This document shows, piece after piece, positions 1-64,000 of a stretch of DNA of 64,000 nucleotides. The DNA lies in NCBI RefSeq assembly GCF_055900595.2, contig NZ_CM148325.1, one strand, 5' to 3'. Positions within the stretch are counted from its first letter, which is position 1. The number at the start of each line of letters is the position of its first letter. The notes below the pieces were generated by a model. That model worked only from the letters and a program-made list of their open reading frames with translations. It was not told where the DNA came from and ran no database searches. A program made the translations under genes and the position numbers.

Positions 1-1014
1 GATGACGACGCGGAGATGACCCACTCGGTGGCGGTAAACGTCTACCCGGCAACATCGCGGATGCCAAAGTTAACCATTGTGGTGGTGGATACCATTCCGG
101 TGGAGCTAAAAAGTTCCTATATGGTCTGGAGCTGGTTTATCTATGTGCTTTCAGCCAATCTGCTGTTAGTGATCCCGCTGCTGTGGGTAGCCGCCTGGTG
201 GAGTTTACGTCCCATCGAGGCCCTGGCAAAAGAAGTCCGCGAACTGGAAGAGCATAACCGCGAATTGCTCAATCCTGCCACAACACGAGAACTGACCAGT
301 CTGGTACGAAACCTGAACCGACTGTTAAAAAGTGAACGCGAACGTTACGACAAATACCGCACTACGCTCACCGACCTGACCCATAGTCTGAAAACGCCAC
401 TGGCGGTGCTGCAAAGTACGCTGCGTTCTCTGCGTAGTGAGAAGATGAGCGTCAGTGATGCAGAGCCGGTGATGCTGGAGCAAATCAGCCGCATTTCACA
501 GCAAATTGGCTACTACCTGCATCGTGCCAGTATGCGCGGAGGGACATTGCTTAGCCGCGAACTGCATCCGGTCGCCCCTCTGTTGGACAATCTCACCTCG
601 GCGCTGAACAAAGTGTATCAACGCAAAGGGGTCAATATCTCTCTCGATATTTCACCAGAGATCAGCTTTGTTGGTGAGCAGAACGATTTTGTCGAGGTGA
701 TGGGCAACGTGCTGGATAACGCCTGTAAATATTGCCTCGAGTTTGTCGAAATTTCTGCAAGGCAAACCGACGAGCATCTCTATATTGTGGTCGAGGATGA
801 TGGCCCCGGTATTCCATTAAGCAAGCGAGAGGTCATTTTCGACCGTGGTCAACGGGTTGATACTTTACGCCCTGGGCAAGGTGTAGGGCTGGCGGTAGCC
901 CGCGAAATCACCGAGCAGTATGAGGGTAAAATCGTCGCCGGAGAGAGCATGCTGGGCGGTGCGCGGATGGAGGTGATTTTTGGTCGCCAGCATTCTGCGC
1001 CGAAAGATGAATAA
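1..1014 (+). CDS. phoQ: Sensor histidine kinase PhoQ, C-terminal ~338 aa; 5' end lies outside the window
   Basis: Frame-1 translation from base 1 contains the membrane-proximal region, HAMP, phospho-acceptor and HATPase domains (...[17 protein letters not shown]...DDGPGIP...[12 protein letters not shown]...) and ends at stop 1012-1014; recognised as PhoQ from memory. Confidence 0.95.
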
Positions 1015-1089
1015 ATATGTCCATACTTCACGCATTACGTTAAGCATCCGTTATAATCGGTTGCAGATACCAGCCTGTGGATGCTTAAC

Positions 1090-2211
1090 ATGGAATACCA
1101 ACTCACTCTTAACTGGCCCGATTTTCTTGAACGTCACTGGCAGAAACGCCCGGTGGTGTTAAAACGCGGCTTTAATAATTTTATTGACCCGATCTCTCCA
1201 GACGAGTTGGCGGGTCTGGCGATGGAAAGCGAAGTCGACAGTCGACTGGTCAGTCACCAGGATGGCAAATGGCAGGTCAGCCACGGCCCGTTCGAAAGCT
1301 ACGATCATCTCGGTGAAACCAACTGGTCGTTACTGGTACAGGCAGTGAACCACTGGCATGAGCCGACCGCCGCACTGATGCGGCCGTTCCGTGAACTACC
1401 AGACTGGCGTATTGATGACCTGATGATCTCTTTTTCCGTACCTGGCGGCGGCGTCGGCCCACATCTCGATCAGTACGACGTGTTTATCATTCAGGGTACC
1501 GGACGTCGTCGCTGGCGAGTGGGCGAAAAGCTGCAAATGAAACAGCACTGCCCGCACCCGGATCTGTTACAGGTCGATCCGTTCGAAGCCATCATCGATG
1601 AAGAGCTGGAGCCTGGCGATATCCTTTATATTCCGCCAGGATTCCCGCATGAAGGCTACGCACTGGAAAATGCGATGAACTATTCCGTGGGTTTTCGCGC
1701 GCCAAATACGCGGGAACTGATTAGCGGATTTGCCGATTATGTGCTGCAACGTGAACTGGGCGGCAACTACTACAGCGATCCTGATGTTCCACCTCGCGCT
1801 CATCCTGCGGACGTTCTGCCGCAAGAGATGGATAAACTGCGTGAGATGATGCTCGAATTGATCAACCAGCCGGAACACTTTAAGCAATGGTTTGGCGAGT
1901 TTATATCCCAGTCACGTCATGAACTGGATATCGCGCCGCCAGAGCCGCCTTATCAGCCGGATGAAATCTACGATGCGCTGAAACAAGGTGATGTGCTGGT
2001 ACGCCTGGGGGGGCTGCGCGTATTGCGCATTGGCGACGACGTGTATGCCAATGGTGAGAAGATCGATTCCCCGCACCGTCCGGCACTGGATGCGCTCGCC
2101 AGCAACATTGCGCTGACCGCGGAGAATTTTGGTGATGCACTGGAAGATCCGTCATTTCTCGCGATGCTCGCAGCGCTGGTCAATAGCGGGTATTGGTTCT
2201 TCGAAGGGTAA
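1090..2211 (+). CDS. roxA: Ribosomal protein L16 arginine hydroxylase (JmjC/cupin 2-oxoglutarate oxygenase), YcfD/RoxA
   Basis: ORF 1081..2211; ATG at 1090 gives MEYQLTLNWPDF... (373 aa) as I recall for YcfD; position immediately downstream of phoQ. Confidence 0.9.
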   Translation: MEYQLTLNWPDFLERHWQKRPVVLKRGFNNFIDPISPDELAGLAMESEVDSRLVSHQDGKWQVSHGPFESYDHLGETNWSLLVQAVNHWHEPTAALMRPFRELPDWRIDDLMISFSVPGGGVGPHLDQYDVFIIQGTGRRRWRVGEKLQMKQHCPHPDLLQVDPFEAIIDEELEPGDILYIPPGFPHEGYALENAMNYSVGFRAPNTRELISGFADYVLQRELGGNYYSDPDVPPRAHPADVLPQEMDKLREMMLELINQPEHFKQWFGEFISQSRHELDIAPPEPPYQPDEIYDALKQGDVLVRLGGLRVLRIGDDVYANGEKIDSPHRPALDALASNIALTAENFGDALEDPSFLAMLAALVNSGYWFFEG

Positions 2212-2227
2212 GTTTGAAGTTAAGCTG

Positions 2228-2256
2228 GATGCGGCATCACATGCCGCATCCCTTTT
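2228..2256 (+). terminator. Hairpin (gatgcggcatcacatgccgcatc) followed by cttttc, between convergent roxA and pepT
   Basis: Inverted repeat plus T-rich tail read directly; sits between two convergent stops. Confidence 0.5.
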
Positions 2257-2258
2257 CG

Positions 2259-3485
2259 CTACTTCCGTTGCGCCGTTAACTCGGCAATACGGACGATCAC
2301 CTGCACCGCTTTTTCCATACCTTCCAGAGTCACAAATTCATGCTTACCATGGTAGTTGTAACCGCCAGTGAACAGGTTCGGGCACGGTAATCCCATAAAC
2401 GACAACTGCGCGCCGTCGGTACCGCCGCGGATCGGTTTCAGTTCCGGCTCAATATCGCAGTCACGCATCGCCTGCTGGGCGATATCGAGAATATGCGGAT
2501 GCTCAACCACTTTCTCGCGCATATTGTAGTAACTGTCTTCAATCACCAGTTCAATGTAGCAATCAGGATGTAACCCTTTGCCCACTTTTTTGGCGATCTC
2601 CATCATTTTACGTTTACGCGCTTCAAACTGTTTACGGTCGAAATCACGGATGATGTAGTGCATATCGGCCCGTTCAACGGTGCCTTTCATGCTCGCCAGG
2701 TGATAGAAACCTTCATAGCCTTCTGTCATTTCCGGGCTTTCATCCGCCGGAACTTCCGCATGAATACGTGCCGCCAGCGACAGCGCATTTACCATCACTC
2801 CTTTCGCCGTGCCCGGGTGAACATTGTTACCGACAATTTTGATATTGACCGACGCGGCGTTGAAGTTTTCAAACTCCAGTTCGCCGACGCCACCACCATC
2901 AACGGTGTAAGCCCAGCGGGCATCGAAGGCGTCAACATCAAAATGTTTCGCCCCTTTGCCCACTTCTTCATCCGGGGTAAAGGCGACGCGAATATCACCA
3001 TGCGGAATGTTTTTTTGTTGTAATACCGCCAGCGCGGTCATGATTTCTGCAACACCTGCTTTATCATCGGCACCTAACAAGGTTTTACCATCGGTGGTAA
3101 TCAGCGTCTGACCCAGTAGCTGATGCAGCACCGGGAACATAACCGGTGATAAAACTTCATCGCCGATACCCAGCGCAATATCGCCACCACGATAGTTTTC
3201 AACAATTTGCGGATTCACATTTTTGCCGCTGCAATCCGGTGAGGTATCCACATGAGAAATAAAGCCAATCGCCGGGATATCGCCAGGGACGTTAGCCGGT
3301 AACGTCGCCATCAAAGTGCCCTTCTCACTTAAGGTCACATTGATAAGCCCCATCTCTTCGAGCTGCTCTTTCAGCAGATGCAATAACTTCCATTGGCCTT
3401 CCGTGCTGGGAACCTGTCTCACCCCTGCCTTTGATTGGGTATCCAGAGACACGTAGTTCAAAAATCGCTCAAGTAGTTTATCCAT
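2259..3485 (-). CDS. pepT: Peptidase T (tripeptide aminopeptidase)
   Basis: ORF 2259..3527; internal ATG at 3485 preceded by gagggtgac RBS gives [18 protein letters not shown]... 408 aa. Confidence 0.95.
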
Positions 3486-3734
3486 GTAGTCACCCTCACT
3501 TTTTGTGACAACATTATTAAGAAGCAAGAAAAGACAAATATTGCGTCAGGTCACTTTTAGCCCTGCAAGCGGGAATATTTATCAGCATTACCTTAATGAA
3601 TATAAAGCTAAGCCAGTAATTCACAACAAAGATTGGCGATTCAAGCGGTTTGCCGTAGAATTACCGCCCTCATTAAGAGTCACCAAGGTGGTTAACCACA
3701 AACCCCGCATCGGTAAGCCATCCGTTGCGTTTAC

Positions 3735-4871
3735 ATGGGACAGAGTAAAAAATTGAATAAACAACCGAGTTCGCTTTCACCGCTGGTGCAATTGGCGGGA
3801 ATTCGCAAATGCTTTGATGGTAAAGAGGTCATTCCCCAGCTGGATCTGACTATCAACAATGGCGAGTTCCTCACGCTGCTTGGCCCTTCTGGCTGCGGTA
3901 AAACAACCGTTCTTCGCCTGATTGCAGGTCTGGAAACTGTTGATTCCGGACGCATCATGCTGGATAACGAGGACATCACCCTCGTTCCGGCGGAAAACCG
4001 CTATGTGAACACTGTTTTCCAAAGCTACGCACTTTTCCCCCACATGACCGTGTTCGAAAATGTGGCCTTTGGGTTGCGCATGCAAAAAACCCCCGCTGCT
4101 GAAATTACGCCCCGCGTGATGGAAGCCCTGCGGATGGTGCAGCTGGAAACCTTCGCTCAACGTAAACCGCATCAGCTTTCTGGTGGTCAACAGCAACGCG
4201 TCGCCATTGCTCGCGCGGTGGTTAACAAGCCTCGTCTGTTGTTGCTGGATGAGTCGCTCTCAGCGCTGGATTACAAACTGCGCAAGCAAATGCAGAACGA
4301 GCTGAAAGCGTTACAGCGTAAGCTTGGCATTACATTCGTGTTCGTAACTCACGACCAGGAAGAAGCACTCACCATGTCGGACAGGATTGTGGTGATGCGC
4401 GATGGTCGCATTGAGCAAGACGGCACGCCGCGTGAAATCTACGAAGAGCCGAAAAACCTGTTTGTTGCTGGGTTTATCGGTGAAATCAATATGTTTAATG
4501 CCACGGTCATCGAACGTCTCGACGAGCAGCGCGTACGCGCCAACGTTGAAGGCCGCGAGTGTAATATCTACGTTAACTTCGGCGTTGAACCGGGGCAAAA
4601 ACTGCATGTTCTGCTGCGCCCGGAAGACTTACGTGTTGAAGAGATTAACGACGACAACCACGCCGAAGGGCTGATTGGTTACGTTCGCGAGCGTAATTAC
4701 AAAGGCATGACGCTGGAGTCGGTTGTTGAGCTGGAAAATGGCAAGATGGTGATGGTCAGCGAATTCTTCAATGAAGACGATCCTGACTTTGACCACTCTC
4801 TCGACCAAAAAATGGCCATTAATTGGGTAGAAAGCTGGGAGGTCGTACTGGCTGATGAAGAACACAAGTAA
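3735..4871 (+). CDS. potA: Spermidine/putrescine ABC transporter ATP-binding protein
   Basis: 378 aa; Walker [13 protein letters not shown] signature LSGGQQQRV, Walker B LLLDE. Confidence 0.97.
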
Positions 4872-5712
4872 GTTCCAGAATGTAGTGATTGTCACTATCG
4901 TCGGTTGGCTTGTGTTGTTTGTCTTTCTGCCCAACCTGATGATCATTGGCACCAGCTTTTTGACCCGCGACGACGCCAGTTTCGTCAAAATGGTCTTTAC
5001 GCTGGATAACTACACGCGTCTGCTCGATCCGCTCTATTTTGAAGTGCTATTGCACTCGCTGAATATGGCGCTGATCGCCACCCTCGCCTGCCTGGTGCTG
5101 GGCTATCCCTTTGCCTGGTTTCTGGCGAAGCTGCCACACAAGGTGCGTCCGCTGCTGCTGTTTCTGCTGATTGTTCCGTTCTGGACCAACTCATTGATTC
5201 GTATCTACGGGCTGAAAATTTTCCTCAGCACCAAAGGCTATCTCAACGAGTTTTTGCTCTGGCTGGGCGTTATCGATACACCAATTCGCATTATGTTCAC
5301 ACCCAGTGCGGTGATTATCGGTCTGGTTTACATTCTGCTGCCGTTTATGGTGATGCCGCTGTACTCCAGTATCGAAAAACTGGATAAGCCGTTGCTGGAG
5401 GCGGCGCGCGATCTCGGTGCCAGCAAGTTGCAGACCTTTATCCGTATCATTATCCCACTGACGATGCCGGGGATTATTGCCGGATGTCTGCTGGTGATGC
5501 TGCCAGCGATGGGCCTGTTCTATGTGTCTGACCTGATGGGCGGTGCGAAAAACCTGCTGATTGGTAACGTCATCAAGGTCCAGTTCCTCAATATTCGTGA
5601 CTGGCCGTTTGGTGCTGCCACCAGCATTACGCTGACTATCGTAATGGGCCTGATGTTGCTGGTTTACTGGCGCGCTTCTCGTCTGCTGAATAAGAAGGTG
5701 GAACTCGAATGA
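4855..5712 (+). CDS. potB: Spermidine/putrescine ABC transporter permease
   Basis: Polytopic membrane ORF; ATG at 4855 overlaps potA by 17 nt; an in-frame GTG at 4885 would give the 275-aa form I recall for K-12, start not resolved. Confidence 0.92.
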
Positions 5713-6503
5713 TCGGTCGACTGCTTCGCGGCGGTTTTATGACCGCTATCTACGCGTACCTGTATATCCCAATCATTATTTTGATTGTGAACTCCTTTAA
5801 CAGCTCGCGCTTTGGCATCAACTGGCAGGGTTTTACCACCAAATGGTATAGCCTGCTGATGAACAACGACAGCCTGTTACAGGCAGCTCAGCATTCTCTG
5901 ACGATGGCGGTGTTTTCGGCGACGTTTGCTACGCTTATCGGTTCACTGACGGCAGTTGCGCTGTACCGTTATCGCTTTCGTGGTAAGCCGTTCGTTAGCG
6001 GAATGCTGTTTGTGGTGATGATGTCACCAGATATCGTAATGGCGATTTCGCTGCTGGTGCTGTTTATGCTGCTGGGTATTCAGCTTGGCTTCTGGTCGCT
6101 GCTGTTCTCGCATATCACCTTCTGCCTGCCGTTTGTGGTGGTGACGGTGTATTCGCGCCTGAAAGGTTTTGATGTGCGAATGCTGGAAGCGGCGAAAGAT
6201 CTCGGTGCCAGCGAATTTACCATTCTGCGAAAAATCATTCTGCCACTGGCAATGCCTGCGGTGGCGGCGGGCTGGGTGTTAAGCTTTACCCTGTCGATGG
6301 ACGATGTAGTAGTTTCTTCGTTCGTCACCGGACCAAGCTATGAAATTCTGCCGTTAAAAATTTATTCGATGGTCAAAGTCGGCGTATCGCCGGAAGTTAA
6401 CGCGCTGGCAACCATATTACTGGTGCTGTCGCTGGTGATGGTAATTGCCAGCCAGCTTATTGCTCGTGATAAAACGAAAGGTAACACAGGGGACGTTAAA
6501 TGA
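5709..6503 (+). CDS. potC: Spermidine/putrescine ABC transporter permease
   Basis: 264 aa membrane protein; 4-nt overlap with potB stop (translational coupling). Confidence 0.95.
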   Translation: MIGRLLRGGFMTAIYAYLYIPIIILIVNSFNSSRFGINWQGFTTKWYSLLMNNDSLLQAAQHSLTMAVFSATFATLIGSLTAVALYRYRFRGKPFVSGMLFVVMMSPDIVMAISLLVLFMLLGIQLGFWSLLFSHITFCLPFVVVTVYSRLKGFDVRMLEAAKDLGASEFTILRKIILPLAMPAVAAGWVLSFTLSMDDVVVSSFVTGPSYEILPLKIYSMVKVGVSPEVNALATILLVLSLVMVIASQLIARDKTKGNTGDVK

Positions 6504-7546
6504 AAAAATGGTCACGCCACCTGCTCGCGGCGGGTGCTCTGGCACTGGGCATGAGCGCCGCTCACGCCGATGACAACAACACGCTGTATTTCTACAACTG
6601 GACCGAGTACGTGCCGCCAGGACTGCTTGAACAGTTCACCAAAGAAACCGGTATTAAGGTTATCTATTCGACTTACGAGTCGAACGAAACCATGTACGCG
6701 AAGCTGAAAACGTACAAAGACGGTGCCTATGACCTGGTGGTTCCTTCAACCTATTACGTCGATAAAATGCGTAAAGAAGGGATGATCCAGAAGATCGATA
6801 AGTCGAAGTTAAGCAATTTCAGCAACCTCGATCCAGACATGCTCAACAAGCCGTTTGACCCGAATAACGACTATTCCATTCCGTATATCTGGGGTGCGAC
6901 GGCGATTGGCGTTAACGGTGATGCGGTGGATCCGAAATCTGTCACCAGCTGGGCCGATCTGTGGAAACCTGAGTACAAAGGCAGCCTGCTGCTGACCGAC
7001 GATGCCCGTGAAGTGTTCCAGATGGCGCTGCGCAAACTGGGCTACTCCGGTAACACCACCGATCCGAAAGAGATTGAAGCTGCGTATAACGAGCTGAAAA
7101 AACTGATGCCAAACGTAGCGGCGTTTAACTCCGATAACCCAGCTAACCCGTACATGGAAGGCGAAGTTAACCTCGGCATGATCTGGAACGGTTCCGCTTT
7201 CGTTGCACGCCAGGCGGGTACGCCAATTGACGTGGTATGGCCGAAAGAAGGCGGCATTTTCTGGATGGACAGCCTGGCGATCCCGGCAAATGCCAAAAAC
7301 AAAGAGGGCGCGCTGAAATTGATCAACTTCCTGCTGCGCCCGGATGTGGCAAAACAGGTTGCTGAAACTATCGGTTATCCAACGCCAAACCTCGCCGCGC
7401 GTAAGCTGTTAAGCCCGGAAATAGCGGACGACAAGACGCTCTACCCGGATGCTGAAACCATTAAAAATGGCGAATGGCAGAATGACGTTGGCGCAGCCAG
7501 CAGCATTTATGAAGAGTATTATCAGAAGCTGAAAGCAGGACGTTAA
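6500..7546 (+). CDS. potD: Spermidine/putrescine periplasmic binding protein
   Basis: 348 aa with N-terminal signal peptide (MKKWSRHLLAAGALALGMSAAHA); 4-nt overlap with potC. Confidence 0.96.
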   Translation: MKKWSRHLLAAGALALGMSAAHADDNNTLYFYNWTEYVPPGLLEQFTKETGIKVIYSTYESNETMYAKLKTYKDGAYDLVVPSTYYVDKMRKEGMIQKIDKSKLSNFSNLDPDMLNKPFDPNNDYSIPYIWGATAIGVNGDAVDPKSVTSWADLWKPEYKGSLLLTDDAREVFQMALRKLGYSGNTTDPKEIEAAYNELKKLMPNVAAFNSDNPANPYMEGEVNLGMIWNGSAFVARQAGTPIDVVWPKEGGIFWMDSLAIPANAKNKEGALKLINFLLRPDVAKQVAETIGYPTPNLAARKLLSPEIADDKTLYPDAETIKNGEWQNDVGAASSIYEEYYQKLKAGR

Positions 7547-7554
7547 TTCAGCAA

Positions 7555-7584
7555 GCGGGCGGTGGTATTACCGCCCGTTTTTTC
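7555..7584 (+). terminator. Rho-independent terminator of potABCD
   Basis: gcgggcgg-tggtatta-ccgcccg stem-loop followed by tttttt, 10 nt after the potD stop. Confidence 0.75.
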
Positions 7585-7650
7585 ATTTAGCAAGGATGTG
7601 GCTAATGTTGCTGTTATGGACGAGTAAACGCTAAAAGAGGCAGTAAATAT

Positions 7651-7747
7651 GCCAGATGCGGCGTCAACGCCTTCTCTGGTCTACGACACCCGCAAATTCA
7701 ATTCATTGCGCCCCATCGCAGGCCTGATAAGCGTAGCGCATCAGGCA
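7651..7747. repeat. REP/BIME-like palindromic units in the potD-cobB intergenic region
   Basis: gccagatgcggcgtcaacgcc... and gcaggcctgataagcgtagcgcatcaggc resemble enterobacterial REP sequences. Confidence 0.6.
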
Positions 7748-7759
7748 ATGCTTCCTGCT

Positions 7760-8581
7760 TTATAAGCCCTTCAGCAACTTTTCAACAAACTCTGGCACCA
7801 CCTGGCTTGCCGGGCCGTAATATTTCTCGGCAAATTCATTACCGACCTGACTCGGTTCAAGATTGAGTTCCACAGTGTGCGCACCATGCAGTTTCGCTTC
7901 GTGAACAAATCCAGCCGCCGGATAAACATGCCCGGAAGTACCAATGGCAATGAAAATATCGGCCATCGACAACGCCATATAAATTTCATCCATGCCGAGT
8001 GGCATTTCGCCAAACCACACTACGTGCGGGCGCAAGGGTGCCGGGAACTGGCAACAATGGCATTTATCTTCTGGCGTAACGTCTCCGGTCCAGTCGAGAA
8101 CCTGACCACTTTGCGAACAGCGAACTTTCAGCAGTTCCCCATGCATATGAATAACATTGGTATTACCTGCGCGTTCATGCAGGTTGTCGATATTCTGCGT
8201 CACCAGCAAAAAGCGATCGCCGAGAGCGTCTTGCAGTTTAGCTAGCGCAAGATGCGCGGCGTTAGGCTGAATTTCTGGCTGCTGTAGCTGTCGACGACGG
8301 GCGTTATAAAACGCTTGCACCAGTTCAGGATCGCGATCGAAACCTTCCGGCGTTGCCACATCTTCAACCCGATGTTCTTCCCACAGGCCATCTGCGGCGC
8401 GAAAGGTACGAATACCTGATTCCGCAGAAATCCCTGCCCCTGTCAGTACGAGTACTCTTGGTTTTTCCATTGCTTCCGGCACCACTTTATCTCTGAAAAA
8501 AATACGCTGACGCAAACGCTCGCGCAGGCGGCGTTTATTTTTACGAAAACGACTTAACCGATGACCCCGACGCGACAGCAT
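7760..8581 (-). CDS. cobB: NAD-dependent protein deacylase (sirtuin) CobB
   Basis: 273-aa [22 protein letters not shown]...[14 protein letters not shown]...; sirtuin Zn-binding Cys pairs present. Confidence 0.95.
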
Positions 8582-8596
8582 AGCAACCTCTGTTGT

Positions 8597-9508
8597 TTAA
8601 TCGGTTAGATGTAGGAAAGCCGCACCACGCATTCCTCCCGCATCACCGTGGCGCGCGCGTTCAATGCGCGGAACACGAGCTACAGGTAAGAGATGACGAG
8701 GCAGCCTGTCCGCCAGTTGCGTTGTGATTGCCGGGAAATTCGATAAGCCACCACCAATGACGACCAGGTCAGGGTCAACAATGGTCAGGATATTTCCCAT
8801 ACAAACCGCTAACAAATCCAGATAACGCTCAACGTGCGCCCTTGCCTGCTCATCGCCTTGATCATAAAGCGCAATAATTTCGGGAGCCTGCAACGGTTGA
8901 TGATAATAGTGTTGATACAGCCACGCAAAACCGCGACCAGACAGATAATTTTCAATGCAGCCATGCTGACCACAGCCGCAGCGGCGTAACGGGAAATCCA
9001 ACCCCATCATGGTTAACGCATCAACCGGCAGACGCATATGGCCAAACTCGCCGGTAATATAGCTTTTACCGGTAATTGGTTTACCGTTGAAAATCAGCCC
9101 GCCGCCAACGCCGGTGCCGAGAATCAACCCCATCACCAGTGGATATTGAGTAAATTCATCATCCCAGGCTTCTGAAAGGGCAAAACAGTTGGCATCGTTA
9201 TCAAGGCGGACATCGCGATCAAGACGTACGCTCAGGTCGGCACGCAGCGGTTTACCGCTGGCAGCGGGGACATTGGCAGCATACAGCGTACCATCTTCTG
9301 TTTCCGGCATTCCCGGAATACCGATGCCTACAGAACCTTTACAGCCAAAACGCTTATCGGCTTCAGCCACCAGCTCGCACACTGCATCTAAAAATGCGTC
9401 ATAGCTGTCACGCGGTGTCGGCACCCGCTTTTCCCACTGCAACTGCCGACCGCTATCAAACACGCCAAGCGCAATTTTTGTTCCACCAATATCAAACCCG
9501 TAATACAT
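8597..9508 (-). CDS. nagK: N-acetyl-D-glucosamine kinase (ROK family)
   Basis: ORF 8597..9568; ATG at 9508 with aggag RBS gives [18 protein letters not shown]... 303 aa. Confidence 0.95.
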
Positions 9509-9536
9509 TGCCGCTCCTTGTTTTAATGTACTGCCT

Positions 9537-12794
<3,258 letters not shown>

Positions 12795-12936
12795 CTAAAT
12801 TGCCATGTTTTATCATCAATCTTGCCGCCTGATCTTAATCTGAAAAATCATCCAATACAGACAGATACCCATTACACCTCGGGTCATAACCCGCAGGATC
12901 AACCGCATGTAAATTAAAAAAGAGCGTGTTGTCCTG

Positions 12937-14010
12937 ATGAAACAAAAAGAGCTATGGATTAACCAGATCAAAGGGTTATGTATTTGTCTTGTAGTGATTT
13001 ATCACTCGGTCATTACCTTTTATCCGCATCTGACCACTTTTCAGCATCCGTTATCGGAAGTCCTGAGCAAATGCTGGATCTATTTCAATCTTTACCTTGC
13101 CCCCTTTCGTATGCCGGTTTTTTTCTTTATTTCTGGCTATTTGATTCGCCGCTATATCGACAGCGTACCGTGGGGAAATTGTCTCAATAAACGCATCTGG
13201 AACATCTTCTGGGTGCTGGCGCTGTGGGGCGTGGTGCAGTGGCTGGCGTTAAGTGCGCTGAATCAGTGGCTGGCACCTGAGCGCGATTTAAGCAATGCCT
13301 CCAATGCCGCTTATGCCGATTCCACCGGTGAGTTCCTGCACGGGATGATCACCGCCAGCACCAGCTTGTGGTATCTGTATGCTTTAATTGTCTATTTCGT
13401 GATATGTAAACTTTTTAGCCGTCTGGCGCTGCCACTATTCGCCTTGTTTGTGCTGCTGAGTGTCTCTGTTAATTTCGTTCCCACGCCGTGGTGGGGAATG
13501 AACAGCGTGATCCGCAATTTGCCTTATTACAGTCTTGGCGCATGGTTTGGCGCAACATTAATAACCTGTGTTAAAGCGGTGCCGTTGCGCCGCCATCTGC
13601 TGATGGCTTCTTTGTTGGCCGTTCTGGCGGTCGGTGCCTGGTTGTTTAATATCTCGCTGCTGTTGTCGCTGGTATCGATTGTGGTGATCATGAAGCTGTT
13701 TTATCAGTACGAGCAACGCTTCGGTATGCGCTCCTCCAGCCTGCTGAATGTGATTGGCTCCAACACCATTGCTATCTATACCACCCATCGCATACTGGTA
13801 GAAATATTCAGCTTAAGCCTGATTCCGCAAATGAACGCGGCACGCTGGTCGCCGCAAGTCGAACTGACGCTCCTGCTGGTTTACCCCTTTGTCAGTTTGT
13901 TGATTTGTACTGTTGCGGGCTTGCTGGTAAGAAAACTTTCACAGCGCGCATTCAGCGATCTGTTGTTCTCCCCGCCTTCTCTGCCCGCTGCCGTCAGTTA
14001 CTCCCGCTAA
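12937..14010 (+). CDS. ycfT: Inner-membrane acyltransferase-family protein YcfT
   Basis: 357-aa polytopic membrane ORF at the position of ycfT between lolC and mfd. Confidence 0.88.
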   Translation: MKQKELWINQIKGLCICLVVIYHSVITFYPHLTTFQHPLSEVLSKCWIYFNLYLAPFRMPVFFFISGYLIRRYIDSVPWGNCLNKRIWNIFWVLALWGVVQWLALSALNQWLAPERDLSNASNAAYADSTGEFLHGMITASTSLWYLYALIVYFVICKLFSRLALPLFALFVLLSVSVNFVPTPWWGMNSVIRNLPYYSLGAWFGATLITCVKAVPLRRHLLMASLLAVLAVGAWLFNISLLLSLVSIVVIMKLFYQYEQRFGMRSSSLLNVIGSNTIAIYTTHRILVEIFSLSLIPQMNAARWSPQVELTLLLVYPFVSLLICTVAGLLVRKLSQRAFSDLLFSPPSLPAAVSYSR

Positions 14011-14137
14011 GCCATCGCCCCAGCCGGGGCGATTCAATTTGCTAAACCATGTCGATTACGGATAATGAACAGCATTGCTTATCAGAGATATGCCCCCATA
14101 TGTTGAGGCATATCCTAACGAGAATCTGACAACCGTT

Positions 14138-17100
14138 ATGCCTGAACAATATCGTTATACGCTGCCCGTCAAAGCGGGTGAGCAGCGTCTGCTGGGCGAG
14201 TTAACTGGCGCTGCCTGCGCGACGCTGGTAGCGGAAATTGCCGAACGTCACGCCGGTCCGGTGGTACTTATTGCACCAGATATGCAAAATGCCCTGCGTT
14301 TGCATGATGAAATCAGCCAGTTTACCGATCAGATGGTGATGAATCTGGCGGACTGGGAAACCCTTCCCTACGACAGTTTTTCGCCTCATCAGGACATTAT
14401 CTCCTCACGCCTTTCCACTCTTTACCAGCTACCAACGATGCAGCGTGGCGTACTGATTGTTCCGGTGAATACGCTTATGCAGCGCGTTTGCCCGCACAGT
14501 TTCCTCCACGGCCACGCGCTGATGATGAAAAAAGGTCAGCGGTTATCTCGTGATGCCTTGCGTACGCAACTGGACAGTGCCGGTTATCGCCATGTTGACC
14601 AGGTGATGGAGCACGGCGAATACGCCACGCGCGGCGCGTTGCTGGATCTTTTCCCGATGGGCAGCGACTTGCCTTATCGTCTTGATTTTTTTGATGATGA
14701 AATCGATAGCCTGCGCGTATTTGACGTTGACAGCCAGCGTACGCTGGAAGAAGTAGAAGCGATCAATCTGTTGCCCGCGCACGAATTTCCGACCGATAAA
14801 GCGGCGATTGAACTGTTCCGCAGCCAGTGGCGCGATACCTTCGAAGTGAAGCGCGACCCGGAACATATTTATCAGCAAGTGAGTAAAGGCACATTACCTG
14901 CCGGGATCGAGTACTGGCAGCCGCTATTCTTCAGCGAACCGCTGCCGCCACTGTTCAGTTATTTCCCTGCCAATACGCTATTGGTGAATACTGGCGATCT
15001 GGAAAACAGTGCCGAACGTTTCCAGGCTGACACGCTGGCGCGTTTTGAAAATCGCGGCGTCGATCCGATGCGTCCACTGTTGCCACCACAATCGCTCTGG
15101 CTGCGGGTAGACGAGCTCTTTTCAGAGCTAAAAAACTGGCCGCGTGTGCAGCTAAAAACTGAACATTTACCGACAAAAGCAGCGAATGCCAATTTAGGTT
15201 TCCAGAAGCTGCCAGACCTGGCCGTTCAGGCACAACAAAAAGCGCCGCTGGATGCGCTGCGTAAGTTCCTCGAGTCTTTCGACGGCCCGGTGGTGTTCTC
15301 GGTAGAAAGTGAAGGCCGCCGTGAAGCGCTGAGTGAGTTGCTCGCCCGAATCAAAATCGCCCCACAACGCATTATGCGTCTTGATGAAGCCAGCGACCGC
15401 GGGCGTTATCTGATGATTGGCGCTGCCGAACATGGCTTTATCGATACGGTACGTAATCTGGCGCTGATTTGCGAAAGCGATCTGCTCGGTGAACGTGTTG
15501 CTCGTCGCCGTCAGGACTCACGGCGCGCCATCAATCCTGACACGCTGATCCGTAACCTCGCGGAGCTGCATATTGGTCAGCCGGTGGTCCATCTGGAGCA
15601 CGGCGTCGGTCGCTATGCCGGAATGACCACGCTGGAAGCCGGCGGCATTACCGGCGAGTATTTGATGCTCACCTATGCCAACGACGCCAAATTGTATGTT
15701 CCGGTGTCGTCGCTGCATCTGATTAGCCGTTATGCAGGTGGCGCGGAAGAAAATGCCCCGCTGCATAAACTTGGCGGCGATGCGTGGTCACGCGCGCGGC
15801 AGAAAGCGGCGGAAAAAGTGCGTGATGTGGCGGCAGAATTGCTGGATATCTACGCACAACGCGCCGCCAAAGAGGGCTTCGCGTTTAAACACGACCGTGA
15901 GCAGTATCAGTTGTTCTGCGACAGCTTCCCGTTTGAAACCACGCCGGATCAGGCGCAGGCCATTAATGCGGTGCTTAGTGACATGTGTCAGCCGCTGGCA
16001 ATGGATCGTCTGGTGTGCGGCGATGTTGGCTTTGGGAAAACTGAAGTCGCGATGCGCGCCGCTTTCCTGGCGGTAGATAACCACAAGCAGGTGGCGGTGC
16101 TGGTGCCTACCACCCTTCTCGCGCAGCAGCATTACGACAACTTCCGCGACCGTTTCGCCAACTGGCCAGTACGCATCGAAATGATCTCCCGTTTCCGCAG
16201 CCCCAAAGAGCAGACGCAAATCCTTGCGGAAGTGGCAGAAGGGAAAATCGATATTCTGATCGGTACGCACAAACTGCTGCAAAATGACGTCAAGTTTAAA
16301 GATTTAGGCTTGCTGATTGTCGATGAAGAACACCGCTTCGGGGTGCGTCATAAAGAGCGCATTAAAGCGATGCGGGCGAACGTGGATATTCTGACACTTA
16401 CCGCAACGCCGATCCCACGTACGCTGAATATGGCAATGAGCGGAATGCGCGATCTGTCGATTATTGCCACGCCGCCAGCCCGTCGTCTGGCAGTTAAAAC
16501 CTTTGTTCGTGAGTACGATAGTCTGGTGGTACGGGAGGCGATCCTGCGCGAAATTCTGCGCGGGGGGCAGGTTTATTATCTCTACAATGATGTGGAAAAC
16601 ATTCAGAAAGCCGCCGAACGACTGGCAGAACTGGTACCAGAAGCGCGGATCGCCATCGGTCACGGGCAGATGCGCGAGCGCGAACTGGAACGGGTGATGA
16701 ATGATTTCCATCATCAACGTTTTAACGTGCTGGTTTGTACCACCATTATCGAAACCGGGATCGACATCCCTACCGCCAACACCATTATCATTGAACGCGC
16801 GGATCACTTCGGTCTGGCACAGCTGCACCAGTTGCGCGGTCGCGTCGGACGTTCGCATCATCAGGCATATGCATGGTTGCTGACGCCGCATCCAAAAGCG
16901 ATGACCACCGATGCGCAAAAACGTCTTGAAGCGATTGCCTCGCTGGAAGATCTCGGTGCAGGTTTTGCGCTGGCAACGCACGATCTGGAGATCCGCGGCG
17001 CAGGTGAACTGCTTGGCGAAGAACAAAGCGGCTCAATGGAAACCATCGGTTTCTCGCTGTATATGGAGTTGCTGGAAAACGCCGTCGATGCGCTGAAAGC

Positions 17101-17584
17101 CGGACGCGAGCCATCGCTGGAAGATCTCACCAGTCAGCAAACAGAAGTCGAGCTGCGGATGCCGTCGCTATTGCCAGATGATTTCATTCCTGACGTGAAT
17201 ACGCGTTTGTCGTTCTATAAACGTATTGCCAGCGCCAAAACGGAAAACGAACTGGAAGAGATCAAAGTTGAGCTTATCGATCGCTTCGGCCTGCTGCCGG
17301 ATCCGGCGCGTACCCTGCTGGATATTGCCCGTCTGCGCCAGCAAGCGCAGAAACTGGGGATCAGGAAGCTGGAAGGTAATGAGAAAGGTGGGGTGATCGA
17401 ATTTGCCGAGAAGAATCACGTTAATCCGGCCTGGTTGATTGGTTTGCTGCAAAAACAGCCACAGCATTACCGCCTTGATGGTCCGACGCGCCTGAAGTTT
17501 ATTCAGGATTTGAGCGAGCGGAAAACGCGTATCGAATGGATTCGCCAGTTTATGCGTGAACTGGAAGAGAACGCGATCGCTTAA
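14138..17584 (+). CDS. mfd: Transcription-repair coupling factor Mfd
   Basis: ORF 14075..17584 (TTG at 14075); ATG at 14138 gives MPEQYRYTLPVKAGEQR... 1148 aa; superfamily-2 helicase motifs (GDVGFGKTEVA, LIVDEEHRFG). Confidence 0.96.
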   Translation: MPEQYRYTLPVKAGEQRLLGELTGAACATLVAEIAERHAGPVVLIAPDMQNALRLHDEISQFTDQMVMNLADWETLPYDSFSPHQDIISSRLSTLYQLPTMQRGVLIVPVNTLMQRVCPHSFLHGHALMMKKGQRLSRDALRTQLDSAGYRHVDQVMEHGEYATRGALLDLFPMGSDLPYRLDFFDDEIDSLRVFDVDSQRTLEEVEAINLLPAHEFPTDKAAIELFRSQWRDTFEVKRDPEHIYQQVSKGTLPAGIEYWQPLFFSEPLPPLFSYFPANTLLVNTGDLENSAERFQADTLARFENRGVDPMRPLLPPQSLWLRVDELFSELKNWPRVQLKTEHLPTKAANANLGFQKLPDLAVQAQQKAPLDALRKFLESFDGPVVFSVESEGRREALSELLARIKIAPQRIMRLDEASDRGRYLMIGAAEHGFIDTVRNLALICESDLLGERVARRRQDSRRAINPDTLIRNLAELHIGQPVVHLEHGVGRYAGMTTLEAGGITGEYLMLTYANDAKLYVPVSSLHLISRYAGGAEENAPLHKLGGDAWSRARQKAAEKVRDVAAELLDIYAQRAAKEGFAFKHDREQYQLFCDSFPFETTPDQAQAINAVLSDMCQPLAMDRLVCGDVGFGKTEVAMRAAFLAVDNHKQVAVLVPTTLLAQQHYDNFRDRFANWPVRIEMISRFRSPKEQTQILAEVAEGKIDILIGTHKLLQNDVKFKDLGLLIVDEEHRFGVRHKERIKAMRANVDILTLTATPIPRTLNMAMSGMRDLSIIATPPARRLAVKTFVREYDSLVVREAILREILRGGQVYYLYNDVENIQKAAERLAELVPEARIAIGHGQMRERELERVMNDFHHQRFNVLVCTTIIETGIDIPTANTIIIERADHFGLAQLHQLRGRVGRSHHQAYAWLLTPHPKAMTTDAQKRLEAIASLEDLGAGFALATHDLEIRGAGELLGEEQSGSMETIGFSLYMELLENAVDALKAGREPSLEDLTSQQTEVELRMPSLLPDDFIPDVNTRLSFYKRIASAKTENELEEIKVELIDRFGLLPDPARTLLDIARLRQQAQKLGIRKLEGNEKGGVIEFAEKNHVNPAWLIGLLQKQPQHYRLDGPTRLKFIQDLSERKTRIEWIRQFMRELEENAIA

Positions 17585-17727
17585 TGGTAAATCGGGGGCG
17601 TTTCTGCGCCCCCATATCCAACATTTACAAATTATTTGCACTTCCCTGCACTATCCGACACTGTCACCATCCATAATTCAGGCTTATCTGTTTATTACAA
17701 TAACCTTATATTTATTATGGATTTTTG

Positions 17728-18690
17728 GTGATGATCAAAACGCGTTTTTCTCGCTGGCTAACGTTTTTTACGTTCGCCGCTGCCGTGGCGCTGGCGCTAC
17801 CGGTAAAAGCCAACACCTGGCCGCTGCCGCCAGCAGGCAGTCGTCTGGTTGGCGAAAACAAATTTCATGTGGTGGAAAATGACGGTGGTTCTCTGGAAGC
17901 CATCGCCAAAAAATATAATGTCGGCTTTCTCGCTTTGTTACAGGCTAACCCCGGCGTTGATCCTTACGTGCCGCGCGCGGGTAGCGTGTTAACGATCCCG
18001 TTGCAAACCCTACTTCCAGATGCGCCGCGCGAAGGCATTGTGATCAATATTGCGGAACTGCGTCTCTATTACTACCCGCCGGGTAAAAATTCGGTAACCG
18101 TGTATCCCATCGGCATTGGTCAGTTGGGTGGTGACACGCTGACACCAACAATGGTGACCACCGTTTCTGACAAGCGTGCAAACCCAACCTGGACGCCAAC
18201 GGCAAACATTCGCGCGCGGTATAAGGCACAGGGAATTGAGTTGCCTGCGGTAGTTCCGGCTGGACCGGATAACCCAATGGGCCATCATGCGATTCGTCTG
18301 GCGGCCTATGGCGGTGTTTATTTGCTTCACGGTACGAACGCCGATTTCGGCATTGGCATGCGGGTAAGTTCTGGCTGTATTCGTCTGCGGGATGACGATA
18401 TCAAAACACTCTTTAGCCAGGTCACCCCAGGTACCAAAGTGAATATCATCAACACCCCGATTAAAGTCTCTGCCGAACCAAACGGTGCGCGTCTGGTTGA
18501 AGTACATCAACCGCTGTCAGAGAAGATTGATGACGATCCGCAGCTGCTGCCAATTACACTGAATAGCGCAATGCAATCATTTAAAGATGCAGCGCAAACT
18601 GACGCTGAAGTGATGCAGCATGTGATGGATGTCCGTTCCGGGATGCCGGTGGATGTCCGCCGTCATCAAGTGAGCCCACAAACTTTGTAA
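17728..18690 (+). CDS. ldtC: L,D-transpeptidase LdtC (YcfS) with LysM domain
   Basis: ORF from TTG 17725; consecutive GTG/ATG candidates at 17728/17731; signal peptide, YkuD catalytic motif (HGTNADFGIGMRVSSGCIRL). Confidence 0.92.
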   Translation: MMIKTRFSRWLTFFTFAAAVALALPVKANTWPLPPAGSRLVGENKFHVVENDGGSLEAIAKKYNVGFLALLQANPGVDPYVPRAGSVLTIPLQTLLPDAPREGIVINIAELRLYYYPPGKNSVTVYPIGIGQLGGDTLTPTMVTTVSDKRANPTWTPTANIRARYKAQGIELPAVVPAGPDNPMGHHAIRLAAYGGVYLLHGTNADFGIGMRVSSGCIRLRDDDIKTLFSQVTPGTKVNIINTPIKVSAEPNGARLVEVHQPLSEKIDDDPQLLPITLNSAMQSFKDAAQTDAEVMQHVMDVRSGMPVDVRRHQVSPQTL

Positions 18691-18699
18691 ATCCTGAAT

Positions 18700-18739
18700 A
18701 AAAAAATCCCCGCGACACGGCATGTCGCGGGGAAAAAAA
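18700..18739. terminator. Bidirectional rho-independent terminator between convergent ldtC and bhsA
   Basis: aaaaaaa-tccccgcgacacggcatgtcgcgggg-aaaaaaa: GC stem flanked by A-tracts on both sides. Confidence 0.7.
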
Positions 18740-18772
18740 TCAGCAGTAGCAGGCATTAATGAGGGTTAATGC

Positions 18773-19030
18773 TTATTTATAAATTACTGCTGTTCCATGG
18801 AGGGTATTCGGACCGGTTACAGAAGTAATACGGAAAGATTTCGCGCCCATCTCATCCGCTTTTTGCGCCAGCTGCTCTTCCAGCGATCCCAGATTTGTCC
18901 CCGCGTTAGCACTGATAGTACCGACTTTTTGTTGGCCTTCTGGCGTTGACTGAACTTCGACAGCCGCAAAGCTGGCAAATGACATGGAGCTTAAAATCGC
19001 CGCAGCGATGAGGGTTTTTACGTTTTTCAT
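18773..19030 (-). CDS. bhsA: Stress/biofilm outer-membrane protein BhsA (YcfR), DUF1471
   Basis: 85 aa with signal peptide, MKNVKTLIAAAILSSMSFASFAAVEV... Confidence 0.93.
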   Translation of the reverse strand: MKNVKTLIAAAILSSMSFASFAAVEVQSTPEGQQKVGTISANAGTNLGSLEEQLAQKADEMGAKSFRITSVTGPNTLHGTAVIYK

Positions 19031-19096
19031 AATAGTGGCCTTATGCAGATGAATGACGTCGCAAGCAATTACTTAACGATCGATAACTAAATGATA

Positions 19097-19116
19097 GATG
19101 TGATCTGGATCACATA
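19097..19116. promoter_or_regulatory. Near-consensus CRP-type palindrome (TGTGA-N6-TCACA) in the bhsA-comR divergent promoter region
   Basis: agATGTGATCTGGATCACATac; half-sites 19099-19103 and 19110-19114 match the CRP consensus exactly. Confidence 0.45.
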
Positions 19117-19270
19117 CAAGATATTTTTTATAACAATCATTAATTAATTTAAAAATCTTTAAATTTCAGTTAAATAGAAAGCAATTATTTTTATGGTTTG
19201 TGGACTGGTGAACGGAGGTGATTATTTTTATAATAACCTTTCATTCACAGTCACCAGGTACAACGGCATC

Positions 19271-19903
19271 ATGGCAACTGACTCAACACAATGTGTAAAA
19301 AAAAGCCGTGGCCGCCCAAAAGTGTTCGACAGGGATGCCGCGCTTGATAAGGCCATGAAATTGTTCTGGCAGCACGGTTATGAAGCGACTTCTCTTGCGG
19401 ACCTCGTCGAAGCGACCGGAGCCAAAGCGCCCACGCTATACGCGGAATTTACCAACAAAGAGGGGTTATTCCGCGCCGTACTCGACCGCTATATCGATCG
19501 TTTTGCCGCTAAGCATGAAGCACAGCTGTTTTGTGAAGAGAAAAGCGTGGAGTCTGCGCTGGCTGACTATTTTGCTGCCATCGCCAACTGCTTTACCAGC
19601 AAAGACACCCCGGCTGGCTGCTTTATGATCAACAACTGCACCACCCTCTCCCCGGATTCCGGAGATATCGCCAATACGCTGAAATCACGCCATGCGATGC
19701 AAGAGCGCACTTTGCAGCAGTTTTTATGTCAACGACAAGCGCGCGGGGAAATCCCGACCCACTGTGATGTGACGCATCTGGCTGAATTCCTTAATTGTAT
19801 TATTCAGGGGATGTCGATCAGCGCACGCGAAGGTGCATCGCTGGAAAAACTGATGCAGATTGCCCGAATGACTTTGCGTTTATGGCCCGAACTGGTGAAA
19901 TAA
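19271..19903 (+). CDS. comR: TetR-family transcriptional repressor ComR (YcfQ)
   Basis: ORF 19193..19903; ATG at 19271 gives MATDSTQCVKKSRGRPKVFDRDAALDKAMKLFWQHGYEATSLADLV... 210 aa (TetR HTH). Confidence 0.93.
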   Translation: MATDSTQCVKKSRGRPKVFDRDAALDKAMKLFWQHGYEATSLADLVEATGAKAPTLYAEFTNKEGLFRAVLDRYIDRFAAKHEAQLFCEEKSVESALADYFAAIANCFTSKDTPAGCFMINNCTTLSPDSGDIANTLKSRHAMQERTLQQFLCQRQARGEIPTHCDVTHLAEFLNCIIQGMSISAREGASLEKLMQIARMTLRLWPELVK

Positions 19904-19904
19904 G

Positions 19905-19950
19905 GCGCAAAAAAAAGCCCCTCAGCCTGAGCGAATGGGGGGCTAAATTG
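19905..19950 (-). terminator. Probable rho-independent terminator downstream of ycfJ
   Basis: On the minus strand, stem agcccc...ggggct followed by a run of T (plus-strand aaaaaaaa at 19907-19914). Confidence 0.5.
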
Positions 19951-19965
19951 CAGAATACAGCCTTG

Positions 19966-20505
19966 TTATACTTTGTTATTCAAAATCAGTTGCCCGTTGC
20001 CATCTAACGGGATCTGCGTACCCGGATCGCGGTCCATGCGGATTTTGCCCTGCTGATCGCCAATCTTATAGGTCACATCATAACCGAGCATTTTTTCTGA
20101 CTTGTCATACACCGTTTTACAACGCTGTTGCGTAGTCGTGTAAGTATCGCTTTCCTGGAGAGAGCCCTGGATCTGGTTACCGGCATAGCCACCTCCCAGC
20201 GCCCCCACAACAGTGGCGACATCTTTACCGCGACCACCGCCAAACTGATGCCCTATCACGCCGCCAGCAACAGCGCCGAGCACCGACCCGGTAATGCGAT
20301 TTTCATCCTGCACCGGTCGACGATGGGTCACTGTGACGTTGCGACACTCCTGACGCGGTGTTTTAACCGTTTCCTTGATTGGGGTTGCAGAAACAACCTG
20401 AGCGTATTGCGGGCCACGTTCAAACACGTTCAGACTGGCCACTGCCGCTACGCCCAACGCAGCTGCGACACCAATCCCCATACCCGCCAACATTGATTTA
20501 TTCAC
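19966..20505 (-). CDS. ycfJ: Glycine-zipper (Rick_17kDa_Anti-like) outer-membrane lipoprotein YcfJ
   Basis: ORF 19966..20544 (TTG); GTG at 20505 preceded by aggagg RBS gives (M)NKSMLAGMGIGVAAALG... 179 aa. Confidence 0.9.
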   Translation of the reverse strand: MNKSMLAGMGIGVAAALGVAAVASLNVFERGPQYAQVVSATPIKETVKTPRQECRNVTVTHRRPVQDENRITGSVLGAVAGGVIGHQFGGGRGKDVATVVGALGGGYAGNQIQGSLQESDTYTTTQQRCKTVYDKSEKMLGYDVTYKIGDQQGKIRMDRDPGTQIPLDGNGQLILNNKV

Positions 20506-20629
20506 GGGAACACCTCCTTCTTTGCTGTTATGCCAATCATGCAAGTGAAGGAGAAAAGCAGCTATCAGACAGAAGATGAAAAGCGCGGGAATGGCTGGAA
20601 ATACTTAGGGATTCGGAGGAGTCTGAAGG

Positions 20630-20721
<92 letters not shown>

Positions 20722-20731
20722 TACAAGCCGA

Positions 20732-22036
20732 TTAATGCAACTTCAAACGTGGACGGATAACGCGGTTAATACTCCCCACCAGCATCATTAATCCGGTTTT
20801 AAAGTAACCATGCAGCGCAATCTGATGCATTCTGTATAGCGAGATGTATACAAAGCGCGCAATTCGTCCTTCAATCATCATTGAGCCGCGCGTCAGGTTA
20901 CCCATCAGGCTACCGACGGTGGAGAAGTTCGACAGCGATACCAGAGAACCGTGATCTTTATACTGATAATTTTTCAGCGGCTTACCGTTCATCTGCGCCA
21001 GAATGTTGTTCATTGCGCAGGTTGCCATCTGGTGTGCGGCCTGCGCACGCGGCGGAACAAAGCCCCCTTCCGGACGCGGGCATGACGCGCAGTCGCCAAT
21101 AGCGTATATGTCTGGATCGCGAGTGGTTTGCAGCGTCGGTTCCACCACCAGCTGGTTGATACGGTTGGTTTCAAGACCACCGATATCTTTCAGGAAGTCT
21201 GGCGCTTTGATCCCGGCTGCCCACACCATCAGATCAGCCTCAATATATTCACCATCTTTAGTGTGCAGGCCGCCTTCATCAGCGCTGGTGACCATGGTTT
21301 GCGTCAGCACGCGAACGCCAAGTTTCGTTAACTCATTATGGGCCGCAGCAGAGATACGTGGCGGTAATGCAGGCAAAATACGTTCGCCCGCTTCTACCAG
21401 CGTTACGTTCAGGGCTTCGTTGGTCAGGCCTTTGTAACCATAGCTGTGCAGTTGCTTGACCGCGTTGTGCAATTCTGCGGAGAGTTCTACACCCGTCGCG
21501 CCGCCGCCGACAATCGCAATGTTCACTTTACCATTCGCGCCCAGGTTGGCGGAGTATTTCAGGAACAGATTCAGCATCTCCTGGTGGAAACGACGCGCCT
21601 GATGCGGGTTATCGAGGAAAATGCAGTTCTCTTTGACTCCTGGCGTATTGAAATCGTTAGAGGTGCTGCCCAACGCCATTACCAGGGTGTCATAGGCGAT
21701 TTTACGTTCCGGAACCAGCAGTTCACCTTTCTCGTCGCGCAGTTCTGCAATAGTGATTGTTTTCGCTTCACGATCGATATCAATGACGGAACCCAGCTGG
21801 AACTGGAAACCATGATTGCGCGCATGGGCCAGATAGCTCAACGCATCGACGCCTTCATCAAGCGAGCCAGTCGCCACTTCGTGCAGCAGCGGTTTCCACA
21901 AGTGGCTGTGGTTACGATCGACCAGCGTAATTTTGGCTTTTTTCTTGCGTCCCAGCTTATGTCCCAGCTGTGTCGCCATTTCCAGCCCACCAGCACCGCC
22001 GCCGACAATCACAATTTTTTTCAATGGCGTAGTCAA
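20732..22036 (-). CDS. ndh: NADH dehydrogenase II (NDH-2, non-proton-pumping)
   Basis: ORF 20732..22063; the 434-aa form (M)[16 protein letters not shown]... needs a TTG start at 22036 (gggg RBS-like 8 nt upstream); Rossmann GxGxxG motifs. Confidence 0.93.
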
Positions 22037-22297
22037 CGTGACCCCCTTAAATTTATTAACCAATTGTTAACTAATAGTTATTAATATAGCTCTTAATTAA
22101 CAATAGGTTACAGCAATGAAAATGTTCTTCGTTATTGAGAATAACATGAATGGTGCATTGGTCATACCAAAATTGATGTTAATCAAGTTTTGTTGCTGAA
22201 AAGATAGTCTGATTTACCGGATGAGATCAAAAAATACAGCTTATTGTTTATTATTTAAACGAATTCAGGAGGGTGAGACGTATATGGAGGGCGTTTG

Positions 22298-22435
22298 GTA
22301 GGCCTGATAAGACGCGAGCGGCGTCGCATCAGGCACATTGCCAGTGTCGGATGCGGCGTGAACGCCCTATCCGACCTACAGAATTTACAGAATCTGGAAC
22401 GCATCAGGTATCAGCAAGGTTACCTGATGCGACGA
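22298..22435. repeat. Cluster of REP-like palindromes, ndh-ycfP intergenic
   Basis: gtaggcctgataagacgcgagcggcgtcgcatcaggc, tgtcggatgcggcgtgaacgccctatccgacctac, catcaggta...tacctgatg. Confidence 0.65.
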
Positions 22436-22441
22436 GGGCAT

Positions 22442-22984
22442 TTAACCGAGGGTTTTGAACGCTTTAATGCGCTGCAAATGCGGGGAGATATTCTTGAATT
22501 TGTGCGTCTGCTCTTCGTCCCAGACAATCTCGTAATAATGATGCAACTCTTCAGATGTCCGCTGGCTGTTAAGCGCTTCATCGTTACGCGACAAAATCAC
22601 CAGACAACGATCGCGATTCTTTTCGCGGAAGTTGGTCACACACTTAGTGGCAATATCGGCATACTCTTCCGGGCGATCAATCTTGCCTTCCATGTTCTCA
22701 TAAGGGAACAAATTAGGATTGAAGATCACCTGGCGGATATCGCAAAGAAAACCAATTCGCTCCGCCCAGTATCCGCCCAGACCAACGCCGCATATCAGCG
22801 GACGCTCATCGACGTTTAGTTGCAGCATTTTGTCCACTTCTTTGAGCAGATGCTGCATATCATGTTTCGGATGCCGCGTACTGTAGCTTATCAAGCGTAC
22901 ATCCGGGTCAATAAACTGCAATTGTAAGACTTTCTCGTGGTTACCCGGACTGTTAGAGTCAAAACCGTGTAAATAGATAATCAT
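22442..22984 (-). CDS. ycfP: Alpha/beta-hydrolase (UPF0227) protein YcfP
   Basis: ORF 22442..23041; ATG at 22984 with gaggaag RBS gives [19 protein letters not shown]... 180 aa. Confidence 0.92.
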
Positions 22985-23006
22985 CGCTTCCTCACATAAG
23001 CCAGGG

Positions 23007-24847
<1,841 letters not shown>

Positions 24848-24867
<20 letters not shown>

Positions 24868-25489
24868 CTTTACCTGACCAGATAATTTCGCCCGTCTGCA
24901 CCAGCATCAGCTGCATTTGTAGGGTCGGAGCGTTAACGTTGCCAGAGGCGCTGGAGTACAGCACGTAATGAGCGCCGACATTGCGGGCAATGCCTATGGC
25001 TTTACTACGGGTACCTAAACTGTCCTGCGGCGACAAACCTAACTGTTGCTTCGCCATCGACAGCTGCTGGGCGGAAACCAGGGTAAATTTACCGTTATTA
25101 GCCAGCGCATTTCGCAGCGTTTCGGTCGCTTCTGCGGCATTCAGCGAACCGTTAGTACGGTTGTTAACGCTATCAACCAGAAGGACGCTACCCGCAGTCA
25201 CCCCGTCAGCCCCAAGCATCTTACTGACCATCGGCTGCATTGCGCCATTCCAGTCATAATGGCGAATATGCGGTGCAGGCGGTGCAGTTTGATCTTCGTG
25301 CTCAATTGGGCCTGGCTGCTGCGGGATCGTCGGCACCGAGGGCACTGTGGGGACAGGCTGTTGTGGCTCGGCTGGTTGTTCCGGCGCTGGTTTCACTTCT
25401 TCTACCGGTGCAGGTTCACGTTGCCCCACACACCCGGCGAGAAACATCGCCAGCGCGGTAATCAAGGCGTAGCGACTCATTTTTGTCAT
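24848..25489 (-). CDS. lpoB: Penicillin-binding protein 1B activator lipoprotein LpoB (YcfM)
   Basis: ORF from TTG 25492; ATG 25489 gives [20 protein letters not shown] (lipobox) with Pro-rich linker; 213 aa. Confidence 0.93.
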
Positions 25490-25502
25490 CAAGATTCACC
25501 CC

Positions 25503-25880
25503 TTACAAATATAGATAAAGTCTGACTTTGTGCGCCCCCAGAAAATTGGCGCTGCCGTACAGCGTTACCGCCGAATGTGCGGGAATGGTAACGCTGCGTG
25601 GCCTTTCCAGAGGATGCATCTCCAGCCCTCTGGCGTCATACCAGTAAAAACGATAATGAACGGTAACGGGTTCTTGCCTTTCGTTATAAAGCGTTGAGGA
25701 TGCTGAAGGTTGAATATCAGACGTCGAAAGGACGGGCTTTTCTGCACTGATGCCCGCAGCCAATAAAGATGACTCCATCACCAGCGATTGCTCATCATTC
25801 ACCGGAATTTCCGGATGTGAACGACAGCCCACCAGCAGTAACAACGCCAGAGACACCAGCCCAAAGCATCCTTTTCTCAT
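25503..25880 (-). CDS. ycfL: Lipoprotein YcfL
   Basis: 125 aa, MRKGCFGLVSLALLLLVGC lipobox signal. Confidence 0.9.
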   Translation of the reverse strand: MRKGCFGLVSLALLLLVGCRSHPEIPVNDEQSLVMESSLLAAGISAEKPVLSTSDIQPSASSTLYNERQEPVTVHYRFYWYDARGLEMHPLERPRSVTIPAHSAVTLYGSANFLGAHKVRLYLYL

Positions 25881-25882
25881 CG

Positions 25883-26242
25883 TTACAGACCTTTATGCGC
25901 CAGCATGGGTCCCAGCGGACGGCCACCCAACAAGTGCATATGGATGTGGTAAACCTCTTGTCCGCCATGGCGGTTGGTGTTCATGATCAGACGATAGCCA
26001 TCTTCGGCAATACCTTCTTGCTCAGCAATTTTTGCCGCTACGGTGATCATGCGTCCCAGCGCCTGCTCATGCTCAGCTGACACGTCGTTCACAGTCGGAA
26101 TGAGGATATTCGGAATGATCAGAATATGCGTTGGCGCTTGCGGCGAAATATCGCGAAACGCCGTTACCAGATCATCCTGGTAGACGATATCAGAGGGGAT
26201 CTCACGACGAATAATTTTGCTGAATATAGTTTCTTCTGCCAC
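25883..26242 (-). CDS. hinT: Purine nucleoside phosphoramidase HinT (HIT family)
   Basis: ORF 25883..26260 (TTG); the 119-aa form (M)[15 protein letters not shown]... needs GTG at 26242; HIT motif HIHMHLLGG. Confidence 0.93.
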
Positions 26243-26439
26243 GACATTTTCCTTTTTCAAATAGCCATGCGTTGCGCCATGCTACGCCGCGCCACACTGC
26301 GAGTATAGAGTATGGTCGAGTTAAACCTGCTCTTTCAACCTTAACTAACGATTTCTTAAGCAAAAAATCGTTTTGCTGCCGTATATATCGCCATTATTCC
26401 CATTTCTGCCTGCGAATGCGCTGAAAAGACTTTCTCTGT

Positions 26440-26500
26440 TTGGTTTACACGTCAAATATGAATGCGTATATTTCTCATTTGCATTTACACACAAAATTAT
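26440..26500 (+). promoter_or_regulatory. Putative fhuE promoter with Fur-box-like AT-rich element
   Basis: aaatatgaatgcgtatatttctcatttgcattt upstream of fhuE resembles the Fur operator; fhuE is iron/Fur regulated in K-12 (established). Confidence 0.35.
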
Positions 26501-26575
26501 TCGCACACTAAATATAACCGCTCATCACCCTCCTCCGGCATGAGCCTGACGACAACATAAACCAAGAGATTTCAA

Positions 26576-28765
26576 ATGCTTTCAACACAATTTAACAGGG
26601 ATAATCAACATCAAACCACCTCCAAACCGTCACTGCTTGCCGCCTGCATAGCACTGGCACTCTTACCTTCCGCCGCTTTTGCTGCACCAGCCACTGAAGA
26701 AACGGTGATTGTTGAGGGTTCCGCCACTACTCCAGTTGATGACGAAAATGATTACAGCGTAACGTCTACCTCTGCGGGTACCAAAATGCAGATGACTCAA
26801 CGTGATATTCCTCAGTCGGTCACTATTGTTAGTCAGCAGCGGATGGAAGATCAGCAGTTACAAACGCTGGGCGAAGTGATGGAAAACACGCTGGGGATCA
26901 GCAAAAGTCAGGCGGATTCCGATCGTGCTCTTTATTATTCCCGCGGATTCCAGATCGATAACTATATGGTTGATGGTATCCCCACCTATTTTGAATCGCG
27001 CTGGAATCTGGGCGACGCACTTTCTGATATGGCACTGTTTGAACGCGTAGAAGTAGTGCGTGGCGCGACAGGACTCATGACCGGTACGGGTAATCCATCT
27101 GCGGCAATTAATATGGTTCGAAAACACGCGACCAGTCGTGAATTTAAAGGCGATGTCTCGGCAGAATACGGTAGCTGGAACAAAGAACGGTATGTGGCGG
27201 ATTTACAAAGTCCACTCACCGAAGATGGTAAAATCCGCGCGCGAATTGTCGGCGGCTACCAGAATAACGACTCATGGCTGGACCGCTACAACAGTGAAAA
27301 GACCTTCTTCTCCGGCATTGTTGATGCTGATTTAGGCGATCTTACGACGCTTTCAGCCGGTTACGAATATCAGCGCATTGATGTTAATAGCCCAACGTGG
27401 GGCGGTTTACCGCGCTGGAATACTGATGGCAGCAGCAACAGTTACGATCGCGCACGCAGTACCGCACCTGACTGGGCGTACAACGATAAAGAGATCAACA
27501 AGGTCTTTATGACCCTGAAGCAGCGGTTTGCTGATACCTGGCAAGCGACACTGAATGCCACCCACTCCGAAGTCGAATTTGACAGCAAAATGATGTATGT
27601 CGATGCCTATGTAAACAAAGCGGATGGTATGCTGGTTGGGCCATACAGTAATTATGGACCTGGCTTTGATTATGTCGGCGGCACCGGTTGGAACAGCGGC
27701 AAACGTAAAGTTGATGCGCTGGATTTGTTCGCTGACGGTAGTTATGAATTGTTTGGTCGTCAGCACAATCTCATGTTTGGTGGCAGTTACAGCAAACAAA
27801 ACAATCGTTACTTCAGTTCATGGGCCAACATCTTCCCGGATGAAATTGGCAGTTTCTACAACTTTAATGGCAATTTCCCACAAACCGACTGGTCACCACA
27901 GAATCTGGCGCAGGACGATACCACACATATGAAATCGTTATATGCTGCCACTCGTGTCACCCTTGCCGATCCGCTGCATCTGATCCTCGGCGCACGTTAT
28001 ACCAACTGGCGGGTTGATACGCTGACTTATAGCATGGAGAAAAACCACACCACGCCTTATGCTGGACTGGTGTTTGACATCAATGATAACTGGTCGACCT
28101 ACGCCAGCTATACCTCTATTTTCCAGCCGCAAAATGACCGTGACAGTTCAGGCAAATATCTGGCTCCAATCACCGGTAACAACTACGAGCTGGGTCTGAA
28201 ATCGGACTGGATGAATAGCCGTCTGACCACCACGTTAGCCATCTTCCGTATTGAGCAGGATAATGTCGCTCAGTCCACCGGTACACCTATCCCCGGCAGC
28301 AACGGCGAAACCGCCTATAAAGCGGTGGATGGGACAGTCAGTAAAGGTGTGGAATTTGAACTCAACGGCGCAATTACCGACAACTGGCAGCTGACGTTTG
28401 GCGCAACGCGCTATATTGCAGAAGATAACGAAGGAAACGCCGTTAATCCTAATCTGCCACGCACCACGGTTAAAATGTTCACCAGCTATCGGTTGCCTGT
28501 CATGGCAGAGTTGACGGTCGGCGGTGGTGTTAACTGGCAAAATCGCGTGTATACCGACACCGTGACACCGTATGGCACCTTCCGCGCCGAGCAAGGTAGC
28601 TACGCGCTGGTGGATCTCTTCACCCGCTACCAGGTGACGAAAAACTTCTCGTTACAGGGGAACGTCAATAACCTGTTCGACAAAACCTACGATACGAACG
28701 TGGAAGGTTCTATCGTCTACGGCGCACCGCGTAATTTCAGCATTACCGGCACGTATCAATTCTGA
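26576..28765 (+). CDS. fhuE: TonB-dependent outer-membrane receptor for coprogen/ferrioxamine B/rhodotorulic acid
   Basis: 729 aa; signal peptide, TonB box, terminal ...NFSITGTYQF aromatic C-terminus. Confidence 0.96.
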   Translation: MLSTQFNRDNQHQTTSKPSLLAACIALALLPSAAFAAPATEETVIVEGSATTPVDDENDYSVTSTSAGTKMQMTQRDIPQSVTIVSQQRMEDQQLQTLGEVMENTLGISKSQADSDRALYYSRGFQIDNYMVDGIPTYFESRWNLGDALSDMALFERVEVVRGATGLMTGTGNPSAAINMVRKHATSREFKGDVSAEYGSWNKERYVADLQSPLTEDGKIRARIVGGYQNNDSWLDRYNSEKTFFSGIVDADLGDLTTLSAGYEYQRIDVNSPTWGGLPRWNTDGSSNSYDRARSTAPDWAYNDKEINKVFMTLKQRFADTWQATLNATHSEVEFDSKMMYVDAYVNKADGMLVGPYSNYGPGFDYVGGTGWNSGKRKVDALDLFADGSYELFGRQHNLMFGGSYSKQNNRYFSSWANIFPDEIGSFYNFNGNFPQTDWSPQNLAQDDTTHMKSLYAATRVTLADPLHLILGARYTNWRVDTLTYSMEKNHTTPYAGLVFDINDNWSTYASYTSIFQPQNDRDSSGKYLAPITGNNYELGLKSDWMNSRLTTTLAIFRIEQDNVAQSTGTPIPGSNGETAYKAVDGTVSKGVEFELNGAITDNWQLTFGATRYIAEDNEGNAVNPNLPRTTVKMFTSYRLPVMAELTVGGGVNWQNRVYTDTVTPYGTFRAEQGSYALVDLFTRYQVTKNFSLQGNVNNLFDKTYDTNVEGSIVYGAPRNFSITGTYQF

Positions 28766-28785
28766 ATAACACCTGTAATAAATAT

Positions 28786-28809
28786 CCTCCGGCATAGCCG
28801 GAGGTTTTT
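28786..28809 (+). terminator. IS200 end hairpin with T-tract (cctccggc-ata-gccggagg-ttttt)
   Basis: Perfect 8-bp stem plus TTTTT inside the IS right end; would terminate fhuE read-through; copy B equivalent at 35617-35640. Confidence 0.5.
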
Positions 28810-28885
28810 CAAATGCGCCTGTAAGGCTCTGTTACCAGCCGCGCCCTAACAGGCGCATACGATCTGACATTTGCATTCAACTTCG

Positions 28886-29344
28886 TTACTTACGGCCCGT
28901 AAACGGGCTGCCCGGATATGGAATCGATAACTGCTCCCCCATTTTATCCTCTTCAAGCTGGTGCTTTATGTAGTCCTGTATCTTCGCCGTGTTCTTACCC
29001 ACCGTATCGACATAGTACCCTCGGCACCAGAACTCCCTGTTTCTGTATTTGAATTTCAAATCCCCAAACTGCTCGTAAAGCATCAGACTGCTTTTCCCTT
29101 TCAGATATCCCATAAAGCCGGATACGCTCATTTTGGGTGGGATTTCCACAAGCATATGGATATGATCTGCGCAGCACTCTGCTTCCAGAATCCGTACGCT
29201 TTTCCACTCACACAGCTTTCTCAAAATACTGCCTATCGCCCTACGCTTCTCTCCGTAAAACGCCAGTCTTCGGTATTTCGGCGCAAAAACTATGTGATAT
29301 TTACAGTTCCAGCGGGTGTGCGCTAAGCTCTTTTCGTCCCCCAT
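28886..29344 (-). CDS. tnpA: IS200 transposase TnpA (Y1 HUH family)
   Basis: ORF 28886..29395; ATG at 29344 gives MGDEKSLAHTRWNCKYHIVFAPKYRR...HIHMLV (HUH)...CRGYYVDTVG (catalytic Tyr), ~152 aa. Confidence 0.92.
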   Translation of the reverse strand: MGDEKSLAHTRWNCKYHIVFAPKYRRLAFYGEKRRAIGSILRKLCEWKSVRILEAECCADHIHMLVEIPPKMSVSGFMGYLKGKSSLMLYEQFGDLKFKYRNREFWCRGYYVDTVGKNTAKIQDYIKHQLEEDKMGEQLSIPYPGSPFTGRK

Positions 29345-29420
29345 TGGGACCCCCTTTTGATTTCTTGTTTGACACTTGCAGTTGCCAGACCGCAAGGTGT
29401 TTTAACAAATCAAAAGGGGT
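29345..29420 (-). promoter_or_regulatory. IS200 tnpA 5' leader stem-loop that occludes the ribosome-binding site
   Basis: In tnpA sense, ccccuuuugauu pairs with aaucaaaagggg, which covers the SD immediately upstream of the ATG; described for Salmonella IS200. Confidence 0.55.
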
Positions 29421-29456
29421 TTTAATAACTGGCTCAAAGCTGAAAGCTTTCCGGAA

Positions 29457-29480
29457 CCCCCAGCCTAGCTGGGGGTTTTC
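29457..29480. terminator. IS200 left-end perfect hairpin (ccccc-agcctagct-ggggg)
   Basis: Perfect palindrome followed by tttt on the plus strand; IS200 ends carry hairpins that block impinging transcription. Confidence 0.5.
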
Positions 29481-29489
29481 TGTGCACAA

Positions 29490-29512
29490 AAAAGGCAGCC
29501 ATCTGGCTGCCT
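29490..29512 (-). terminator. ptsG rho-independent terminator
   Basis: In ptsG sense, ggcagccagatggctgcc followed by a T-run, then the IS200 end. Confidence 0.7.
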
Positions 29513-29535
29513 TAGTCTCCCCAACGTCTTACGGA

Positions 29536-30969
29536 TTAGTGGTTACGGATGTACTCATCCATCTCGGTTTTCAGGTTATCGGATTTAGTACCGAAAATCG
29601 CCTGAACACCAGAACCAGCAACCACTACGCCCGCTGCGCCCAGTTTCTTCAGGCCAGCCTGATCCACTTTAGACACATCAGCAACGCTGACGCGCAGACG
29701 GGTAATACATGCGTCGAGGTTAGTGATGTTTTCTTTACCACCAAACGCAGCAACCAGAGCCGGTGCCATTTCGCTGGTACCTGTCGCTTTTGCATCATCA
29801 GTCGCGTCTTCACGACCCGGCGTTTTCAGATCCAGTGCTTTAATCAGCACGCGGAAGATGGTGTAGTAAACAATTGCATAACCGATACCGACGATCGGGA
29901 ACAGCCACAGTTTGCTGCTGTTACCAGACAGAACGATGAAGTCGATCAGACCGTGCGAGAACGACGTACCGTCACGCATCCCCAGAAGAATACAGATTGG
30001 GAATGCCAGGCCTGCCAGAATCGCGTGGATGATGTACAGGATAGGCGCAACGAACATGAAGGAGAACTCGATCGGCTCGGTGATACCGGTCAGGAACGAG
30101 GTCAGCGCCGCGGAGATCATGATACCGCCCACTTTCGCGCGGTTTTCCGGTTTAGCAGAGTGCCAGATAGCAATTGCGGCAGCTGGCAGACCGTACATTT
30201 TGAACAGGAAGCCGCCAGACAGTTTACCCGCAGTCGGGTCACCCGCCATATAACGCGGAATGTCGCCGTGGAAAACCTGACCTGCAGCGTTGGTGTATTC
30301 ACCAATCTGCATCTGGAAAGGTACGTTCCAGATGTGGTGCAGACCAAACGGTACCAGGCAACGTTCGATGAAACCGTAAATGCCAAACGCAACTACCGGG
30401 TTCTGGTAAGCAGCCCACTGAGAGAAGGTCTGGATTGCAGAACCAATAGGCGGCCAAATGAAGGACAGCACAACGCCAGTAAATATGGCAGCCAGGCCTG
30501 AAATGATCGGCACAAAGCGTTTACCGGCAAAGAAGCCAAGATACTCAGGCAGCTTAATACGGTAGAAACGGTTAAACATGTACGCTGCGATCGCACCGGA
30601 GATGATCCCCCCGAGTACGCCAGTATCCGCCAGGTGTTTAGAGGCGATTTCTTCAGCAGGTAAATGCAGTACCAGTGGCGCAACCACGGCCATGGTTTTA
30701 ACCATGATGCCATAGGCAACAACTGCGGCCAGCGCGGATACGCCATCGTTATTGGTAAAGCCGAGGGCGACACCGATCGCAAAAATCAGTGGCATGTTTG
30801 CAAAGACGGAACCGCCTGCTTCTGCCATAACATGCGATACAACGGCGGGCAGCCAGCTGAAATTCGCGGAACCGACGCCCAGCAGAATACCTGCGATAGG
30901 CAGTACGGATACCGGCAGCATCAGCGATTTACCGACCTTTTGCAGGTTAGCAAATGCATTCTTAAACAT
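29536..30969 (-). CDS. ptsG: Glucose-specific PTS enzyme IICB
   Basis: 477 aa, [33 protein letters not shown]...; EIIB Cys motif in the C-terminal domain. Confidence 0.97.
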
Positions 30970-31130
30970 AATTGAGAGTGCTCCTGAGTATGGGTGCTTT
31001 TTTTACGTTCTCACGCGTGGCAAGGGGGGAGAGCCTCGCCGTGTACAGGGCATCTAAGCGCCCTTTATTTATTACACAGAGTAAAATAATTCAGTGCCGA
31101 TTTGTTTGACGGCTATCACGTTTCAACTTC
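30970..31130 (-). promoter_or_regulatory. ptsG promoter and 5' UTR (Mlc/CRP-controlled; SgrS target around the RBS)
   Basis: Established K-12 regulation; AT-rich region with TGTGA-like motifs upstream of the ptsG ATG; exact sites not mapped here. Confidence 0.4.
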
Positions 31131-31263
31131 AGATCATTGGAGAAGTTGCACATTTTGACAAAACATATGTCACAATATTTCAAACGTGGTTATTCACCGC
31201 CCAATTTTCGGCGGTGAACTTTACTCGTTTTAGCCATTAATTACGAGCTTTAAAAAAACTCAT

Positions 31264-32061
31264 TCAACGGATGGATTGAAGGCGGGAAGCGTCGATGTGA
31301 AACAGACGGGCGAAGTTATCGGTGGTTACCTGCGCCAGTTCTTCAACGGCAACACCTTTCAACACAGCCATGTATTCTGCAACGTCACGAACCATCGCAG
31401 GTTGATTCTCTTTTCCTCGATGCGGAACCGGTGCAAGGTAAGGTGAGTCAGTTTCTACCAGTAACCGATCGAGGGGGACATAACGCGCGGCATCGCGCAG
31501 TTGCTCCGCATTACGGAAAGTCACAATGCCGGAAAAGGAGATGTAAAATCCGAGATCCAGTAATTTACCCGCCGTTTCTCTGTCCTCTGTAAAACAGTGT
31601 AGTACGCCACCGCAATCCGTCACTTTTTCTTCGCGCAGAATTGCCAGCGTATCGGCGCGGGCGTCACGGGTGTGGACGATAACCGGCTTGTTCAGTTCAC
31701 GACCAATCTGGATATGATGGATGAAGGACTCTTGCTGCCGTACTTTAGTTTCCGGCGTGTAATAATAATCCAACCCGGTTTCACCCAGCGCAACAACGCC
31801 CTCTTCTGCCGCCAGACGGCGTAAATCTTCTACATCGTAGGGATCATTCTGGTTGAGTGGATGCACGCCACAAGAAAATACGACGTTGTCACGTTCGCCT
31901 ACCAGATCCCGCATGTGTAAATAACCCGGTAATGTTGTGGCGACTGCCAGACAAAATTTCACATCGCGTGCGGCGGCTTTCGCCAGAACGTCATCCACGT
32001 CCTTATGCAAAGATTCATAATCCAGACCATCGAGATGGCAGTGTGAGTCGACTAAAAACAT
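31264..32061 (-). CDS. ycfH: TatD-family metal-dependent deoxyribonuclease YcfH
   Basis: ORF 31264..32121; ATG at 32061 gives [11 protein letters not shown]... 265 aa. Confidence 0.93.
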
Positions 32062-32071
32062 GATGTCTCTC

Positions 32072-33076
32072 TTAAAGATGAGGAACCGGTAGCACAACGC
32101 CCGGTTGCAGGTAATGCTCAATACGCAGTAAAAGATCGGTGATGAGAAGCTCTCGGTTAATACCTGTGACAGACATTAACTGTTCACGAATGTGGCAAAC
32201 ATCCCCCAGTATAGCCTGCAGACGCGAGGGAGAAAGATGGTTTGCCAGTTCGACGACCAGGCCCGGCACATCAACATTGGTAACCTGCGCAGCGCCATGA
32301 TGGCGTTTTAGCGCATCCATCAGCAACGTTGCCAGCCAGTGTAAACGCGCCGGAGCTTGTTCATGATTAAGGGCCGCTAGCAGCGAATACCAGTCGCCCG
32401 ATTGCACGCTATATGCCAGCGCCTGACACAATGTTTCACGAGCCTGCCAGATATCTCCCTGAAACAACGCCAGTGCCGCACCAGGCGAACCGGCGCTTAA
32501 GCGCAATGCGGCAAGTAATGCATCCTGTGACATTGTCACTTCGCGTGAAAGCCAGGTCACGGCGTACTGTTCCGGCGGCGGCGCAAGGTAATGTAACCGA
32601 CAACGACTACGTAATGTTGCCAGTAAACGTTCAGGCTCGCGGGTAGCAAGGAAAAACCAGGTTTCTGCTGGCGGCTCTTCAAGCGTTTTCAGCAATGCGT
32701 TAGCCGCGGCGTCAGTCAGTAAGGCAGCATCGGTTACCCAGACAACTTTCGCACCACCTAAGCGTGCGTGCTCATTTAACTTTTCGGTGACTTCACGTAC
32801 CGCATCAATGCCCAGCGCATTTTTCCCTTTTTCGGGAGCCAGGGTGTAATAATCGGGATGCGTGCCAGCCTGCATCAACTGACATCCACGACAGTGACCG
32901 CAACTTTTGTGGCCCTGCGGTTGTTGGCAGAGTAAATAACGGCTCAGGGCGTAGATTAAAGCATCCTCGCCCATACCCGGTAACGCCTGAATGAGTAGCG
33001 CATGGTGACCTCTTCCGGCCTGATAGCTGGCTACCAGTTTTTCGAAATCAGGTCGTAACCATGGATACCATCTCAT
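32072..33076 (-). CDS. holB: DNA polymerase III delta-prime subunit
   Basis: ORF to 33097; ATG at 33076 gives [15 protein letters not shown]... 334 aa; Zn-module Cys cluster CGHCRGC. Confidence 0.95.
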
Positions 33077-33714
33077 GCGTCCAACTCCTTCACCCAATTG
33101 GTCACGGTAGTGCGGATTGCATCCATCACGGACTCCAGCGGCTGGGTGGCATCAATGGTATGAATGCTTTTATCTTGTGCTGCCACTTCCAGATAGCGGG
33201 CGCGGGTGCGATTAAAGAAATCGAAAGACTCTTGCTCAATACGATCCAGCTCGCCGCGCGCACGCGCGCGTTTTAAGCCAACTTCCGGGGTAACATCGAG
33301 ATAGAGCGTTAAGTCGGGGCGAAAATCCCCGAGAACAGCATCACGCAATGTTGCCAGCATATGTTGGTCAATACCACGTCCGCCGCCCTGATACGCCTGA
33401 GTGGAGAGATCGTGGCGATCGCCAATCACCCAGGTGCCGTTAGTCAGCGCAGGTTTGATGACCGTTTCTACCAGTTGAACGCGCGCGGCATAAAACATCA
33501 GAACTTCGGCTTTATCGGTAATGACTTCATCGCCTACCGATTTGATATCCAGCACCAGGCTTCTTAACTTTTCGGCAAGTTGCGTACCGCCAGGTTCCCG
33601 AGTGAAAACCATGTCGCGGATACCCAGTTGCTCGAGCGTCTCAACCACCACGTTACGCGCGGTAGTTTTGCCTGCGCCTTCCAGCCCCTCAATGACGATA
33701 TACTTACTGCGCAT
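33073..33714 (-). CDS. tmk: Thymidylate kinase
   Basis: 213 aa, [18 protein letters not shown] (P-loop); stop overlaps holB start by 4 nt. Confidence 0.96.
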
Positions 33715-34726
33715 TTTTTTCCTTAAGCACTTTCAGATAATCCTGCACAGACTTGTTATGACTGGCAAGATTGGTATTAAACGTGTGACCACCTTTACCA
33801 TCGGCCACAAAATAGAGATACGGCGTTTTTGCCGGATGCGCAGCAGCCTTCAGCGAATCCGCCCCCGGCGTCGCTATCGCACCTGGCGGCAAACCGGTAA
33901 TGGTATAGGTGTTATACGCTGTCGGCGTTTCCAGGTCTGCACGAGAAAGTTTGCCATTATAACGCTCTCCCATCCCGTAAATCACGGTCGGGTCGGTCTG
34001 CAGGCGCATACCAATGCGTAAACGGTTGATAAATACCGAGGCAACCTGATCGCGTTCGCTGGAAACGGCGGTTTCTTTTTCGATAATTGATGCCATCGTC
34101 ACCAACTGGTTTTTATCTTTATAAGGCAGACCGTCAGCACGCCCTTCCCAGGCGCTATCGACCGCTTTCACCATTTTCTTGTGTGCACGCTTGAGTAACG
34201 CGACATCTGTGGTATTAGCGGTATACATCCAGGTGTCTGGCCAGAACCAACCTTCAATCCACTCCGGGTTTTCCAGTTCAAGTGCCTGCGCTACGGTGGC
34301 GTACTTATCGTCGCTCAGCGTGTGCTTGATATACGGGGCCTCACGCAATTGCTTGAGGTAATCGCTCAAACGCATCCCTTCTACCAGTCGCAGAGGGAAC
34401 TGTGCTTCTTTACCGCTTTCCAGCAATTTCAGCATCTCACGTACGGTCATCTGCGGTGTAAAGCGGTAAGTCCCGGCTTTAAAGTGAGAAAGATCCGGTT
34501 CGATACGCAGCAGCCATTGAAAAACCCGTGGGCGATTGATGATCTTATCGGCGTAAAGCTGTTCACCGAGCGCCAGACGTCCGGTCCCTGGCTTCAGGGT
34601 AAATATCGTCTCTTCTTTGATAAGCAATTTGCTGTCGGCAAGATGGCGAACCTTCCAGACGCCCACACCAGCGGCGATACCCAGTACCACCAGCAATAAC
34701 AAGATAATCAATAACACTTTTTTCAT
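33704..34726 (-). CDS. mltG: Endolytic murein transglycosylase MltG (YceG)
   Basis: 340 aa with N-terminal TM helix ([24 protein letters not shown]). Confidence 0.94.
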
Positions 34727-34728
34727 GA

Positions 34729-35538
34729 CTAATTCGGGCGCTCACAAAGTGGGGCTAAATATTCATATAACGTTGCTGACGAAAAGGAGACATCGCCACA
34801 GGCACGTACGGGCATCACTGGCATTAACGCATTACAAATAACCATCTCATCTGCCTGCAACGCCTCTTCCAGAGTGGCTTGCACTTCGACAAGCTGATAA
34901 GAGGATTGTGCCAGTAAACGGATACAGAATTGTCGCATAATGCCGTTAACACCTGCCTGCTCTAGTCGCGGCGTATAAACTACATTGCCCTTCCGCCAGA
35001 ACAAATTAGCCGCACAGCATTCCGTAACCCACCCTTCGCTGTCAAGGACCAGCGCCTCATCAGCGTTTGTCTGCTCAAGATGAGAGCGGATCAATACTTG
35101 TTCAAGCCGATTAAGATGTTTAATACCTGCAAGATGAGGATTGCGCCCCAGCCGCACCGGGCTTAGCGCCAACATCATCCCCTCGTTACGCAAACGATCG
35201 TAATGTGCAGGATAAGCCGTAACGGAGAGAATCCGCGTTGCCGGTCCGCTGTTCAATGTGCTGTACCCTCGCCCGCCACTACCGCGACTGATCACGACCT
35301 TCAGCACACCATTCTGCTGTTCTGCTGCCAGCGTTTTCATCTCTTGTTCAAGCTGAGGCCAGAAGTCACAGGAAATCATCAACCGCTGACAAGCATCCTG
35401 TAGTCGCTGGATATGTGCCGATAACAAACTGACTTTACCGTCGATAACTCTGGCGGTGGTAAAACAACCATCACCAAACTGCGTTGCTCGATCGCTTACT
35501 GCCAGCGATTCCTGCTTATGACCGTTAATTAAGAACAT
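34729..35538 (-). CDS. pabC: Aminodeoxychorismate lyase
   Basis: 269 aa, [31 protein letters not shown]...; PLP fold-type IV. Confidence 0.95.
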
Positions 35539-35606
35539 ACCGGCTCCTTATCAGAGAATTGTTAGTGTGGCAGCATGTTCACTACAGAACAAGTCGGAAT
35601 AAAAGC

Positions 35607-36320
35607 TAATAAATATCCTCCGGCATAGCCGGAGGTTTTTCAAATGCGCCTGTAAGGCTCTGTTACCAGCCGCGCCCTAACAGGCGCATACGATCTGACA
35701 TTTGCATTCAACTTCGTTACTTACGGCCCGTAAACGGGCTGCCCGGATATGGAATCGATAACTGCTCCCCCATTTTATCCTCTTCAAGCTGGTGCTTTAT
35801 GTAGTCCTGTATCTTCGCCGTGTTCTTACCCACCGTATCGACATAGTACCCTCGGCACCAGAACTCCCTGTTTCTGTATTTGAATTTCAAATCCCCAAAC
35901 TGCTCGTAAAGCATCAGACTGCTTTTCCCTTTCAGATATCCCATAAAGCCGGATACGCTCATTTTGGGTGGGATTTCCACAAGCATATGGATATGATCTG
36001 CGCAGCACTCTGCTTCCAGAATCCGTACGCTTTTCCACTCACACAGCTTTCTCAAAATACTGCCTATCGCCCTACGCTTCTCTCCGTAAAACGCCAGTCT
36101 TCGGTATTTCGGCGCAAAAACTATGTGATATTTACAGTTCCAGCGGGTGTGCGCTAAGCTCTTTTCGTCCCCCATTGGGACCCCCTTTTGATTTCTTGTT
36201 TGACACTTGCAGTTGCCAGACCGCAAGGTGTTTTAACAAATCAAAAGGGGTTTTAATAACTGGCTCAAAGCTGAAAGCTTTCCGGAACCCCCAGCCTAGC
36301 TGGGGGTTTTCTGTGCACAA
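35607..36320 (-). mobile_element. IS200-family insertion sequence, copy B (714 bp), same orientation as copy A
   Basis: Matches 28776-29489; flanks diverge at 35606/28775 and 36321/29490. Confidence 0.9.
35717..36175 (-). CDS. tnpA: IS200 transposase TnpA (Y1 HUH family), copy B
   Basis: Protein identical to copy A; same RBS-occluding stem-loop at 36176-36251. Confidence 0.92.
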   Translation of the reverse strand: MGDEKSLAHTRWNCKYHIVFAPKYRRLAFYGEKRRAIGSILRKLCEWKSVRILEAECCADHIHMLVEIPPKMSVSGFMGYLKGKSSLMLYEQFGDLKFKYRNREFWCRGYYVDTVGKNTAKIQDYIKHQLEEDKMGEQLSIPYPGSPFTGRK

Positions 36321-36347
36321 GAAAAAAGGCCCGCAAGCGGACCTTTT
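36321..36347 (-). terminator. fabF rho-independent terminator
   Basis: In fabF sense, ggtccgc-ttgc-gggcc followed by ttttttc, then IS200 copy B. Confidence 0.65.
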
Positions 36348-36368
36348 ATAAGGGTGGGAAATGACAAC

Positions 36369-37640
<1,272 letters not shown>

Positions 37641-37647
37641 CTAGTGG

Positions 37648-37686
37648 GACAAAAAGATAAAACTCAGGCGGTCGAACGACCGCCTG
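37648..37686 (-). terminator. Stem-loop downstream of acpP (partial terminator/attenuator before fabF)
   Basis: caggcggtcgttcgaccgcctg stem followed by T-rich tract in acpP sense. Confidence 0.5.
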
Positions 37687-37697
37687 GAGATGTTCAC

Positions 37698-37934
37698 TTA
37701 CGCCTGGTGGCCGTTGATGTAATCAATGGCAGCCTGAACGGTGGTGATTTTCTCAGCTTCTTCGTCCGGAATCTCAGTATCAAACTCTTCTTCCAGAGCC
37801 ATTACCAGCTCAACGGTGTCAAGAGAATCCGCGCCCAGGTCTTCAACGAAAGAAGCATTGTTGGTAACTTCTTCCTGCTTAACGCCCAGCTGTTCGCCGA
37901 TAATTTTCTTAACGCGTTCTTCGATAGTGCTCAT
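37698..37934 (-). CDS. acpP: Acyl carrier protein
   Basis: 78 aa, [51 protein letters not shown]... (phosphopantetheine site DSL). Confidence 0.98.
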
Positions 37935-38144
37935 ACTCTTAAATTTCCTATCAAAACTCGCTTTCGCGATGGTTTTCGTAGTGTATAAAATGTTGAAAAA
38001 TTTGCAACTAAATCCCGGCAGGTCTTACCACGATTTTACGTTATTTTGAGGCCTTACCCCCCAATAACGCAAATCATTTTGCACTAATTATTACTCATAA
38101 CCACGCAGACTGCGCGCAACATGAGCATTTTGTGCAAATCGCGG

Positions 38145-38879
38145 TCAGACCATGTACATCCCGCCGTTCACATGCAAAGTTTCACCCGTGATGTAAGCTG
38201 CTTCGTCGGATGCCAGGAATGCAACCGCGTTGGCGATTTCCTGTGCACCGCCGAGGCGACCCGCAGGAACCTGCGCCAGGATACCCGCACGCTGGTCATC
38301 GCTCAGCGCACGTGTCATGTCCGTTTCAATAAAGCCCGGAGCAACAACGTTTACAGTAATACCGCGTGACGCAACTTCGCGCGCCAGTGATTTACTGAAG
38401 CCGATCAAGCCCGCTTTCGCCGCAGCGTAGTTGGCCTGACCGCCATTTCCCATGGTACCAACCACAGAACCGATAGTGATAATACGACCATGACGCTTTT
38501 TCATCATAGCGCGCATTACCGCTTTTGACAGACGGAAAACAGATGAAAGGTTAGTTTCGATAATATCGTTCCACTCTTCATCTTTCATTCGCATTAACAG
38601 GTTATCACGAGTGATACCGGCATTATTGACCAGGATATCCACTTCACCAAATTCTGCGCGAATTTTTTCCAGAACAGATTCGATAGATGCTGGATCGGTC
38701 ACATTCAACATCAGACCTTTACCGTTAGCACCTAAATAATCGCTGATCGCCTGAGCGCCGTTTTCACTGGTCGCAGTGCCAATAACTTTCGCGCCACGGG
38801 CTGCGAGCGTTTCAGCAATTGCGCGGCCAATTCCGCGGCTTGCACCGGTTACCAGTGCGATTTTTCCTTCAAAATTCAT
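38145..38879 (-). CDS. fabG: 3-oxoacyl-ACP reductase
   Basis: 244 aa SDR, MNFEGKIALVTGASRGIGRAIA... Confidence 0.97.
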   Translation of the reverse strand: MNFEGKIALVTGASRGIGRAIAETLAARGAKVIGTATSENGAQAISDYLGANGKGLMLNVTDPASIESVLEKIRAEFGEVDILVNNAGITRDNLLMRMKDEEWNDIIETNLSSVFRLSKAVMRAMMKKRHGRIITIGSVVGTMGNGGQANYAAAKAGLIGFSKSLAREVASRGITVNVVAPGFIETDMTRALSDDQRAGILAQVPAGRLGGAQEIANAVAFLASDEAAYITGETLHVNGGMYMV

Positions 38880-38891
38880 GATTTTCCTCTT

Positions 38892-39821
38892 TTATAGCTC
38901 GAGCGCCGCTGCCATCGCTGAAGGTTCGTTCAGCGCCGAGGCGGTCAGGGTGTCGACAATGCGTTTCGTCAGGCCAGTAAGCACTTTGCCCGGGCCGACT
39001 TCATAAAGATGTTCTATGCCTTGCGCTGCCATGTATTCAACAGACTTCGTCCACTGAACCGGGTTATACAACTGACGTACCAGTGCGTCACGGATGGCAT
39101 CACCATTGGTTTCGCATTTCACATCAACGTTATTCACAACAGGTACTGTTGGTGCGTTAAAGGTGATTTTTGCTAATTCTACTGCCAGTTTGTCGGCTGC
39201 CGGTTTCATCAGCGCACAGTGAGACGGTACGCTCACTGGCAACGGCAGCGCGCGTTTTGCGCCTGCAGCTTTACAGGCAGCGCCAGCACGCTCAACGGCT
39301 TCTTTATGTCCCGCAATTACCACCTGGCCTGGAGAGTTGAAGTTTACCGGAGAAACCACCTGACCTTCTGCAGCTTCTTCACACGCTTTCGCAATAGACG
39401 CATCATCCAGACCGATGATTGCCGCCATAGCGCCCGTTCCTTCCGGTACGGCTTCTTGCATGAACTTACCGCGCATCTCAACCAGACGCACCGCATCAGC
39501 GAAATCAATCACACCAGCGCAAACCAGCGCAGAGTATTCCCCGAGGCTGTGACCGGCCATCATCGCTGGTGCTTTACCGCCCTGCTGCTGCCATACGCGG
39601 TACAGCGCAACTGATGCAGTCAACAGCGCTGGCTGAGTTTGCCAGGTTTTATTAAGTTCTTCGGCTGGTCCCTGCTGAGTCAGCGCCCACAGGTCATAAC
39701 CCAGCGCCGCAGAAGCTTCAGCAAACGTTTCTTCGACAATGGGATAGCTCGCCGCCATATCAGCCAGCATTCCAACGGTTTGAGAACCCTGTCCAGGGAA
39801 CACAAATGCAAATTGCGTCAT
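38892..39821 (-). CDS. fabD: Malonyl-CoA:ACP transacylase
   Basis: 309 aa, MTQFAFVFPGQGSQTVGM...GHSLGEY (active-site Ser). Confidence 0.97.
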   Translation of the reverse strand: MTQFAFVFPGQGSQTVGMLADMAASYPIVEETFAEASAALGYDLWALTQQGPAEELNKTWQTQPALLTASVALYRVWQQQGGKAPAMMAGHSLGEYSALVCAGVIDFADAVRLVEMRGKFMQEAVPEGTGAMAAIIGLDDASIAKACEEAAEGQVVSPVNFNSPGQVVIAGHKEAVERAGAACKAAGAKRALPLPVSVPSHCALMKPAADKLAVELAKITFNAPTVPVVNNVDVKCETNGDAIRDALVRQLYNPVQWTKSVEYMAAQGIEHLYEVGPGKVLTGLTKRIVDTLTASALNEPSAMAAALEL

Positions 39822-39836
39822 GTTTTAATCCTTATC

Positions 39837-40790
39837 CTAGAAACGAACCAGCGCGGAGCCCCAGGTGAATCCACCGCCAAAGGCTTCAAGCAGAACCAAC
39901 TGCCCCGGCTTAATGCGCCCGTCACGTACAGCTTCATCCAGCGCGCACGGGACAGAGGCCGCAGAGGTATTACCGTGGCGATCCAGCGTCACCACGACAT
40001 TGTCCATCGACATGCCGAGTTTTTTCGCCGTTGCACTGATAATACGCAGGTTAGCCTGATGCGGCACCAGCCAGTCCAGTTGAGAACGGTCAAGATTATT
40101 CGCCGCCAGCGTCTCATCAACGATGTGCGCCAGTTCCGTTACCGCAACCTTGAAGACTTCGTTGCCCGCCATCGTCAGATGAATTGAATTCTCTGGATTC
40201 ACACGGTCAGCATTAGGTAGCGTCAGCAATTCACCATAGCTACCATCAGCGTGCAGATGGGTAGAGATGATTCCCGGCTCTTCAGAGGCAGCCAACACCG
40301 CAGCGCCCGCGCCATCGCCAAAAATAATAATAGTCCCGCGATCTGTTGGATCACAGGTGCGCGCCAGTACATCGGAACCGACGACCAGAGCATACTTCAC
40401 CGCCCCAGATTTCACGTATTGATCGGCTACGCTTAACGCGTAGGTGAAACCTGCGCAGGCTGCTGCAACGTCAAATGCCGGGCAACCTTTAATACCCAAC
40501 ATGCTTTGAATCTGACATGCTGCGCTCGGGAAAGCGTGCGTAGCAGAAGTTGTTGCCACAACGATCAGGCCAATCTGGTCTTTCTCAATGCCCGCCATCT
40601 CAATTGCGCGTGTCGCCGCTTCAAAGCCCATGGTTGAAACGGTTTCGTTTGGCGCGGCAATGTGGCGTTCGCGGATACCGGTACGAGTGACAATCCACTC
40701 GTCAGAGGTGTCCACCATTTTTTCCAAATCGGCGTTTGTCCGCACTTGTTCGGGCAGATAGCTGCCAGTACCAATAATCTTCGTATACAT
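39837..40790 (-). CDS. fabH: 3-oxoacyl-ACP synthase III (KAS III)
   Basis: 317 aa, [33 protein letters not shown]... Confidence 0.97.
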
Positions 40791-40857
40791 GTACGCTCAG
40801 TCACTTTTCGGTTATATACCGTCACTTGCAAACTGCGAGTTCGCTGGCAGCGTCCTG

Positions 40858-41928
40858 CTACCGCAGAGTTCCGCTTTTGCCACCGTCCAGCAGCTCAAAA
40901 CCAGCTGGGTATACAGATTCCAGGCGAGCGGCAATTCGCTGAGGAACTTGTCGCTGCACCGCCTGCACTGCCTGTTCAATCGCGACCGCAAAAGCTCGCT
41001 GATTGGCCGCACCATGACTTTTTATCACCGTGCCGCGCAATCCTAACAGACAGGCGCCGTTATACTGGTCGGGGTTGAGGTGACTGAATCGCCTCGTCAG
41101 GCTCTTTTGTAGCCAACGCTTTAATAACAGTAGCCACCACGACCGTTTTTTCCCTTCACCCTGAGATTTCAGCAGAGAAAGGAACATCCTGACAACACCT
41201 TCCATCGTCTTTAATGTGACATTTCCTGTAAAGCCGTCACAAACCAGCACATCTGTCTTGCCAGTTAACAACTCATTGGCTTCAAGATAGCCGATATAAT
41301 TGATAGAAGGGATTGTTTTAAGCACTGCTGAGGCATCCCGAATACTGTCGAGACCCTTTACTTCTTCTTCACCAATATTGAGCAACGCCACGCGAGGATT
41401 GGGAATTTCCACCACCTCTTCAGCCAGAACTGAGCCCATAATGGCAAATTGCACCAACATTGTACTGTCACAATCGACGTTGGCCCCTAAATCGAGGACC
41501 ACCGTTTTGCCCTTTTGCTGATGCGGTAATACCGTCACCAGCGCCGGACGCTCAATCCCCTCCAGGGGCTTGAGTAATAATTTTGCCAGCCCCATCAGCG
41601 CCCCGGTATTACCAGCACTGACACAGGCTTGCGCTCGACCTTCTTTCACCAGCTCAAGGGCCACGCGCATTGAACTACCACGACTGGCGCGGATAGCTTG
41701 CGAAGGCCGGGCATCACTGGCGATAACTGACTGCGCAGGAATAATCTGCAGACGCGAACGTTGTTCAAAGTCAGCTTTAGCAAGTAATGGCGTGATGGCG
41801 TCGGGATTGCCGACTAAAAGAAGAGTGAGTTGCGAATTAGAATTCAGTGCCTGCAATGCTGCAGGCACTGTCACGGAAGGGCCAAAATCCCCTCCCATGA
41901 CATCTAACGCCAGGGTTAGACGTGTCAA
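40858..41928 (-). CDS. plsX: Phosphate acyltransferase PlsX
   Basis: 356 aa, [25 protein letters not shown]... Confidence 0.95.
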
Positions 41929-42008
41929 GGTATCGTCGCCGCCCGGTTTGGTCTTTCCCCAGTTGCCTGGGGAAAATCCTCACTAAGCTTCATCACGCAG
42001 ACGCGTGA

Positions 42009-42194
<186 letters not shown>

Positions 42195-42233
42195 TCAATT
42201 ACGGTTTATCCCCGATCCAACGGGGAGCACCAA

Positions 42234-42767
<534 letters not shown>

Positions 42768-42795
42768 TTAACTTTGTAACGTCATAGAGTCAAAG

Positions 42796-42950
42796 AAAAA
42801 GGCAGCCTGTGGTTGCCTTTTGCCAATAATTCGCACACATTGCGGGTTACTGCTTTATTTTCGTTCAGTGCTGATAACGAACATCAACCTGCAAAACGAA
42901 GCGCATAGTTTAAAATGGCTATCATCAATACGCTATATCTGTTGGAAAAA
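42796..42950 (-). ncRNA. sraB: Candidate small RNA SraB in the yceD-yceF intergenic region
   Basis: K-12 has sRNA SraB between yceF and yceD, codirectional with yceD (recalled). A terminator-like hairpin with T-tract on the minus strand (42796-42821) lies ~40 nt upstream of the yceD ATG; the 5' end is not determined from sequence. Confidence 0.35.
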
Positions 42951-42953
42951 AAT

Positions 42954-43538
42954 ATGCCTAAACTTATTTTAGCCTCCACCTCGCCCTGGCGTCGCGCTCT
43001 TCTGGAAAAACTGCAAATCTCTTTTGAATGTGCAGCACCCGAGGTCGACGAAACCCCACGCAGTGACGAATCACCGCGACAGTTGGTGCTTCGACTGGCG
43101 CAGGAAAAAGCGCAATCTCTGGCGTCACGTTATCCGGATCATTTAATTATTGGTTCAGACCAGGTATGTGTTCTTGATGGCGAAATCACCGGTAAACCGT
43201 TAACGGAAGAAAATGCCCGTCTGCAATTACGCAAAGCCAGCGGCAATATCGTCACCTTCTATACTGGCCTGGCGTTGTTTAATTCGGCGAATGGGCATCT
43301 GCAAACAGAAGTGGAGCCTTTTGACGTCCATTTCCGTCACCTGAGCGAGGCGGAGATTGATAATTACGTGCGTAAGGAGCATCCCCTGCACTGTGCGGGT
43401 AGCTTTAAGAGTGAAGGATTTGGCATTACGCTGTTTGAGCGTTTAGAAGGGCGTGACCCTAACACGCTGGTTGGTTTACCGCTAATCGCGCTGTGTCAGA
43501 TGTTACGTCGGGAAGGGAAAAATCCGCTGATGGGATAG
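42954..43538 (+). CDS. yceF: Maf-like nucleoside triphosphate pyrophosphatase YceF
   Basis: ORF 42915..43538; ATG at 42954 gives [20 protein letters not shown]... 194 aa (Maf family). Confidence 0.92.
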
Positions 43539-43544
43539 TTTTTT

Positions 43545-43625
43545 ACGCCGGATGCAGGTATGCCGCATCCGGCAATCGGTGCTGGCTGCCTGATGCGGCG
43601 TAAACGCCTTATCAGGCCTACCGCC
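43545..43625. repeat. REP/BIME palindromic units, yceF-rluC intergenic
   Basis: tacgccggatgcaggtatgccgcatccggc and gcctgatgcggcgtaaacgccttatcaggcctac. Confidence 0.65.
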
Positions 43626-43649
43626 CATTATCAGGTTTATATGCTTGTA

Positions 43650-44609
43650 TTAGCGCGCGTTACGCAGTTTCTGCAAACAACGCTTCAACCCCTCATCCAT
43701 CGGTGCTTCGATACGCATCACCTCACCGGTTCCCGGATGGGTAAACTTCAACGCTGCGGCGTGCAGGAACAGACGATTTAATCCCGTGCCTGCTTCAGTG
43801 AGCTGTCTGTCAAATTCACGGTCACCGTAGCGATCGTCAAAGGCAATCGGATGACCCGCATACTGTGTATGCACACGGATCTGATGAGTACGCCCAGTTA
43901 CCGGGCTACAACGCACCAGGGTGGCAAATGCATAGCGTTCTTCCACTTTAAAGCGTGTTTCCGACGGTTTACCTTCCTGACTCACACGCACGATACGTTC
44001 GCCACTTTGCAGAATATTTTTCAGCAACGGCGCTTGTACGCTCTTCACATGCGACTGCCACTGACCGCGCACCAGCGCCAGGTAATCTTTTTGCATCCCT
44101 TTTTCACGTAATTGCTCATGCAGAGAACGCAACGCCGAGCGTTTTTTCGCTACCAGCAACACACCGGAAGTGTCCCGGTCGAGACGATGTACCAGTTCAA
44201 GGAACCGCGCTTCCGGGCGCAACGCCCGTAAACCTTCGATAACGCCGAAGCTTAAACCACTGCCGCCATGTACTGCCGTACCGGAAGGTTTATTCAGCAC
44301 CAGGATATGCTCATCTTCATATAAGATGACGTCCGCCAGCGCCGCCACCTTTTGCAGATGTGGCGAAACCGCCTCCTCTTCACGTTCAGCAACGCGAACC
44401 GGTGGAATACGCACCTCATCACCTGCTTCGAGTTTATATTCAGGCTTAATACGTTTTTTGTTCACCCGCACTTCGCCTTTACGCAAAATACGGTAAATCA
44501 TACTTTTAGGTACGCCTTTCAATTGGGTACGCAAAAAGTTGTCGATACGTTGCCCCGCTTCGTCCGCGGTGATAGCAACAATTTTTACGGATGGAGTCTC
44601 TGTTTTCAT
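43650..44609 (-). CDS. rluC: 23S rRNA pseudouridine(955/2504/2580) synthase RluC
   Basis: 319 aa with S4 domain and RluA-family catalytic motif HRLDRDTSG. Confidence 0.95.
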   Translation of the reverse strand: MKTETPSVKIVAITADEAGQRIDNFLRTQLKGVPKSMIYRILRKGEVRVNKKRIKPEYKLEAGDEVRIPPVRVAEREEEAVSPHLQKVAALADVILYEDEHILVLNKPSGTAVHGGSGLSFGVIEGLRALRPEARFLELVHRLDRDTSGVLLVAKKRSALRSLHEQLREKGMQKDYLALVRGQWQSHVKSVQAPLLKNILQSGERIVRVSQEGKPSETRFKVEERYAFATLVRCSPVTGRTHQIRVHTQYAGHPIAFDDRYGDREFDRQLTEAGTGLNRLFLHAAALKFTHPGTGEVMRIEAPMDEGLKRCLQKLRNAR

Positions 44610-44820
44610 GGTGGGCGATTCTAATTAGCCAACAGGATTCGCGCCACTCATTTTTCTATGCTTATATTTAGTTTTGCACCTTATTACTTCACTACGTCAT
44701 CACTTTATTGATGGTTATTAAACCAATCACCATTAAGAAGTGAAAAAACTGTGAGTAAGCGGGTGATAAATGGTAAAAGTCATCTTGCTATAACAAGGCT
44801 TGCAGTGGAATAATGAGAAC

Positions 44821-45181
44821 GTTTCCGTGTCCATCCTTGTTAAAACAAGAAATTTTACGGAATAACCCATTTTGCCCGACCGATCATCCACGCAGCAATG
44901 GCGTAAGACGTATTGATCTTTCAGGCAGTTAGCGGGCTGCGGGTTGCAGTCCTTACCGGTAGATGGAAATATTTCTGGAGAGTAATACCCAGTCTGTTTC
45001 TTTGATAATTGCGCTGTTTTTCCGCATGAAAAACGGGCAACCGACACTCTGCGCCTCTTTGAGCTGACGATAACCGTGAGGTTGGCGACGCGACTAGACA
45101 CGAGGCCATCGGTTCACACCCGGAAAGGCGTTACTTTGCCCGCAGCTTAGTCGTCAATGTAAGAATAATGAGTAAGTTACG
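44821..45181 (+). promoter_or_regulatory. rne promoter and long 5' UTR (RNase E autoregulation region); boundaries approximate
   Basis: Established: the K-12 rne mRNA has a ~361-nt leader containing hairpins that mediate autoregulation; 5' boundary here is by analogy only. Confidence 0.5.
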
Positions 45182-48100
45182 ATGAAAAGAATGTTAATCA
45201 ACGCAACTCAGCAGGAAGAGTTGCGCGTTGCCCTTGTAGATGGGCAGCGTCTGTATGACCTGGATATCGAAAGTCCAGGGCACGAACAGAAAAAGGCAAA
45301 CATCTACAAAGGTAAAATCACCCGCATTGAACCGAGTCTGGAAGCTGCTTTTGTTGATTACGGCGCTGAACGTCACGGTTTCCTCCCACTTAAAGAAATT
45401 GCCCGCGAATATTTCCCTGCTAACTACAGTGCTCATGGCCGTCCCAACATTAAAGATGTGTTGCGTGAAGGTCAGGAAGTTATTGTTCAGATTGATAAAG
45501 AAGAGCGCGGTAACAAAGGCGCAGCACTGACCACCTTTATCAGCCTGGCAGGTAGCTATCTGGTTCTGATGCCGAACAACCCGCGCGCGGGTGGTATTTC
45601 TCGCCGTATTGAAGGCGACGACCGTACCGAATTAAAAGAAGCACTGGCAAGCCTTGAACTGCCGGAAGGCATGGGGCTTATCGTGCGCACCGCTGGCGTC
45701 GGCAAATCTGCTGAGGCGCTGCAATGGGATTTAAGCTTCCGCCTGAAACACTGGGAAGCTATTAAAAAAGCCGCTGAAAGCCGCCCTGCCCCGTTCCTGA
45801 TCCATCAGGAGAGCAACGTCATCGTTCGCGCATTCCGCGATTACTTACGTCAGGACATCGGCGAAATCCTTATCGATAACCCGAAAGTGCTCGAACTGGC
45901 GCGTCAGCATATCGCTGCATTAGGTCGCCCGGATTTCAGCAGCAAAATCAAGCTGTACACTGGTGAAATTCCGCTGTTCAGCCACTACCAGATCGAGTCG
46001 CAGATCGAGTCCGCCTTCCAGCGTGAAGTCCGTCTGCCGTCTGGTGGTTCTATTGTTATCGACAGCACTGAAGCGTTAACTGCCATTGATATCAACTCCG
46101 CACGCGCAACCCGCGGCGGCGATATCGAAGAAACCGCGTTTAACACCAACCTCGAAGCTGCCGATGAGATTGCTCGTCAGCTGCGCCTGCGTGACCTCGG
46201 CGGCCTGATTGTTATCGACTTCATTGACATGACGCCAGTCCGCCACCAGCGTGCGGTAGAAAACCGTCTGCGTGAAGCGGTGCGTCAGGACCGTGCACGT
46301 ATTCAAATCAGCCATATTTCTCGCTTTGGTCTGCTGGAAATGTCGCGTCAGCGCCTGAGTCCATCGCTGGGTGAGTCCAGCCATCACGTCTGCCCGCGCT
46401 GCTCTGGTACCGGCACCGTGCGTGACAACGAATCCCTGTCGCTCTCTATTCTGCGTCTGATTGAAGAAGAAGCGCTGAAAGAGAACACCCAGGAAGTCCA
46501 TGCCATTGTTCCTGTGCCAATCGCTTCTTACCTGCTGAACGAAAAACGCTCTGCGGTAAATGCCATTGAAACTCGTCAGGACGGCGTGCGCTGTGTGATT
46601 GTGCCAAACGATCAGATGGAAACCCCGCACTACCATGTGCTGCGCGTACGCAAAGGGGAAGAAACCCCAACGTTAAGCTACATGCTGCCGAAACTGCATG
46701 AAGAAGCGATGGCGCTGCCGTCTGAAGAAGAGTTCGCTGAACGTAAGCGTCCGGAACAGCCTGCGCTGGCAACCTTTGCCATGCCGGATGTGCCGCCAGC
46801 GCCAACCCCGGCTGAACCTGCCGCGCCTGTCGTAGCCCCAACGCCTAAAGCAACACCGGCAACACCAGCAGCTTCTGCACAACCGGGGCTGTTGAGTCGC
46901 TTCTTCAGCGCACTGAAAGCGCTTTTCAGCGGTGGTGAAGAAACCAAACCGACCGAGCAACCGGCACCGAAAACTGAAACGAAACCGGAACGTCAACAGG
47001 ACCGCCGTAAGCCACGTCAGAACAACCGTCGTGACCGTAATGAACGCCGCGACACACGTAGCGAACGTAATGAAGGCAGCGATAATCGCGAAGAAAACCG
47101 CCGTAATCGTCGCCAGGCACAGCAGCAGACTGCCGAGACACGTGAAAGCCGTCAGCAGGCTGAGGTAACGGAAAAAGCGCGTACCACCGACGAGCAGCAA
47201 GCGCCGCGTCGTGAACGTAGCCGCCGCCGTAATGATGATAAACGTCAGGCGCAACAAGAAGCGAAAGCGCTGAATGTTGAAGAGCAATCTGTTCAGGAAA
47301 CCGAACAGGAAGAACGTGTACGTCCGGTTCAGCCGCGTCGTAAACAGCGCCAGCTGAATCAGAAGGTGCGTTACGAGCAAAGCGTAGCCGAAGAAACGGT
47401 AGCCGCACCAGTGGTGGAAGAAACTGCCGCTGCCGAAACCATCGTTCAGGAAGTGCCTGCTCCGCGTACAGAACTGGCGAAAGTCCCGCTGCCAGTCGTA
47501 GCGCAAACTGCGCCGGAACAGCAGGAAGAGAACAATGCTGATAACCGTGATAACGGTGGCATGCCGCGTCGCTCTCGCCGCTCGCCTCGTCACCTGCGCG
47601 TAAGTGGTCAGCGTCGTCGTCGCTATCGTGACGAGCGTTACCCGACCCAGTCGCCAATGCCGTTAACCGTAGCGTGCGCGTCTCCGGAACTGGCCTCTGG
47701 CAAAGTCTGGATCCGCTATCCGATTGTACGTCCGCAAGATGTACAGGTTGAAGAGCAGCGCGAACAGGAAGAAGTACAAGTGCAACCGATGGTGACTGAG
47801 GTCCCTGTCGCCGCCGCTGTCGAACCGGTTGTTAGCGCACCGATTGTTGAAGAAGTGGCTGAAGTCGTAGAAGCCCCCGTTCAGGTTACCGAACCGCAAC
47901 CGGAAGTGGTTGAAACGACGCATCCTGAAGTGATTGCCGCCGCGGTAACTGAACAGCCGCAGGTGATTACCGAGTCTGATGTTGCCGTAGCCCAGGAAGT
48001 TGCAGAACACGCAGAACCGGTGGTTGAACCGCAGGAAGAGACGGCTGATATTGAAGAAGTTGCCGAAACTGCTGAGGTTGTGGTTGCTGAGCCTGAAGTT

Positions 48101-48367
48101 GTTGCTCAACCTGCCGCGCCAGTCGTCGCTGAAGTCGCAGCAGAAGTTGAAACGGTAGCTGCGGTTGAACCTGAGGTCACCGTTGAGCATAACCACGCTA
48201 CCGCGCCAATGACGCGTGCTCCGGCTCCGGCATATGTTCCGGAGGCACCGCGTCACAGTGACTGGCAGCGCCCTGCTTTTACCTTCGAAGGTAAAGGTGC
48301 CGCAGGTGGTCATACGGCAACGCATCATGCATCTGCCGCTCCTGCGCGTCCGCAACCTGTTGAGTAA
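45182..48367 (+). CDS. rne: Ribonuclease E
   Basis: 1061 aa; [30 protein letters not shown]... S1 and catalytic domain followed by Arg-rich and acidic/Pro-rich low-complexity scaffold. Confidence 0.97.
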
Positions 48368-48387
48368 TAATTAGCTCAAGTAATCAA

Positions 48388-48414
48388 GCCCTGGTAACTG
48401 CCAGGGCTTTTTTA
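48388..48414 (+). terminator. rne rho-independent terminator
   Basis: gccctgg-taactg-ccagggc followed by tttttt, 20 nt after the rne stop. Confidence 0.75.
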
Positions 48415-48473
48415 TTTCATCTTTGAATCAACATATTAAATGGCATCCTTGCTAACCAACAATACAAAATAGG

Positions 48474-48510
48474 CAAAAAAATGCCCGCCCCGGCGATCCC
48501 AGAGCGGGCA
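48474..48510 (-). terminator. Probable flgL terminator
   Basis: In flgL sense, gcccgc...gcgggc stem followed by a T-run (plus-strand aaaaaaa 48475-48481). Confidence 0.5.
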
Positions 48511-48551
48511 GACAAAACATACCCAGTTTCATGATATGTTTTAAAGCGAGC

Positions 48552-49505
48552 TTATTTGTTGAGCTGGAACAGCGACAATCCCTGCATATCTGTAAATGCT
48601 TTATACGATGCCTGCAATGCCGTTTGCTGCATGATGTAAGATGAAATAGTTGCATTCCAGTCCACATCAACCAGATCGCTCATCTGCTGCGTTTGCCCTA
48701 AAGCGCGATCGCTACCTAATGAATCCAGCGACTCCAGTTCGTTCAGCTGCGTGCCTAATTCCGCGCGAACGGTCAGCACATTGTTCAGCGAGTTTTTCAG
48801 TCCGCGGTTGGTTTTATCCAGTGCCGCAGCGGCGGTTTCTTTATCCGCTTCGCTTTCCGCGACCGGCGTTTTCAGGGCTGCGATGGCGCTATCCAGCATG
48901 GCAAAAAGATTGGTTTCAGAAGCGCTACCGTCTGGTTCCGCTACCGCGTTGCTGGTAATACTGTCGAAAATTTTGTCACCCGTGTGCCCTATCACCATCG
49001 AACGCGAAGCATCGACCTGTTGTTTAATACTTTCTGCTCCGCCAACATATTCGCCGTCTGCCTCACTAAACGGCGCAGTTTCTGTTTTATAACCGGCAAA
49101 AATGTAGCGCCCGTTACCATCCGTAGTGTTCGCCAGATTCAGCAACTGGTCACGAATACCCTGGATATCGGTTGCCAACGACGCCCGGTCATCATCACTC
49201 AAGGTGCCATTGCTGGCGTAGACAATTTTTTCCTGAGCATTCTGGATAGCAGTGGTGACCTGGCTAAGCACACTCTCTTCCAGTGACACTTTTTGAGTGG
49301 CGAAAGTACGCGCCAGCGTGTACTGGCTGTTTTGCGCCTGTGCCTGGGAGAGAACAACAGCTTGTGATGCAGCAATGGGATCATCTGAAGGGTTAACGAC
49401 TCGCTTACCCGTCGACATCTGTTCGCCGTACTTCATCCATTCGGCCTGAGAATTGGTGATGCCACGCATGTTTTGCTGGTACATCATCTGGGTACTGAAA
49501 CGCAT
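48552..49505 (-). CDS. flgL: Flagellar hook-filament junction protein 3 (HAP3)
   Basis: 317 aa, MRFSTQMMYQQNMRGITNSQAEW... Confidence 0.95.
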   Translation of the reverse strand: MRFSTQMMYQQNMRGITNSQAEWMKYGEQMSTGKRVVNPSDDPIAASQAVVLSQAQAQNSQYTLARTFATQKVSLEESVLSQVTTAIQNAQEKIVYASNGTLSDDDRASLATDIQGIRDQLLNLANTTDGNGRYIFAGYKTETAPFSEADGEYVGGAESIKQQVDASRSMVIGHTGDKIFDSITSNAVAEPDGSASETNLFAMLDSAIAALKTPVAESEADKETAAAALDKTNRGLKNSLNNVLTVRAELGTQLNELESLDSLGSDRALGQTQQMSDLVDVDWNATISSYIMQQTALQASYKAFTDMQGLSLFQLNK

Positions 49506-49516
49506 TTTATCTCCCC

Positions 49517-51160
49517 TTAGCGAATGTTAATCAGCGCATCAAAAATCGCGTTTGCCGTCTGCAGAACCTGCGCATTCGCGAGGTAATACTGCTGAAAACG
49601 TTGCAGATTTCCGTACTCCTCGTCGAGATTGACACCAGAAATCGACTGCTGCTGATTGGAAAGCTGCGTCACCACATTACCTTGCGTGGTGCTACTGGTT
49701 TTCAACGTCGCGGTTTTATTACCGATATCACTCACTAACGAGGCATAAGCGTCGTTAAAGGATTTCGCACCGCCCACCGTTTTACTGTTACTTTGCAGAT
49801 CCAGCAGGGCCTGCCCGTTGCGGTTGTCGCTATCACCCGCATCTTCTTCGCTCGCCATGGCGATTTTCGCTTCGTCAGTGATTAATACATCCATGTTGAC
49901 GATGGCGTCACTTACCGGTTTCAGCGTGAAGCTGTCGTTAGCGGCAGGCGTGCCTGTAAACGTCAACTCCAGACCATCAAATACAACTTTACCGTTGTTA
50001 TCCGGCGTCACCGTAAAAGTGGTGTTGCTGGCAAGGCGGGTGACCTGCCACTGATTATTGTCGAACGAAATTTTGTAATCTGTCGCCAGTACCGCGGAGG
50101 CATCAGTTACCGTTGCACCGATCGAAACGTCACCTTTGTTTTTCGTGTTTTGCAGAACCGCGGGCTTACCGATAGCAAAGAAATCTTCACCGGCATCGCC
50201 GTTAGCATCAAATCCGGCTTTGTGTTGGGTGTTGAAAGCCTCGGCAAATGCCAGCGCCAGTTGTCCGAGCGTATTACGCGTCTGGTCCAGATCCTGAGAA
50301 CGGAATGTCAGAATGCCGCCCAGCGACCCGGTATTCAGTAATTTCTCCGGGATCTCAATATTGCCTGCCGTCCCATCAACATAAGCGACAGTCGTACGAG
50401 AAGGGTCGGCGCTGGAAGGAACTGCCGCAAGTTGCCGCGCCGTACTTCCCTGAACCAGTGAGTAGCCATTGGCCATCGTGATGTTATAAGTGCCACCATC
50501 CTGAACGCTGACTTCTACGCCAACAATCTGGTTTAATTCGCTCACCAGTTGATCGCGTTGATCCAGCAGATTGTTAGGTGACGCCCCTGCCCCCACGCCT
50601 GTCAGGCGGGAGATCTGATCGTTCAGGCTGGCGATTTGTTTAGCGTAATTGTTGATCTGATCAACGCTGGCACCTATCGCGATATTGACCTGTTTGTCCT
50701 GGTCGCGCAGATATTGATCGGTGGTTTTAAACTGATTCACCAACCCTTCTGATTTCCCAATCAGCGCCTGGCGTGCTGCCGGGTCTTCCGCGTTACTTAC
50801 CAGCGTTTGCAGGCTTGTGAAGAAATCCTGCATCTGTGTTGCCAGCGAAGAGGTACTGGTGGAGAGCATATTGTCGATTTTCGACATCTGCTCATAGCGG
50901 GCAGTCAGGCCGCTACTTTGCGTCTGCGCCGCACGTAACTGGTTGGTAATAAAAGCATCATACTCACGCTGCACACCGGAAACGTAGACACCATTGCCAA
51001 CCCAGCCACCCGCGCCCAACGTGCTGTTGGCCTGCGCCATAATAGTGGTTTGGCGGGTATATCCGGCAACGTTATAGCTGGAGATATTATTACTTGCCGT
51101 ATTTAACGCCGCCTGAGCCGCGTTCAGTCCGCTCATGGCGTTATTGATCAAGCTGGACAT
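49517..51160 (-). CDS. flgK: Flagellar hook-filament junction protein 1 (HAP1)
   Basis: 547 aa, MSSLINNAMSGLNAAQAALNTASNNISSYN... Confidence 0.95.
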   Translation of the reverse strand: MSSLINNAMSGLNAAQAALNTASNNISSYNVAGYTRQTTIMAQANSTLGAGGWVGNGVYVSGVQREYDAFITNQLRAAQTQSSGLTARYEQMSKIDNMLSTSTSSLATQMQDFFTSLQTLVSNAEDPAARQALIGKSEGLVNQFKTTDQYLRDQDKQVNIAIGASVDQINNYAKQIASLNDQISRLTGVGAGASPNNLLDQRDQLVSELNQIVGVEVSVQDGGTYNITMANGYSLVQGSTARQLAAVPSSADPSRTTVAYVDGTAGNIEIPEKLLNTGSLGGILTFRSQDLDQTRNTLGQLALAFAEAFNTQHKAGFDANGDAGEDFFAIGKPAVLQNTKNKGDVSIGATVTDASAVLATDYKISFDNNQWQVTRLASNTTFTVTPDNNGKVVFDGLELTFTGTPAANDSFTLKPVSDAIVNMDVLITDEAKIAMASEEDAGDSDNRNGQALLDLQSNSKTVGGAKSFNDAYASLVSDIGNKTATLKTSSTTQGNVVTQLSNQQQSISGVNLDEEYGNLQRFQQYYLANAQVLQTANAIFDALINIR

Positions 51161-51193
51161 GGAGGTTCCTTATAAGCCTTCAATTACAGAGTA

Positions 51194-51220
51194 TTATCGG
51201 CAGCGACACGCCGGACTTGA
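51194..51220 (-). promoter_or_regulatory. Candidate sigma-28 (FliA) class-3 promoter for flgKL
   Basis: In flgK sense, TCAA-N15-GCCGATAA, 34 nt upstream of the flgK ATG; consensus is TAAA-N15-GCCGATAA. Confidence 0.5.
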
Positions 51221-51225
51221 GTTAT

Positions 51226-52167
51226 TCAGAACAGATTATCAATGTTCATGCTGTAGGTTTTGCTCACCTTGTCGCTTATCGATTTCATCTGCTGAATCAT
51301 GTTGGTGAGTTTTCGGGCATAGTGAGGATCGGTAGCATAGCCCGCGTCCTGTAGGGCCTGCGCCCCCTGCTCCGCACTCGCGGCGGTCGTCACGGCAGCG
51401 TAGCGCGGGTTACGTGTTAATAGCCCAACGTAATCCGACAATGCTTCCAGATACGAGCTGTAGACCCGAAACTTCGCTTTTACTTTCTTCGCTTCGCCAT
51501 TTTCATATTCAGTCGTGGTGATTTCAGTGACTGGCCCTTTCCAGTTGCCAGAGGCTTTGACGCCAAACAGGTTATAGCTCGGCTCGCCGTTTTCACGGCG
51601 GATTTGCCGTTGCCCCCAGCCAGACTCCAGCGCCGCCTGAGCGAGGATCAAATGGTGTGGCACACCACTTTGCTGGCTTGCCAGTTGGGCGGGCAGTGAG
51701 AGTTGCGCGAGGAATGCTTTACTGTCACCTGGCAGCGAATCATCGTAGTTGCGTGGTACGGCCTTTTGCACCAGCTGCGAAAGCGTCTGATTTTGATAAC
51801 GCATCACGGTTTCGAGCGGGAATTTCATCGGTGCTGCTGGCGTGGACTCATCTGGCAACGGTTGTTCTGGCGTCATCTGTTTAACCATCATCTCTGCCAG
51901 CCCCAGGCCTTTGCCCGCCGTCATCTGTTGGGCAATCTGCTGGTCATACATACTGGTGTAGAGGCGAGTGTGCTCGCTGCTGAACAGGCCATCTTTTGGC
52001 AAAGCGTCGCGCATGCTTTTCAGCATCATCTGCACGAACATCCCTTCTACCTGACGGGCCACTGGACGGATATTTGCCGCTGGATCTTCGCCCGCTTTCG
52101 CCTTCAGTTCGTTGAGCGATTGCGCATCCCAGGCCGCACTCGCCAGTAGTTTGCTGTCGCTGATCAT
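51226..52167 (-). CDS. flgJ: Flagellar rod assembly protein / peptidoglycan hydrolase FlgJ
   Basis: ORF to 52197; ATG at 52167 gives [18 protein letters not shown]... 313 aa; start overlaps the flgI stop by 1 nt. Confidence 0.93.
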   Translation of the reverse strand: MISDSKLLASAAWDAQSLNELKAKAGEDPAANIRPVARQVEGMFVQMMLKSMRDALPKDGLFSSEHTRLYTSMYDQQIAQQMTAGKGLGLAEMMVKQMTPEQPLPDESTPAAPMKFPLETVMRYQNQTLSQLVQKAVPRNYDDSLPGDSKAFLAQLSLPAQLASQQSGVPHHLILAQAALESGWGQRQIRRENGEPSYNLFGVKASGNWKGPVTEITTTEYENGEAKKVKAKFRVYSSYLEALSDYVGLLTRNPRYAAVTTAASAEQGAQALQDAGYATDPHYARKLTNMIQQMKSISDKVSKTYSMNIDNLF

Positions 52168-53264
52168 CAGATAATTTCCAGTTTTGCCCGCAGACATCCC
52201 GCACTTTGCATTGATTGCAAAATAGACATCAGATCCATCGGCGTAGCACCCAGCGCATTGAGCGCGCGCACCACGTTATTGAGGCTGGCACTGGAGCGTA
52301 CGCTTTGCAGCGAACCGCCGCTCTGGCGTAAGTCGATCTGTGTTTGTGGAGTAACCACAGTCTGCCCACCACCAAACGGTGTATCTGGCTGGCTGACATT
52401 GGCCTGGCGATTAACTGTTACTGAGAGATTCCCCTGCGCTACCGCGCAGCTGTCGAGGGTCACTTCGCGATTCATCACCACCGAACCAGTGCGCGAGTTA
52501 ATCACTACTTTAGCGTCCTGCGGGGTGACATTAACCTGCATATTCTGGATATCGGCAAGGAAACGGACCTGGGAACTGTTGCCACTCGGTACGCGCACCT
52601 GAATAGTCCGCGCATCTAACGCGGTGGCGCTGCCATATCCACGCACGCGGTTGATGGTGTCAGCGATTTGCTGCGCCATACTGAAATCTTCGTCGTTAAG
52701 TTGCAAATTAAGGGTATTCCCGACGCCAAATTGGCTGGGCAATTCACGTTCAATAACCGCACCATTGGTGATCCGTCCACCGTTCAGTTGGTTCACCTGA
52801 ACACTGCTACCGCCAGCGGAGGCCCCTGCGCCGCCAACCAGAATATTGCCCTGTGCCAGCGCATACACCTGACTGTCAACGCCCTTAAGCGGTGTCATCA
52901 ATAACGTACCGCCACGCAGACTTTTGGCATTTCCCATGGAAGAAACCACCACGTCAATGGTTTGCCCCTGACGTCCAAACGGTGGAAGTGACGCCGTCAC
53001 CATTACCGCAGCGACGTTTTTTAGCTGCATATTAGTGCCCGTCGGAACGGTAATTCCCAGCTGTGAGAGCATGTTATTAAGCGTTTGTGTGGTAAACGGC
53101 GTCTGAGTTGTCTGGTCACCGGTGCCATCCAGCCCCACCACCAGGCCATAGCCAATCAGTGAGTTTTGCCTTACCCCCTGAACACTGGTGAGATCGCGAA
53201 TACGCTCAGCCTGAGCTGCCGTGATAACCAGTAGAAGAATTAATGCAGAGAGAAATTTAATCAC
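52167..53264 (-). CDS. flgI: Flagellar P-ring protein
   Basis: ORF from GTG 53267; second GTG at 53264 gives (M)[18 protein letters not shown]... 365 aa with signal peptide. Confidence 0.94.
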
Positions 53265-53275
53265 CACAGCCTCAC

Positions 53276-53974
53276 TTACATTGGCGACAGGTTAAGGAAG
53301 AAACGCTGCAACCAGCCCATATTTTGCGCTTCGTTAATGTAGCCATTGCCTACGTATTCAATGCGCGCATCCGCCACCTGAGTAGACGGTACGGTATTAC
53401 TGCCGCTGATGGTGCGAGGATTAACTACACCAGAGAAGCGAATAAATTCGGTACCCTGATTAATGGCGATCTGTTTTTCACCCACCACATGCAGGTTGCC
53501 GTTGACCAGTACCTGGTCAACCGTCACCGTCAACGTGCCGCTAAAGGTATTGCTGGCATTGGCCCCACCTTTTCCGTTGAACGTGTTGCCACCAGAGGCT
53601 TCGACATCGGCACGAGCGTTACCAAACAGCCCCTGCAAATAGCGCGGCACAGTATCAAAGCCAAAATTAGTTTTACCGTCACGGCTGGCATTCGCAGAGG
53701 AGCTTTTGCTGGCGCTGACGTTCTCCTGCAACACGATGGTCAGCGTATCGCCAATATTGCGTGGTCGACGATCTTCAAACAGCGGTTGATAGCCATAGTT
53801 AATCGGCTGAGCAGACTGGAAAATAGAACCGTTGGCGACGGGCGTCGGACCGGGAACCGGTTGTGCACTGGTCGCCCCCTGTACCAGCGGCGTGGAGGGT
53901 ATCCAGGCGCAGCCGGTTAGTGAAAGCACCAACAAGCTGGAAATGGCATAAGTATGCGCAGCGTTTTTTTGCAT
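53276..53974 (-). CDS. flgH: Flagellar L-ring lipoprotein
   Basis: ORF to 53989; ATG at 53974 gives [22 protein letters not shown] (lipobox) 232 aa. Confidence 0.94.
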
Positions 53975-54026
53975 GGCTATCATCTTCAAAAATCAGTAAA
54001 CCGGTGAATCTGCCACCGGTTATGCC

Positions 54027-54827
<801 letters not shown>

Positions 54828-54852
54828 TTATTGACAAAATGCATATGTCTTC

Positions 54853-54888
<36 letters not shown>

Positions 54889-54980
54889 AAGAGCTCGCGA
54901 AATCAATAAATTGCGATTGCCCCCATAGACCCGATAAACTTGCGCATCGGGCAACTTATTCTTGTCATGTATCCGTTCAA

Positions 54981-55736
54981 TTAACTCATCGACAGCAGTT
55001 GGTTGGCACGGCCTGCGTTATCATCGACGCTGCTGATCACCTTCATCTGCATTTCAAAACGCCGCGCGCTGGCAATCATGTCGCTCATTGCCGCAACGGC
55101 ATTGACGTTACTGCCTTCCAGAACCCCCGACATCACACGTAAGGTTGGATCTGCCTGCAGTACCGGCCCACGCGTAGCCTGGCTTTCTGCGCTTAAACGA
55201 AAAATGCCGTCGTCACCGCGCTGCACTTCGCTGCCCGTGGCTTTCACCAGCTTCAGACGCCCCACTGGCGCGACAGTATTTGCCGGATCGCCAGAATTCA
55301 GCGCCGAGATTGTGCCATCGGCAGCAACAGTGATTTCCGCCCCTTCCGGCACAGCAATTGGCCCCGCCTCGCCGATCACCGGATGCCCCTGAATTGTCAG
55401 TTGCCCGGTGGGATCAACCTGAATGCTGCCATTACGCGTATATCCTTCGCTGCCGTCAGCGGTCTGCACGGCCAGCCAGCCGTCCTGCTGCAACGCGACG
55501 TCCAGCGGGCGCGAGGTGTAATCCATCTTACCGGGCGTCATGTCAGCACCCGGTGTTGACGCCGTAACCAGCGTGCGCGTGGGTAGTGAAAGCCCTTCCA
55601 CCGGCACTGCACGCAAGGCGTTTAACTGTGCGCGAAAACCGGGCGTAGAGGCATTGGCCAGATTACTGGCGGTCACCGCCTGTTGATTCAGCGTCTGGCT
55701 GGCTGCCCCCATCGCGGTATAAATTGCGTGATCCAT
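54981..55736 (-). CDS. flgF: Flagellar proximal rod protein
   Basis: 251 aa, MDHAIYTAMGAASQTLNQQAVTASNLANAST... Confidence 0.95.
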   Translation of the reverse strand: MDHAIYTAMGAASQTLNQQAVTASNLANASTPGFRAQLNALRAVPVEGLSLPTRTLVTASTPGADMTPGKMDYTSRPLDVALQQDGWLAVQTADGSEGYTRNGSIQVDPTGQLTIQGHPVIGEAGPIAVPEGAEITVAADGTISALNSGDPANTVAPVGRLKLVKATGSEVQRGDDGIFRLSAESQATRGPVLQADPTLRVMSGVLEGSNVNAVAAMSDMIASARRFEMQMKVISSVDDNAGRANQLLSMS

Positions 55737-55755
55737 TGAGCTATCCCGTCAGCGA

Positions 55756-56961
55756 TTAGCGTAAGTTAACCAGCGTGTTGAGGATCTGGTCCTGGGTTTT
55801 GATGGTCTGGGCGTTAGACTGATAGTTACGCTGGGCAACGATCATATTGACCAGTTCTTTGCTGAGATCGACATTGGACGCTTCCAGCGCACCGTTGGTC
55901 AGGGTGCCAAAGTTGCCCGTCCCGGCTGTCCCCAACAGCGCCACGCCAGAAGATTGCGTCGCAGACCAGACGTTGTCGCCTTCGGATGCCAGACCTTCGT
56001 TGTTGGCAAAGTTCGCCAGTACAATCTGCCCCAGCAGTTGGGTTTGTTCGTTGGAATAGTTGCCGACAACCGTACCGTCATCATTGATTTGATAACTCAC
56101 CAGATCGCCCGGTTTATAGCCGTTCTGGGTGGTTGCCACAATGTTGTTAGCACCGGTATTTTGCTGCATGGAGTTGAGGAAGCTCAGGCTAAACGTGGCG
56201 GGATCTGCGCCGTTAATTGCGCCGGTGGTAATATCCTTTGTTGGATCTGAGGTCAGAACGCCATTGGCATTAAACACCAGCGTCGTTGCAGGGTTAGCTG
56301 TGCCTTTTGGATCACTGCTATCCAGGGTGTAAACATCCCAGTTATTATCCCCGGTCTTCACAAAATAAACGCTCATATCATGAGCATTACCCTGACTATC
56401 GAAAACAGTCACCGAACCTTTTTTGTTATAGCTATCCGCATTGCTGGCATCGAATCCTTTAACAGAGGGAAGCGGATCACTGGAATTCAGGTTGATCTGC
56501 ATCGACGCCGTGGTGGTAGTTTTCGCTGCCATCAGGGTATTCGGGATCGAAATATTGGTCGGATTCGCCCCTTGTTGAATAGTCGGCGGCGTACCGGTTG
56601 CCGGATACCCCGTCAGCTGTAATCCTTGCATATTCACCAGGTTACGATTTTCATCGAGCTTAAATTGTCCATTACGGCTGTAAAAAACCGAACCATTGCT
56701 GTCTACCAGACGGAAAAAACCATTCTGGCTGATAGCAACGTCCAGACCTCGCCCGGTGTTGGTGGTCGTGCCATCGGTAAAGTCCTGAGTGATACCGGCA
56801 ACTTTTACCCCCAGTCCCACTTTCGAACCGGCAAACATATCGGCAAAAGAGGCCGTGCCTGATTTAAAGCCGTAGGTGGCGGAGTTGGCGATATTGTTGC
56901 CAATAACATCGAGGTTGGTGGCGGCAGCGTTTAATCCGCTAACCGCTTGAGAAAAGGCCAT
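55756..56961 (-). CDS. flgE: Flagellar hook protein
   Basis: 401-aa ORF, MAFSQAVSGLNAAATNLDVIGNNIANSATYGFK... Confidence 0.95.
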   Translation of the reverse strand: MAFSQAVSGLNAAATNLDVIGNNIANSATYGFKSGTASFADMFAGSKVGLGVKVAGITQDFTDGTTTNTGRGLDVAISQNGFFRLVDSNGSVFYSRNGQFKLDENRNLVNMQGLQLTGYPATGTPPTIQQGANPTNISIPNTLMAAKTTTTASMQINLNSSDPLPSVKGFDASNADSYNKKGSVTVFDSQGNAHDMSVYFVKTGDNNWDVYTLDSSDPKGTANPATTLVFNANGVLTSDPTKDITTGAINGADPATFSLSFLNSMQQNTGANNIVATTQNGYKPGDLVSYQINDDGTVVGNYSNEQTQLLGQIVLANFANNEGLASEGDNVWSATQSSGVALLGTAGTGNFGTLTNGALEASNVDLSKELVNMIVAQRNYQSNAQTIKTQDQILNTLVNLR

Positions 56962-56986
56962 GACTGACTCCTGAAATTTGAGGGCT

Positions 56987-57682
56987 TTAAATTATCTGCC
57001 GTACTTCGTCGAGGGTGGTGGTGCCGTAAGTGCCGAGATCCAGCGTATTACCGTTGTTGCCGCGGATCACCCCCTGCACCAGAGCAAACTGCAGCGGCTG
57101 GGCAACCAGTTGTGTACCACCGTTACTGGCGCTAATCGCTACATTGTAAGAACCGTTCGGCGCAGTGCTGCCGTCAGTCAACGTACCGTCCCAGGTGAAA
57201 CTGTGGACTCCGGCAGTCAGTTCACCGATATCAATGGTACGGACAACCGCGCCGTTTTTATCGGTGATGGTGGCCGTAACTTTGTCTGCCGCCTGCTGCA
57301 ACTCAACACCAAACGGCGTGGTCGTGGTCACAGCCCCTTCCTCACTGCCGGTTCCGGCAAGAACTGTGGTGCCGGGGATCATCACACCGTGACCGATCAG
57401 GTTACTGGCCTGTAGCGACTGGCTGTTATCAATCTGTCCGGAAATAGATCCGAGTGTAGTATTGAGTTTTTCTATCCCGCTGACCGTGCTGATTTGCGCC
57501 AATTGCGACGTCAGCTCGTTGTTTTCCATTGGATTGGTCGGGTCCTGGTTTTTCAGCTGCGCCACCAGCAAAGTCAGAAAACTGCTTTGTAAATCTGCGG
57601 CGTTGCTACCCGTGAGCGAGCTACTGCTGGTGGTGCTAACGCCGGTATTTGTCGGATCGGTGGTGGTTACCGCAATGGACAT
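56987..57682 (-). CDS. flgD: Flagellar hook capping/scaffold protein
   Basis: 231 aa, MSIAVTTTDPTNTGVSTTSSSSLTGSNAADLQ... Confidence 0.95.
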   Translation of the reverse strand: MSIAVTTTDPTNTGVSTTSSSSLTGSNAADLQSSFLTLLVAQLKNQDPTNPMENNELTSQLAQISTVSGIEKLNTTLGSISGQIDNSQSLQASNLIGHGVMIPGTTVLAGTGSEEGAVTTTTPFGVELQQAADKVTATITDKNGAVVRTIDIGELTAGVHSFTWDGTLTDGSTAPNGSYNVAISASNGGTQLVAQPLQFALVQGVIRGNNGNTLDLGTYGTTTLDEVRQII

Positions 57683-57693
57683 AGATTTCTCCT

Positions 57694-58098
57694 TTATTGA
57701 CCAAGCGTAAGGGTTTTCAGCATCATGCTTTTCACCGTGTTGAGCACTTCAACATTGGCCTGATAGCTGCGTGATGCTGACATGGTGTTAACCATCTCGC
57801 CGACAACATCAACGTTTGGCATTTTCACGTAGCCCTTTGCATCCGCCAGCGGATTACCCGGTTCATAAACCAGTTTGTCCGGAGCCTGACTTTCTATAAC
57901 ATCGGCAACCTTTACGCCGCCTGTCGCAGCGCCTGGCGCAGCGTTCACCTGGAATACCACCTGTTTTGCCCGATATGGCTGTCCATCGGGACCGGTCACG
58001 CTATCAGCATTCGCCAGATTACTGGCCGCCACATTCAGGCGCTGGGACTGGGCAGTTAACGCCGACCCGGCGATATCAAAAATGTTCAGCAGTGCCAT
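57694..58098 (-). CDS. flgC: Flagellar proximal rod protein
   Basis: 134 aa, [33 protein letters not shown]... Confidence 0.96.
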
Positions 58099-58101
58099 CC
58101 G

Positions 58102-58518
58102 TTAATTTCCGCTCTGTAAAACGTTCATCATGCCTTTGATTTGCCCGCTCAACGCGCTAAGGCTCATCTGGTATTGCAGGCTGTTATCGGCAAACTGAGT
58201 GCGTTCGCGATCCATATCGACGGTATTACCGTCCAGCGAAGGCTGGTCCGGAATACGGTATTGCAGTTCTGCGGTAGGAGGCGTCAGCGCCTGCGCCGGA
58301 ATGTGTTGCGTTGAGGTCATCGTCAGCGCAACCATGCTGGTTTCATCCCGTCCACGCTGCATGACCTTTTTAAGTTCACTGGCAAAATCGATATCGCGTG
58401 CCTGATAACCAGGGGTATCGGCATTGGCGATGTTTGCTGCCAGCACTTCCTGACGCTGGGCGCGCAGATTGAGCGCCTCTTGTTGAAAACGTAAGGCGGC
58501 GTCGAGCTTATCGAGCAT
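58102..58518 (-). CDS. flgB: Flagellar proximal rod protein
   Basis: 138 aa, [42 protein letters not shown]... Confidence 0.96.
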
Positions 58519-58672
58519 ATCTCCTCCGCAAGTATCAAAATTCTGCCATCAGCTTAAATGCCTTTACGCGCGCGTTATCGGCGGAATAAACGCAAAATGG
58601 GTCGCTATTTATGCCGTTGATGGTCATTGCGTACAGGTACAATTCACGTTGTAGAAATGGCTGGGAGCGAAA
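58519..58672. promoter_or_regulatory. Divergent flgB / flgA class-2 flagellar promoter region (FlhD4C2-dependent in K-12)
   Basis: 154-bp intergenic region between divergent flgB and flgA operons; assignment by established regulon knowledge, individual boxes not mapped. Confidence 0.5.
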
Positions 58673-59332
58673 ATGCTGACAATAAAACGTAGCGTGGCGA
58701 TCATTGCGATACTGTTCAGTCCGTTAAGTACGGCGAGCAATCTCACATCGCAGTTACAAACCTTTTTTAGCGCCCAGCTCGCGGGAGTAAGTGATGAGGT
58801 TCGTGTTTCTATTCGTACATCGCCCCATCTACTTCCGCCGTGCGAGCAACCACTGCTTTCGATAAGCAATAATTCCCGCCTGTGGGGAAATGTGAATGTG
58901 CTGGCACGCTGCGGTAACGACAAACGATATTTGCAAGTCAATGTACAGGCCACAGGAAATTATGTGGTTGCCGCGATGCCCATTGTGCGGGGAGGAAAGC
59001 TGGAAGCTGGCAATGTAAAACTGAAACGCGGCAGGCTGGATACCTTGCCGCCGCGTACTGTGTTGGATATCAATCAACTTATTGATGCCGTTAGCCTGCG
59101 CGATCTATCACCCGAACAACCTATCCAATTAACCCAGTTGCGCCAGGCCTGGCGTGTAAAAGCGGGACAACGCGTCAACGTGATCGCCAGTGGTGATGGG
59201 TTTAGCGCCAACGCTGAAGGTCAGGCGCTGAACAATGCTGCCGTCGCACAGAATGCGCGGGTGCGCATGGTATCGGGACAGGTGGTCAGCGGCGTTGTCG
59301 ATGCAGATGGGAATATTCTTATAAACCTGTAA
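58673..59332 (+). CDS. flgA: Flagellar P-ring assembly chaperone
   Basis: 219 aa with signal peptide, MLTIKRSVAIIAILFSPLSTASNLTSQ... Confidence 0.94.
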   Translation: MLTIKRSVAIIAILFSPLSTASNLTSQLQTFFSAQLAGVSDEVRVSIRTSPHLLPPCEQPLLSISNNSRLWGNVNVLARCGNDKRYLQVNVQATGNYVVAAMPIVRGGKLEAGNVKLKRGRLDTLPPRTVLDINQLIDAVSLRDLSPEQPIQLTQLRQAWRVKAGQRVNVIASGDGFSANAEGQALNNAAVAQNARVRMVSGQVVSGVVDADGNILINL

Positions 59333-59337
59333 CCTGT

Positions 59338-59364
59338 TAAAGATTACCCGACCCATGCCGATAA
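59338..59364 (+). promoter_or_regulatory. Sigma-28 (FliA) class-3 promoter for flgMN
   Basis: Exact consensus TAAA-N15-GCCGATAA: TAAA 59338-59341, spacer 15 nt, GCCGATAA 59357-59364; 44 nt upstream of the flgM ATG. Confidence 0.8.
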
Positions 59365-59407
59365 ATAAGCAACACATGATAAAAGCGCCCTCAATGAGGA
59401 ATAAACC

Positions 59408-59701
59408 ATGAGTATTGACCGCACTTCACCTCTGAAGCCCGTAAGCACCGTTCAACCGCGTGAAACCACTGACGCGCCGGTAACGAATACCCGGGCGGCA
59501 AAAACAACCGCCGCCACCAGCACCAGTGTGACGTTAAGCGACGCGCAAGCAAAACTAATGCAACCCGGCAGCAGTGATATCAATCTTGAACGTGTCGAAG
59601 CGTTAAAACTGGCGATTCGTAACGGTGAACTAAAAATGGACACCGGCAAAATTGCCGATGCGCTAATCAACGAAGCGCAGCAAGACTTGCAGAGTAACTG
59701 A
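59408..59701 (+). CDS. flgM: Anti-sigma-28 factor
   Basis: 97 aa, [38 protein letters not shown]... Confidence 0.96.
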
Positions 59702-59705
59702 TCGT

Positions 59706-60122
59706 ATGACGCGTCTTGCAGAGATCCTCGACCAGATGTCCGCAGTGCTTAACGATCTCAAAACGGTAATGGATCAAGAGCAGCAACATCTCTCAATGGG
59801 GCAGATCAACGGCAGCCAGTTGCAATGGATTACAGAACAAAAAAGCTCACTGCTGGCGACGTTGGATTACCTCGAACAGTTACGCAGAAAAGAACCCAAT
59901 GCAGAAAATAGCGTTGATATTAGTCAACGTTGGCAGGAAATTACGGTGCAAACTCAGCAACTACGTCAAATGAATCAACATAATGGCTGGTTACTGGAAG
60001 GACAGATTGAGCGCAATCAACAGGCGCTGGAAATGTTAAAACCGCATCAGGAACCGACGCTGTACGGGGCGAACGGTCAGACATCAATACCCCATCGCGG
60101 CAGTAAAAAGATTTCGATCTGA
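59706..60122 (+). CDS. flgN: Flagellar export chaperone for FlgK/FlgL
   Basis: 138 aa, MTRLAEILDQMSAVLNDLKTVMDQEQQHLS... Confidence 0.95.
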   Translation: MTRLAEILDQMSAVLNDLKTVMDQEQQHLSMGQINGSQLQWITEQKSSLLATLDYLEQLRRKEPNAENSVDISQRWQEITVQTQQLRQMNQHNGWLLEGQIERNQQALEMLKPHQEPTLYGANGQTSIPHRGSKKISI

Positions 60123-60161
60123 AGATTATCTCCGGCCTGCAGTGCAGGCCGGAATGCATTG

Positions 60162-61784
<1,623 letters not shown>

Positions 61785-61806
61785 CTACCGCCAGATGTTA
61801 CAGGGT

Positions 61807-62730
61807 TTATTCACTCATCGCATCGCGCCAGATCTTGTCAACGATACGTTGCGCCAGCACGGCCTGTTCTCCGGCAGTTTGTGGAACTGTCTGATTTTGC
61901 ACGCAATCAATGAAGTGACGCGCACAGCCAACAAATCCACGTTGCTCAAGAGTACTCTGCCAACCTGGAATAGGTTTATGCACCACGCCCTGCCCGCGCT
62001 CCTCACACCATTCGCGCATATCTATAATGTCGATGAGCGCACCGTCAGTCACGGCCTGCACGGCTTCACGCTGACTTCCGGCACGGCGATGCATACAGGT
62101 GGTAATCTGCAAAGGACCGGCCGAAAAATGGTGCTCGGCAAACAGCATTTCGCCCACGTCGTTAGTCAGTAGCATACCGCCATCCAGAGAGGCTTTGCCG
62201 CTCGACAACCACAGCGCGGTATCCACCACATGCAGATAATCATCCAGCAACGTGAAATAAAGGTCGTGTGGCCCGACGCTATTACTACGATGTTTATCCA
62301 TTCTTAGCGAGGCTGCGGTGGCAAGTTGCGTTTTTAACTCACCGTAGAGTGGTGCGAAACGACGGTTAAAACCGACCATCAACGTCAGTTTTTTCCGCGC
62401 CGCCAGTTCAACCAGCCGTTCAGCATCGCGCAGATTTTCTGCCAGCGGTTTATCGACGCAGACATGTACCCCCGCATTGAGTAACGCACTGACCACGTCA
62501 AAGTGGCTGGCGGTGCTGGAATGCACAAAAACAGCGTCACAACAGGCAGCAAGGCTGGATAACGAATCGGCATAAGGAATGCGCCAGCTTTCACAAATTG
62601 GCAGAGCTTTCGCGCGCGTTGGCGACCACGCACCTTGTAACGTCCAGTCAGACGCTGCCGCCAGCACCGGTAACCACGCCTTTTGCGCGATGCCGCCTAA
62701 CCCCACTACGCCGATACGTAATTTTTTCAC
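61807..62730 (-). CDS. yceM: Gfo/Idh/MocA-family oxidoreductase YceM (MviM)
   Basis: ORF to 62763; GTG at 62730 with gggag RBS gives (M)KKLRIGVVGLGGIAQKAWLP... 307 aa. Confidence 0.92.
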   Translation of the reverse strand: MKKLRIGVVGLGGIAQKAWLPVLAAASDWTLQGAWSPTRAKALPICESWRIPYADSLSSLAACCDAVFVHSSTASHFDVVSALLNAGVHVCVDKPLAENLRDAERLVELAARKKLTLMVGFNRRFAPLYGELKTQLATAASLRMDKHRSNSVGPHDLYFTLLDDYLHVVDTALWLSSGKASLDGGMLLTNDVGEMLFAEHHFSAGPLQITTCMHRRAGSQREAVQAVTDGALIDIIDMREWCEERGQGVVHKPIPGWQSTLEQRGFVGCARHFIDCVQNQTVPQTAGEQAVLAQRIVDKIWRDAMSE

Positions 62731-62731
62731 T

Positions 62732-63974
<1,243 letters not shown>

Positions 63975-64000
63975 TCTATACCTACTCCTTCCCGTAACGT

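Follow-up and report, generated by a model that had tools for sequence, protein, structure and literature searches.

In the insertion sequences IS10 and IS50, the transcription start site of the transposase gene lies between the two arms of an inverted repeat, the ribosome-binding site is covered by the 3' arm, and silencing affects only transcripts that enter from outside. The same fold-back shielding is used by IS50/Tn5. Fold-back inhibition of outside-initiated transcripts was described for IS10/Tn10 (Davis, Simons & Kleckner 1985, Cell 43:379, as cited in PMC13181058). Two further classes of element were compared with the locus described below. The first comprises sigma-70 promoters that rely on their -10 element and occupy short spacers within gene clusters (sub-operon promoters). 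The second comprises Rho-independent terminators and stabilising 3' stem-loops, of which REP elements are an example.

The DNA analysed (the window) was a stretch of 64,000 nucleotides from contig NZ_CM148325.1 of NCBI RefSeq assembly GCF_055900595.2. Its sequence is 99-100% identical to E. coli chromosomes with phoQ and roxA annotation. phoQ and roxA are separated by a spacer of 75 nt, and pepT lies convergent to and downstream of roxA. The original prediction, made from the window alone, placed in this spacer a perfect 11-bp inverted repeat that brackets a TATAAT hexamer and ends at the roxA start codon. These points of anatomy all hold. The arms are 100% complementary with 29 nt between them, the hexamer lies inside the repeat at 1052-1057, and the right arm ends at 1089, immediately before the annotated roxA ATG at 1090. 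The features of the locus are as follows.

1-1014, plus strand: 3' part of phoQ, encoding the sensor kinase (open reading frame 16-1014, RefSeq annotation of the identical sequence, TAA stop at 1012-1014).
1027-1034, plus strand: expected place of a -35 element for the roxA promoter (TTCACGCA), a poor match to TTGACA at any spacing of 16-19 bp, from the sequence and the alignment consensus.
1039-1049, plus strand: left arm of the repeat (GTTAAGCATCC), promoter spacer DNA from -26 to -16 as counted from the mapped start site.
1052-1057, plus strand: -10 element of the roxA promoter (consensus hexamer TATAAT), within the repeat's loop, with start sites mapped 8 nt downstream.
1059-1075, plus strand: inner helix GGUUG (1059-1063) / CAGCC (1071-1075) of the MFE structures, spanning the start site.
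1065, plus strand: roxA transcription start site, the A of a conserved CAG, from two published maps; it gives a leader of 25 nt.
1079-1089, plus strand: right arm of the repeat (GGATGCTTAAC), +15 to +25 of the roxA leader, comprising a Shine-Dalgarno-like GGA (1079-1081) and the spacer to the ATG.
1090-2211, plus strand: roxA (ycfD), ribosomal protein L16 arginine hydroxylase, an oxygenase that modifies the ribosome, from the open reading frame and annotation; the ATGGA start is kept in 80/80 species loci.

An alternative, in-frame roxA start at ATG 1081 (MLNMEYQ...) was considered and rejected. It is not conserved beyond Escherichia and Salmonella, and the ATG at 1090 is universal.

Folding of the region as RNA gave a stable structure. 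The free energy was -18.2 kcal/mol for 1039-1089 (z = -4.67; 0/200 shuffles folded equally well) and -20.4 kcal/mol in a context of 71 nt (z = -2.6). The inner helix at 1059-1063/1071-1075 is small and is predicted for read-through RNA only; its conservation is not convincing (56% of cells pair across genera). Perfect 11-bp inverted repeats with a spacer of 3-40 nt occur five times in the 64-kb window, against 0.83 expected from first-order Markov simulations (n=200). At least one such repeat was present in 90/200 simulations, and a single repeat of this kind per 64 kb is therefore unremarkable.

This background of about 0.8 repeats per 64 kb favours incidental complementarity as an explanation. 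The two arms would then be conserved separately, the left as promoter spacer or possible factor site and the right as ribosome-binding site plus spacer, and the 11-bp match would have arisen by chance in the E. coli lineage with no selected function. We consider this explanation possible, though rather unlikely. The specific placement of the repeat, in which the loop holds a mapped start site and the 3' arm ends exactly at the ATG, is less likely to have arisen by chance and counts against it.

The element is single-copy per genome (5430 places in 5427 E. coli records), and within the window the exact arm motif is found at the two arms only. A repetitive extragenic element (REP, BIME, ERIC or MITE) or the remnant of a mobile element was rejected on the grounds that the repeat is single-copy and has no flanking direct repeats. 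Searches with the Rfam 15 covariance models returned chance-level matches only, with E values of at least 3.5 and scores far under the gathering scores, and the region had no match in the phage database.

The TATAAT at 1052-1057, which the original prediction treated only as enclosed by the repeat, is the -10 element of roxA's own promoter, and transcription starts at 1065, within the loop of the repeat. Both the promoter and the start site are already known from the literature. The ycfD start of Kim et al. (2012; PMC3415461, supplementary file 2) is given as NC_000913.2 1187488 on the minus strand, with 108 reads and a 25-nt 5' UTR, and the sequence printed upstream of it ends ...CATCCGTTATAATCGGTTGCA. 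A monocistronic b1128 transcript from 1188265 (reverse) of NC_000913.3 is reported by Yan et al. (2018; PMC6131387, supplementary file 4), where the monocistronic roxA transcript agrees with the RegulonDB operon. The roxA ATG lies at 1,188,240 in NC_000913.3, and both published start sites convert to window position 1065. This position had been predicted beforehand as the A of the conserved CAG found 6-9 nt downstream of the hexamer, and both maps agree with it exactly. The roxA 5' end, by which the original prediction was to be judged, is thus fixed inside the repeat loop by two independent published maps. Supplementary data of Romero 2014, Adams 2021 and Ettwiller 2016 contained no match to the roxA region, and a Klebsiella roxA start site was not found in the Kim 2012 data.

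Conservation of the promoter was assessed in Enterobacteriaceae with 80 species-level roxA loci. Within the spacer, conservation is highest in (A/T)TCCGTTATAATC, which is nearly invariant over the 80 species. The -10 hexamer lies 30-38 nt before the roxA ATG and reads TATAAT in 75/80 loci and TATACT in 5/80; the next base is C in every locus (80/80). The promoter has the sigma-70 characters of a -10 element near TATAAT with a mapped start 8 nt on, and its core is conserved at orthologous positions. No -35 element resembling TTGACA is present at 16-18 bp. The best candidates were CACGCA at 17 bp, which is weakly conserved in the alignment consensus, and TTCACG at 19 bp. The promoter scan called nothing here because there is no acceptable -35. 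The roxA promoter seems to depend on its perfect -10 together with a G at -14. In its TATAAT, the G at -14, the start 8 nt on and its monocistronic transcript it resembles the sub-operon promoters introduced above, and it is unusual among them only in having no recognisable -35 and in how strongly the TCCG directly before the -10 is conserved.

The TCCG directly before the -10 (ATCCGT or TTCCGT in 65/80 species) and the C directly after it (80/80; 1047-1058) are conserved beyond what a sigma-70 -10 needs. These bases could represent a site for an unrecognised factor, an unusual extended -10, or a pairing partner of the CGGA(A/T) Shine-Dalgarno region. Together with the symmetrical flanking of the core promoter by the arms, this conservation would also fit a DNA operator, in which a dimeric or looping regulator would bind the two 11-bp arms as half-sites and clamp the -10 and start site of roxA. 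Such an operator is very improbable in our judgement. A centre-to-centre spacing of 40 bp is atypical of bacterial operators, the outer bases of the arms are unconserved across genera, and literature searches on roxA/ycfD regulation returned nothing relevant and no roxA regulator.

Three further candidate features were set aside. The half-sites of a PhoP-box-like direct repeat, CGTTAA-N5-CGTTAT (1038-1054), match TGTTTA, as judged by eye, at only 4/6 and 3/6 positions; this direct repeat also overlaps the -10, and beyond the Escherichia/Salmonella/Citrobacter group its first half is not conserved. Pairing of the -10 with codons 1-3 (ATAATCC/GGATTAT), seen in some genera, was regarded as a coincidence, since the -10 is constant and codon 2 alternates between GAT and GAA. 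A sigma-S SELEX peak (Shimada 2017) lies inside phoQ, approximately 385 bp upstream of roxA, and is too far away and too coarse to be assigned to the roxA promoter.

The position of the start site determines which RNA can form the hairpin. Because the left arm lies upstream of 1065, roxA's own 25-nt leader lacks this arm and cannot form the hairpin; hairpin formation is possible only in RNA that enters from phoPQ. phoQ is the source of transcription reading through into roxA. Long reads (Yan et al. 2018; PMC6131387) include operon variants b1130|b1129|b1128 (phoP-phoQ-roxA) from the phoP start sites, with phoPQ-only and roxA-alone transcripts beside them. phoQ was directly upstream of roxA, at a distance of 55-197 nt, in all loci examined (74/74). 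This anatomy, with the promoter inside the repeat, the start site in the loop and the arms placed as described, is in our view very probably correct.

The reading that we prefer is that the hairpin, present only in read-through RNA, masks the roxA ribosome-binding site. We give this a little under an even chance. Read-through RNA would be produced from the PhoP-activated phoPQ promoters, its arms would pair (about -18 kcal/mol), and the roxA ribosome-binding site would be buried. RoxA would then be made mainly from its own short, unstructured mRNA, and its level would be largely independent of PhoPQ induction, by the same logic that protects the transposase genes of IS10 and IS50 against external promoters. 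The left arm begins 25 nt past the phoQ stop, so a ribosome that terminates there would be expected to leave the stem intact.

Predicted opening costs are consistent with masking. Opening the ribosome-binding region 1075-1102 was predicted to cost 4.6 kcal/mol in the mRNA from the roxA promoter, against 13.9-15.9 kcal/mol in read-through RNA with a context 190-450 nt long. The native roxA leader alone was less structured than its shuffles (z = +1.43). In a 250-nt E. coli context, masking was 14.0 against 10.2 +/- 3.3 with shuffled upstream sequence, a modest excess given that 2/20 shuffles reached the native value; the modest size of this excess favours incidental complementarity. That masking is both real and selected likewise falls slightly short of an even chance in our estimation.

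Compared with IS10 and IS50, the roxA element has the same three elements of architecture. The arms flank the start site of the gene itself, so that the native mRNA lacks the 5' arm. The Shine-Dalgarno and start codon region (the GGA) is overlain by the 3' arm, and its predicted opening cost rises from 4.6 to approximately 14-16 kcal/mol. The hairpin can form only in transcripts from upstream, and such transcripts do cross the roxA element. The differences are that roxA is a chromosomal housekeeping gene and not a transposase gene, that its upstream transcription comes from a defined regulated operon (phoPQ) and not from a fortuitous outside promoter, and that its loop is long (29 nt) and holds the -10 element. 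To our knowledge, no antisense RNA partner is known for the roxA element.

Coupling of roxA translation initiation to upstream transcription had been one of two functions originally suggested for the structure. One half of this suggestion stands, in that a structure of phoPQ read-through RNA touches roxA initiation, and the direction of the predicted effect is reversed. As roxA's own mRNA lacks the left arm, any translational action is restricted to read-through RNA and would uncouple roxA translation from phoPQ transcription. The most likely function, if the model of masking is right, would be insulation and not coupling.

The second suggested function was that of a phoPQ 3' stem-loop. By its structure, the repeat does not qualify as an intrinsic terminator. 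The stem continues into ATGGAATACC with no U-tract, its loop of 29 nt is long, the site received no call in the terminator scan, and full-length phoP-phoQ-roxA reads exist. The spacer contains no intrinsic terminator in E. coli, and no canonical one in 73/74 related species. In common with Rho-independent terminators and 3' stabilising stem-loops, the repeat is a stable stem-loop soon after the last phoPQ stop. It differs from these elements in that it lacks a U-tract, has a 29-nt loop, is single-copy, is crossed by documented read-through, and overlaps the promoter and ribosome-binding site of the next gene.

A stem at this position might nonetheless act at the 3' end of the phoPQ mRNA. On transcripts that end or are cut in roxA, 3' exonucleases would stop at the stem base, and this would set the stability and the 3' end of the phoPQ mRNA. 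A stable stem (-18 kcal/mol) that begins 25 nt past the phoQ stop, and the presence of phoPQ-only transcripts beside read-through ones, speak for such a protective hairpin. A GC-rich hairpin without a U-tract, separate from the repeat, is also found just after phoQ in other genera, for example Klebsiella and Pluralibacter, and the presence of a hairpin behind phoQ may therefore be general. Against this, no U-tract follows the E. coli stem and the terminator scan is silent, the stem decays in close relatives without compensation, and the coincidence of the 3' arm with the Shine-Dalgarno/ATG boundary is left unexplained. Protection as the explanation of the repeat is improbable in our assessment. 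The two functions may coexist; the hairpin could slow 3'-to-5' decay of phoPQ mRNA and still mask the ribosome-binding site.

A second stem was observed at 2227-2251, between the convergent genes roxA and pepT. It comprises 11 GC-rich base pairs with a 3-nt loop (GGATGCGGCAT CAC ATGCCGCATCC) followed by CTTTTCGC, and it was called by the terminator scan (roxA/pepT). It is likely the roxA terminator and is possibly bidirectional. It is also one of the five perfect 11-bp inverted repeats of the window.

Conservation of the arms was examined within E. coli and beyond. Positions 1030-1100 (71 nt) are identical in 5422/5427 E. coli records, whereas flanking 71-nt coding windows have at least one mismatch in 888 and 1886 records. 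This near-invariance relative to flanking coding sequence speaks for selected masking and argues against incidental complementarity, as does the fact that sigma-70 promoter spacer DNA is not usually so conserved. Salmonella has an identical left arm and Citrobacter a nearly identical one, though the spacer further upstream has diverged. Only E. coli and one cryptic Escherichia lineage have all 11 base pairs of the stem. Pairs are kept at 7/11 positions in Escherichia sp. E1V33, 10/11 in E. albertii, 10/11 in Salmonella and 8-10/11 in Citrobacter. Arm changes in these relatives are almost all uncompensated, with one clear compensatory pair in C. sedlakii.

Across 42 genera-level sequences, 57% of cells pair and only the inner (A/T)TCC / GGA(T/A) core persists. 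In more distant genera, pairing is reduced to a core of 3-5 bp, in which alternation between A-U and U-A tracks clades. The second G of the GGA is invariant over the 42 aligned species. Each arm has an independent reason for conservation, the left as promoter spacer and the right as ribosome-binding site. The substitutions in sister species, which are mostly disruptive and uncompensated, and the proportion of 57% across genera favour incidental complementarity. Conservation of the arms, on which the original prediction was also made to depend, is therefore partial: the arms are invariant within E. coli and keep 7-10/11 pairs in other Escherichia, Salmonella and Citrobacter, and they are reduced to the short core in distant genera. 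The evidence for selection on the pairing is mixed.

Masking was also calculated across the family, with dinucleotide-shuffled upstream sequence as the reference. Native upstream sequence masked the roxA site more strongly than shuffled sequence in 61/74 loci (mean z 1.4) and, in a re-run on a subsample, in 33/40 loci (z 2.1); the controls from the same loci showed no excess (pepT 6/28, z -0.4; phoP 18/38, z 0.2), and all of these cross-species statistics ignore phylogenetic relatedness. A family-wide excess that is absent for pepT and phoP counts against incidental complementarity. It is possible, though on balance doubtful, that roxA is translationally insulated from stress-induced phoPQ across Enterobacteriaceae by lineage-specific pairings that form in read-through RNA only, with no terminators involved. 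The 11-bp stem of E. coli and a different 7-bp stem over the start site in Buttiauxella would then be instances of an evolutionarily maintained chromosomal counterpart of transposon fold-back, a suggestion that we offer tentatively and regard as rather unlikely.

The Buttiauxella stem was observed in 6 loci. It is a perfect 7-bp stem, CGGCAGG/CCTGCCG, that extends from approximately 35 to 10 nt upstream of the roxA ATG, lies over the predicted start site and ends at the Shine-Dalgarno. It has the largest predicted read-through-specific masking in the family, with an opening cost of 15-19.5 kcal/mol against 5.7-7.8 kcal/mol for shuffled upstream sequence.

In regulatory terms the repeat is a minor and ordinary feature, at most one more instance of a trick already known, and it raises no long-standing question. 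What is modestly new is that it may be an insulator: with the 5' arm upstream of the gene's start site, RoxA synthesis would be tied to roxA's own promoter despite PhoP-induced read-through. If masking is confirmed, the locus would be a clean chromosomal example of promoter-dependent translatability, and roxA mRNA level should not be equated with RoxA level under low-Mg2+ or antimicrobial-peptide stress.

Insertions were observed at the locus in other E. coli genomes. In E. coli O157:H7 FRIK944, an island of approximately 12.5 kb lies exactly between phoQ and roxA (approximately 190-12700 of that locus). Its genes encode a tyrosine integrase, Icd-like proteins, a RepA-type helicase, SSB, PerC, major capsid and head-decoration proteins and a small terminase subunit, and an IS3 is inserted beside the integrase gene. 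These genes are consistent with a capsid-forming PICI-type phage satellite, and the island may be the published EcCIEDL933 element. The island junctions share AAATATGTCC (window 1013-1022), which overlaps the phoQ stop and lies 17 nt upstream of the left arm. Position 1020, inside this att core, is polymorphic, with C in K-12 MG1655 and T in the window (ATATGCCC vs ATATGTCC). The repeat itself was rejected as the attB site of the O157:H7 island; the shared core 1013-1022 is outside the repeat, which is intact on the roxA side.

The phoQ-roxA query was split in approximately 600/5425 E. coli genomes. In the split strains, roxA is severed from phoPQ read-through, and its promoter and the repeat are intact. 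In the chicken isolate GPEC60-33-648, an IS10-like element (ISVsa5) is inserted within the right arm with a 9-bp target duplication, TGCTTAACA (1082-1090), and the roxA ATG is parted from the promoter and the GGA element. The target consensus of IS10 is NGCTNAGCN, which the duplication resembles.

Follow-up and report, generated by a model that had tools for sequence, protein, structure and literature searches.

Probable secondary loss of the ymfA-ycfZ gene pair between potD and cobB in an Escherichia coli chromosome

Variable presence of ymfA and ycfZ in Escherichia coli

The gene ycfZ (b1121) has been used as a probe on E. coli virulence arrays, where O45 PEPEC strains of one group had it and those of the other lacked it (PMC2749873). 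In a study of amoeba grazing, YmfA and YcfZ are both tabulated among membrane-protein genes sorted by strain group (PMC10304320), and ycfZ/b1121 has also been listed as "homologous to virulence factor" (PMC3091784). What PMC2749873 and PMC10304320 report on these genes in the passages concerned is their presence or absence only, and neither junctions, independent deletion alleles nor polarity are treated there. The empty site itself is visible in annotated public genomes, for example that of O157:H7 Sakai. The variable presence of ycfZ and ymfA is thus already known, and the analysis of a junction adds detail to this knowledge rather than a new kind of thing.

The locus described here belongs to a 64-kb stretch of DNA, hereafter the window, in which potABCD lies on the plus strand and cobB, nagK and lolEDC on the minus strand. 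This order is the same in the window and in the loci that are occupied by ymfA and ycfZ. The potD gene shares 96.6-98.3% nucleotide identity with that of other E. coli, and a stretch identical to the cobB of the window is annotated in strain Z0117EC0005 as encoding CobB WP_000952736.1. The original prediction, made from the letters of the window alone, had put 213 bp between potD and cobB, which is exact (7547-7759), and had stated that ymfA and ycfZ separate these genes in K-12. This is correct: MG1655 (NC_000913.3) has cobB as b1120, ycfZ as b1121, ymfA as b1122 and potD as b1123, and the same order is found in a second K-12 record.

Strain Z0117EC0005, whose spacer is 100% identical to that of the window, carries a prophage end (exonuclease, excisionase and integrase) that abuts potC (L001 1-2543). 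An integrase is also found upstream of potC in strain RM13322 (L090 1-830). In the window, potABCD is uninterrupted and lacks the prophage end seen in Z0117EC0005; the window therefore comes from a related strain devoid of a prophage of this type.

Elsewhere in the window, two 100%-identical elements of 714 bp belonging to the IS200 family (28776-29489 and 35607-36320) are found in the same orientation, 6831 bp apart, on either side of ptsG-ycfH-holB-tmk-yceG-pabC. Each includes a Y1 transposase ORF and a match to the Rfam family STnc490. The first insertion, in the fhuE-ptsG spacer, is common to 9 complete genomes. The second, in the pabC-fabF spacer, is missing in Z0117EC0005, which is the closest relative; at this site, an IS200 with 97.5% identity occupies the same position in 221 other genomes, which suggests that the pabC-fabF spacer is a recurrent IS200 target site. 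Matches to Rfam at gathering level correspond to naRNA4, derived from REP325 (22301-22376), to the SraB sRNA (42792-42960) and to the rne 5' UTR element (44821-45157). None of these is unusual, all being expected in this part of the chromosome.

The potD-cobB spacer of the window

The features of the locus are collected in Table 1. As predicted originally, the potD terminator is followed by REP-type palindromes before the cobB stop codon. The terminator hairpin is also present in K-12, between potD and ymfA. Between this hairpin and the palindromes lie two short segments that correspond to the two ends of the ymfA-ycfZ unit. The segment derived from the ycfZ end reads CTG TTA TGG ACG AGT AAA CGC TAA, and the frame of the predicted mini-ORF, which starts at the ymfA ATG, agrees with that of ycfZ C-termini (AALLWTSKR, then stop). 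After the ycfZ stop, the spacer consists of 15 nt, the first palindrome (REP1), 34 nt, the second palindrome (REP2) and 12 nt before the cobB stop.

Table 1. Features of the potD-cobB locus in the window
Feature	Coordinates	Strand	Basis or remarks
potD (spermidine/putrescine ABC transporter binding protein), intact	6500..7546	+	NCBIfam NF007048 PotD equivalog, 789.7 bits, full length
potD intrinsic terminator (12-bp stem, 4-nt loop, T run)	7553..7586 (stem-loop 7553-7580)	+	Terminator scan, inverted repeat
ymfA translation start remnant	7587..7607	+	Shine-Dalgarno AAGGA 7592-7596, ymfA ATG 7605-7607
Predicted nine-codon fusion mini-ORF (MLLLWTSKR, then stop), ymfA ATG in frame with the ycfZ tail	7605..7634	+	Translation
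Deletion junction TTG, assignable to neither side	7608..7610	+	7608-7611 left unaligned by BLAST; alignment by eye
ycfZ 3' end remnant (last seven codons and stop: LLWTSKR, then stop)	7611..7634	+	Homology to occupied loci
REP-type palindrome 1	7650..7685	.	Diverged; sequence comparison and predicted hairpin
REP-type palindrome 2, adjoining the cobB stop	7720..7747	.	Conserved across Escherichia; predicted hairpin
cobB (Sir2-family NAD+-dependent deacylase), intact	7760..8581	-	NCBIfam NF001755 Sir2/CobB equivalog, 597.9 bits

The window was compared by BLAST with five occupied loci, and those of K-12, D10, CCUG 73778 and S1-SRL-01-C were compared at the ycfZ end. On the left, a block of homology (7447-7607) runs through the ymfA ATG with 95.7-98.8% identity to the occupied loci. 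On the right, homology resumes at 7612-7615, i.e., 23 nt before the ycfZ end, and extends into cobB up to 7860. Where K-12 has 1221 bp (L002 3731-4951), the window has 4 nt. The occupied K-12 locus has colinear flanks that are 97-98% identical to those of the window and shares with it the potD terminator, the ymfA leader and the REP pair before the cobB stop; it differs by the 1247-bp ymfA-ycfZ unit, its potD-cobB spacer being of 1423 bp versus 213 bp in the window. All bases of the window spacer except 3-4 nt align to native flanking sequence in BLAST comparisons. Only loci of Escherichia contain the ymfA-leader and ycfZ-tail segments (0 of 74 non-Escherichia loci). No homologue of YmfA or YcfZ is detected by tblastn elsewhere in the 64-kb window (best E value 0.08).

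Taken as sequence evidence, these traces indicate that the potD-cobB spacer of the window was very probably left by one natural deletion, about 1.22 kb long, that removed ymfA-ycfZ. A secondary loss is favoured because the spacer retains the ymfA ribosome binding site and ATG together with the last 24 nt of ycfZ, all of which are absent from the empty sites outside Escherichia.

REP/BIME elements are imperfect GC-rich extragenic palindromes of enterobacteria, which are present in many copies and able to form stem-loops. The two palindromes of the window resemble them: they are imperfect, GC-rich, about 30-35 nt long and of opposite orientation, they lie between convergent genes and they are multi-copy in E. 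coli. Queries that contain them match a median of 9 places per E. coli genome, while queries limited to the junction match one place per genome; the REP2 sequence itself occurs once in the 64-kb window at up to 3 mismatches. The stem of REP1 is kept by paired changes (CCAGA...TCTGG in the window versus CCGGA...TCCGG in other strains). REP2 matches at 100% in the Escherichia loci L007-L012 and has a recognisable relative in a Salmonella spacer. In the window, they are bystanders, located outside the deleted interval and present with or without ymfA-ycfZ. The suggestion that REP elements mark the boundary of this indel thus fails for the window allele, both palindromes lying beyond the retained ycfZ stop, on the cobB side, and being equally present in occupied loci, and their role as its recombination substrate was rejected for the same reasons.

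Distribution of the pair and its deletion alleles

The history of the site was examined in 80 loci around cobB, with one genome per species (E. fergusonii not being among them), in which NagK, CobB, YcfZ, YmfA and PotD were located. Both ymfA and ycfZ are absent from all the 74 loci of Enterobacteriaceae other than Escherichia. In most of the Citrobacter, Salmonella, Enterobacter, Klebsiella, Kosakonia and Cedecea loci for which potD belongs to the fetched stretch, this gene is 34-214 bp from cobB. Both genes occupy the site in the GTDB representative of E. coli and in E. whittamii (L010); in E. albertii (L012), ycfZ is at the syntenic position, on a contig that ends inside this gene. These sequences place the insertion of the ymfA-ycfZ pair in an early Escherichia ancestor, at a point between potD and the two REP elements, and the pair was then lost repeatedly. 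The insertion is placed only at genus depth because Citrobacter, Salmonella, Enterobacter, Klebsiella and other genera lack the pair and mostly have potD beside cobB.

The convergent potD-cobB spacer of other Enterobacteriaceae can hold unrelated, lineage-specific cargo (among loci L015, L024, L026, L042, L048, L050, L055, L075, L074 and L080). For example, some Citrobacter carry there a gene for a PEMT/ICMT-like membrane protein of 168 aa, and several Enterobacter a gene for an EAL-HDOD protein, alone or together with one for a methyl-accepting chemotaxis protein. An amidase is encoded at this place in Cedecea and a membrane ORF of 107 aa is found in Superficieibacter. The potD-cobB spacer is a recurrent spot of gain and loss among Enterobacteriaceae.

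Within E. coli, the pair is present in 4850 of 5426 complete genomes (89%) and missing from 576 (11%). Adjacency of potD and cobB is likewise found in 576 of the 5426 genomes; this agreement, which is one of counts and was not drawn genome by genome, argues that the pair has not been relocated. The exact junction of the window is shared by only 14 complete genomes, whose sources are dog, human, cattle, goat, pig and food, and is therefore not an assembly artefact. Another junction, allele B, is found in 559 genomes, including those of O157:H7 Sakai (NC_002695.2) and O55:H7, and all the O157:H7 genomes examined lack ymfA-ycfZ. Three empty sites were assigned to neither of these junctions, and 23 loci are partial.

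Like the window allele, allele B has potD and cobB as neighbours and has lost the pair from the genome; its 155-bp spacer includes the potD terminator, a ymfA stub and REP2. It differs in that nucleotides 1-44 of ymfA are kept and joined to the spacer between REP1 and REP2, whereas the ycfZ tail and REP1 are lost. Of ymfA, only the ATG is kept in the window, but the ycfZ tail and REP1 are retained. Since each allele keeps what the other has lost, they result from independent events and neither derives from the other. The right breakpoint of the O157:H7-type deletion does fall between the two REP elements. The junction of allele B is also found, with the same structure base for base, in the unclassified Escherichia sp. 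E1V33 (L008 5823-5977; compare L003 3548-3702). Its sharing by E. coli and E1V33 implies either a very old polymorphism or a transfer of the empty allele between species.

Other states of the locus have been found. JSMCR1 has a larger deletion that extends from within potD into ycfZ. In E. coli E69 (L009), ymfA is kept and ycfZ is missing from codon 5 up to a point about four codons short of its stop, while only fragments of ymfA and ycfZ are left in Escherichia sp. MOD1-EC7003 (L011); these two are further independent decay states of the pair. The five deletion alleles have five different sets of endpoints. In addition, one E. coli genome carries IS1 insertions in ymfA-ycfZ.

Origin, age and meaning of the deletion

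The original prediction had left open whether the empty site was ancestral, with ymfA-ycfZ inserted in the K-12 lineage, or resulted from a deletion. The second possibility is supported by the ymfA and ycfZ stubs kept in the window and the first is not, the pair being present in 4850 of 5426 E. coli genomes and in E. whittamii. It is true that the empty arrangement is ancestral at the level of the family, most non-Escherichia loci having potD adjacent to cobB and none having the pair. However, that the lineage of the window never had ymfA-ycfZ, and that the pair was inserted only in K-12 and related lineages, is very unlikely: the window keeps coding remnants foreign to the non-Escherichia empty sites, the pair is found in 89% of E. 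coli and in E. whittamii, with ycfZ also in E. albertii, and an insertion beginning right after an existing ATG and ending 24 nt before an in-frame stop is not credible. The in-frame fusion of an ATG to the last codons of the downstream gene resembles a designed clean deletion, and could evoke an engineered knockout or a collapse of the assembly. Such an artefact is nevertheless the least probable of the explanations considered, given that 14 natural isolates, which come from several hosts and countries and whose complete genomes were sequenced independently, share the identical junction, that no FRT or other scar is present, all of the 213 bp but 3-4 nt being native flank, and that the allele has gathered substitutions of its own. 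The engineered knockout was rejected on the provenance of the carriers and the lack of a scar.

Removal of ymfA-ycfZ as a small island, through site-specific or IS-mediated recombination, is evoked by the variability of the potD-cobB spacer, which has different cargo in different genera, and by the IS1 insertions found in the pair in one E. coli genome. This mode of excision is nonetheless highly improbable. The occupied locus holds two CDS only, with no integrase, recombinase, transposase, tRNA or att-like repeat; no direct repeats bracket the pair; the breakpoints lie inside coding sequences; and the independent deletion alleles differ in their endpoints. A search of K-12 for direct repeats of at least 10 nt bracketing the deleted interval found none, and a deletion between direct repeats is unsupported, none having the right spacing in this strain. 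In the same way, BLAST detects no IS fragment or foreign scar at the junction of the window.

The favoured explanation, a single natural deletion, would have begun immediately behind the ymfA start codon and stopped some 24 nt short of the ycfZ end. Everything outside this interval is intact, including the potD terminator, the ymfA ribosome binding site, the short spacer that follows ycfZ, both REP hairpins and cobB. The event most likely involved RecA-independent illegitimate recombination, by replication slippage or end joining on a microhomology of 0-2 nt; we infer this because there is no repeat, IS fragment or att-like site at the junction. The breakpoint is ambiguous over 3-4 nt because the closest occupied allele among the 5426 genomes is only 92.7% identical over 7615-8000. 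The lost unit encodes YmfA, a DUF3592 membrane protein, and YcfZ, a TPM-domain membrane protein, and the cell would be expected to lack these two inner-membrane proteins, which are non-essential and of unknown function. Neither potD nor cobB should suffer a polar effect, since the terminator of the former and the REP pair downstream of the latter are both intact. The deletion of the window would thus be one of several independent losses of a pair inserted in an early Escherichia ancestor.

The age and the origin of the allele are a related matter. The REP-containing spacer of the window is 83-90% identical to that of every occupied allele examined, versus 97-99% for potD, cobB and nagK, and strain EC42405 carries the window junction beside a different cobB haplotype (96.7% cobB identity). 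The divergence of the spacer and this second haplotype indicate that the allele is old, recombined, or both. As a sub-case of the deletion, the empty allele might have been imported by homologous recombination from a diverged lineage of E. coli or Escherichia, which is possible but on balance doubtful. The gap in identity between spacer and flanking genes, the distance of the nearest occupied allele and the presence of the same junction next to another cobB haplotype in EC42405 are consistent with import, as is the occurrence of allele B in both E. coli and Escherichia sp. E1V33, from which it appears that such alleles cross lineages or are very old. However, REP sequences evolve fast and their high divergence may simply mean age.

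The occupied alleles of E. coli (L002 3728-4974, L090 3031-4277, and L004, L005, L006 and L087) were also compared for the divergence of the two genes. The ymfA genes of K-12 and RM13322 share 81% nucleotide and 74% amino acid identity, against 97-99% for potD and cobB in the same strain pairs. The ycfZ alleles share 89-92% nucleotide identity within E. coli, and in 3269 genomes the ymfA-ycfZ pair is only 90-95% identical to that of K-12. The pair is far more diverged than its flanks and has at least five independent deletion alleles; because of this, it could be seen as a fast-evolving membrane pair specific to Escherichia and under diversifying or antagonistic selection, whose clean loss would be adaptive rather than neutral decay. 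This adaptive reading is improbable; if true, the proteins could be exploited by, e.g., a phage, a toxin or a host factor. A role as a known defence system was also considered and has no support, a scan of YmfA (two allele types) and YcfZ against the PADLOC defence models giving 0 matches.

The feature is an ordinary natural deletion polymorphism, of the kind that makes gene content vary from strain to strain. The gene order of K-12 is not universal, 11% of complete E. coli genomes being devoid of ymfA-ycfZ, and the comparison across Enterobacteriaceae settles the polarity: the gain of the pair dates to the level of the genus, and repeated losses followed. This bears on arrays and virulome lists that use ycfZ/b1121 as a "virulence-associated" marker. 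As this gene can be missing through several unrelated deletions, neither its presence nor its absence makes a clean phylogenetic marker. Finally, repeated loss joined to extreme allelic divergence provides a modest lead on two uncharacterised membrane proteins.

Follow-up and report, generated by a model that had tools for sequence, protein, structure and literature searches.

The intergenic region between the divergent genes bhsA and comR very probably carries a near-consensus cAMP-CRP site that lies within the sigma-70 core promoter of bhsA and represses it by occlusion, with ComR most likely acting on an adjacent palindrome. Both the site and the CRP-bhsA interaction are already known from ChIP-seq tables and from data derived from EcoCyc and RegulonDB; what is made explicit here, and is not spelled out in the literature examined, is how widely the site is conserved and that it is centred at -22.5 from the RNA-seq start. 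The site ties carbon status to BhsA, an outer-membrane protein of stress, biofilm formation and copper permeability. All coordinates refer to the window, the 64,000-nucleotide stretch of DNA that was analyzed.

The bhsA-comR locus

The locus is the E. coli segment mfd - ldtC - bhsA / comR - ycfJ - ndh, with the same gene order as in K-12 MG1655. Of 5426 complete E. coli genomes, 5425 match a 1.4-kb query around the site and carry the annotations bhsA and comR, with bhsA described as a multiple stress resistance protein. RefSeq, for identical E. coli genomes as well as for K-12, gives the two genes the same identities as the original prediction had. The genes are placed as follows:

18773-19030, minus strand: bhsA (ycfR/comC), encoding an 85-aa DUF1471 outer-membrane stress protein; controlled by the CRP site
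19271-19903, plus strand: comR (ycfQ), encoding a TetR-family copper-responsive repressor of bhsA; divergent from bhsA

The 240-bp intergenic region differs from that of K-12 at only three bases, near 19197-19200 and far from the site, and 5105 of the 5426 complete genomes share the same 74-bp promoter core. Of the 5425 matching genomes, just 25 reach at least 99% identity over the 1.4-kb segment (18600-20000), the others lying at 95-99%. Set against the shared core, this makes the coding flanks unusually divergent for the lineage of the strain while the regulatory core is fixed. In K-12, a small RNA, BhsB (b4832), is annotated over the 3' end and terminator of bhsA; a counterpart is present in the window at 18701-18800 on the minus strand, with a GC-rich hairpin and T-run at about 18700-18740.

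A near-consensus CRP site between the two genes

Positions 19097-19116 read GATGTGATCTGGATCACATA in the letters of the window. The 18-mer within them, ATGTGATCTGGATCACAT (19098-19115), lies between bhsA and comR and departs from the consensus core ATGTGATCTAGATCACAT by one central mismatch, with TGTGA and TCACA exact, as had been claimed from inspection of the sequence (17 of 18 positions, both half-sites intact). It is the sole match at three or fewer mismatches in the 64-kb window, where shuffled sequences lead one to expect 0.01, which upholds the view that such a match is unlikely by chance. The feature is taken here at the size of a CRP footprint:

19096-19117, no strand assigned: CRP binding site, 22-bp footprint-sized window; core TGTGATCTGGATCACA at 19099-19114, centre at 19106.5

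Scoring used a symmetrised CRP weight matrix built from 106 ETEC ChIP-seq sites (Haycocks et al. 2015, Table 1), with the bhsA site itself excluded. The bhsA site scores 21.3 bits against a matrix ceiling of 22.0, above every one of the 106 training sites (maximum 20.1, median 13.0), and exceeds the second-best matrix match in the window by 9 bits; it thus combines the two-fold symmetric 22-bp TGTGA-N6-TCACA form with a high matrix score, and the scoring that had been proposed as a check came out in its favour. The third-ranked match in the window, at 12.1 bits, begins at 31105: TTTGACGGCTATCACG (31105-31120) has the same letters as the ETEC ptsG CRP ChIP-seq site, and since the ptsG site is among the training sites, its recovery confirms only that the scan locates it.

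The palindrome occupies the interval 68-85 bp upstream of the bhsA ATG (19030), with 76.5 bp between the site centre and that ATG, and 156 bp separate its other end from the comR ATG (19271), in line with the distances first given for it.

CRP occupancy and the sign of regulation

The 111 high-confidence CRP ChIP-seq targets that Haycocks et al. (2015) report for ETEC H10407 include TGTGATCTGGATCACA, under ycfQ/bhsA, with a peak at 1274886 assigned to those two genes. CRP therefore occupies the identical 16-mer in vivo, on literature evidence from ETEC H10407 and from neither K-12 nor the present strain, and the absence of occupancy that would have spoken against the site is not what the ChIP data show. 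A passage in PMC5521740 also credits Zhang et al. (2007) with an EMSA of CRP upstream of ycfR.

The sign of control comes from PMC6121374, whose interactions were drawn from EcoCyc 22.0 and RegulonDB 9.4. There CRP is a repressor of bhsA, and bhsA belongs to an incoherent type-2 feed-forward loop that passes through comR as intermediate and has repression on all three arrows; the interaction sought in RegulonDB is thus on record in data derived from it and from EcoCyc. The same work gives a cAMP series for bhsA (presumed log ratio) of 0, -0.24, -0.42, -0.96, -1.09, -1.66, -1.74 and -1.94, a monotonic fall in a dose-response microarray in which the gene is classed as CRP-repressed. Together, the ChIP-seq peak, the database-derived loop and the cAMP series identify bhsA as a recorded CRP target that the site represses rather than activates. 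The proposal that the palindrome mediates cAMP-CRP control of bhsA is accordingly borne out by occupancy, by the database-derived listing and by down-regulation with cAMP, as well as by the conservation described below.

Architecture of the bhsA promoter

In the 5' RNA-seq of Druzhinin et al. (2015; PMC4488433), bhsA transcription begins at K-12 position 1169019(+), 54 nt upstream of the gene, and the promoter from -40 to +4 reads atatcttgtatgtgatccagatcacatctatcatttagttAtcg. This is the reverse complement of window positions 19081-19124, so the start falls at 19084. The elements of the promoter are:

19084, minus strand: bhsA transcription start, an A preceded by T; UpA-primed start seen in stationary phase (5' RNA-seq)
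19091-19096, minus strand: -10 element TATCAT, -12 to -7, from the published promoter sequence
19114-19119, minus strand: -35 element TTGTAT, -35 to -30, with one base in common with the CRP core
19120-19135, minus strand: A-rich tract GTTATAAAAAATATC upstream of the -35 element, with the conserved block TTTTTATAA

Among the aligned orthologous loci, the -10 element takes the form TAT(C/G/T)AT, with A2 and T6 invariant and a T-1/A+1 start, and in most genera outside Escherichia the -35 element is a near-consensus TTGACG one base further out. The A-rich tract is probably an UP-like element of the bhsA promoter.

With the start at 19084, the CRP core (TGTGATCCAGATCACA on the minus strand) spans -30 to -15 and is centred at -22.5, filling the entire spacer between TTGTAT and TATCAT. 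The 22-bp window, at -33 to -12, runs into TTGTAT on one side and takes in the first base of TATCAT on the other, an overlap with the core promoter elements of the kind seen in occlusion. Activating sites are centred near -41.5 in class II, or near -61.5, -71.5, -82.5 or -92.5 in class I. The centre here lies at -22.5 for bhsA and at about -134 for the inferred comR start, which makes the site an activator site of neither class for the known promoters.

Two other promoter assignments were considered and set aside. Were CRP a class II activator of bhsA, with a start near 19065, the -10 element required (GTTAAG/TAAGTA) would be a poor one, and the mapped start is at 19084. A TTCACC-17-AATAAT promoter, obtained from a consensus scan and from the pattern matches of a 2014 SELEX-chip study by Shimada, is contradicted by the RNA-seq start. 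Further downstream, the 5' UTR of bhsA contains a conserved block, CAGATGAAT (19046-19054; ATTCATCTG in the mRNA), at about +31 to +39 and just before the ribosome-binding site, which could be a small-RNA target or a translational control element.

Conservation across Enterobacteriaceae

With 12 ComR orthologues aligned, 80 loci were collected from distinct Enterobacteriaceae species. A divergent bhsA is present in 75 of the 80, and in all 75 the best intergenic match to the CRP matrix lies at the homologous position, with scores of 13.8-21.3 bits. Across the collected loci, the site centre is 72.5-84.5 bp from the bhsA ATG; its distance from the comR ATG is 159.5-169.5 bp, mostly 164.5-166.5 bp, in the roughly 73 loci of usual intergenic length. 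For a base-by-base comparison, 74 distinct intergenic regions from about 25 genera were aligned (the window and 73 loci of usual intergenic length), and the site is found at the same position in all 74 and in three further loci checked separately; the palindrome is therefore kept in related species, contrary to the lack of conservation that would have told against it. Within the site, no locus departs from GTGA and TCA, all but one (73 of 74) have the adjacent C, and the four central bases vary freely, so that constraint falls on the half-sites and not on the spacer between them. Position by position, conservation tends to be highest where the CRP matrix carries most information (Spearman 0.81, 74 loci).

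The surrounding layout is retained as well: the Buttiauxella and Dryocola loci repeat the order -35, CRP site, -10 and T-1/A+1, and both carry comR. According to the literature, E. fergusonii has bhsA and lacks comR. One typical Enterobacteriaceae bhsA-comR locus with a CRP site came from an assembly titled Chryseobacterium sp. 18061 (CACSKA010000011.1), which is probably mislabelled or contaminated.

These data bear on the alternative that the palindrome has no regulatory role and arose by chance or from constraints on the promoter. In its favour, the spacer is AT-rich and bound by H-NS, and promoter spacers are under some constraint. Against this stand the very low number of matches expected per window, the ChIP-seq occupancy, the cAMP dependence of bhsA expression and a conservation that keeps the shape of the motif over 74 species while the centre of the spacer diverges freely. 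We give this alternative next to no credence, and occupancy and conservation have already effectively refuted it. Constraints on the promoter spacer or the -35 element, beyond those imposed by CRP alone, could nevertheless account for some of the half-site conservation.

Proposed repression by occlusion and its limits

Occlusion is the mechanism that we infer from the -22.5 geometry: a dimer filling the spacer between the -35 and -10 elements would block the promoter, in agreement with the cAMP data. At high cAMP, a CRP dimer would bind the core promoter DNA of bhsA with high affinity and bend it, RNA polymerase would be kept from forming a closed complex and bhsA would be repressed. With glucose present and cAMP low, the promoter would be free of CRP and its activity would then be governed by copper-responsive ComR, most likely bound to a palindrome over the transcription start.

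Levels of cAMP are usually high in stationary phase. Yet published 5' RNA-seq (PMC4488433) finds bhsA well expressed in that phase, with most transcripts beginning one base upstream, UpA-primed, at the T-1/A+1 promoter. In stationary phase, then, repression by CRP must be incomplete or give way to other influences.

Possible action of the site on comR

A single CRP dimer might directly control the divergent comR as well as repressing bhsA. PMC6121374 treats comR as a CRP-regulated transcription factor within its incoherent type-2 loop, implying that CRP represses comR, and the ETEC ChIP-seq peak is assigned to ycfQ as well as to bhsA. The interval between the site and the comR ATG is also tightly conserved in length and has almost no indels. 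Evidence on the comR promoter itself points the other way, however. The element proposed for it is:

19229-19234, plus strand: probable comR -10 element TATAAT, within TATTTTTATAAT (19223-19234), which is invariant in 74 loci

This is the only strongly conserved -10 element for comR (TATTTTTATAAT is invariant, unlike the poorly conserved -35 region), and it puts the CRP centre near -134. A site near -134 falls outside the usual class I and class II CRP positions. Moreover, comR and its -10 element (L058, 1454-1466; L067, 1451-1463) persist in two Enterobacter genomes where a deletion has removed bhsA and, with it, the whole CRP site in L058 and half of it in L067. Primary evidence for a CRP-comR edge was not found in the literature examined, and a comR start was absent from the 5' RNA-seq supplements searched. 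On balance, direct control of comR by this dimer is possible but doubtful, and repression of bhsA is the role that we assign to the site.

A comR-directed promoter using TATAAC (19129-19134), which would place CRP at about -34.5, was also considered. Its A2 is variable and its position 6 is mostly C, which is unlike a -10 element, and the UP-like tract of bhsA is a better fit for these bases.

A candidate ComR operator

The original prediction had also offered the palindrome at 19098-19115 as an operator for ComR. Under this reading, ComR would bind there, alone or sharing the site with CRP, and would repress bhsA until released by copper. According to reviews of Mermod et al. (2012), ComR is a repressor of bhsA that binds the promoter region of the gene in vitro; palindromes are the targets of TetR proteins, and this one lies inside the bhsA core promoter. 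The details fit CRP instead. Conservation of 19098-19115 takes the form expected of CRP, with constant TGTGA and TCACA around a variable centre; CRP is bound there in vivo; and a second, more strictly conserved palindrome overlaps the transcription start:

19069-19090, no strand assigned: 22-bp palindrome TTAGTTATCGATCGTTAAGTAA (minus-strand letters), inverted repeat I1, bhsA -6 to +16; candidate ComR operator

This palindrome lies directly downstream of the bhsA -10 element and over the start, where repressors typically bind. No block of the intergenic region is more strictly conserved than its core, TTAACGATCGATA, which is essentially invariant in the 74 loci and ahead of the CRP site in this respect. 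Distance also favors it: a review (PMC10141476) states, in its account of Mermod et al. (2012), that the ComR site is 60 bp upstream of comC, and exactly 60 bp separate the bhsA ATG from window position 19090, where the palindrome has its upstream edge. By that account the match is to the edge of 19069-19090 and not to the CRP palindrome, which begins 68 bp from the ATG. From strict conservation, overlap with the start and the 60-bp distance, we infer that the palindrome at 19069-19090 is likely to be the ComR operator, and binding of ComR to 19098-19115 is highly improbable; the earlier suggestion is thus not supported. A nucleotide-resolution operator was not found in the literature examined, and 19069-19090 now provides a specific candidate for one. 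Published ChIP-exo of YcfQ/ComR in K-12 yielded three weak peaks elsewhere and none at bhsA-comR and, with no peak anywhere at the locus, does not discriminate between the two palindromes.

The two sites are close neighbors: the centres of the CRP window (19096-19117) and the palindrome at 19069-19090 are 27 bp apart and their edges about 5 bp, and their spacing is strictly conserved in all genera examined. Bound side by side, CRP and ComR might contact one another, with cooperation or competition as the outcome, much as CytR and CRP do. The conserved spacing fits such contact, and it is equally explained by both palindromes overlapping one core promoter; we regard an interaction as very unlikely. 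If it did occur, the bhsA promoter would integrate carbon status and copper through protein-protein contact, as opposed to through two independent repressors.

Comparison with known systems

The closest counterpart is the known CRP site of bhsA-comR itself (EcoCyc/RegulonDB; Haycocks et al. 2015), which has the identical 16-mer between the same gene pair, so that only the strain differs.

In its arrangement, the locus resembles the type I organization of TetR-tetA and AcrR-acrAB: comR and bhsA are divergent, and a palindrome overlaps the promoter of the target. The difference is that the palindrome at 19098-19115 has the specificity and occupancy of CRP, and the TetR-type operator is more probably the one at 19069-19090.

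Repression by promoter occlusion is established for CRP at galP2 and cyaA P2. The bhsA promoter is like these in that a consensus-like CRP site overlaps the core promoter and expression drops as cAMP rises; it differs in that the site lies almost exactly in the spacer between the -35 and -10 elements (-22.5) and is a nearly perfect match to the consensus. Most CRP sites are weaker and are placed for activation, at about -41.5 or -61.5 or still further upstream. In the survey of Haycocks et al. (2015), the common positions were about -40.5 and -92.5. Beside these, bhsA offers a clean textbook case of a near-consensus CRP site used to repress, one that sits precisely in the spacer between the -35 and -10 elements and persists across Enterobacteriaceae.

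Follow-up and report, generated by a model that had tools for sequence, protein, structure and literature searches.

Arrangement of the locus

The window (the whole 64,000-nt stretch of contig NZ_CM148325.1 that was analysed) harbors two copies of the insertion sequence IS200, here termed A and B, which lie in direct orientation on either side of the gene block ptsG-ycfH-holB-tmk-mltG(yceG)-pabC. The neighbors of the block are fhuE (plus strand) on the left and fabF (minus strand) on the right. The features, in window coordinates, are:

28777-29487, minus strand: 711-bp IS200 copy A, between the stop codon of fhuE and the terminator of ptsG; the K-12 empty site reads CACCTGT, insertion point, AAAAAAGG
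28786-28804, no strand assigned: right-end subterminal hairpin of copy A, CCTCCGGC-ATA-GCCGGAGG, followed on the top strand by ATATTTATT, the IS terminus
28886-29344, minus strand: tnpA of copy A, a 152-aa Y1/HUH transposase (Pfam, NCBIfam, alignment to solved TnpA chains)
29354-29477, minus strand: left-end structures of copy A, namely a terminator-like perfect hairpin (IS nt 11-33) and a 5′UTR stem-loop over the ribosome-binding site; art200/STnc490 region
29488-29513, minus strand: target of copy A, the ptsG intrinsic terminator, AAGGCAGCC-AGAT-GGCTGCCTT plus a T-run, right after which the IS left end begins
29536-35538, minus strand: block ptsG-ycfH-holB-tmk-mltG(yceG)-pabC, single copy, ancestral order, collinear with K-12 and a close relative
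35608-36318, minus strand: 711-bp IS200 copy B, between pabC and the terminator of fabF; boundaries set by K-12 and Z0117EC0005, where the site is empty
35617-35635, no strand assigned: right-end subterminal hairpin of copy B
35717-36175, minus strand: tnpA of copy B, identical to that of copy A by sequence comparison
36185-36308, minus strand: left-end structures of copy B, same as in copy A (Rfam)
36319-36347, minus strand: target of copy B, the fabF intrinsic terminator, AAAAGGTCCGC-TTGC-GGGCCTTTT, then TTCTT, right after which the IS left end begins

Identity and boundaries of the two copies

In a pairwise comparison, 28776-29489 matches 35607-36320 at all 714 of 714 nucleotides, with an offset of 6831 and in direct orientation, as a sequence-only reading of the window had claimed. 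The identity ends abruptly on either side, and the pair is the sole long repeat within the 64-kb window. The figure of 714 bp from that reading holds as the length of the repeat but not as that of the mobile unit, which is 711 bp (28777-29487 and 35608-36318) on the basis of the empty sites in K-12 and the close relative Z0117EC0005. The remaining 3 nt of the identity are target bases that lie outside IS200, and a 2-nt TT/AA ambiguity at the boundaries leaves a range of 709-711 bp. Alignment of both junctions to K-12 defines both empty sites and confirms that IS200 is absent from them in that strain. In both K-12 and Z0117EC0005, each empty site is exactly the left flank joined to the right flank, with no target duplication, the TT ambiguity at the boundary being also readable as a 2-bp duplication.

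Family assignment

Both copies contain an intact minus-strand ORF of 152 aa with the motifs ADHIHMLV and CRGYYVD, which puts the IS left end at the higher coordinate in each case. The remaining ORFs that overlap the element are short and overlap tnpA; in relatives, TnpA is RefSeq protein WP_000502112.1. The protein matches Pfam Y1_Tnp (PF01797, 9.1e-37, model positions 2-121 of 121) and NCBIfam transpos_IS200 (NF033573, 144.4 bits with a cut-off of 55), and it aligns to the solved TnpA chains 2ec2, 2f4f, 2a6m, and 2xm3. H61-I62-H63 aligns with DHIH of chains 2ec2 and 2f4f, while the predicted catalytic Y110 in RGYYV aligns with the conserved tyrosine of RSYFV in solved TnpA chains, in agreement with the placement of the HUH motif and catalytic tyrosine first proposed.

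The left-end region scores 146 bits against Rfam STnc490 (RF01405, gathering score 56) and spans model positions 1-124 of 124; in copy A, the DNA fold of the left-end structures has a z of -6.05. The right-end hairpin stands 9 nt from the IS terminus. A repeat search found no inverted repeat of at least 100 bp, and the ends GTGCAC... and ...ATTTATT are unrelated. A lack of terminal inverted repeats together with subterminal hairpins at both ends is expected of the IS200 group in the IS200/IS605 family. The element is thus a tnpA-only member (no tnpB, ~0.7 kb) of the IS200 group in the IS200/IS605 family, and Pfam, NCBIfam, Rfam, and the TnpA structures all agree with the original naming as IS200.

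IS200 elements of this kind are already known. The IS200 of Salmonella and E. coli (WP_000502112.1) has a published length of 707 bp versus 711 bp here, which is the same size class, and both have a single tnpA for a Y1/HUH transposase, no terminal inverted repeats, and no target duplication. The left-end layout agrees with the published map (PMC4513863), which places the perfect hairpin at nt 12-34 (nt 11-33 here) and the 5′UTR stem-loop at nt 69-138 (within nt 69-137 here); the art200/STnc490 region matches its Rfam model end to end. There is no difference in kind, and what sets this strain apart is limited to its two insertion sites. The more distant IS608 and ISDra2 have homologous transposases (E values of 3e-19 and 5e-16, solved structures) and share subterminal hairpins as well as insertion 3′ of a short motif without duplication. 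Unlike the window IS200, they also carry tnpB, and they use TTAC or TTGAT targets with no need for a flanking hairpin, whereas the motif here is T-rich and nearly always follows a GC hairpin.

Occurrence and origin of copy B

IS200 matches that cover at least 80% of the query are present in 2063 of 5426 complete E. coli genomes, and many RefSeq E. coli genomes already have exact 714/714 copies in their annotation. The copy A junction (fhuE-ptsG) is found in 9 of the 5426, all of them close relatives with 15-17 IS200 copies each. This IS200 variant at pabC-fabF, the copy B arrangement, is found in 0 of the 5426; none of the nine copy A genomes has copy B, even though their flanks at the site are nearly the same, and no complete RefSeq genome has both copies. 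The suggestion that the insertions mark a lineage is therefore borne out and sharpened. The nearest clone differs from the window by a prophage at potC/potB.

With a probability of roughly 0.88, a single active IS200 variant (IS200 group, tnpA only) inserted twice, independently, into an E. coli chromosome that is otherwise unremarkable. Copy B is best read as a new insertion rather than as a product of homogenisation because all nine copy A relatives lack it. Between the two origins initially offered for the identical copies, recent transposition or homogenisation, the first is favored: Z0117EC0005, with 4 SNPs in 20.6 kb, has copy A and a cleanly empty pabC-fabF site, and the window flanks of copy B match this relative with 0 mismatches in ~6 kb on the left and 1 in ~3.4 kb on the right.

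Homogenisation would mean that an older, diverged IS200 at pabC-fabF was overwritten by conversion from another copy. A candidate for the older element is IS200C, an E. coli variant by its RefSeq annotation name, which occupies exactly this nucleotide, in the orientation of copy B, in 221 genomes; these give the best match to the copy B junction query, at 97.3% identity. Conversion is also possible among multi-copy insertion sequences, and the relatives hold 15-17 potential donors. IS200C and the window IS200 are of equal length and align without gaps, yet the IS200C of EBJ003 has 27 mismatches over the 714-bp stretch (96.2% identity) and 4 amino-acid differences in TnpA, and all 27 differences would need replacing exactly up to both IS ends. 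The flanks in EBJ003 are 98.2-98.4% identical to the window (~1.8% diverged), with no gaps across the site, whereas the window flanks match those of the empty-site relative and are only ~98.2% identical to the IS200C-bearing lineage. Furthermore, the nine closest genomes have no IS at pabC-fabF, and the one directly examined has the clean empty site with near-identical flanks on which gene conversion was rejected. Homogenisation is consequently very improbable.

IS200/IS605 elements excise precisely, and the absence of copy B from the relatives could in principle reflect loss by excision, which would need to have occurred in all nine, including the more divergent KGu016. The identity of copy B to copy A is instead taken to reflect its youth and not gene conversion, i.e., a recent transposition in this strain's lineage, and this one presence/absence polymorphism suggests that the IS200 variant is active. 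In the laboratory, however, IS200 is reported to be nearly dormant (PMC4513863).

Misplacement of one copy during assembly, when the multi-copy repeat was resolved, is barely credible, although 0.7-kb repeats are well known to cause misassembly of short reads and relatives hold ~15-17 copies of the element. The empty-site sequence is intact on each side of either copy, the junctions are exact to the nucleotide, and both copies occupy the canonical type of target after a terminator T-run. Copy A was assembled independently in 9 complete genomes, and 221 genomes prove the copy B site to be an IS200 target.

The bracketed block

The genes ptsG-ycfH-holB-tmk-mltG-pabC lie between the copies as originally stated, and their K-12 order is kept. 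The block is 98.3% identical to K-12 with no gaps and the same gene order, and it is collinear with Z0117EC0005 with 0 mismatches inside it. A promoter scan between copy B and pabC gave no consensus match for a pabC promoter.

Unequal crossing-over and amplification between IS200 copies are standard knowledge, and it is predicted that RecA could use the two 711-bp direct repeats to duplicate the 6.1-kb block in tandem; a deletion between them would remove the essential genes holB and tmk. Haack and Roth (1995; ref. 49 of PMC13423834) are said to have shown that IS200-IS200 recombination generates duplications in Salmonella. As for the pair itself, it might act as a unit, either as a composite single-strand transposon that reaches from the left end of copy B to the right end of copy A (7.5 kb) and moves ptsG-holB-tmk, or as the trace of an amplified block that was collapsed in assembly. 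The direct orientation does put the outer left end and the outer right end on the same strand, and IS-flanked amplification is common (PMC13423834). Nevertheless, the block occupies its ancestral K-12 position and order, and no other genome has both copies. No second copy of the block exists within the 64-kb window, and the predicted duplication junction pabC-IS-ptsG, as a synthetic query, is found in 0 of 5426 genomes at a query coverage of at least 80% (maximum coverage, 68%). Tandem duplication was rejected on these two counts, and a composite transposon was rejected because the block sits at the ancestral locus, collinear with K-12 and the relative. Single-strand excision, moreover, reportedly declines with element length (Ton-Hoang and colleagues, 2010), which counts against composite movement. 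That the pair functions as a unit is accordingly most unlikely. Nothing at the locus points to duplication or rearrangement, and what is seen is ordinary insertion-sequence biology.

Insertion next to intrinsic terminators

The left ends of copies A and B both lie directly 3′ of a terminator T-run, that of ptsG and fabF, respectively, and are co-oriented with the terminated gene. The same adjacency is seen at 6 of 6 distinct E. coli IS200 sites (ptsG, fabF, fdnI, oppF, pgm, and cutC). In other genera, 107 of 117 unique left-end flanks (~91%) pass a test for a hairpin plus T-run, compared with 6 of 407 control 45-mers; the two terminal T's of the boundary are fixed by definition, and the independent evidence consists of positions -3 to -8 and the hairpin. 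An A directly 3′ of the right end was rejected as a general rule, being present at 6 of 6 E. coli sites, whereas all four bases occur at this position in Y. pestis. The right-end hairpin of copy A, followed by TTTTT on the plus strand, also resembles a terminator for fhuE. The presence of two IS200 variants at the same pabC-fabF nucleotide and in the same orientation marks this as a recurrent target site. Neither the terminator adjacency of both copies nor the recurrent targeting of pabC-fabF appeared in the sequence-only reading.

IS1541 of Yersinia pestis is a close parallel. Full-length copies at the loci retrieved from other genera, most of which are in Y. pestis, share 84-89% identity with the window IS, and IS1541 has the same left-end hairpin sequence as well as the same right-end hairpin and ATATTTATT terminus. 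It likewise inserts after terminator-like hairpins, and Odaert and colleagues (1998; ref. 73 of PMC4513863) reportedly noted terminator-like stem-loops at 8 of 14 IS1541 sites. Unlike the window IS200, IS1541 reaches a much higher copy number and forms tandem arrays. In these tandem copies, the left end of one abuts the right end of another, so the right end itself serves as a target. No terminator targeting was described in the literature searched on IS200 target choice; a right-end-mimic mechanism and its generality across distant genera were likewise not found established there.

Proposed target recognition

By analogy with IS608 and ISDra2, TnpA would excise the top strand (the tnpA sense strand, i.e., the minus strand of the window) as a single-stranded circle, which would then be pasted into the lagging-strand template, on the 3′ side of a short T-rich motif (TTTNTT) that is exposed there. 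Over the 64 kb, the plus strand has a negative GC skew, which implies that the tnpA sense strand is the lagging-strand template, with replication direction read from the skew. This orientation is consistent with that reported for the IS200/IS605 family, including IS608 and ISDra2 (PMC5027513).

A terminator, with its hairpin and T-run, appears to resemble the IS200 right end, with its hairpin and ATATTTATT, and such resemblance would account for the choice of site as well as for the fixed orientation. It is tentatively proposed, at somewhat less than even odds, that IS200-group transposases recognise intrinsic terminators structurally, as mimics of their own right end (GC hairpin plus T-rich tail). 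Every terminator with its T-run on the lagging-strand template would then be a potential docking site, and the conserved GAAAA just 5′ of the left-end hairpin may act as an IS608-style guide for the T-run. Right-end mimicry would explain why two IS200 variants occupy the same nucleotide after the fabF terminator, why IS1541 forms tandem arrays, why most insertions are harmless, and why the orientation relative to the upstream gene is fixed.

Implications

Together, the two insertions provide a fine-scale clonal marker, in which a small clone (9 of the 5426 complete genomes) is set apart by copy A. Copy B, private to this strain, documents a rare natural transposition of IS200, an element that is usually called dormant. 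The direct repeats confer a standing potential to duplicate ptsG, holB, and tmk, which is generic for any IS pair. A terminator association was reportedly noted for IS1541 in 1998, and the adjacency described here extends that old observation and opens no new field. It bears on target recognition of IS200 itself. Seen at ~91% of the 117 sites from distant genera and at all 6 of the E. coli sites, terminator adjacency may also help annotation because IS200 ends and empty sites become predictable.

Identity and setting of the element

A 714-nt sequence occurs twice in the window in the same orientation (28776-29489 and 35607-36320; start-to-start spacing 6831) with 714/714 identity, as the sequence-only reading had described. 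Identity is lost abruptly at both sides of each repeat copy, and no further long repeats were found in the 64-kb window besides this pair. The two copies, A (between fhuE and ptsG) and B (between pabC and fabF), lie in a gene order that is that of K-12 with the orientation reversed.

26576-28765, + strand, fhuE, left neighbour of copy A
28886-29344, - strand, tnpA ORF of copy A (152 aa, containing ADHIHMLV and CRGYYVD)
between the copies, - strand, the block ptsG, ycfH, holB, tmk, mltG/yceG, pabC
35717-36175, - strand, tnpA ORF of copy B (152 aa, containing ADHIHMLV and CRGYYVD)
past copy B, fabF, acpP, fabG
22301-22376, - strand, naRNA4 (REP-derived) match
42792-42960, - strand, SraB sRNA
44821-45157, + strand, rne 5'UTR element

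The last three are RNA features ordinary for E. coli; the 64-kb window contains no tRNA genes.

The ORF matches Pfam Y1_Tnp over its full length (9.1e-37) and NCBIfam transpos_IS200 (144 bits, cut-off 55). It can be aligned to the solved TnpA proteins of Sulfolobus, IS608, and ISDra2, with H61-I62-H63 on their HUH motif and Y110 on their conserved tyrosine. Both copies also match Rfam STnc490 (IS200 leader plus art200 region) end to end (146 bits, gathering score 56), and together these matches bear out the proposed IS200 identity. ssDNA folding of the top strand (tnpA sense strand) gives three structures: IS nt 11-33 pair as a perfect hairpin, a long stem-loop falls within IS nt 69-137, and the right end has a hairpin 9 nt short of the terminus. 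This fold agrees with the published IS200 map, in which a terminator occupies nt 12-34 and a stem-loop at nt 69-138 sequesters the SD (PMC4513863). The element is an already known IS, because exact copies in many E. coli genomes carry the RefSeq label "IS200/IS605 family transposase" and 2063 of 5426 complete genomes contain a match at ≥80% coverage.

The STnc490 matches (29354-29477 and 36185-36308) lie on the minus strand, the tnpA sense strand, and span the left-end hairpin and the 5'UTR stem-loop. The art200/STnc490 sRNA is published as antisense to the tnpA 5'UTR (PMC4513863); therefore, the strand and extent of the STnc490 model do not correspond simply to art200.

Boundaries and insertion behind terminators

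Both sites are empty in K-12, as the earlier reading had stated. The K-12 fhuE-ptsG site reads ...CACCTGTAAAAAAGGCAGCC..., and its filled counterpart (IS in square brackets) reads ...CACCTGT[AATAAATATCC...CTGTGCAC]AAAAAAGG.... The empty pabC-fabF site, the same in K-12 and in Z0117EC0005, a close relative carrying copy A, reads ...AAAAGCTAAGAAAAAAGG... and the filled one ...AAAAGCT[AATAAAT...GTGCAC]AAGAAAAAAGG.... Because empty and filled sites align in this way, the mobile unit is 711 bp (28777-29487 and 35608-36318) with no target duplication. The 714-nt identity thus stands, but not 714 bp as the mobile unit, the other 3 nt being target bases. A TT/AA dinucleotide can be assigned to either IS end (709-711 bp), an ambiguity that is classical for IS200.

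Each copy lies directly behind a terminator. Read along the top strand, AAGGCAGCCAGATGGCTGCCTTTTTT, the ptsG terminator (29488-29513), runs directly into the left end of copy A, and AAAAGGTCCGCTTGCGGGCCTTTTTTCTT, the fabF terminator (36319-36347), into that of copy B. The identical IS occupies four more E. coli sites, after fdnI, oppF, pgm, and cutC, each with a co-oriented upstream gene followed by a GC hairpin, a T-run, and the IS.

A cross-genus scan with the left-end hairpin sequence as query and one genome per species yielded 120 loci (L004-L123), from Yersinia pestis (IS1541), Vibrio, Brenneria, Dickeya, Edwardsiella, Pluralibacter, and several metagenome bins. To pass a hairpin plus T-run test, a flank needed (i) a 45-nt minimum free energy of ≤ -8 kcal/mol, (ii) a hairpin foot ≤10 nt from the IS, and (iii) ≥5 T among the last 8 nt. 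This test was passed by 107 of 117 unique left flanks but by just 6 of the 407 45-mers drawn from these loci as controls; the ten failing flanks are mostly still hairpins, with 4 T. Positions -6 to -4 are 77-97% T, while the last two T's before the IS are set by the boundary definition and carry no independent weight in T counts. Across these loci, the GAAAA (5 nt) preceding the left-end hairpin is conserved, whereas the first ~6 nt of the IS vary. Stem-loops resembling terminators were reportedly present at 8 of 14 IS1541 sites in the study of Odaert et al. (1998), who proposed them as hot spots. At several Y. pestis loci, the IS left end abuts the right end of another copy (...CCTCCGGCTATGCCGGAGGATATTTATT followed by GTGCCC...); therefore, the IS right end, with its hairpin and T-rich tail, is itself used as an insertion target.

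Head-to-tail IS1541 copies are found in Y. pestis NCTC5923 (L069, L070, L072, L086, L116), the left end of one adjoining ...GGAGGATATTTATT of another. The exact 23-nt enterobacterial IS200 left-end hairpin also appears in bins assigned to very distant phyla (L004-L064, labeled Oxalobacter, Bacillota, Mailhella/Desulfovibrio, Peptococcaceae, Saccharibacteria, and Elusimicrobiaceae), in most cases no more than about 100 nt from the end of a contig. Either IS200 may have spread widely by horizontal transfer, or contigs ending in repeats may have been mis-binned.

Proposed mechanism

By analogy with IS608 and ISDra2, the IS would join the 3' side of a T-rich target motif, TTTNTT, whose right-end counterpart is TTTATT; the conserved A-rich GAAAA adjoining the left-end hairpin on its 5' side may recognise this motif. 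As for the terminator hairpin, its role would be either to present the T-run as ssDNA or to be bound in the manner of a right end. The 64-kb window has a negative GC skew on its + strand, which makes the tnpA sense strand the probable lagging-strand template, the same orientation as that reported for the family (PMC5027513).

History of the two copies

Of the 5426 genomes, just 9 fully cover a 600-nt query over the fhuE-side junction of copy A (8 at 100% identity, KGu016 at 99.5%), and each has 15-17 IS copies. The equivalent copy B query reaches at best 97.3% identity among the 5426 genomes searched; 221 genomes covering it have IS200C or a close variant at that site, the variant being IS200F in one genome among the matches listed. 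No other complete genome has both copies. These distributions uphold the pair as a strain or lineage marker, copy B occurring in none with this variant.

Over 20.6 kb, Z0117EC0005 and the window are separated by 4 SNPs; this relative carries copy A, and its pabC-fabF spacer is intact and empty. The IS200C-bearing genome EBJ003 aligns with zero gaps across the pabC-fabF site, with 27 mismatches within the 714-bp repeat stretch (96.2% identity) and flanks at 98.2-98.4%. In the simplest history, the ancestor of a small clone gained copy A, copy B was inserted later and only in the window strain, and a different IS200 variant independently struck the same pabC-fabF nucleotide in other lineages. 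Recent transposition, one of two origins offered earlier, is therefore favoured; the other, homogenisation by gene conversion of an IS already at pabC-fabF, is not supported because the window flanks match those of the empty-site relative Z0117EC0005. Loss of copy B by precise excision in all nine relatives is less parsimonious than this later insertion.

IS200 copy number in E. coli varies widely (median 2 places per IS200-bearing genome, highest 35), and some genomes with IS200C at pabC-fabF have 20-36 IS200 places per record. Such counts suggest that an element usually called dormant has gone through bursts in particular lineages. Z0117EC0005, the closest complete relative, also carries a lambdoid, Rac-like prophage adjoining potC (integrase, excisionase, racR, dicB, hokD; L128, 12790-30013). 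The window lacks it at 5687 (potC/potB) and runs on into potB/potA/pepT, judging by matches to other E. coli.

Consequences for host genes and the intervening block

The ptsG and fabF terminators are both left intact because insertion is 3' of the T-run. On the + strand, the IS right-end hairpin, CCTCCGGCATAGCCGGAGGTTTTT, is a terminator-like structure 21 nt past the fhuE stop codon. Between copy B and the pabC start codon, 68-69 nt remain, and a search of this stretch gave no consensus promoter. An IS at the same position is tolerated in 221 genomes, which suggests uncompromised expression of the essential tmk and holB.

Duplications arising by recombination between IS200 copies have reportedly been documented in Salmonella (Haack & Roth 1995). 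In the window, the block is present once, and a synthetic pabC-IS-ptsG junction is found at ≥80% coverage in 0 of 5426 genomes. IS-flanked amplification is described as a common adaptive route (PMC13423834); amplification of the block via the IS200 copies is only a possibility in the window strain. In formal terms, the pair could make up a composite single-strand transposon of 7.5 kb, as the outer left and right ends share a strand, but this reading has no support because the block is still at its ancestral locus.

Significance

The sequence-only reading was right in its essentials: this is a known insertion sequence at a strain-specific pair of sites. The main value of the pair is as a clonal marker, and it provides evidence of recent natural IS200 transposition.

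Follow-up and report, generated by a model that had tools for sequence, protein, structure and literature searches.

A copy of IS200 between fhuE and ptsG places its right-end hairpin as a plausible replacement terminator for fhuE

Results

An IS200 copy separates fhuE from the hairpin it shares with ptsG

The window analyzed here, a stretch of 64,000 nucleotides from contig NZ_CM148325.1 (RefSeq assembly GCF_055900595.2), carries the convergent genes fhuE and ptsG with a copy of IS200 (copy A) between them. The names fhuE, tnpA (IS200/IS605 family) and ptsG are those used by RefSeq in eight genomes with 100%-identical DNA. The features of the locus are listed below, where RE and LE denote the right and left ends of the element.

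26576-28765, plus strand: fhuE coding sequence, 729 aa, intact (open reading frame list; RefSeq on identical DNA; 3' end aligned with K-12 fhuE)
28766-28776, plus strand: remnant of the native fhuE 3' UTR, ataacacctgt, 11 nt (alignment with K-12 and with the empty-site strain 2013C-4282)
28777-29487, minus strand: IS200 copy A, 711 bp, RE towards fhuE and LE towards ptsG (empty-site comparison)
28786-28804, plus strand: RE subterminal hairpin CCTCCGGC-ata-GCCGGAGG, followed by T5 at 28805-28809 (terminator scan, folds)
28813-28858, no strand assigned: a further inverted repeat near the RE, ATGCGCCTGT ... ACAGGCGCAT, within the IS and past the RE hairpin for transcription from fhuE (folds)
28886-29344, minus strand: tnpA, 152-aa Y1 HUH transposase (RefSeq; Pfam Y1_Tnp)
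29354-29477, minus strand: LE RNA region, tnpA 5' UTR / art200, Rfam STnc490 (Rfam RF01405)
29455-29477, within the LE RNA region: LE hairpin (about -18 kcal/mol), with TTTTCTGTG after it on the plus strand
29488-29511, minus strand: ancestral shared terminator, composed of a hairpin at 29494-29511 and a 6-nt run at 29488-29493 (alignments, scan)
29536-30969, minus strand: ptsG coding sequence, 477 aa (open reading frame list, RefSeq, K-12 alignment)

The fhuE stop codon, placed at 28763-28765 in an earlier sequence-only reading of the window, is indeed the TGA that closes the 729-aa frame. In K-12 MG1655 and in strain 2013C-4282, where the site is empty, the alignment gives a stop-to-stop spacer of 59 bp, which reads TGA-ataacacctgt-aaaaaa-GGCAGCCatctGGCTGCC-ttagtctccccaacgtcttacggat-TTA in both strains, the sequence after GGCAGCCatctGGCTGCC beginning ttagtctcc. 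Compared with this empty site, the window holds a clean 711-bp insert between cctgt and aaaaaa (28777-29487), and comparison with the two strains shows that the target was not duplicated; since the IS and the far flank both begin with aa, the boundary can be placed only to within 0-2 nt. The sequence-only reading had put the IS end 10 bp past the fhuE stop: the adjacency stands, whereas the distance becomes 11 nt by the empty-site comparison.

The same reading stated that fhuE and ptsG of K-12 converge on a single hairpin and proposed that the IS now parts fhuE from it. Both points agree with the alignments. The 59-bp K-12 spacer contains one hairpin and no separate fhuE terminator, and copy A sits between the fhuE stop and this hairpin (GGCAGCCATCTGGCTGCC, 29494-29511), which was correctly located on the far side of the element. 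A separate K-12 fhuE terminator retained in the window was ruled out, as the A6 run follows the stop codon after just 11 nt.

Of 5426 complete E. coli genomes, 9 carry the insertion between fhuE and ptsG. In one of these nine, E. coli KGu016 (our locus L124, NZ_CP091704.1 3043831-3045731), the insertion is the same in position, orientation and RE hairpin, and 12 of 1501 positions differ from the window: four in fhuE, two in the IS, one in the ancestral hairpin's loop and five in ptsG. Either this is an old event shared by the two, or the terminator was hit twice independently.

Copy A is an ordinary IS200 whose right end faces fhuE

The tnpA product matched Pfam PF01797 (Y1_Tnp) at 126.5 bits (cut-off 23, E = 7.9e-37) over profile positions 2-121 of 121, and the region 29354-29477 matched Rfam RF01405 over its full length of 1-124 (146.4 bits, gathering score 56, E = 5e-31). 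Both tnpA and STnc490 lie on the minus strand, and therefore so does the element, with its RE facing fhuE and tnpA co-oriented with ptsG. Copy A resembles IS200 (IS200 group of the IS200/IS605 family, to which IS1541 of Yersinia is a close relative) in its size of ~710 bp, its single Y1 HUH transposase, its lack of terminal inverted repeats and of a target duplication, its subterminal hairpins at both ends and its STnc490 match. We found nothing essential that differs, and the location between fhuE and ptsG is its one rare feature. A second, identical copy lies in the window (copy B), and the first 300 nt of copy A are an exact repeat of it at 35607.

The two ends of the element are unrelated in sequence, and each carries a subterminal hairpin. 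The structure next to fhuE is that of the RE, a point absent from the sequence-only reading: it is the TnpA-binding subterminal palindrome, read backwards by transcription from fhuE. Binding of TnpA is the primary role of the right subterminal palindrome, as established for the family (PMC3333891, PMC8266576). No promoter-like site was found by a scan of 28300-29900, and on this basis we rejected outward transcription from a promoter of the element.

The right-end hairpin has the shape of an intrinsic terminator on the fhuE strand

An IS-borne hairpin at 28786-28809 had been proposed as the structure at which fhuE transcripts now end, and CCTCCGGCATAGCCGGAGG followed by TTTTT is present there. 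Each IS200 copy carries this string once, at the same end, and the window has no other occurrence of it; 0 are expected from shuffled sequences. Its presence at just these two IS ends rules out a chance origin. Beginning 20 nt past the stop codon, RNA of the fhuE strand reads CCUCCGGC-AUA-GCCGGAGG and then UUUUUCAAAU, which forms a stem of eight pairs, seven of them G-C, with a loop of 3 nt. The hairpin has a dG of -15.5 kcal/mol (z = -4.4 compared with shuffles) and persists in both the minimum-energy and the centroid folds of a 191-nt context. Its stem lies downstream of the fhuE end and co-directional with it, clear of the terminating ribosome, at a spacing similar to that in K-12.

We defined the stem-loop of an intrinsic terminator as GC-rich, with a stem of 5-14 bp and a loop of 3-8 nt. 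The RE structure on the fhuE strand falls within these bounds and is followed by a U-tract directly 3' of the stem. The terminator scan called this hairpin on both strands, with ATATTTATT as the sequence after it in the tnpA sense. On the fhuE strand its tail score is 4.62, compared with 3.26 for the ancestral hairpin in the fhuE sense, or 1.92 if A-U pairs are counted in the ancestral stem. Ranked against the 95 natural host terminators gathered in this analysis, the RE hairpin lies inside the natural range, at the 21st percentile for stability (dG) and at the 83rd for tail score, and a stem of 8 bp and a loop of 3 nt are modest by the standard of natural terminators. Judged by its sequence, the RE hairpin with its T5 run is thus of canonical intrinsic-terminator shape on the fhuE strand, and a replacement of the shared hairpin by this structure as the fhuE terminator is a plausible, and the most economical, reading.

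An alternative, which we consider unlikely, is that the RE hairpin is leaky in the fhuE orientation. A large share of fhuE transcripts would then run on antisense across tnpA and end at the LE hairpin (the art200 terminator, GGGGGUUUUCUGUG on the plus strand), at the ancestral one, or through the action of Rho on untranslated RNA. The short stem and loop of the RE hairpin and its low rank in stability are compatible with such leakage, and the LE hairpin is both more stable (~-18 kcal/mol) and an experimentally documented strong terminator. Passages in PMC4513863 and PMC5435999 describe the LE hairpin (nt 12-34 of IS200) as a bidirectional Rho-independent terminator, citing Beuzon et al. 1999, and state that it stops ~85% of impinging transcripts. 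The published termination experiments that we found concern this LE hairpin, and our literature search found none on the IS200 RE in either direction. However, transcription from fhuE encounters the RE hairpin first, the shape of this hairpin is canonical, and its U-tract is the better of the two (4.62 as against 3.48 for the LE on the plus strand).

An RNA of another bacterium bears on the opposite strand. StyR-24, a cDNA of 102 nt from S. Typhi, starts 4 nt after the tnpA open reading frame in the sense orientation (PMC2943607). By arithmetic its 3' end would be expected a few nt past the RE hairpin, which would suggest RNA 3' ends at this hairpin in the other direction.

In K-12, the fhuE mRNA 3' end maps to the shared hairpin

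The ptsG hairpin and its T6 run are unchanged in the window. The left end of the IS adjoins the run at 29488-29493, which reads T6 in the ptsG sense and A6 in the fhuE sense. The consensus scan called the ancestral hairpin on the minus (ptsG) strand only, and in the ptsG sense its tail score is 5.24. In the fhuE sense its tail is merely UUAGUCUC (UUAGU), such that U-rich tracts do not flank this hairpin on both sides.

The Term-seq data of K-12 (Adams et al. 2021, PMC7815308 supplementary file 1) list a strong 3' end at 1159322(-), annotated as 'primary fhuE, antisense ptsG', with a score of 27505. From the coordinates of the coding sequences, this end maps to ...GGCUGCCUUAGU-3' (also given as ...GGCAGCCAUCUGGCUGCCUUAGU-3'), which is 5 nt past the shared hairpin, yields a 3' UTR of 40 nt and corresponds to ~29516 in the window. 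Judging from its row position in the file, this end probably stems from the M63-glucose data set, which would make sense for an iron-regulated gene. The same curated list holds no 'primary' 3' end for ptsG and so documents use of the hairpin on the fhuE side only, although in the ptsG sense this hairpin has by far the better appearance. Neither gene is mentioned in the supplements to the TERMITe paper (PMC12207403).

The K-12 end at the shared hairpin could reflect exonuclease trimming in place of termination, and this caveat would apply to the window as well. RNA polymerase might stop elsewhere and 3'-to-5' exonucleases trim the transcript back to the RE hairpin, which would then set the fhuE 3' end post-transcriptionally, as an mRNA-stabilizing end and not as a terminator. 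The K-12 end, 5 nt past a hairpin with a poor U-tract, is as compatible with trimming, or with collision-assisted termination, as it is with simple intrinsic termination. The RE hairpin, unlike the ancestral one, has five consecutive U immediately past its stem, so intrinsic termination at this structure requires no extra assumptions, and we regard trimming as the source of the fhuE end in the window as very unlikely.

Conservation of the two IS ends

The RE motif GAAAAACCTCCGGCTATGCCGGAGGATATTTATT is shared by E. coli, IS1541 of Y. pestis and Edwardsiella, and the right end of copy A is identical or nearly so to the Y. pestis and Edwardsiella copies. In a Vibrio copy the stem is maintained by a compensatory change (CCACCGG...CCGGTGG) and the A5 run is kept. 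The inverted repeat at 28813-28858 is likewise conserved in the Y. pestis, Edwardsiella and Vibrio copies. Mailhella-type relatives (locus L041, ~3227-3330; locus L045, ~201-300, minus strand) also keep the RE hairpin, as CCACCGGCTATGCCGGTGG, but their A5 run is replaced by GAGGAA or GGGGAA and the tail by GGCCCC. As these copies have no T5, we rejected a group-wide antisense T5 run; the T-run that is read from outside is therefore lineage-specific, rather than universal and clearly selected.

At the other end, very distant phyla share exactly the same 24-nt LE hairpin, AACCCCCAGCTAGGCTGGGGGTTC, in loci L004-L065 from metagenome-assembled genomes (MAGs) of Oxalobacter, Peptococcaceae, Bacillota, Saccharibacteria, Elusimicrobiaceae and Mailhella. 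The 10-11 nt IS tip that precedes it varies by lineage (GTGCACAGAA, GTGCCCAGAA, GTATAGAGAA, GTGAAACGAA and GGTTAAAAGAA). Many of the copies in these MAGs lie at contig ends, which indicates that IS copies break assemblies.

IS200-group elements usually lie directly behind host hairpins with T-runs

On the ptsG strand, the copy A junction reads GGCAGCCagatGGCTGCC-TTTTTT / GTGCACAGAA (here and below, a slash marks the junction), with the left end of the IS abutting the T-run. We surveyed the flanks of related elements by searching for the 24-nt LE hairpin in a single genome of each species, which yielded more than 120 loci (L004-L123) from Yersinia, Vibrio, Edwardsiella, Brenneria, Pluralibacter, Oxalobacter, Mailhella/Desulfovibrio, Bacillota, Peptococcaceae and other MAGs. 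A hairpin with a perfect stem and a T-run, required to end 12-21 nt before the LE hairpin, was present at 95 of 120 unique flanks of real junctions, compared with 128 of 5000 random 60-mers (2.6%). A hairpin was located just upstream of TTTNTT at 74% of real junctions. For all TTTNTT sites of these loci the figure was 6.7%, and for the sites that fall outside long open frames it was 11%, which rules out a plain preference for T-runs or an avoidance of genes as the cause of the association with terminators. The consensus of the host flank is a GC-rich stem arm followed by TTTnTT directly at the junction, and in many taxa the left end of IS200-group elements sits 3' of a terminator, in the orientation of the terminated gene. 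The insertion point of copy A is set by the ptsG terminator, a type of site that is usual for IS200-group elements; the association of their insertions with terminators has, at least in part, already been described.

The geometry seen at fhuE recurs among related insertions. By crude open reading frame calls, a convergent frame of at least 100 aa ended no more than 120 nt from the RE in 17 of 46 full-length related insertions, and no more than 35 nt from it in 9 of these 46.

The second IS200 copy of the window has a similar location, next to fabF:

35608-36318, minus strand: IS200 copy B, in the same orientation as copy A (repeat match and direct reading)
36369-37610, on the strand of the copy B sense: fabF, 413 aa, with the left end of copy B directly 3' of its terminator

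The copy B junction (window 36319-36327) reads GGTCCGCTTGCGGGCCTTTTTTCTT / GTGCACAG, or GGTCCGCTTGCGGGCC-TTTTTTCTT / GTGCACAGAA from the terminator side. The empty site in K-12 reads CTTTTTTCTT / AGCTTTTA, again indicating a clean 711-bp insertion with no duplication. The Term-seq 3' end of fabF in K-12 lies 2 nt upstream of the insertion point (PMC7815308 supplementary file 1). Copy B is found between the fabF terminator and a 269-aa gene at 34729-35538, probably pabC. Its RE points at the upstream region of this gene, so read-through in the tnpA sense could enter 34729-35538.

Two further observations concern the arrangement of the copies. In tandem IS1541 copies of Y. pestis (locus L068, ~300-370; L069, 2660-3393; L071, 12604-13337; and L115), the LE of one copy abuts the RE hairpin of another, followed by ATATTTATT(T). 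This suggests either mimicry of the hairpin-plus-T-run target by the RE or dimers that resemble circle junctions. In the window, the sense strand of both IS copies is also the sense strand of ptsG and fabF. Insertion of IS608 and ISDra2 is known to be biased with respect to strand. Provided that the window and K-12 are syntenic here (right replichore, plus-strand genes), the IS sense strand would be the lagging-strand template, matching this bias.

Discussion

Taken as a whole, the explanation that we favor, and think likely, is that IS200 inserted behind the ptsG terminator and that most fhuE transcripts now end at the RE hairpin. The element would have entered the 59-bp fhuE/ptsG spacer with its LE directly 3' of the T6 of the ptsG terminator, leaving fhuE with 11 nt of its native 3' UTR before transcription reads into the right end of the IS. 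While the anatomy of the locus, the point of insertion and the 3' end in K-12 come directly from alignments and mapped data, termination at the RE hairpin itself is what we infer from its quality as a terminator at the level of sequence. Most fhuE transcripts are predicted to end at ~28810-28812, with a 3' UTR of ~45 nt that carries a hairpin of ~-15 kcal/mol, compared with 40 nt and ~-17 kcal/mol in K-12. Any read-through from fhuE would next meet the LE terminator and then the ancestral hairpin. With a 3' UTR and a hairpin so similar to the previous ones, and with two hairpins as backup, the swap is therefore probably like-for-like and near-neutral in its effect on fhuE. If anything, fhuE may now be better insulated from ptsG than it was before the insertion.

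Terminators borne by IS elements are known to act on neighboring transcripts. The RE hairpin resembles the LE terminator of IS200 itself, in that both are GC-rich hairpins of the IS that face transcription arriving from outside, the LE being the one for which termination is documented. A wider parallel is offered by 'mobile attenuators', IS-borne terminators that were exapted for neighboring cellular genes (Naville & Gautheret 2010, PMC2965389). In both cases a terminator carried by an IS acts on a host transcript purely through the place in which the element landed, an action that is predicted in the case of fhuE. However, mobile attenuators lie upstream of host genes and cause 5' attenuation, while here an IS end lies at the 3' end of a convergent gene, where it would take the place of that gene's terminator. 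An IS-borne terminator that serves a host gene is thus of a known kind, of which fhuE is a fresh instance.

The ancestral arrangement also has a counterpart. Ju and colleagues are said to have described, in Nat Microbiol in 2019, overlapping bidirectional terminators between convergent genes. The ptsG/fhuE spacer of K-12 is like these in having one hairpin with A6 and T-rich flanks and a mapped fhuE 3' end. It is unlike them in its asymmetry, with T6 for ptsG and UUAGU for fhuE, and in the window this hairpin no longer serves fhuE. With respect to target choice, the closest parallel is with group IIC introns, which Robart, Seo and Zimmerly reportedly found in 2007 to insert just past intrinsic terminators. 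Both these introns and IS200 home to a hairpin followed by a T-run, in the orientation of the terminated transcript, and thereby occupy a quiet, harmless site. The means differ, with group IIC introns employing retrohoming through RNA, and IS200 the transposition of single-stranded DNA by a Y1 transposase.

We also raise a broader proposal, possible although doubtful in our view, that IS200-group elements are terminator-seeking transposons of a self-compensating design, which carry their own replacement terminators. The target of TnpA would be a host hairpin with its T-run on single-stranded DNA, mimicked by the RE hairpin with ATATTTATT. Insertion would take place directly behind a terminator, in the orientation of the terminated gene, and the enterobacterial and Vibrio lineage would bring terminator-like hairpins at both of its ends. 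If this proposal is true, insertion into the terminator of convergent genes would leave a terminator to each gene and would protect the transposase on either side, and this could explain how a nearly immobile element persists at a high copy number with little harm.

The stakes for fhuE itself are small, as the gene is intact and most likely trades its 3' hairpin for one that is similar in strength and position. More generally, the case shows that insertion into a terminator common to two convergent genes does not have to cause disruption, as both flanks receive terminator-like structures from the element. We suggest that the more interesting lead is the terminator-directed choice of target, together with possible compensation by the IS ends, rather than the case of fhuE. 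Terminator-directed insertion in very different bacteria would help to explain the harmless persistence of these elements and would predict where new copies land.

Follow-up and report, generated by a model that had tools for sequence, protein, structure and literature searches.

Two identical IS200 elements in an Escherichia coli chromosome retain the leader architecture that silences Salmonella IS200

The analysed window, a 64,000-nt stretch of an Escherichia coli chromosome, contains two 711-bp IS200 elements (IS200/IS605 family, IS200 group), both on the minus strand and 100% identical to each other. With a probability of about 0.9, we consider them to be complete elements that carry the whole self-repression apparatus published for Salmonella IS200, mobile-competent and normally almost silent. 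This reading draws on the sequence of the elements, the predicted structure of the tnpA leader, the covarying conservation of that structure, an intact TnpA catalytic set and one strain-specific copy, all of which are observed here; the repression itself, expression of the antisense RNA art200 and binding of hairpins by TnpA would follow by analogy with Salmonella IS200 and with IS608/ISDra2. Self-silencing of IS200 has already been characterised experimentally in Salmonella, and our results leave the picture of this known system unchanged; leads on recent mobility and on terminator targeting are modest extras.

Copy A (positions 28777-29487) lies between the terminator of ptsG (29536-30969, minus strand) and the stop codon of fhuE (26576-28765, plus strand); the region of the initial annotation (29345-29480) is its 5' part, read on the minus strand. 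Copy B (35608-36318) has the fabF terminator on one side and pabC on the other, these genes lying on either side of position 36,000. The exact repeat formed by the two copies is 714 bp long, of which 711 bp constitute the element, without target duplication, because the empty sites read TTTTTT^ACAGGTG for copy A in K-12 MG1655 and TTCTT^AGCTTT for copy B in both K-12 and the genome Z0117EC0005; by this comparison each copy is a simple insertion. The right-end base of the element is also the exact end of a repeat-collapsed Dickeya contig. The left end of each copy touches the T-run of a host intrinsic terminator. For copy A this is the ptsG terminator (29492-29513, minus strand), whose T-run stops exactly at the element, so that the minus strand reads terminator, T-run and then immediately GTGCACAGAAAACCCCCAGCTAGGCTGGGGGTT. 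For copy B it is the fabF terminator (36319-36345, minus strand), consisting of GGUCCGC-UU-GCGGGCC followed by UUUUUUCUU. Both terminators are present without an IS in K-12, as is that of fabF in Z0117EC0005. The elements have the features of the IS200 group: they are about 700 bp long, have neither terminal inverted repeats nor a target-site duplication, and bear at both ends subterminal hairpins that show compensatory changes in relatives.

Each copy encodes an HUH/Y1 transposase, TnpA, of 152 amino acids plus stop (28886-29344 in copy A and 35717-36175 in copy B, minus strand), and the open reading frame is intact, as the initial annotation had stated. The protein matches Pfam PF01797 (Y1_Tnp) over residues 11-129 (E = 7.9e-37), and its relatives of solved structure are PDB 2ec2, 2f4f, 2a6m and 2xm3. 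H61-I-H63, Y125 and Q129 are all present, the HUH and YxxxQ motifs aligning with those of 2ec2 and 2f4f; among the relatives checked from the matches listed, HUH occurs in 64/64 and YxxxQ in 63/64. Y125 is the catalytic tyrosine of Salmonella TnpA and was mutated in the catalytically dead Y125F control (PMC4513863). We also considered a catalytic tyrosine within the motif RGYYV and rejected it, as the PDB alignment and the Y125F mutant (PMC4513863) place the residue in the C-terminal helix, with Y125 in IQDYIKHQ. TnpA is colinear with, and 97.4%, 96.7% and 93.4% identical to, its counterparts in IS200C, Salmonella IS200F and Y. pestis IS1541B, respectively (comparators taken from plasmid and E. 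coli collections), and shows no frameshift and no active-site substitution relative to these three. At residue 27 the window protein has L, where close relatives have Q and 64 wider relatives from the matches listed have K, Q, R, T or M, never L; given the variability of the position, L27 is probably harmless.

The 170-nt leader upstream of tnpA is predicted to fold stably, with a minimum free energy (MFE) of -68.1 kcal/mol compared with -47.8 ± 4.3 kcal/mol for shuffled sequences (z = -4.68; 0 of 200 shuffles as stable). Folding, for which both MFE and centroid structures were computed, gives four parts, all on the minus strand: a 10-bp hairpin, a small hairpin, a long stem-loop with a 13-bp base and a 5-bp hairpin whose loop contains the AUG. 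The first of these, the left-end hairpin AACCCCCAGC-UAG-GCUGGGGGUU (29455-29477, element nt 11-33; 36286-36308 in copy B), forms in both RNA and DNA folds. At its core, CCCCCAGC and GCUGGGGG make up a perfect inverted repeat of 8 bp of G/C, closed by a 3-nt loop and lengthened to 10 bp by flanking A-U pairs. The initial annotation had described a perfect palindrome at the element end; the inverted repeat is indeed perfect, but it starts 10 nt inside the left end rather than at the very end. A terminator scan called this hairpin on neither strand, the sense direction being without a U-tract; in Salmonella IS200, the corresponding hairpin is a bidirectional terminator (PMC4513863). The small hairpin, AAAGCU-UUC-AGCUUU (29436-29450), surrounds the reported tnpA transcription start at about nt 40.

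The 5'UTR stem-loop (29351-29419, element nt 69-137; 36182-36250 in copy B) is the part predicted to occlude the ribosome-binding site. In its 13-bp lower stem, the anti-Shine-Dalgarno arm, or anti-SD arm, CCCCUUUUGAUUU (29419-29407, element nt 69-81) is paired with the Shine-Dalgarno (SD) arm AAAUCAAAAGGGG (29363-29351, element nt 125-137), and above this stem sits a conserved apical stem-loop, UUGCGGUCUGGCAACUGCAA. The stem covers the SD sequence AAGGGGGU (29349-29356, element nt 132-139), which lies 4 nt upstream of the tnpA start codon ATG (29344-29342). The SD is fully paired: six of its bases pair with the anti-SD arm, while the last two fall in the AUG-loop hairpin GUCCC-AAUGG-GGGAC (29336-29350). 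Partition-function calculations give every SD base a pairing probability of at least 0.99, whether the RNA is started at nt 1 or at about nt 40. The proposal in the initial annotation that the leader can fold so as to sequester the SD is thus borne out by the predicted structure. The same architecture is intact in both copies, as had also been suggested: the Rfam family RF01405 (STnc490; gathering threshold 56 bits) matches each at full length (29354-29477 and 36185-36308, model positions 1-124/124, 146.4 bits, E = 6e-30). These matches are on the tnpA-sense strand, opposite to the published STnc490, which is an antisense RNA (PMC2515195).

We then compared the leader with those of relatives found in a scan of one genome per species, which yielded at least 80 loci with a close TnpA, ranging from Dickeya, Citrobacter, Vibrio and Edwardsiella to many Firmicutes and Negativicutes; the matches listed include no E. 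coli, Salmonella or Yersinia genomes. Folded individually, the leaders of these relatives adopt the same four-part structure. Alignment of 71 leaders with MAFFT followed by RNAalifold recovered only the left-end hairpin and the apical stem; the lower stem was missed because its variable arms were misaligned. A covariance model built on 12 leaders matched at full length immediately upstream of tnpA at about 78 of the 80 listed loci and provided an alignment of 68 distinct sequences. In this alignment, whose fit to the model structure somewhat inflates the pair counts, standard pairs occupy 92.5% of cells, compared with 72.5% in shuffled alignments and 35-47% when the pairing partners are slid, and the covariation score is 0.479, compared with 0.155 and 0.04-0.085, respectively.

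Compensatory changes occur in every helix. The SD stem has 98.3% of cells paired and compensatory change in 13/13 pairs; the corresponding values are 99.3% and 6/10 pairs for the left-end hairpin and 94.2% and 6/7 pairs for the apical stem. The small hairpin at the tnpA transcription start is the weakest helix (76.4%, 4/6 pairs), and the AUG-loop hairpin, with 80-84% of cells paired, also shows compensatory changes in relatives. The arms of the SD stem vary widely, as in CTCCCTTTGCTAT/ATAGCAAAGGGAG and CCTCCGTTTGTGG/CCACAAACGGAGG, yet they always pair the SD. The slid-partner control and these raw arm sequences make it safe to conclude, despite the model-fitted alignment, that the leader structure appears to be under selection, and the compensatory conservation of the SD-occluding stem across phyla gives this view quantitative support.

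On the opposite strand, we identified a 90-nt candidate art200 (STnc490; 29334-29423, plus strand), which would start opposite tnpA codons 3-4, form a stem-loop complementary to that of the 5'UTR and have UUUU as its last bases. It is predicted to fold with -38.4 kcal/mol (z = -5.49). Salmonella art200 starts at nt 153/154, with a promoter that has a good -35 and an "almost unrecognizable" -10 (PMC4513863), and the position and length of the candidate agree with these starts and with the published 90-nt size. By direct reading, a putative promoter can be placed at 29300-29329 (plus strand), with a -35 TTTACA (29300-29305), an 18-nt spacer and a weak -10 TAAGCT (29324-29329); one spacer base of this region differs from the Salmonella and Yersinia elements. 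A scan for consensus sigma-70 promoters returned none for either art200 or tnpA, which is uninformative given that the published art200 -10 is nearly unrecognisable too. In 60 of the 68 leaders from the matches listed, at least four of the five bases before the anti-SD arm are A, and the opposite strand therefore reads as a hairpin followed by a U-run, as art200 does.

The features found here are those described for Salmonella IS200, as the initial annotation had claimed: their coordinates match the published ones (PMC4513863), and in an alignment with IS200C, IS200F and IS1541B no change is seen in the left hairpin, in either arm of the SD stem, in the apical loop or in the distance from SD to ATG. 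In the Salmonella element, tnpA transcription starts near nt 40, and the stem, art200 and Hfq each independently block 30S binding; disruption of the stem combined with depletion of art200 leads to more transposition (PMC4513863). By analogy, transcription arriving from a neighbouring gene would be stopped first at the adjoining host terminator and then at the left-end hairpin (nt 11-33). In the scant tnpA mRNA made from a weak internal promoter, nt 69-81 would pair with nt 125-137 and bury the SD, and with the AUG framed by the small adjacent hairpin, 30S subunits would be unable to bind. From the opposite strand, art200, as a complement of the 5'UTR stem-loop with a U-tail, would provide an independent block, and Hfq a third. 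As single-stranded DNA, the left- and right-end hairpins would most likely be the sites recognised by TnpA for "peel and paste" transposition.

The right end is compatible with such a DNA role. Its hairpin, CCUCCGGC-UAU-GCCGGAGG (28786-28804, minus strand), is preceded by GAAAAA and followed by ATATTTATT, the final 9 nt of the element, and was called terminator-like on both strands by the terminator scan. Further inside, DNA folding reveals an inverted repeat, ATGCGCCTGT...ACAGGCGCAT, with 10-bp arms (28813-28858, minus strand), and the 114-nt right end as a whole folds with z = -4.99. The left and right hairpins are of a common design, in which GAAAA precedes a G/C stem of 8 bp with a loop of 3 nt, followed by a T-rich tail, and 23 of the 25 relatives examined have the right-end layout with compensatory changes and a conserved ...TTATT end. 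The relatives examined show no informative variation for an IS608-like guide/target covariation between the 4 nt 5' of the right hairpin and the right-end cleavage site, and such a pairing is speculative here. The GC skew of the plus strand of the window is -0.04, and the active strand of the element is therefore expected on the lagging-strand template, as PMC6006769 reports for the family.

A first alternative is that the hairpins matter mainly as DNA, recognised by the transposase in single-stranded DNA as in IS608/ISDra2, with RNA regulation being secondary. We regard this as a possible but doubtful account. PMC5027513 and PMC6006769 describe recognition of subterminal hairpins by TnpA proteins of the IS200/IS605 family, although a literature search did not find it for IS200 itself. 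The shared design of the two end hairpins fits this account, as does the near lack of G-U pairs in the left-end hairpin of the 68 relatives, which is expected of a structure that acts as DNA or on both strands. However, this account leaves unexplained the 5'UTR stem, in which the SD always forms the 3' arm and covaries with its partner, and the G-U pair of the apical stem, kept in 59/68 sequences, works only in sense RNA. Mutation of the lower stem in the Salmonella element, moreover, raises ribosome binding, tnpA expression and transposition (PMC4513863). For the end hairpins, DNA and RNA roles are both likely to be true: these hairpins are probably also TnpA recognition sites in single-stranded DNA, and by inference from the family the left-end hairpin of copies A and B would be bound by TnpA.

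A second, rather unlikely, alternative holds that the 5' structures are kept mainly as domesticated host regulators, in the form of a sRNA processed from the 5' part of tnpA and of art200 acting in trans, and that silencing of the transposase is a side effect. Processing of the tnpA 5'UTR in Salmonella yields RNAs of 90 and 110 nt, which repress invF and have effects on more than 70 genes (PMC5435999; PMC12594629), art200 is abundant and binds Hfq (PMC2515195), and the 5'UTR in the window is almost identical to that of Salmonella. Against this, the covarying architecture extends to Firmicutes, Negativicutes and others, and what stays the same throughout is that the SD is paired, rather than any seed sequence. 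The gene invF, reported as the trans target, is part of Salmonella pathogenicity island 1 and is presumably absent from the E. coli hosts. The two roles are in any case compatible.

That the elements are still mobile is suggested by their distribution. Of 5426 complete E. coli genomes, 2642 contain matches to the element, the majority of them being IS200C, ~96% identical to it. The ptsG-fhuE insertion is found in only 9 of the 5426, each with 15-17 places that match the query. The fabF-pabC site is occupied in 219 genomes, by IS200C, and the window variant was found at this site in none of the 5426 complete E. coli genomes searched. Over 19.65 kb (19,657 aligned bases), the complete genome Z0117EC0005, which has the same ptsG-fhuE copy, shows 3 mismatches to the window, and structurally the two differ only in the 711-bp element at fabF-pabC, copy B. 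The flanks of copy B carry the SNPs of Z0117EC0005, not those of genomes with IS200C at fabF-pabC. The simplest reading of these sequences is a recent transposition of the window variant into a site where IS200C has independently inserted at the same nucleotide. An alternative origin of copy B, by recombination with an allele occupied by IS200C and subsequent conversion, was considered and is less parsimonious, as the flanks are like those of the relative with the empty site and differences from IS200C run through the whole element.

The remaining explanation, that the copies are immobile relics whose identity and tidy structures reflect recent duplication or gene conversion and not retained function, can appeal to the description of IS200 as essentially immobile in Salmonella and E. 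coli (PMC12594629; PMC4513863) and to the fact that recent transposition and gene conversion cannot be told apart from two identical copies alone, but it is very improbable in view of the site of copy B being empty in a near-identical genome whose SNPs its flanks carry, the intact catalytic residues and ends, the compensatory changes across phyla, which argue for selection, and the transposition in E. coli of Salmonella TnpA (96.7% identical) once repression is bypassed (PMC4513863). The suggestion of the initial annotation that the elements are functional and tightly repressed, not decayed relics, thus gains support from the absence of copy B in that genome and from the 15-17 places in nine genomes, with repression itself presumed from identity with the Salmonella element. 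The evidence from copy B is in slight tension with the customary view that IS200 is immobile. If repression is intact, 15-17 near-identical copies and a fresh insertion need explaining, either by rare escapes that have accumulated or by leakier repression in this host, and the E. coli lineage that has both may offer a natural setting for asking how IS200 escapes repression.

The position of the elements next to host terminators is not peculiar to the window. Among the distinct left flanks of the listed relatives and the two window copies, 54/62 have a terminator-like hairpin and T-tail ending at the element, compared with 0/114 control windows 150-300 nt further upstream. TTnTT is the sequence of the five flank bases, and ...TTATT that of the element's own end. 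A statistical association of terminators with IS200/IS605 elements is already reported in a 2026 preprint (10.1101/2025.07.22.666184) and is therefore not new; the nucleotide-level insertion rule, TTnTT after a hairpin, may be. That preprint was the only work on terminators upstream of ISs found in our literature search, and insertion beside terminators may already have been described for IS200 or IS1541 in the 1990s.

We tentatively suggest, at somewhat less than even odds, that IS200-group transposases from Proteobacteria to Firmicutes aim at TTnTT after intrinsic-terminator hairpins on the lagging-strand template, and that the E. coli variant is still moving in nature despite intact three-layer repression. 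Two IS200 variants at the same nucleotide of the fabF terminator, and one strain-specific copy, are in line with this idea. A possible reason for such targeting is that a terminator, with its G/C hairpin and T-rich tail, mimics the right end of the element (G/C hairpin and ATnTTTATT). Survival of harmless insertions could be behind part of the bias. The nearly universal placement of left ends directly behind a host terminator would point to a target rule open to biochemical testing.

Among known systems, the closest is Salmonella IS200 itself, characterised by Ellis et al. 2015 (PMC4513863) and earlier by Beuzon et al. 1999, whom that paper cites. Both have a single 152-aa tnpA, the SD AAGGGGGU, Y125, and the same sequences of the hairpin, SD stem and apical loop, with a conserved art200 region. 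The left hairpin spans nt 11-33 here and nt 12-34 in the published element, where it is a terminator hairpin, and the SD-sequestering 5'UTR stem-loop spans nt 69-137 here and nt 69-138 there (PMC4513863). The elements differ in length (711 bp here, 707 bp in Salmonella; PMC4513863) and are ~92% identical overall at the DNA level, with a small number of substitutions in the central part of the 5'UTR stem-loop, the one in the art200 promoter spacer, and Q27L in the window TnpA. [quoted passage not shown]

E. coli IS200C has the same length class and layout, is 96% identical at the DNA level, differs from the window element at only two positions of the regulatory region, and sits at the same nucleotide and in the same orientation at the fabF terminator in its 219 genomes. 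The window element is nevertheless a distinct sequence variant, with matches of at least 99% identity in 216 records, and the right ends of the two differ in length by one T. IS200C is a RefSeq/PGAP name, a label that the window variant does not bear in PGAP. Yersinia IS1541 is more diverged (87% DNA identity); its left-end hairpin and SD stem are identical to those of the window, and a hairpin and T-run adjoin its left end too. It is reported to express STnc490 and to be active during infection (PMC4513863). Typically, it is present in far more copies, on average 39.8 per Yersinia genome in the BLAST survey by Ellis et al. 2015 (PMC4513863).

With IS608 and ISDra2, the window elements have in common an HUH/Y1 TnpA homologous to 2a6m and 2xm3, subterminal hairpins, the absence of a target duplication, a left end that adjoins a short specific target and an active strand that is expected on the lagging-strand template. 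In contrast to these elements, IS200 lacks tnpB, its hairpins are perfect, its left end is also a translational control region, and its apparent target is a T-tract (TTnTT), not TTAC or TTGAT. A further parallel is offered by group IIC introns, which insert just downstream of intrinsic terminator stem-loops and recognise a hairpin and T-rich motif in single-stranded nucleic acid. The analogy is one of niche choice only, as the mechanism of these introns, based on a ribozyme and a reverse transcriptase, is unrelated to that of IS200.

IS200-group elements, including both copies in the window and most of those at the loci of relatives (L008-L085), have a host intrinsic terminator directly upstream of their left ends, as judged from the 60 nt preceding the element in each case. 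This terminator occupies window positions 29488-29513 next to copy A, which lies between ptsG and fhuE, and 36319-36345 next to copy B, which lies between fabF and pabC. Among the matches listed, a hairpin with a T-tail reaching the element edge is present in 54 of 62 distinct left flanks, as compared to 0 of 114 control windows taken 150-300 nt farther upstream. The consensus of the left flanks, again among the matches listed, is TTnTT, and the right end of the element itself reads ...TTATT. A statistical association between terminators and IS200/IS605 elements is given in a 2026 preprint (10.1101/2025.07.22.666184). Targeting and survival are candidate alternative causes of this terminator-adjacent placement.

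Copy B (35608-36318) was compared with the corresponding loci of strains Z0117EC0005 and MS 196-1; the former lacks copy B and has only 3 mismatches relative to the window over 19.65 kb. IS200C, an element ~96% identical to the window copies, sits at this very nucleotide of the fabF terminator, and with matching orientation, in 219 other genomes. The fabF-terminator site looks like an insertion hot spot that has received two independent hits.

Copy A separates fhuE from the terminator it shares with ptsG, so the right-end hairpin of this copy (within window 28777-28809, plus strand) may now terminate fhuE transcripts. Read on the plus strand, the hairpin is followed by TTTTTC and was scored as terminator-like in a terminator scan; the region also matches Rfam Ysr202 at that family's 3' end, though weakly and below threshold (27 bits).

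At the other end of the element, the Rfam STnc490 model (RF01405) matches the tnpA-sense strand of both copies (window 29354-29477 and 36185-36308, minus strand), a match that takes in the left-end hairpin. As the published STnc490/art200 RNA runs antisense to tnpA (PMC4513863; PMC2515195), the match shows where the sRNA is encoded but not on which strand. Rfam matches above threshold elsewhere in the window, to the rne 5'UTR element (44821-45157, plus strand), SraB (42792-42960, minus strand) and naRNA4 (22301-22376, minus strand), are expected E. coli features bearing no relation to the IS200 copies.

Judging from leader sequences, conservation of an antisense RNA that resembles art200 and carries its own terminator may extend far outside the enterobacteria. 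An A-run immediately 5' of the anti-SD arm (window 29420-29424, minus strand), scored over the 5 nt preceding column 87 of the leader alignment, is present in 60 of 68 distinct leaders from many phyla among the matches listed; on the opposite strand it forms a U-run behind a hairpin. Moreover, G-U pairs are almost absent from the lower stem in these 68 leaders, among the matches listed, as expected if folding is needed on both strands.

Decayed IS200 copies do exist and differ in appearance from those in the window: the entire 5'UTR stem-loop is gone in Vibrio plantisponsor (L014), and in Citrobacter youngae (L007) and Enterobacter sp. (L011) the left-end hairpin lacks its 5' arm. In the window variant, TnpA residue 27 (codon at 29264-29266, minus strand) is L, which occurs in 0 of 64 wider relatives among the matches listed, these having K, Q, R, T or M instead. 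IS200C, Salmonella IS200F and IS1541B, in contrast to the window variant, all carry Q at this position.

Follow-up and report, generated by a model that had tools for sequence, protein, structure and literature searches.

The association of IS200 with terminators is already known in kind. In Yersinia pestis, the related IS1541 was reportedly found by Odaert et al. 1998 (J Bacteriol) next to terminator-like stem-loops at 8 of 14 sites, which are said to have been proposed as hot spots. The published layout of IS200 itself is that of a 707 bp element with a left-end terminator at nt 12-34, followed by a 5′UTR stem-loop and an antisense sRNA. A 2025-26 preprint describes terminator-like sequences as over-represented upstream of IS elements, most strongly so for IS200/IS605, and reads them as limiting transposase expression. 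Mechanistic work on IS608 and ISDra2 has shown that the top strand leaves the donor as a single-stranded circle, which then integrates 3′ of a motif of 4-5 nt in single-stranded DNA, with a preference for the lagging-strand template. In IS608, CL (TTAC) and CR (TCAA) are read by the guides GL (AAAG) and GR (GAAT) lying 5′ of each hairpin, T:A pairs included. In both systems it is the transposon ends that carry the hairpins, and the target motif is recognised through base pairing; in IS608, the two hairpin sites of the transposase dimer are already occupied by the transposon ends. Target hairpins are not mentioned in the mechanistic papers on the family that were consulted. Thus the general statement of the original prediction, that IS200/IS605 elements recognise hairpin-containing targets, is not the established model for the family (IS608, ISDra2); for the IS200 subgroup, a target next to a hairpin is, as described below, an empirical regularity.

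The window, that is, the whole stretch of 64,000 nucleotides that was analysed, corresponds to the E. coli fhuE / ptsG-ycfH-holB-tmk-yceG-pabC / fabF segment in the orientation opposite to K-12. It contains two repeat stretches (28776-29489 and 35607-36320) whose 714 shared bases are 100% identical, and each of them harbours one copy of an insertion sequence (copies A and B, Table 1). The sole gene of each copy is tnpA, whose product matches Pfam Y1_Tnp (PF01797, E 7.9e-37, profile positions 2-121 of 121), with the HIH motif (DHIHMLV) and the C-terminal Y (QDYIKHQ) readable; its RefSeq label, transferred by coordinates from the annotation of strain Z0117EC0005, is IS200/IS605 family transposase. 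The left-end hairpin (CCCCCAGC...GCTGGGGG) is a perfect 10-bp stem situated 11 nt from the IS end, and in copy A it is the element's own terminator. Unlike it, the right-end hairpin has a stem of 8 bp, and the right end is itself terminator-like. In both hairpins, AAAA is present 5′ of the C-run. Terminal inverted repeats are absent, the end sequences TGTGCACAG... and ...ATATTTAT not being inverted copies of one another. Since the Y1_Tnp match, both end hairpins, the match to Rfam STnc490 and the 711-bp insertion without target duplication all agree, the two elements can be assigned to ordinary IS200 (IS200 subgroup, IS200/IS605 family). The STnc490 matches (Hfq-binding sRNA / IS200 5′UTR region) fall on the tnpA-sense strand in both copies. 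About 70 nt separate copy B from the pabC start codon downstream of it (35538-35609), and the insertion splits the pabC-yceG(mltG)-tmk-holB-ycfH cluster, essential genes included, from the fabF side.

Table 1. Coordinates of the two IS200 copies, the host terminators and the insertion sites in the window
Feature	Position	Strand	Basis
ptsG stop codon TAA	29536..29538	(-)	sequence and annotation transferred from near-identical Z0117EC0005
ptsG intrinsic-terminator hairpin, AAGGCAGCC-AGAT-GGCTGCCTT	29492..29513 (GC core 29494-29511)	(-)	terminator scan, fold
Site A target tetranucleotide TTTT	29489..29492	(-)	empty site in K-12 DH10B; TTNT consensus
IS200 copy A, 711 bp	28778..29488 (nominal)	(-)	repeat extent and empty site; left end at high coordinate
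Copy A tnpA, 152-aa Y1/HUH transposase	28886..29344	(-)	ORF list, Pfam, RefSeq annotation
Copy A left-end subterminal hairpin, AACCCCCAGC-TAG-GCTGGGGGTT	29455..29477	(-)	fold, -11.7 kcal/mol
Copy A right-end subterminal hairpin, CCTCCGGC-TAT-GCCGGAGG, then ATATTTAT	28786..28804	(-)	fold, -10 kcal/mol, and terminator scan
Copy A Rfam STnc490 match, IS200 5′UTR region	29354..29477	(-)	146.4 bits, E 9e-31
fabF stop codon TAA	36369..36371	(-)	sequence and transferred annotation
fabF intrinsic-terminator hairpin, AAAAGGTCCGC-TTGC-GGGCCTTTT	36324..36347	(-)	terminator scan, fold
Site B target tetranucleotide TTCT	36320..36323	(-)	empty site in Z0117EC0005; consensus
IS200 copy B, 711 bp	35609..36319 (nominal)	(-)	identity with copy A, flank comparison with Z0117EC0005
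Copy B tnpA	35717..36175	(-)	identity with copy A
Copy B left-end hairpin	36286..36308	(-)	identity with copy A
Copy B right-end hairpin	35617..35635	(-)	terminator scan
Copy B Rfam STnc490 match	36185-36308	(-)	146 bits

From the order of features on the minus strand, it is clear that the two copies sit in the same setting. At site A the ptsG stop codon is followed by the hairpin, the T-run and the IS left end TGTGCACAGAAAACCCCC..., and at site B the fabF stop codon is followed by the hairpin, TTCT and the same left end TGTGCACAG. In the nominal register, the TTTT of site A forms the last four nucleotides before the IS and is part of a six-T run (29488-29493). The hairpins start 22 nt (ptsG) and 21 nt (fabF) from the stop codons, and both were scored as terminator-like in a consensus scan. 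Folded as single-stranded DNA and compared with shuffled sequences, the ptsG hairpin reaches -11.2 kcal/mol (z -4.3) and the fabF hairpin -7.5 kcal/mol (z -3.0). Each is a GC-rich stem-loop with a T-run after a co-oriented stop codon, and by these features both qualify as rho-independent terminators. As originally predicted, then, the two junctions are present at the expected positions behind the ptsG and fabF terminators and in the same polarity, with the same IS end adjoining the T-run in the sense of the upstream gene, and the geometry of the second junction (fabF hairpin, TTCT, left end) does repeat that of the first. Because a strict hairpin-plus-T-tail criterion is satisfied by 0.7% of random positions in the survey loci described below, we estimate a probability of ~5e-5 for both junctions to follow terminators by chance, and a coincidence is therefore unlikely.

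The sites were also compared with their unoccupied counterparts. Site A is empty in K-12 DH10B (CACCTG-TAA-AAAAGGCAGCC) and site B in strain Z0117EC0005 (AAAAGC-TAA-GAAAAAAGGCCCGC). No target-site duplication is found in either comparison, in agreement with the prediction; the copies are simple 711-bp insertions, and the short motif sought 5′ of the insertion point is TTTT at site A and TTCT at site B. T residues common to the target and the IS ends leave the IS boundary ambiguous by 2 nt, so that it can be drawn in three registers offset by 1 nt; for copy A, 28777-29487, 28778-29488 (nominal) and 28779-29489 fit equally well. In these terms the unoccupied target is TTNTT, the IS starts with (T)TGTG and it ends with ...TTAT(T). 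The tandem junctions of L099, L100 and L116 and the 54 right-end flanks of the survey are compatible with every register and do not narrow the boundary, because the target TTNTT, the right end TTATT and the left end TTGTG align in one register.

Strain Z0117EC0005 carries IS200 in 17 places, among them site A, where it matches the window at 100% with the IS included; no more than 9 genomes have an insertion at site A, whereas the 5,426 complete E. coli genomes together hold roughly 15,800 IS200 places. When the IS is set aside, the window and this strain differ by 3 mismatches in 15,314 bp and by 0 in 2,393 bp, and at site B the IS is the only difference between them. Since its flanks differ by just 3 of 17.7 kb from those of the empty-site strain, copy B can be dated as a recent insertion in a very close relative of Z0117EC0005. 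The same fabF/pabC site carries IS200C, a variant ~5% divergent and with one extra T at its right end, in 220 other complete E. coli genomes, where its left end occupies the same nucleotide in the same orientation as copy B (L003, NZ_CP146681.1, about 880-1600) and its flanks bear that lineage's own SNPs. We also considered whether copy B could have been acquired by recombination from an IS200C-bearing lineage together with gene conversion, and rejected this, since the flanks are those of the empty-site strain and unlike those of the IS200C lineage, and since the IS is 100% identical to copy A and ~5% different from IS200C. The comparison of flanks and elements thus indicates that two IS200 variants have struck the same nucleotide of the fabF terminator independently, which makes it a recurrent hot spot.

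To see how general this placement is, we have surveyed other IS200 left-end junctions in two sets. For the diverse set, species-representative genomes were scanned with the left-end hairpin alone (AACCCCCAGCNNNGCTGGGGGTT), giving at least 120 loci and, after orienting and duplicate removal, 104 distinct left-end junctions among the matches listed. It takes in Ruminococcus, Oxalobacter, Peptococcaceae, other Bacillota, Mailhella/Desulfovibrio, Vibrio, Enterococcus, Tatumella, Dickeya and Edwardsiella, as well as 24 junctions with the IS1541-like left end TGTGCCCAGAA. For the E. coli-type set, metagenome contigs were searched with an exact 42-mer internal to the left end, yielding 92 loci with 67 distinct flanks and spanning roughly 60 distinct terminators. 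The survey covers elements that keep the exact left-end hairpin of the search pattern. The hairpin was measured as the minimum free energy (MFE) of the 40 nt upstream, with a cut-off of -8 kcal/mol or lower, together with the distance from the last paired G/C. This measure replaced an earlier detector (contiguous stem, followed by three or more tail nucleotides of which no fewer than 60% were T), which caught 58 of the 104 junctions because A:T extensions of the stem swallowed the T-run.

An upstream MFE at or below the cut-off was found at 101 of the 104 diverse junctions among the matches listed (median -18), leaving three of those listed without a strong hairpin, and at all 67 E. coli-type junctions a hairpin with a T tail is present (MFE -11 to -27). 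Among controls, the same cut-off is reached at 22% of 3,120 positions with the same 6-mer in the same loci and at 35% of random positions; the difference between junctions and matched 6-mer controls gives a Fisher p of 6e-60. On the right-end side there is no hairpin excess, the 40 nt downstream being at background (mean -6.2, 22% at or below -8). Insertion next to a hairpin is therefore seen at about 98% of the 171 distinct junctions, in several phyla, and on the left-end side only. The proposal that terminator hairpins are the preferred target and that the polarity is fixed is thus upheld by both sets. In the E. coli-type set, 51 of 66 sites have the end of a co-oriented ORF (80 aa or longer) no more than 200 nt upstream, the median distance from stop codon to junction being 43 nt, so that at these 51 of 66 sites the hairpins can be regarded as genuine gene-end terminators.

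The geometry is also narrow. The distance from the foot of the GC-core stem to the junction is 4-8 nt at 60 of 67 E. coli-type and 88 of 104 diverse junctions (among the matches listed). The motif at the junction is TTNT, with T at -4 in 166, at -3 in 147 and at -1 in 169 of the 171 junctions among the matches listed, position -2 being free; TTTT is the commonest form (94 of the 171 listed), followed by TTAT, TTGT and TTCT. At the other end of the element, 53 of 54 full copies have the right-end hairpin followed by ATATTTAT and T, and so close in TTAT, akin to the TTNT before the left end; the one exception of the 54 has ATATTTTT.

Head-to-tail tandems of IS1541-like elements occur at L099 (about 300-360), L100, L102 and L116 (start). 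In these the right end (hairpin plus ATATTTAT) runs straight into the left end of the following copy, and in L100 and L102 the two left ends are 710 nt apart; the tandem junction of L116 has one extra T, which is also present in the right end of IS200C. Such tandems represent either the use of a right end as target or retained dimers resembling circle junctions. Across L004-L123, IS200-like elements have the same 20 specified bases in the left-end hairpin (AACCCCCAGC...GCTGGGGGTT), whether they come from Bacillota, Gammaproteobacteria, Betaproteobacteria, Desulfovibrionaceae or a Saccharibacteria MAG, and the 11 nt outside the hairpin differ by group, always in the form TGTnnnnnGAA. At L088 (about 685-735), a left-end-like hairpin has palindromic flanks (TTGTCTATAGAA-hairpin-TTCTATAGACAA) and is bordered on each outer side by a terminator-like hairpin; it may be what is left of a solo left end or of left ends placed back to back. 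L125 and L131 have a common sequence after the right end and different terminators before the left end, and L131 and L165 have a common terminator, with a 2-nt offset at the junction and different right-end flanks, a pattern that suggests IS200-mediated rearrangement or adjacent independent insertions. The left-end hairpin sequence was also met without an IS200 context, in L048, L050 and L085 (Pseudomonas) and in L008, L013, L056, L090 and L093; in the Pseudomonas loci it lies directly 3′ of a conserved gene end (GACGAGTGA), and it appears to be an ordinary terminator with the same stem by coincidence.

How might this placement arise? The reading we favour, and consider reasonably probable, is that the target has two parts: a T-rich motif, which would pair with an A-rich stretch of the element serving as guide, and a hairpin next to it. 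Each copy would have entered the sense strand of its host terminator in single-stranded form, and its left end lies 4-8 nt past the GC stem, directly behind the T-rich motif; an unoccupied target consists of a hairpin, 0-4 nt and TTNTT. As the first part, the T-rich cleavage motif would base-pair with the AAAA guide just 5′ of the left-end hairpin. By analogy with IS608, we infer such a guide-target pairing for IS200, in which AAAA would predict T-rich motifs at both ends; following the same logic, the right end would also be expected to close, as it does, in TTAT after its own AAAA-hairpin. There is no variation of the guide among the surveyed elements. As the second part, a stable hairpin in the single-stranded target would serve as a structural determinant; the hairpin would set the position, and the hairpin and T-run together the polarity.

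A first alternative is that selection does all the work: IS200 would insert at any T-rich motif, and only copies lying just after terminators would persist, as these leave genes and promoters intact and are protected from read-through transcription. Indeed, every surveyed copy is a survivor, all the sites having passed natural selection, and positions after a terminator are plausibly neutral. Insertions of IS200 and IS1541 inside coding sequences, selected in the laboratory, are known as well (hisD984, inv); these mean that the hairpin is probably a strong preference and not an absolute requirement. If selection alone were responsible, however, any downstream position should be tolerable, yet 148 of the 171 junctions among the matches listed lie 4-8 nt from the GC stem, and IS200 already has a left-end terminator of its own. 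Furthermore, none of the 67 E. coli-type sites is located elsewhere in an intergenic region or inside a gene, the very recent copy B conforms to the rule, and exactly one nucleotide has been used by two IS200 variants. From the 4-8 nt spacing, the restriction to the left end, the reuse of a nucleotide and the compliance of a recent copy, we take the hairpin to be part of the target, and regard selection by itself as an improbable explanation.

A second alternative is a coupling to transcription termination, in which insertion takes place into the sense-strand T-tract, single-stranded in an RNA polymerase paused at the intrinsic terminator; the hairpin would then be an RNA signal stalling the polymerase and not a DNA structure. 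This would account for insertion always into the sense strand of the upstream gene, for a junction 4-8 nt after the stem, near the point of transcript release, and for the 51 of 66 hairpins that mark the 3′ end of a co-oriented gene. In E. coli, roughly 55% of genes are co-oriented with replication, and the 39 of 49 surveyed sites at which the flanks have a positive GC skew in the IS orientation, and which thus lie on the G-rich strand, exceed this share, although the measure is confounded by co-orientation with the upstream gene. In the window, the GC skew of the plus strand is negative and the IS top strand is the G-rich strand for both copies; from the K-12 map, we take the G-rich strand here to be the lagging-strand template. 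The documented source of single-stranded DNA in this family is likewise the lagging-strand template, which speaks against the polymerase as the source, whereas the clustering of IS608 insertions in highly transcribed rrn operons, known from the literature, speaks for it. Also against it, 15 of 66 sites have no nearby co-oriented ORF of at least 80 aa. On balance a transcriptional origin seems unlikely to us; the single-stranded DNA would instead be provided by the lagging-strand template. As for a preference for T-runs alone, by which an A-rich guide merely seeks out T-runs that occur mostly at terminators, the T-rich junction motif (TTTT at 94 of the 171 junctions listed) and the T-rich targets predicted from the guide analogy would fit, but it is largely refuted and very improbable, since a comparable hairpin is present at 22% of the same-6-mer controls versus 97% of the junctions, and since 5.9% of the positions preceded by TTNT satisfy the strict terminator criterion.

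Returning to the two-part target, the hairpin would then be read by the transposition machinery and not merely tolerated by it. A more specific form of this proposal is held more tentatively, as an idea with slightly less than an even chance of being correct: in the IS200 subgroup, the transposition mechanism would read a DNA hairpin resembling an intrinsic terminator, 4-8 nt upstream of TTNT^T, as a near-obligatory part of the target. Three candidate readings of the hairpin can be put forward. It may extrude in the lagging-strand template and so present the adjoining T-run; the terminator may partly mimic the element's own right end; or, as above, the sense-strand T-tract may be exposed in an RNA polymerase paused at the terminator. 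In the more specific form of the proposal, the hairpin might work by imitating the right end (hairpin plus ATATTTAT) or by making a third hairpin contact with the Y1 transposase. To our knowledge, no binding site for a third hairpin has been described in transposases of the IS608 type. A full mimic of the right end, that is, a terminator with its own A-rich guide 5′ of the stem, was checked and rejected, since in 22 of 67 sites the 4 nt preceding the GC core contain a single A or none.

As to the window itself, its two IS200 copies are ordinary ones in a location typical of the element, and their main use is as strain markers. More generally, there is a near-invariant rule for the IS200 subgroup across phyla, namely insertion a few bases past a terminator hairpin, in the sense strand and after TTNT; what the survey adds is the strictness and exact geometry of an already known habit. 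The rule offers a simple explanation for the harmlessness and persistence of IS200, and can guide the annotation of IS200 ends and the prediction of hot spots. It also raises the biochemical question of how a target hairpin is sensed, whether by the Y1 transposase or through the state of the DNA at the terminator. If the hairpin is indeed read mechanistically, target choice in IS200 would be distinct from the motif-only rule of IS608 and ISDra2; this would explain why IS200 is benign and long-lived, and a use in safe-site insertion could be envisaged.

Compared with known systems, the elements described here are most readily placed beside IS1541, with which IS200 shares a 152-aa Y1 transposase, the 707-711 bp size class, a left-end terminator hairpin, the STnc490/art200 region and the absence of a duplication. 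IS1541 is likewise reported to be located downstream of genes beside stem-loops resembling rho-independent terminators. The rule found here appears much stricter and more precise than the one reported for IS1541, extending to about 98% of 171 junctions in several phyla, and it includes a fixed polarity, the 4-8 nt spacing, the TTNT(T) motif and a right-end side without a hairpin. With IS608 and ISDra2, IS200 has in common the single-strand 'peel and paste' mode, a motif abutting the left end, a related motif at the right end, the lack of a duplication, a presumed guide 5′ of the left-end hairpin and a putative bias towards the lagging-strand template. IS608 (TTAC) and ISDra2 (TTGAT) need the motif only, whereas the motif of IS200 is looser (TTNT) and is accompanied by an adjacent hairpin. 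Insertion sequences that target REP/BIME elements (ISPpu9, for instance) and the REP-associated Y1 transposases (TnpA-REP/RAYT) also have an extragenic palindromic hairpin as substrate or target; these systems act on specific repeats (REPs) and not on any GC hairpin with a T tail, and mostly belong to other transposase families. In functional terms, the nearest parallel is the class C (IIC) group II intron, which is inserted in sense orientation just 3′ of the stem-loops of rho-independent terminators by a structural cue combined with a very short sequence match, a habit interpreted as a self-limiting 'safe' niche. These introns are RNA-based retroelements (ribozyme plus reverse transcriptase) that rely on EBS/IBS pairing, with unrelated chemistry and proteins, and the parallel with IS200 points to the stretch immediately behind a terminator as a safe niche that has been exploited convergently.
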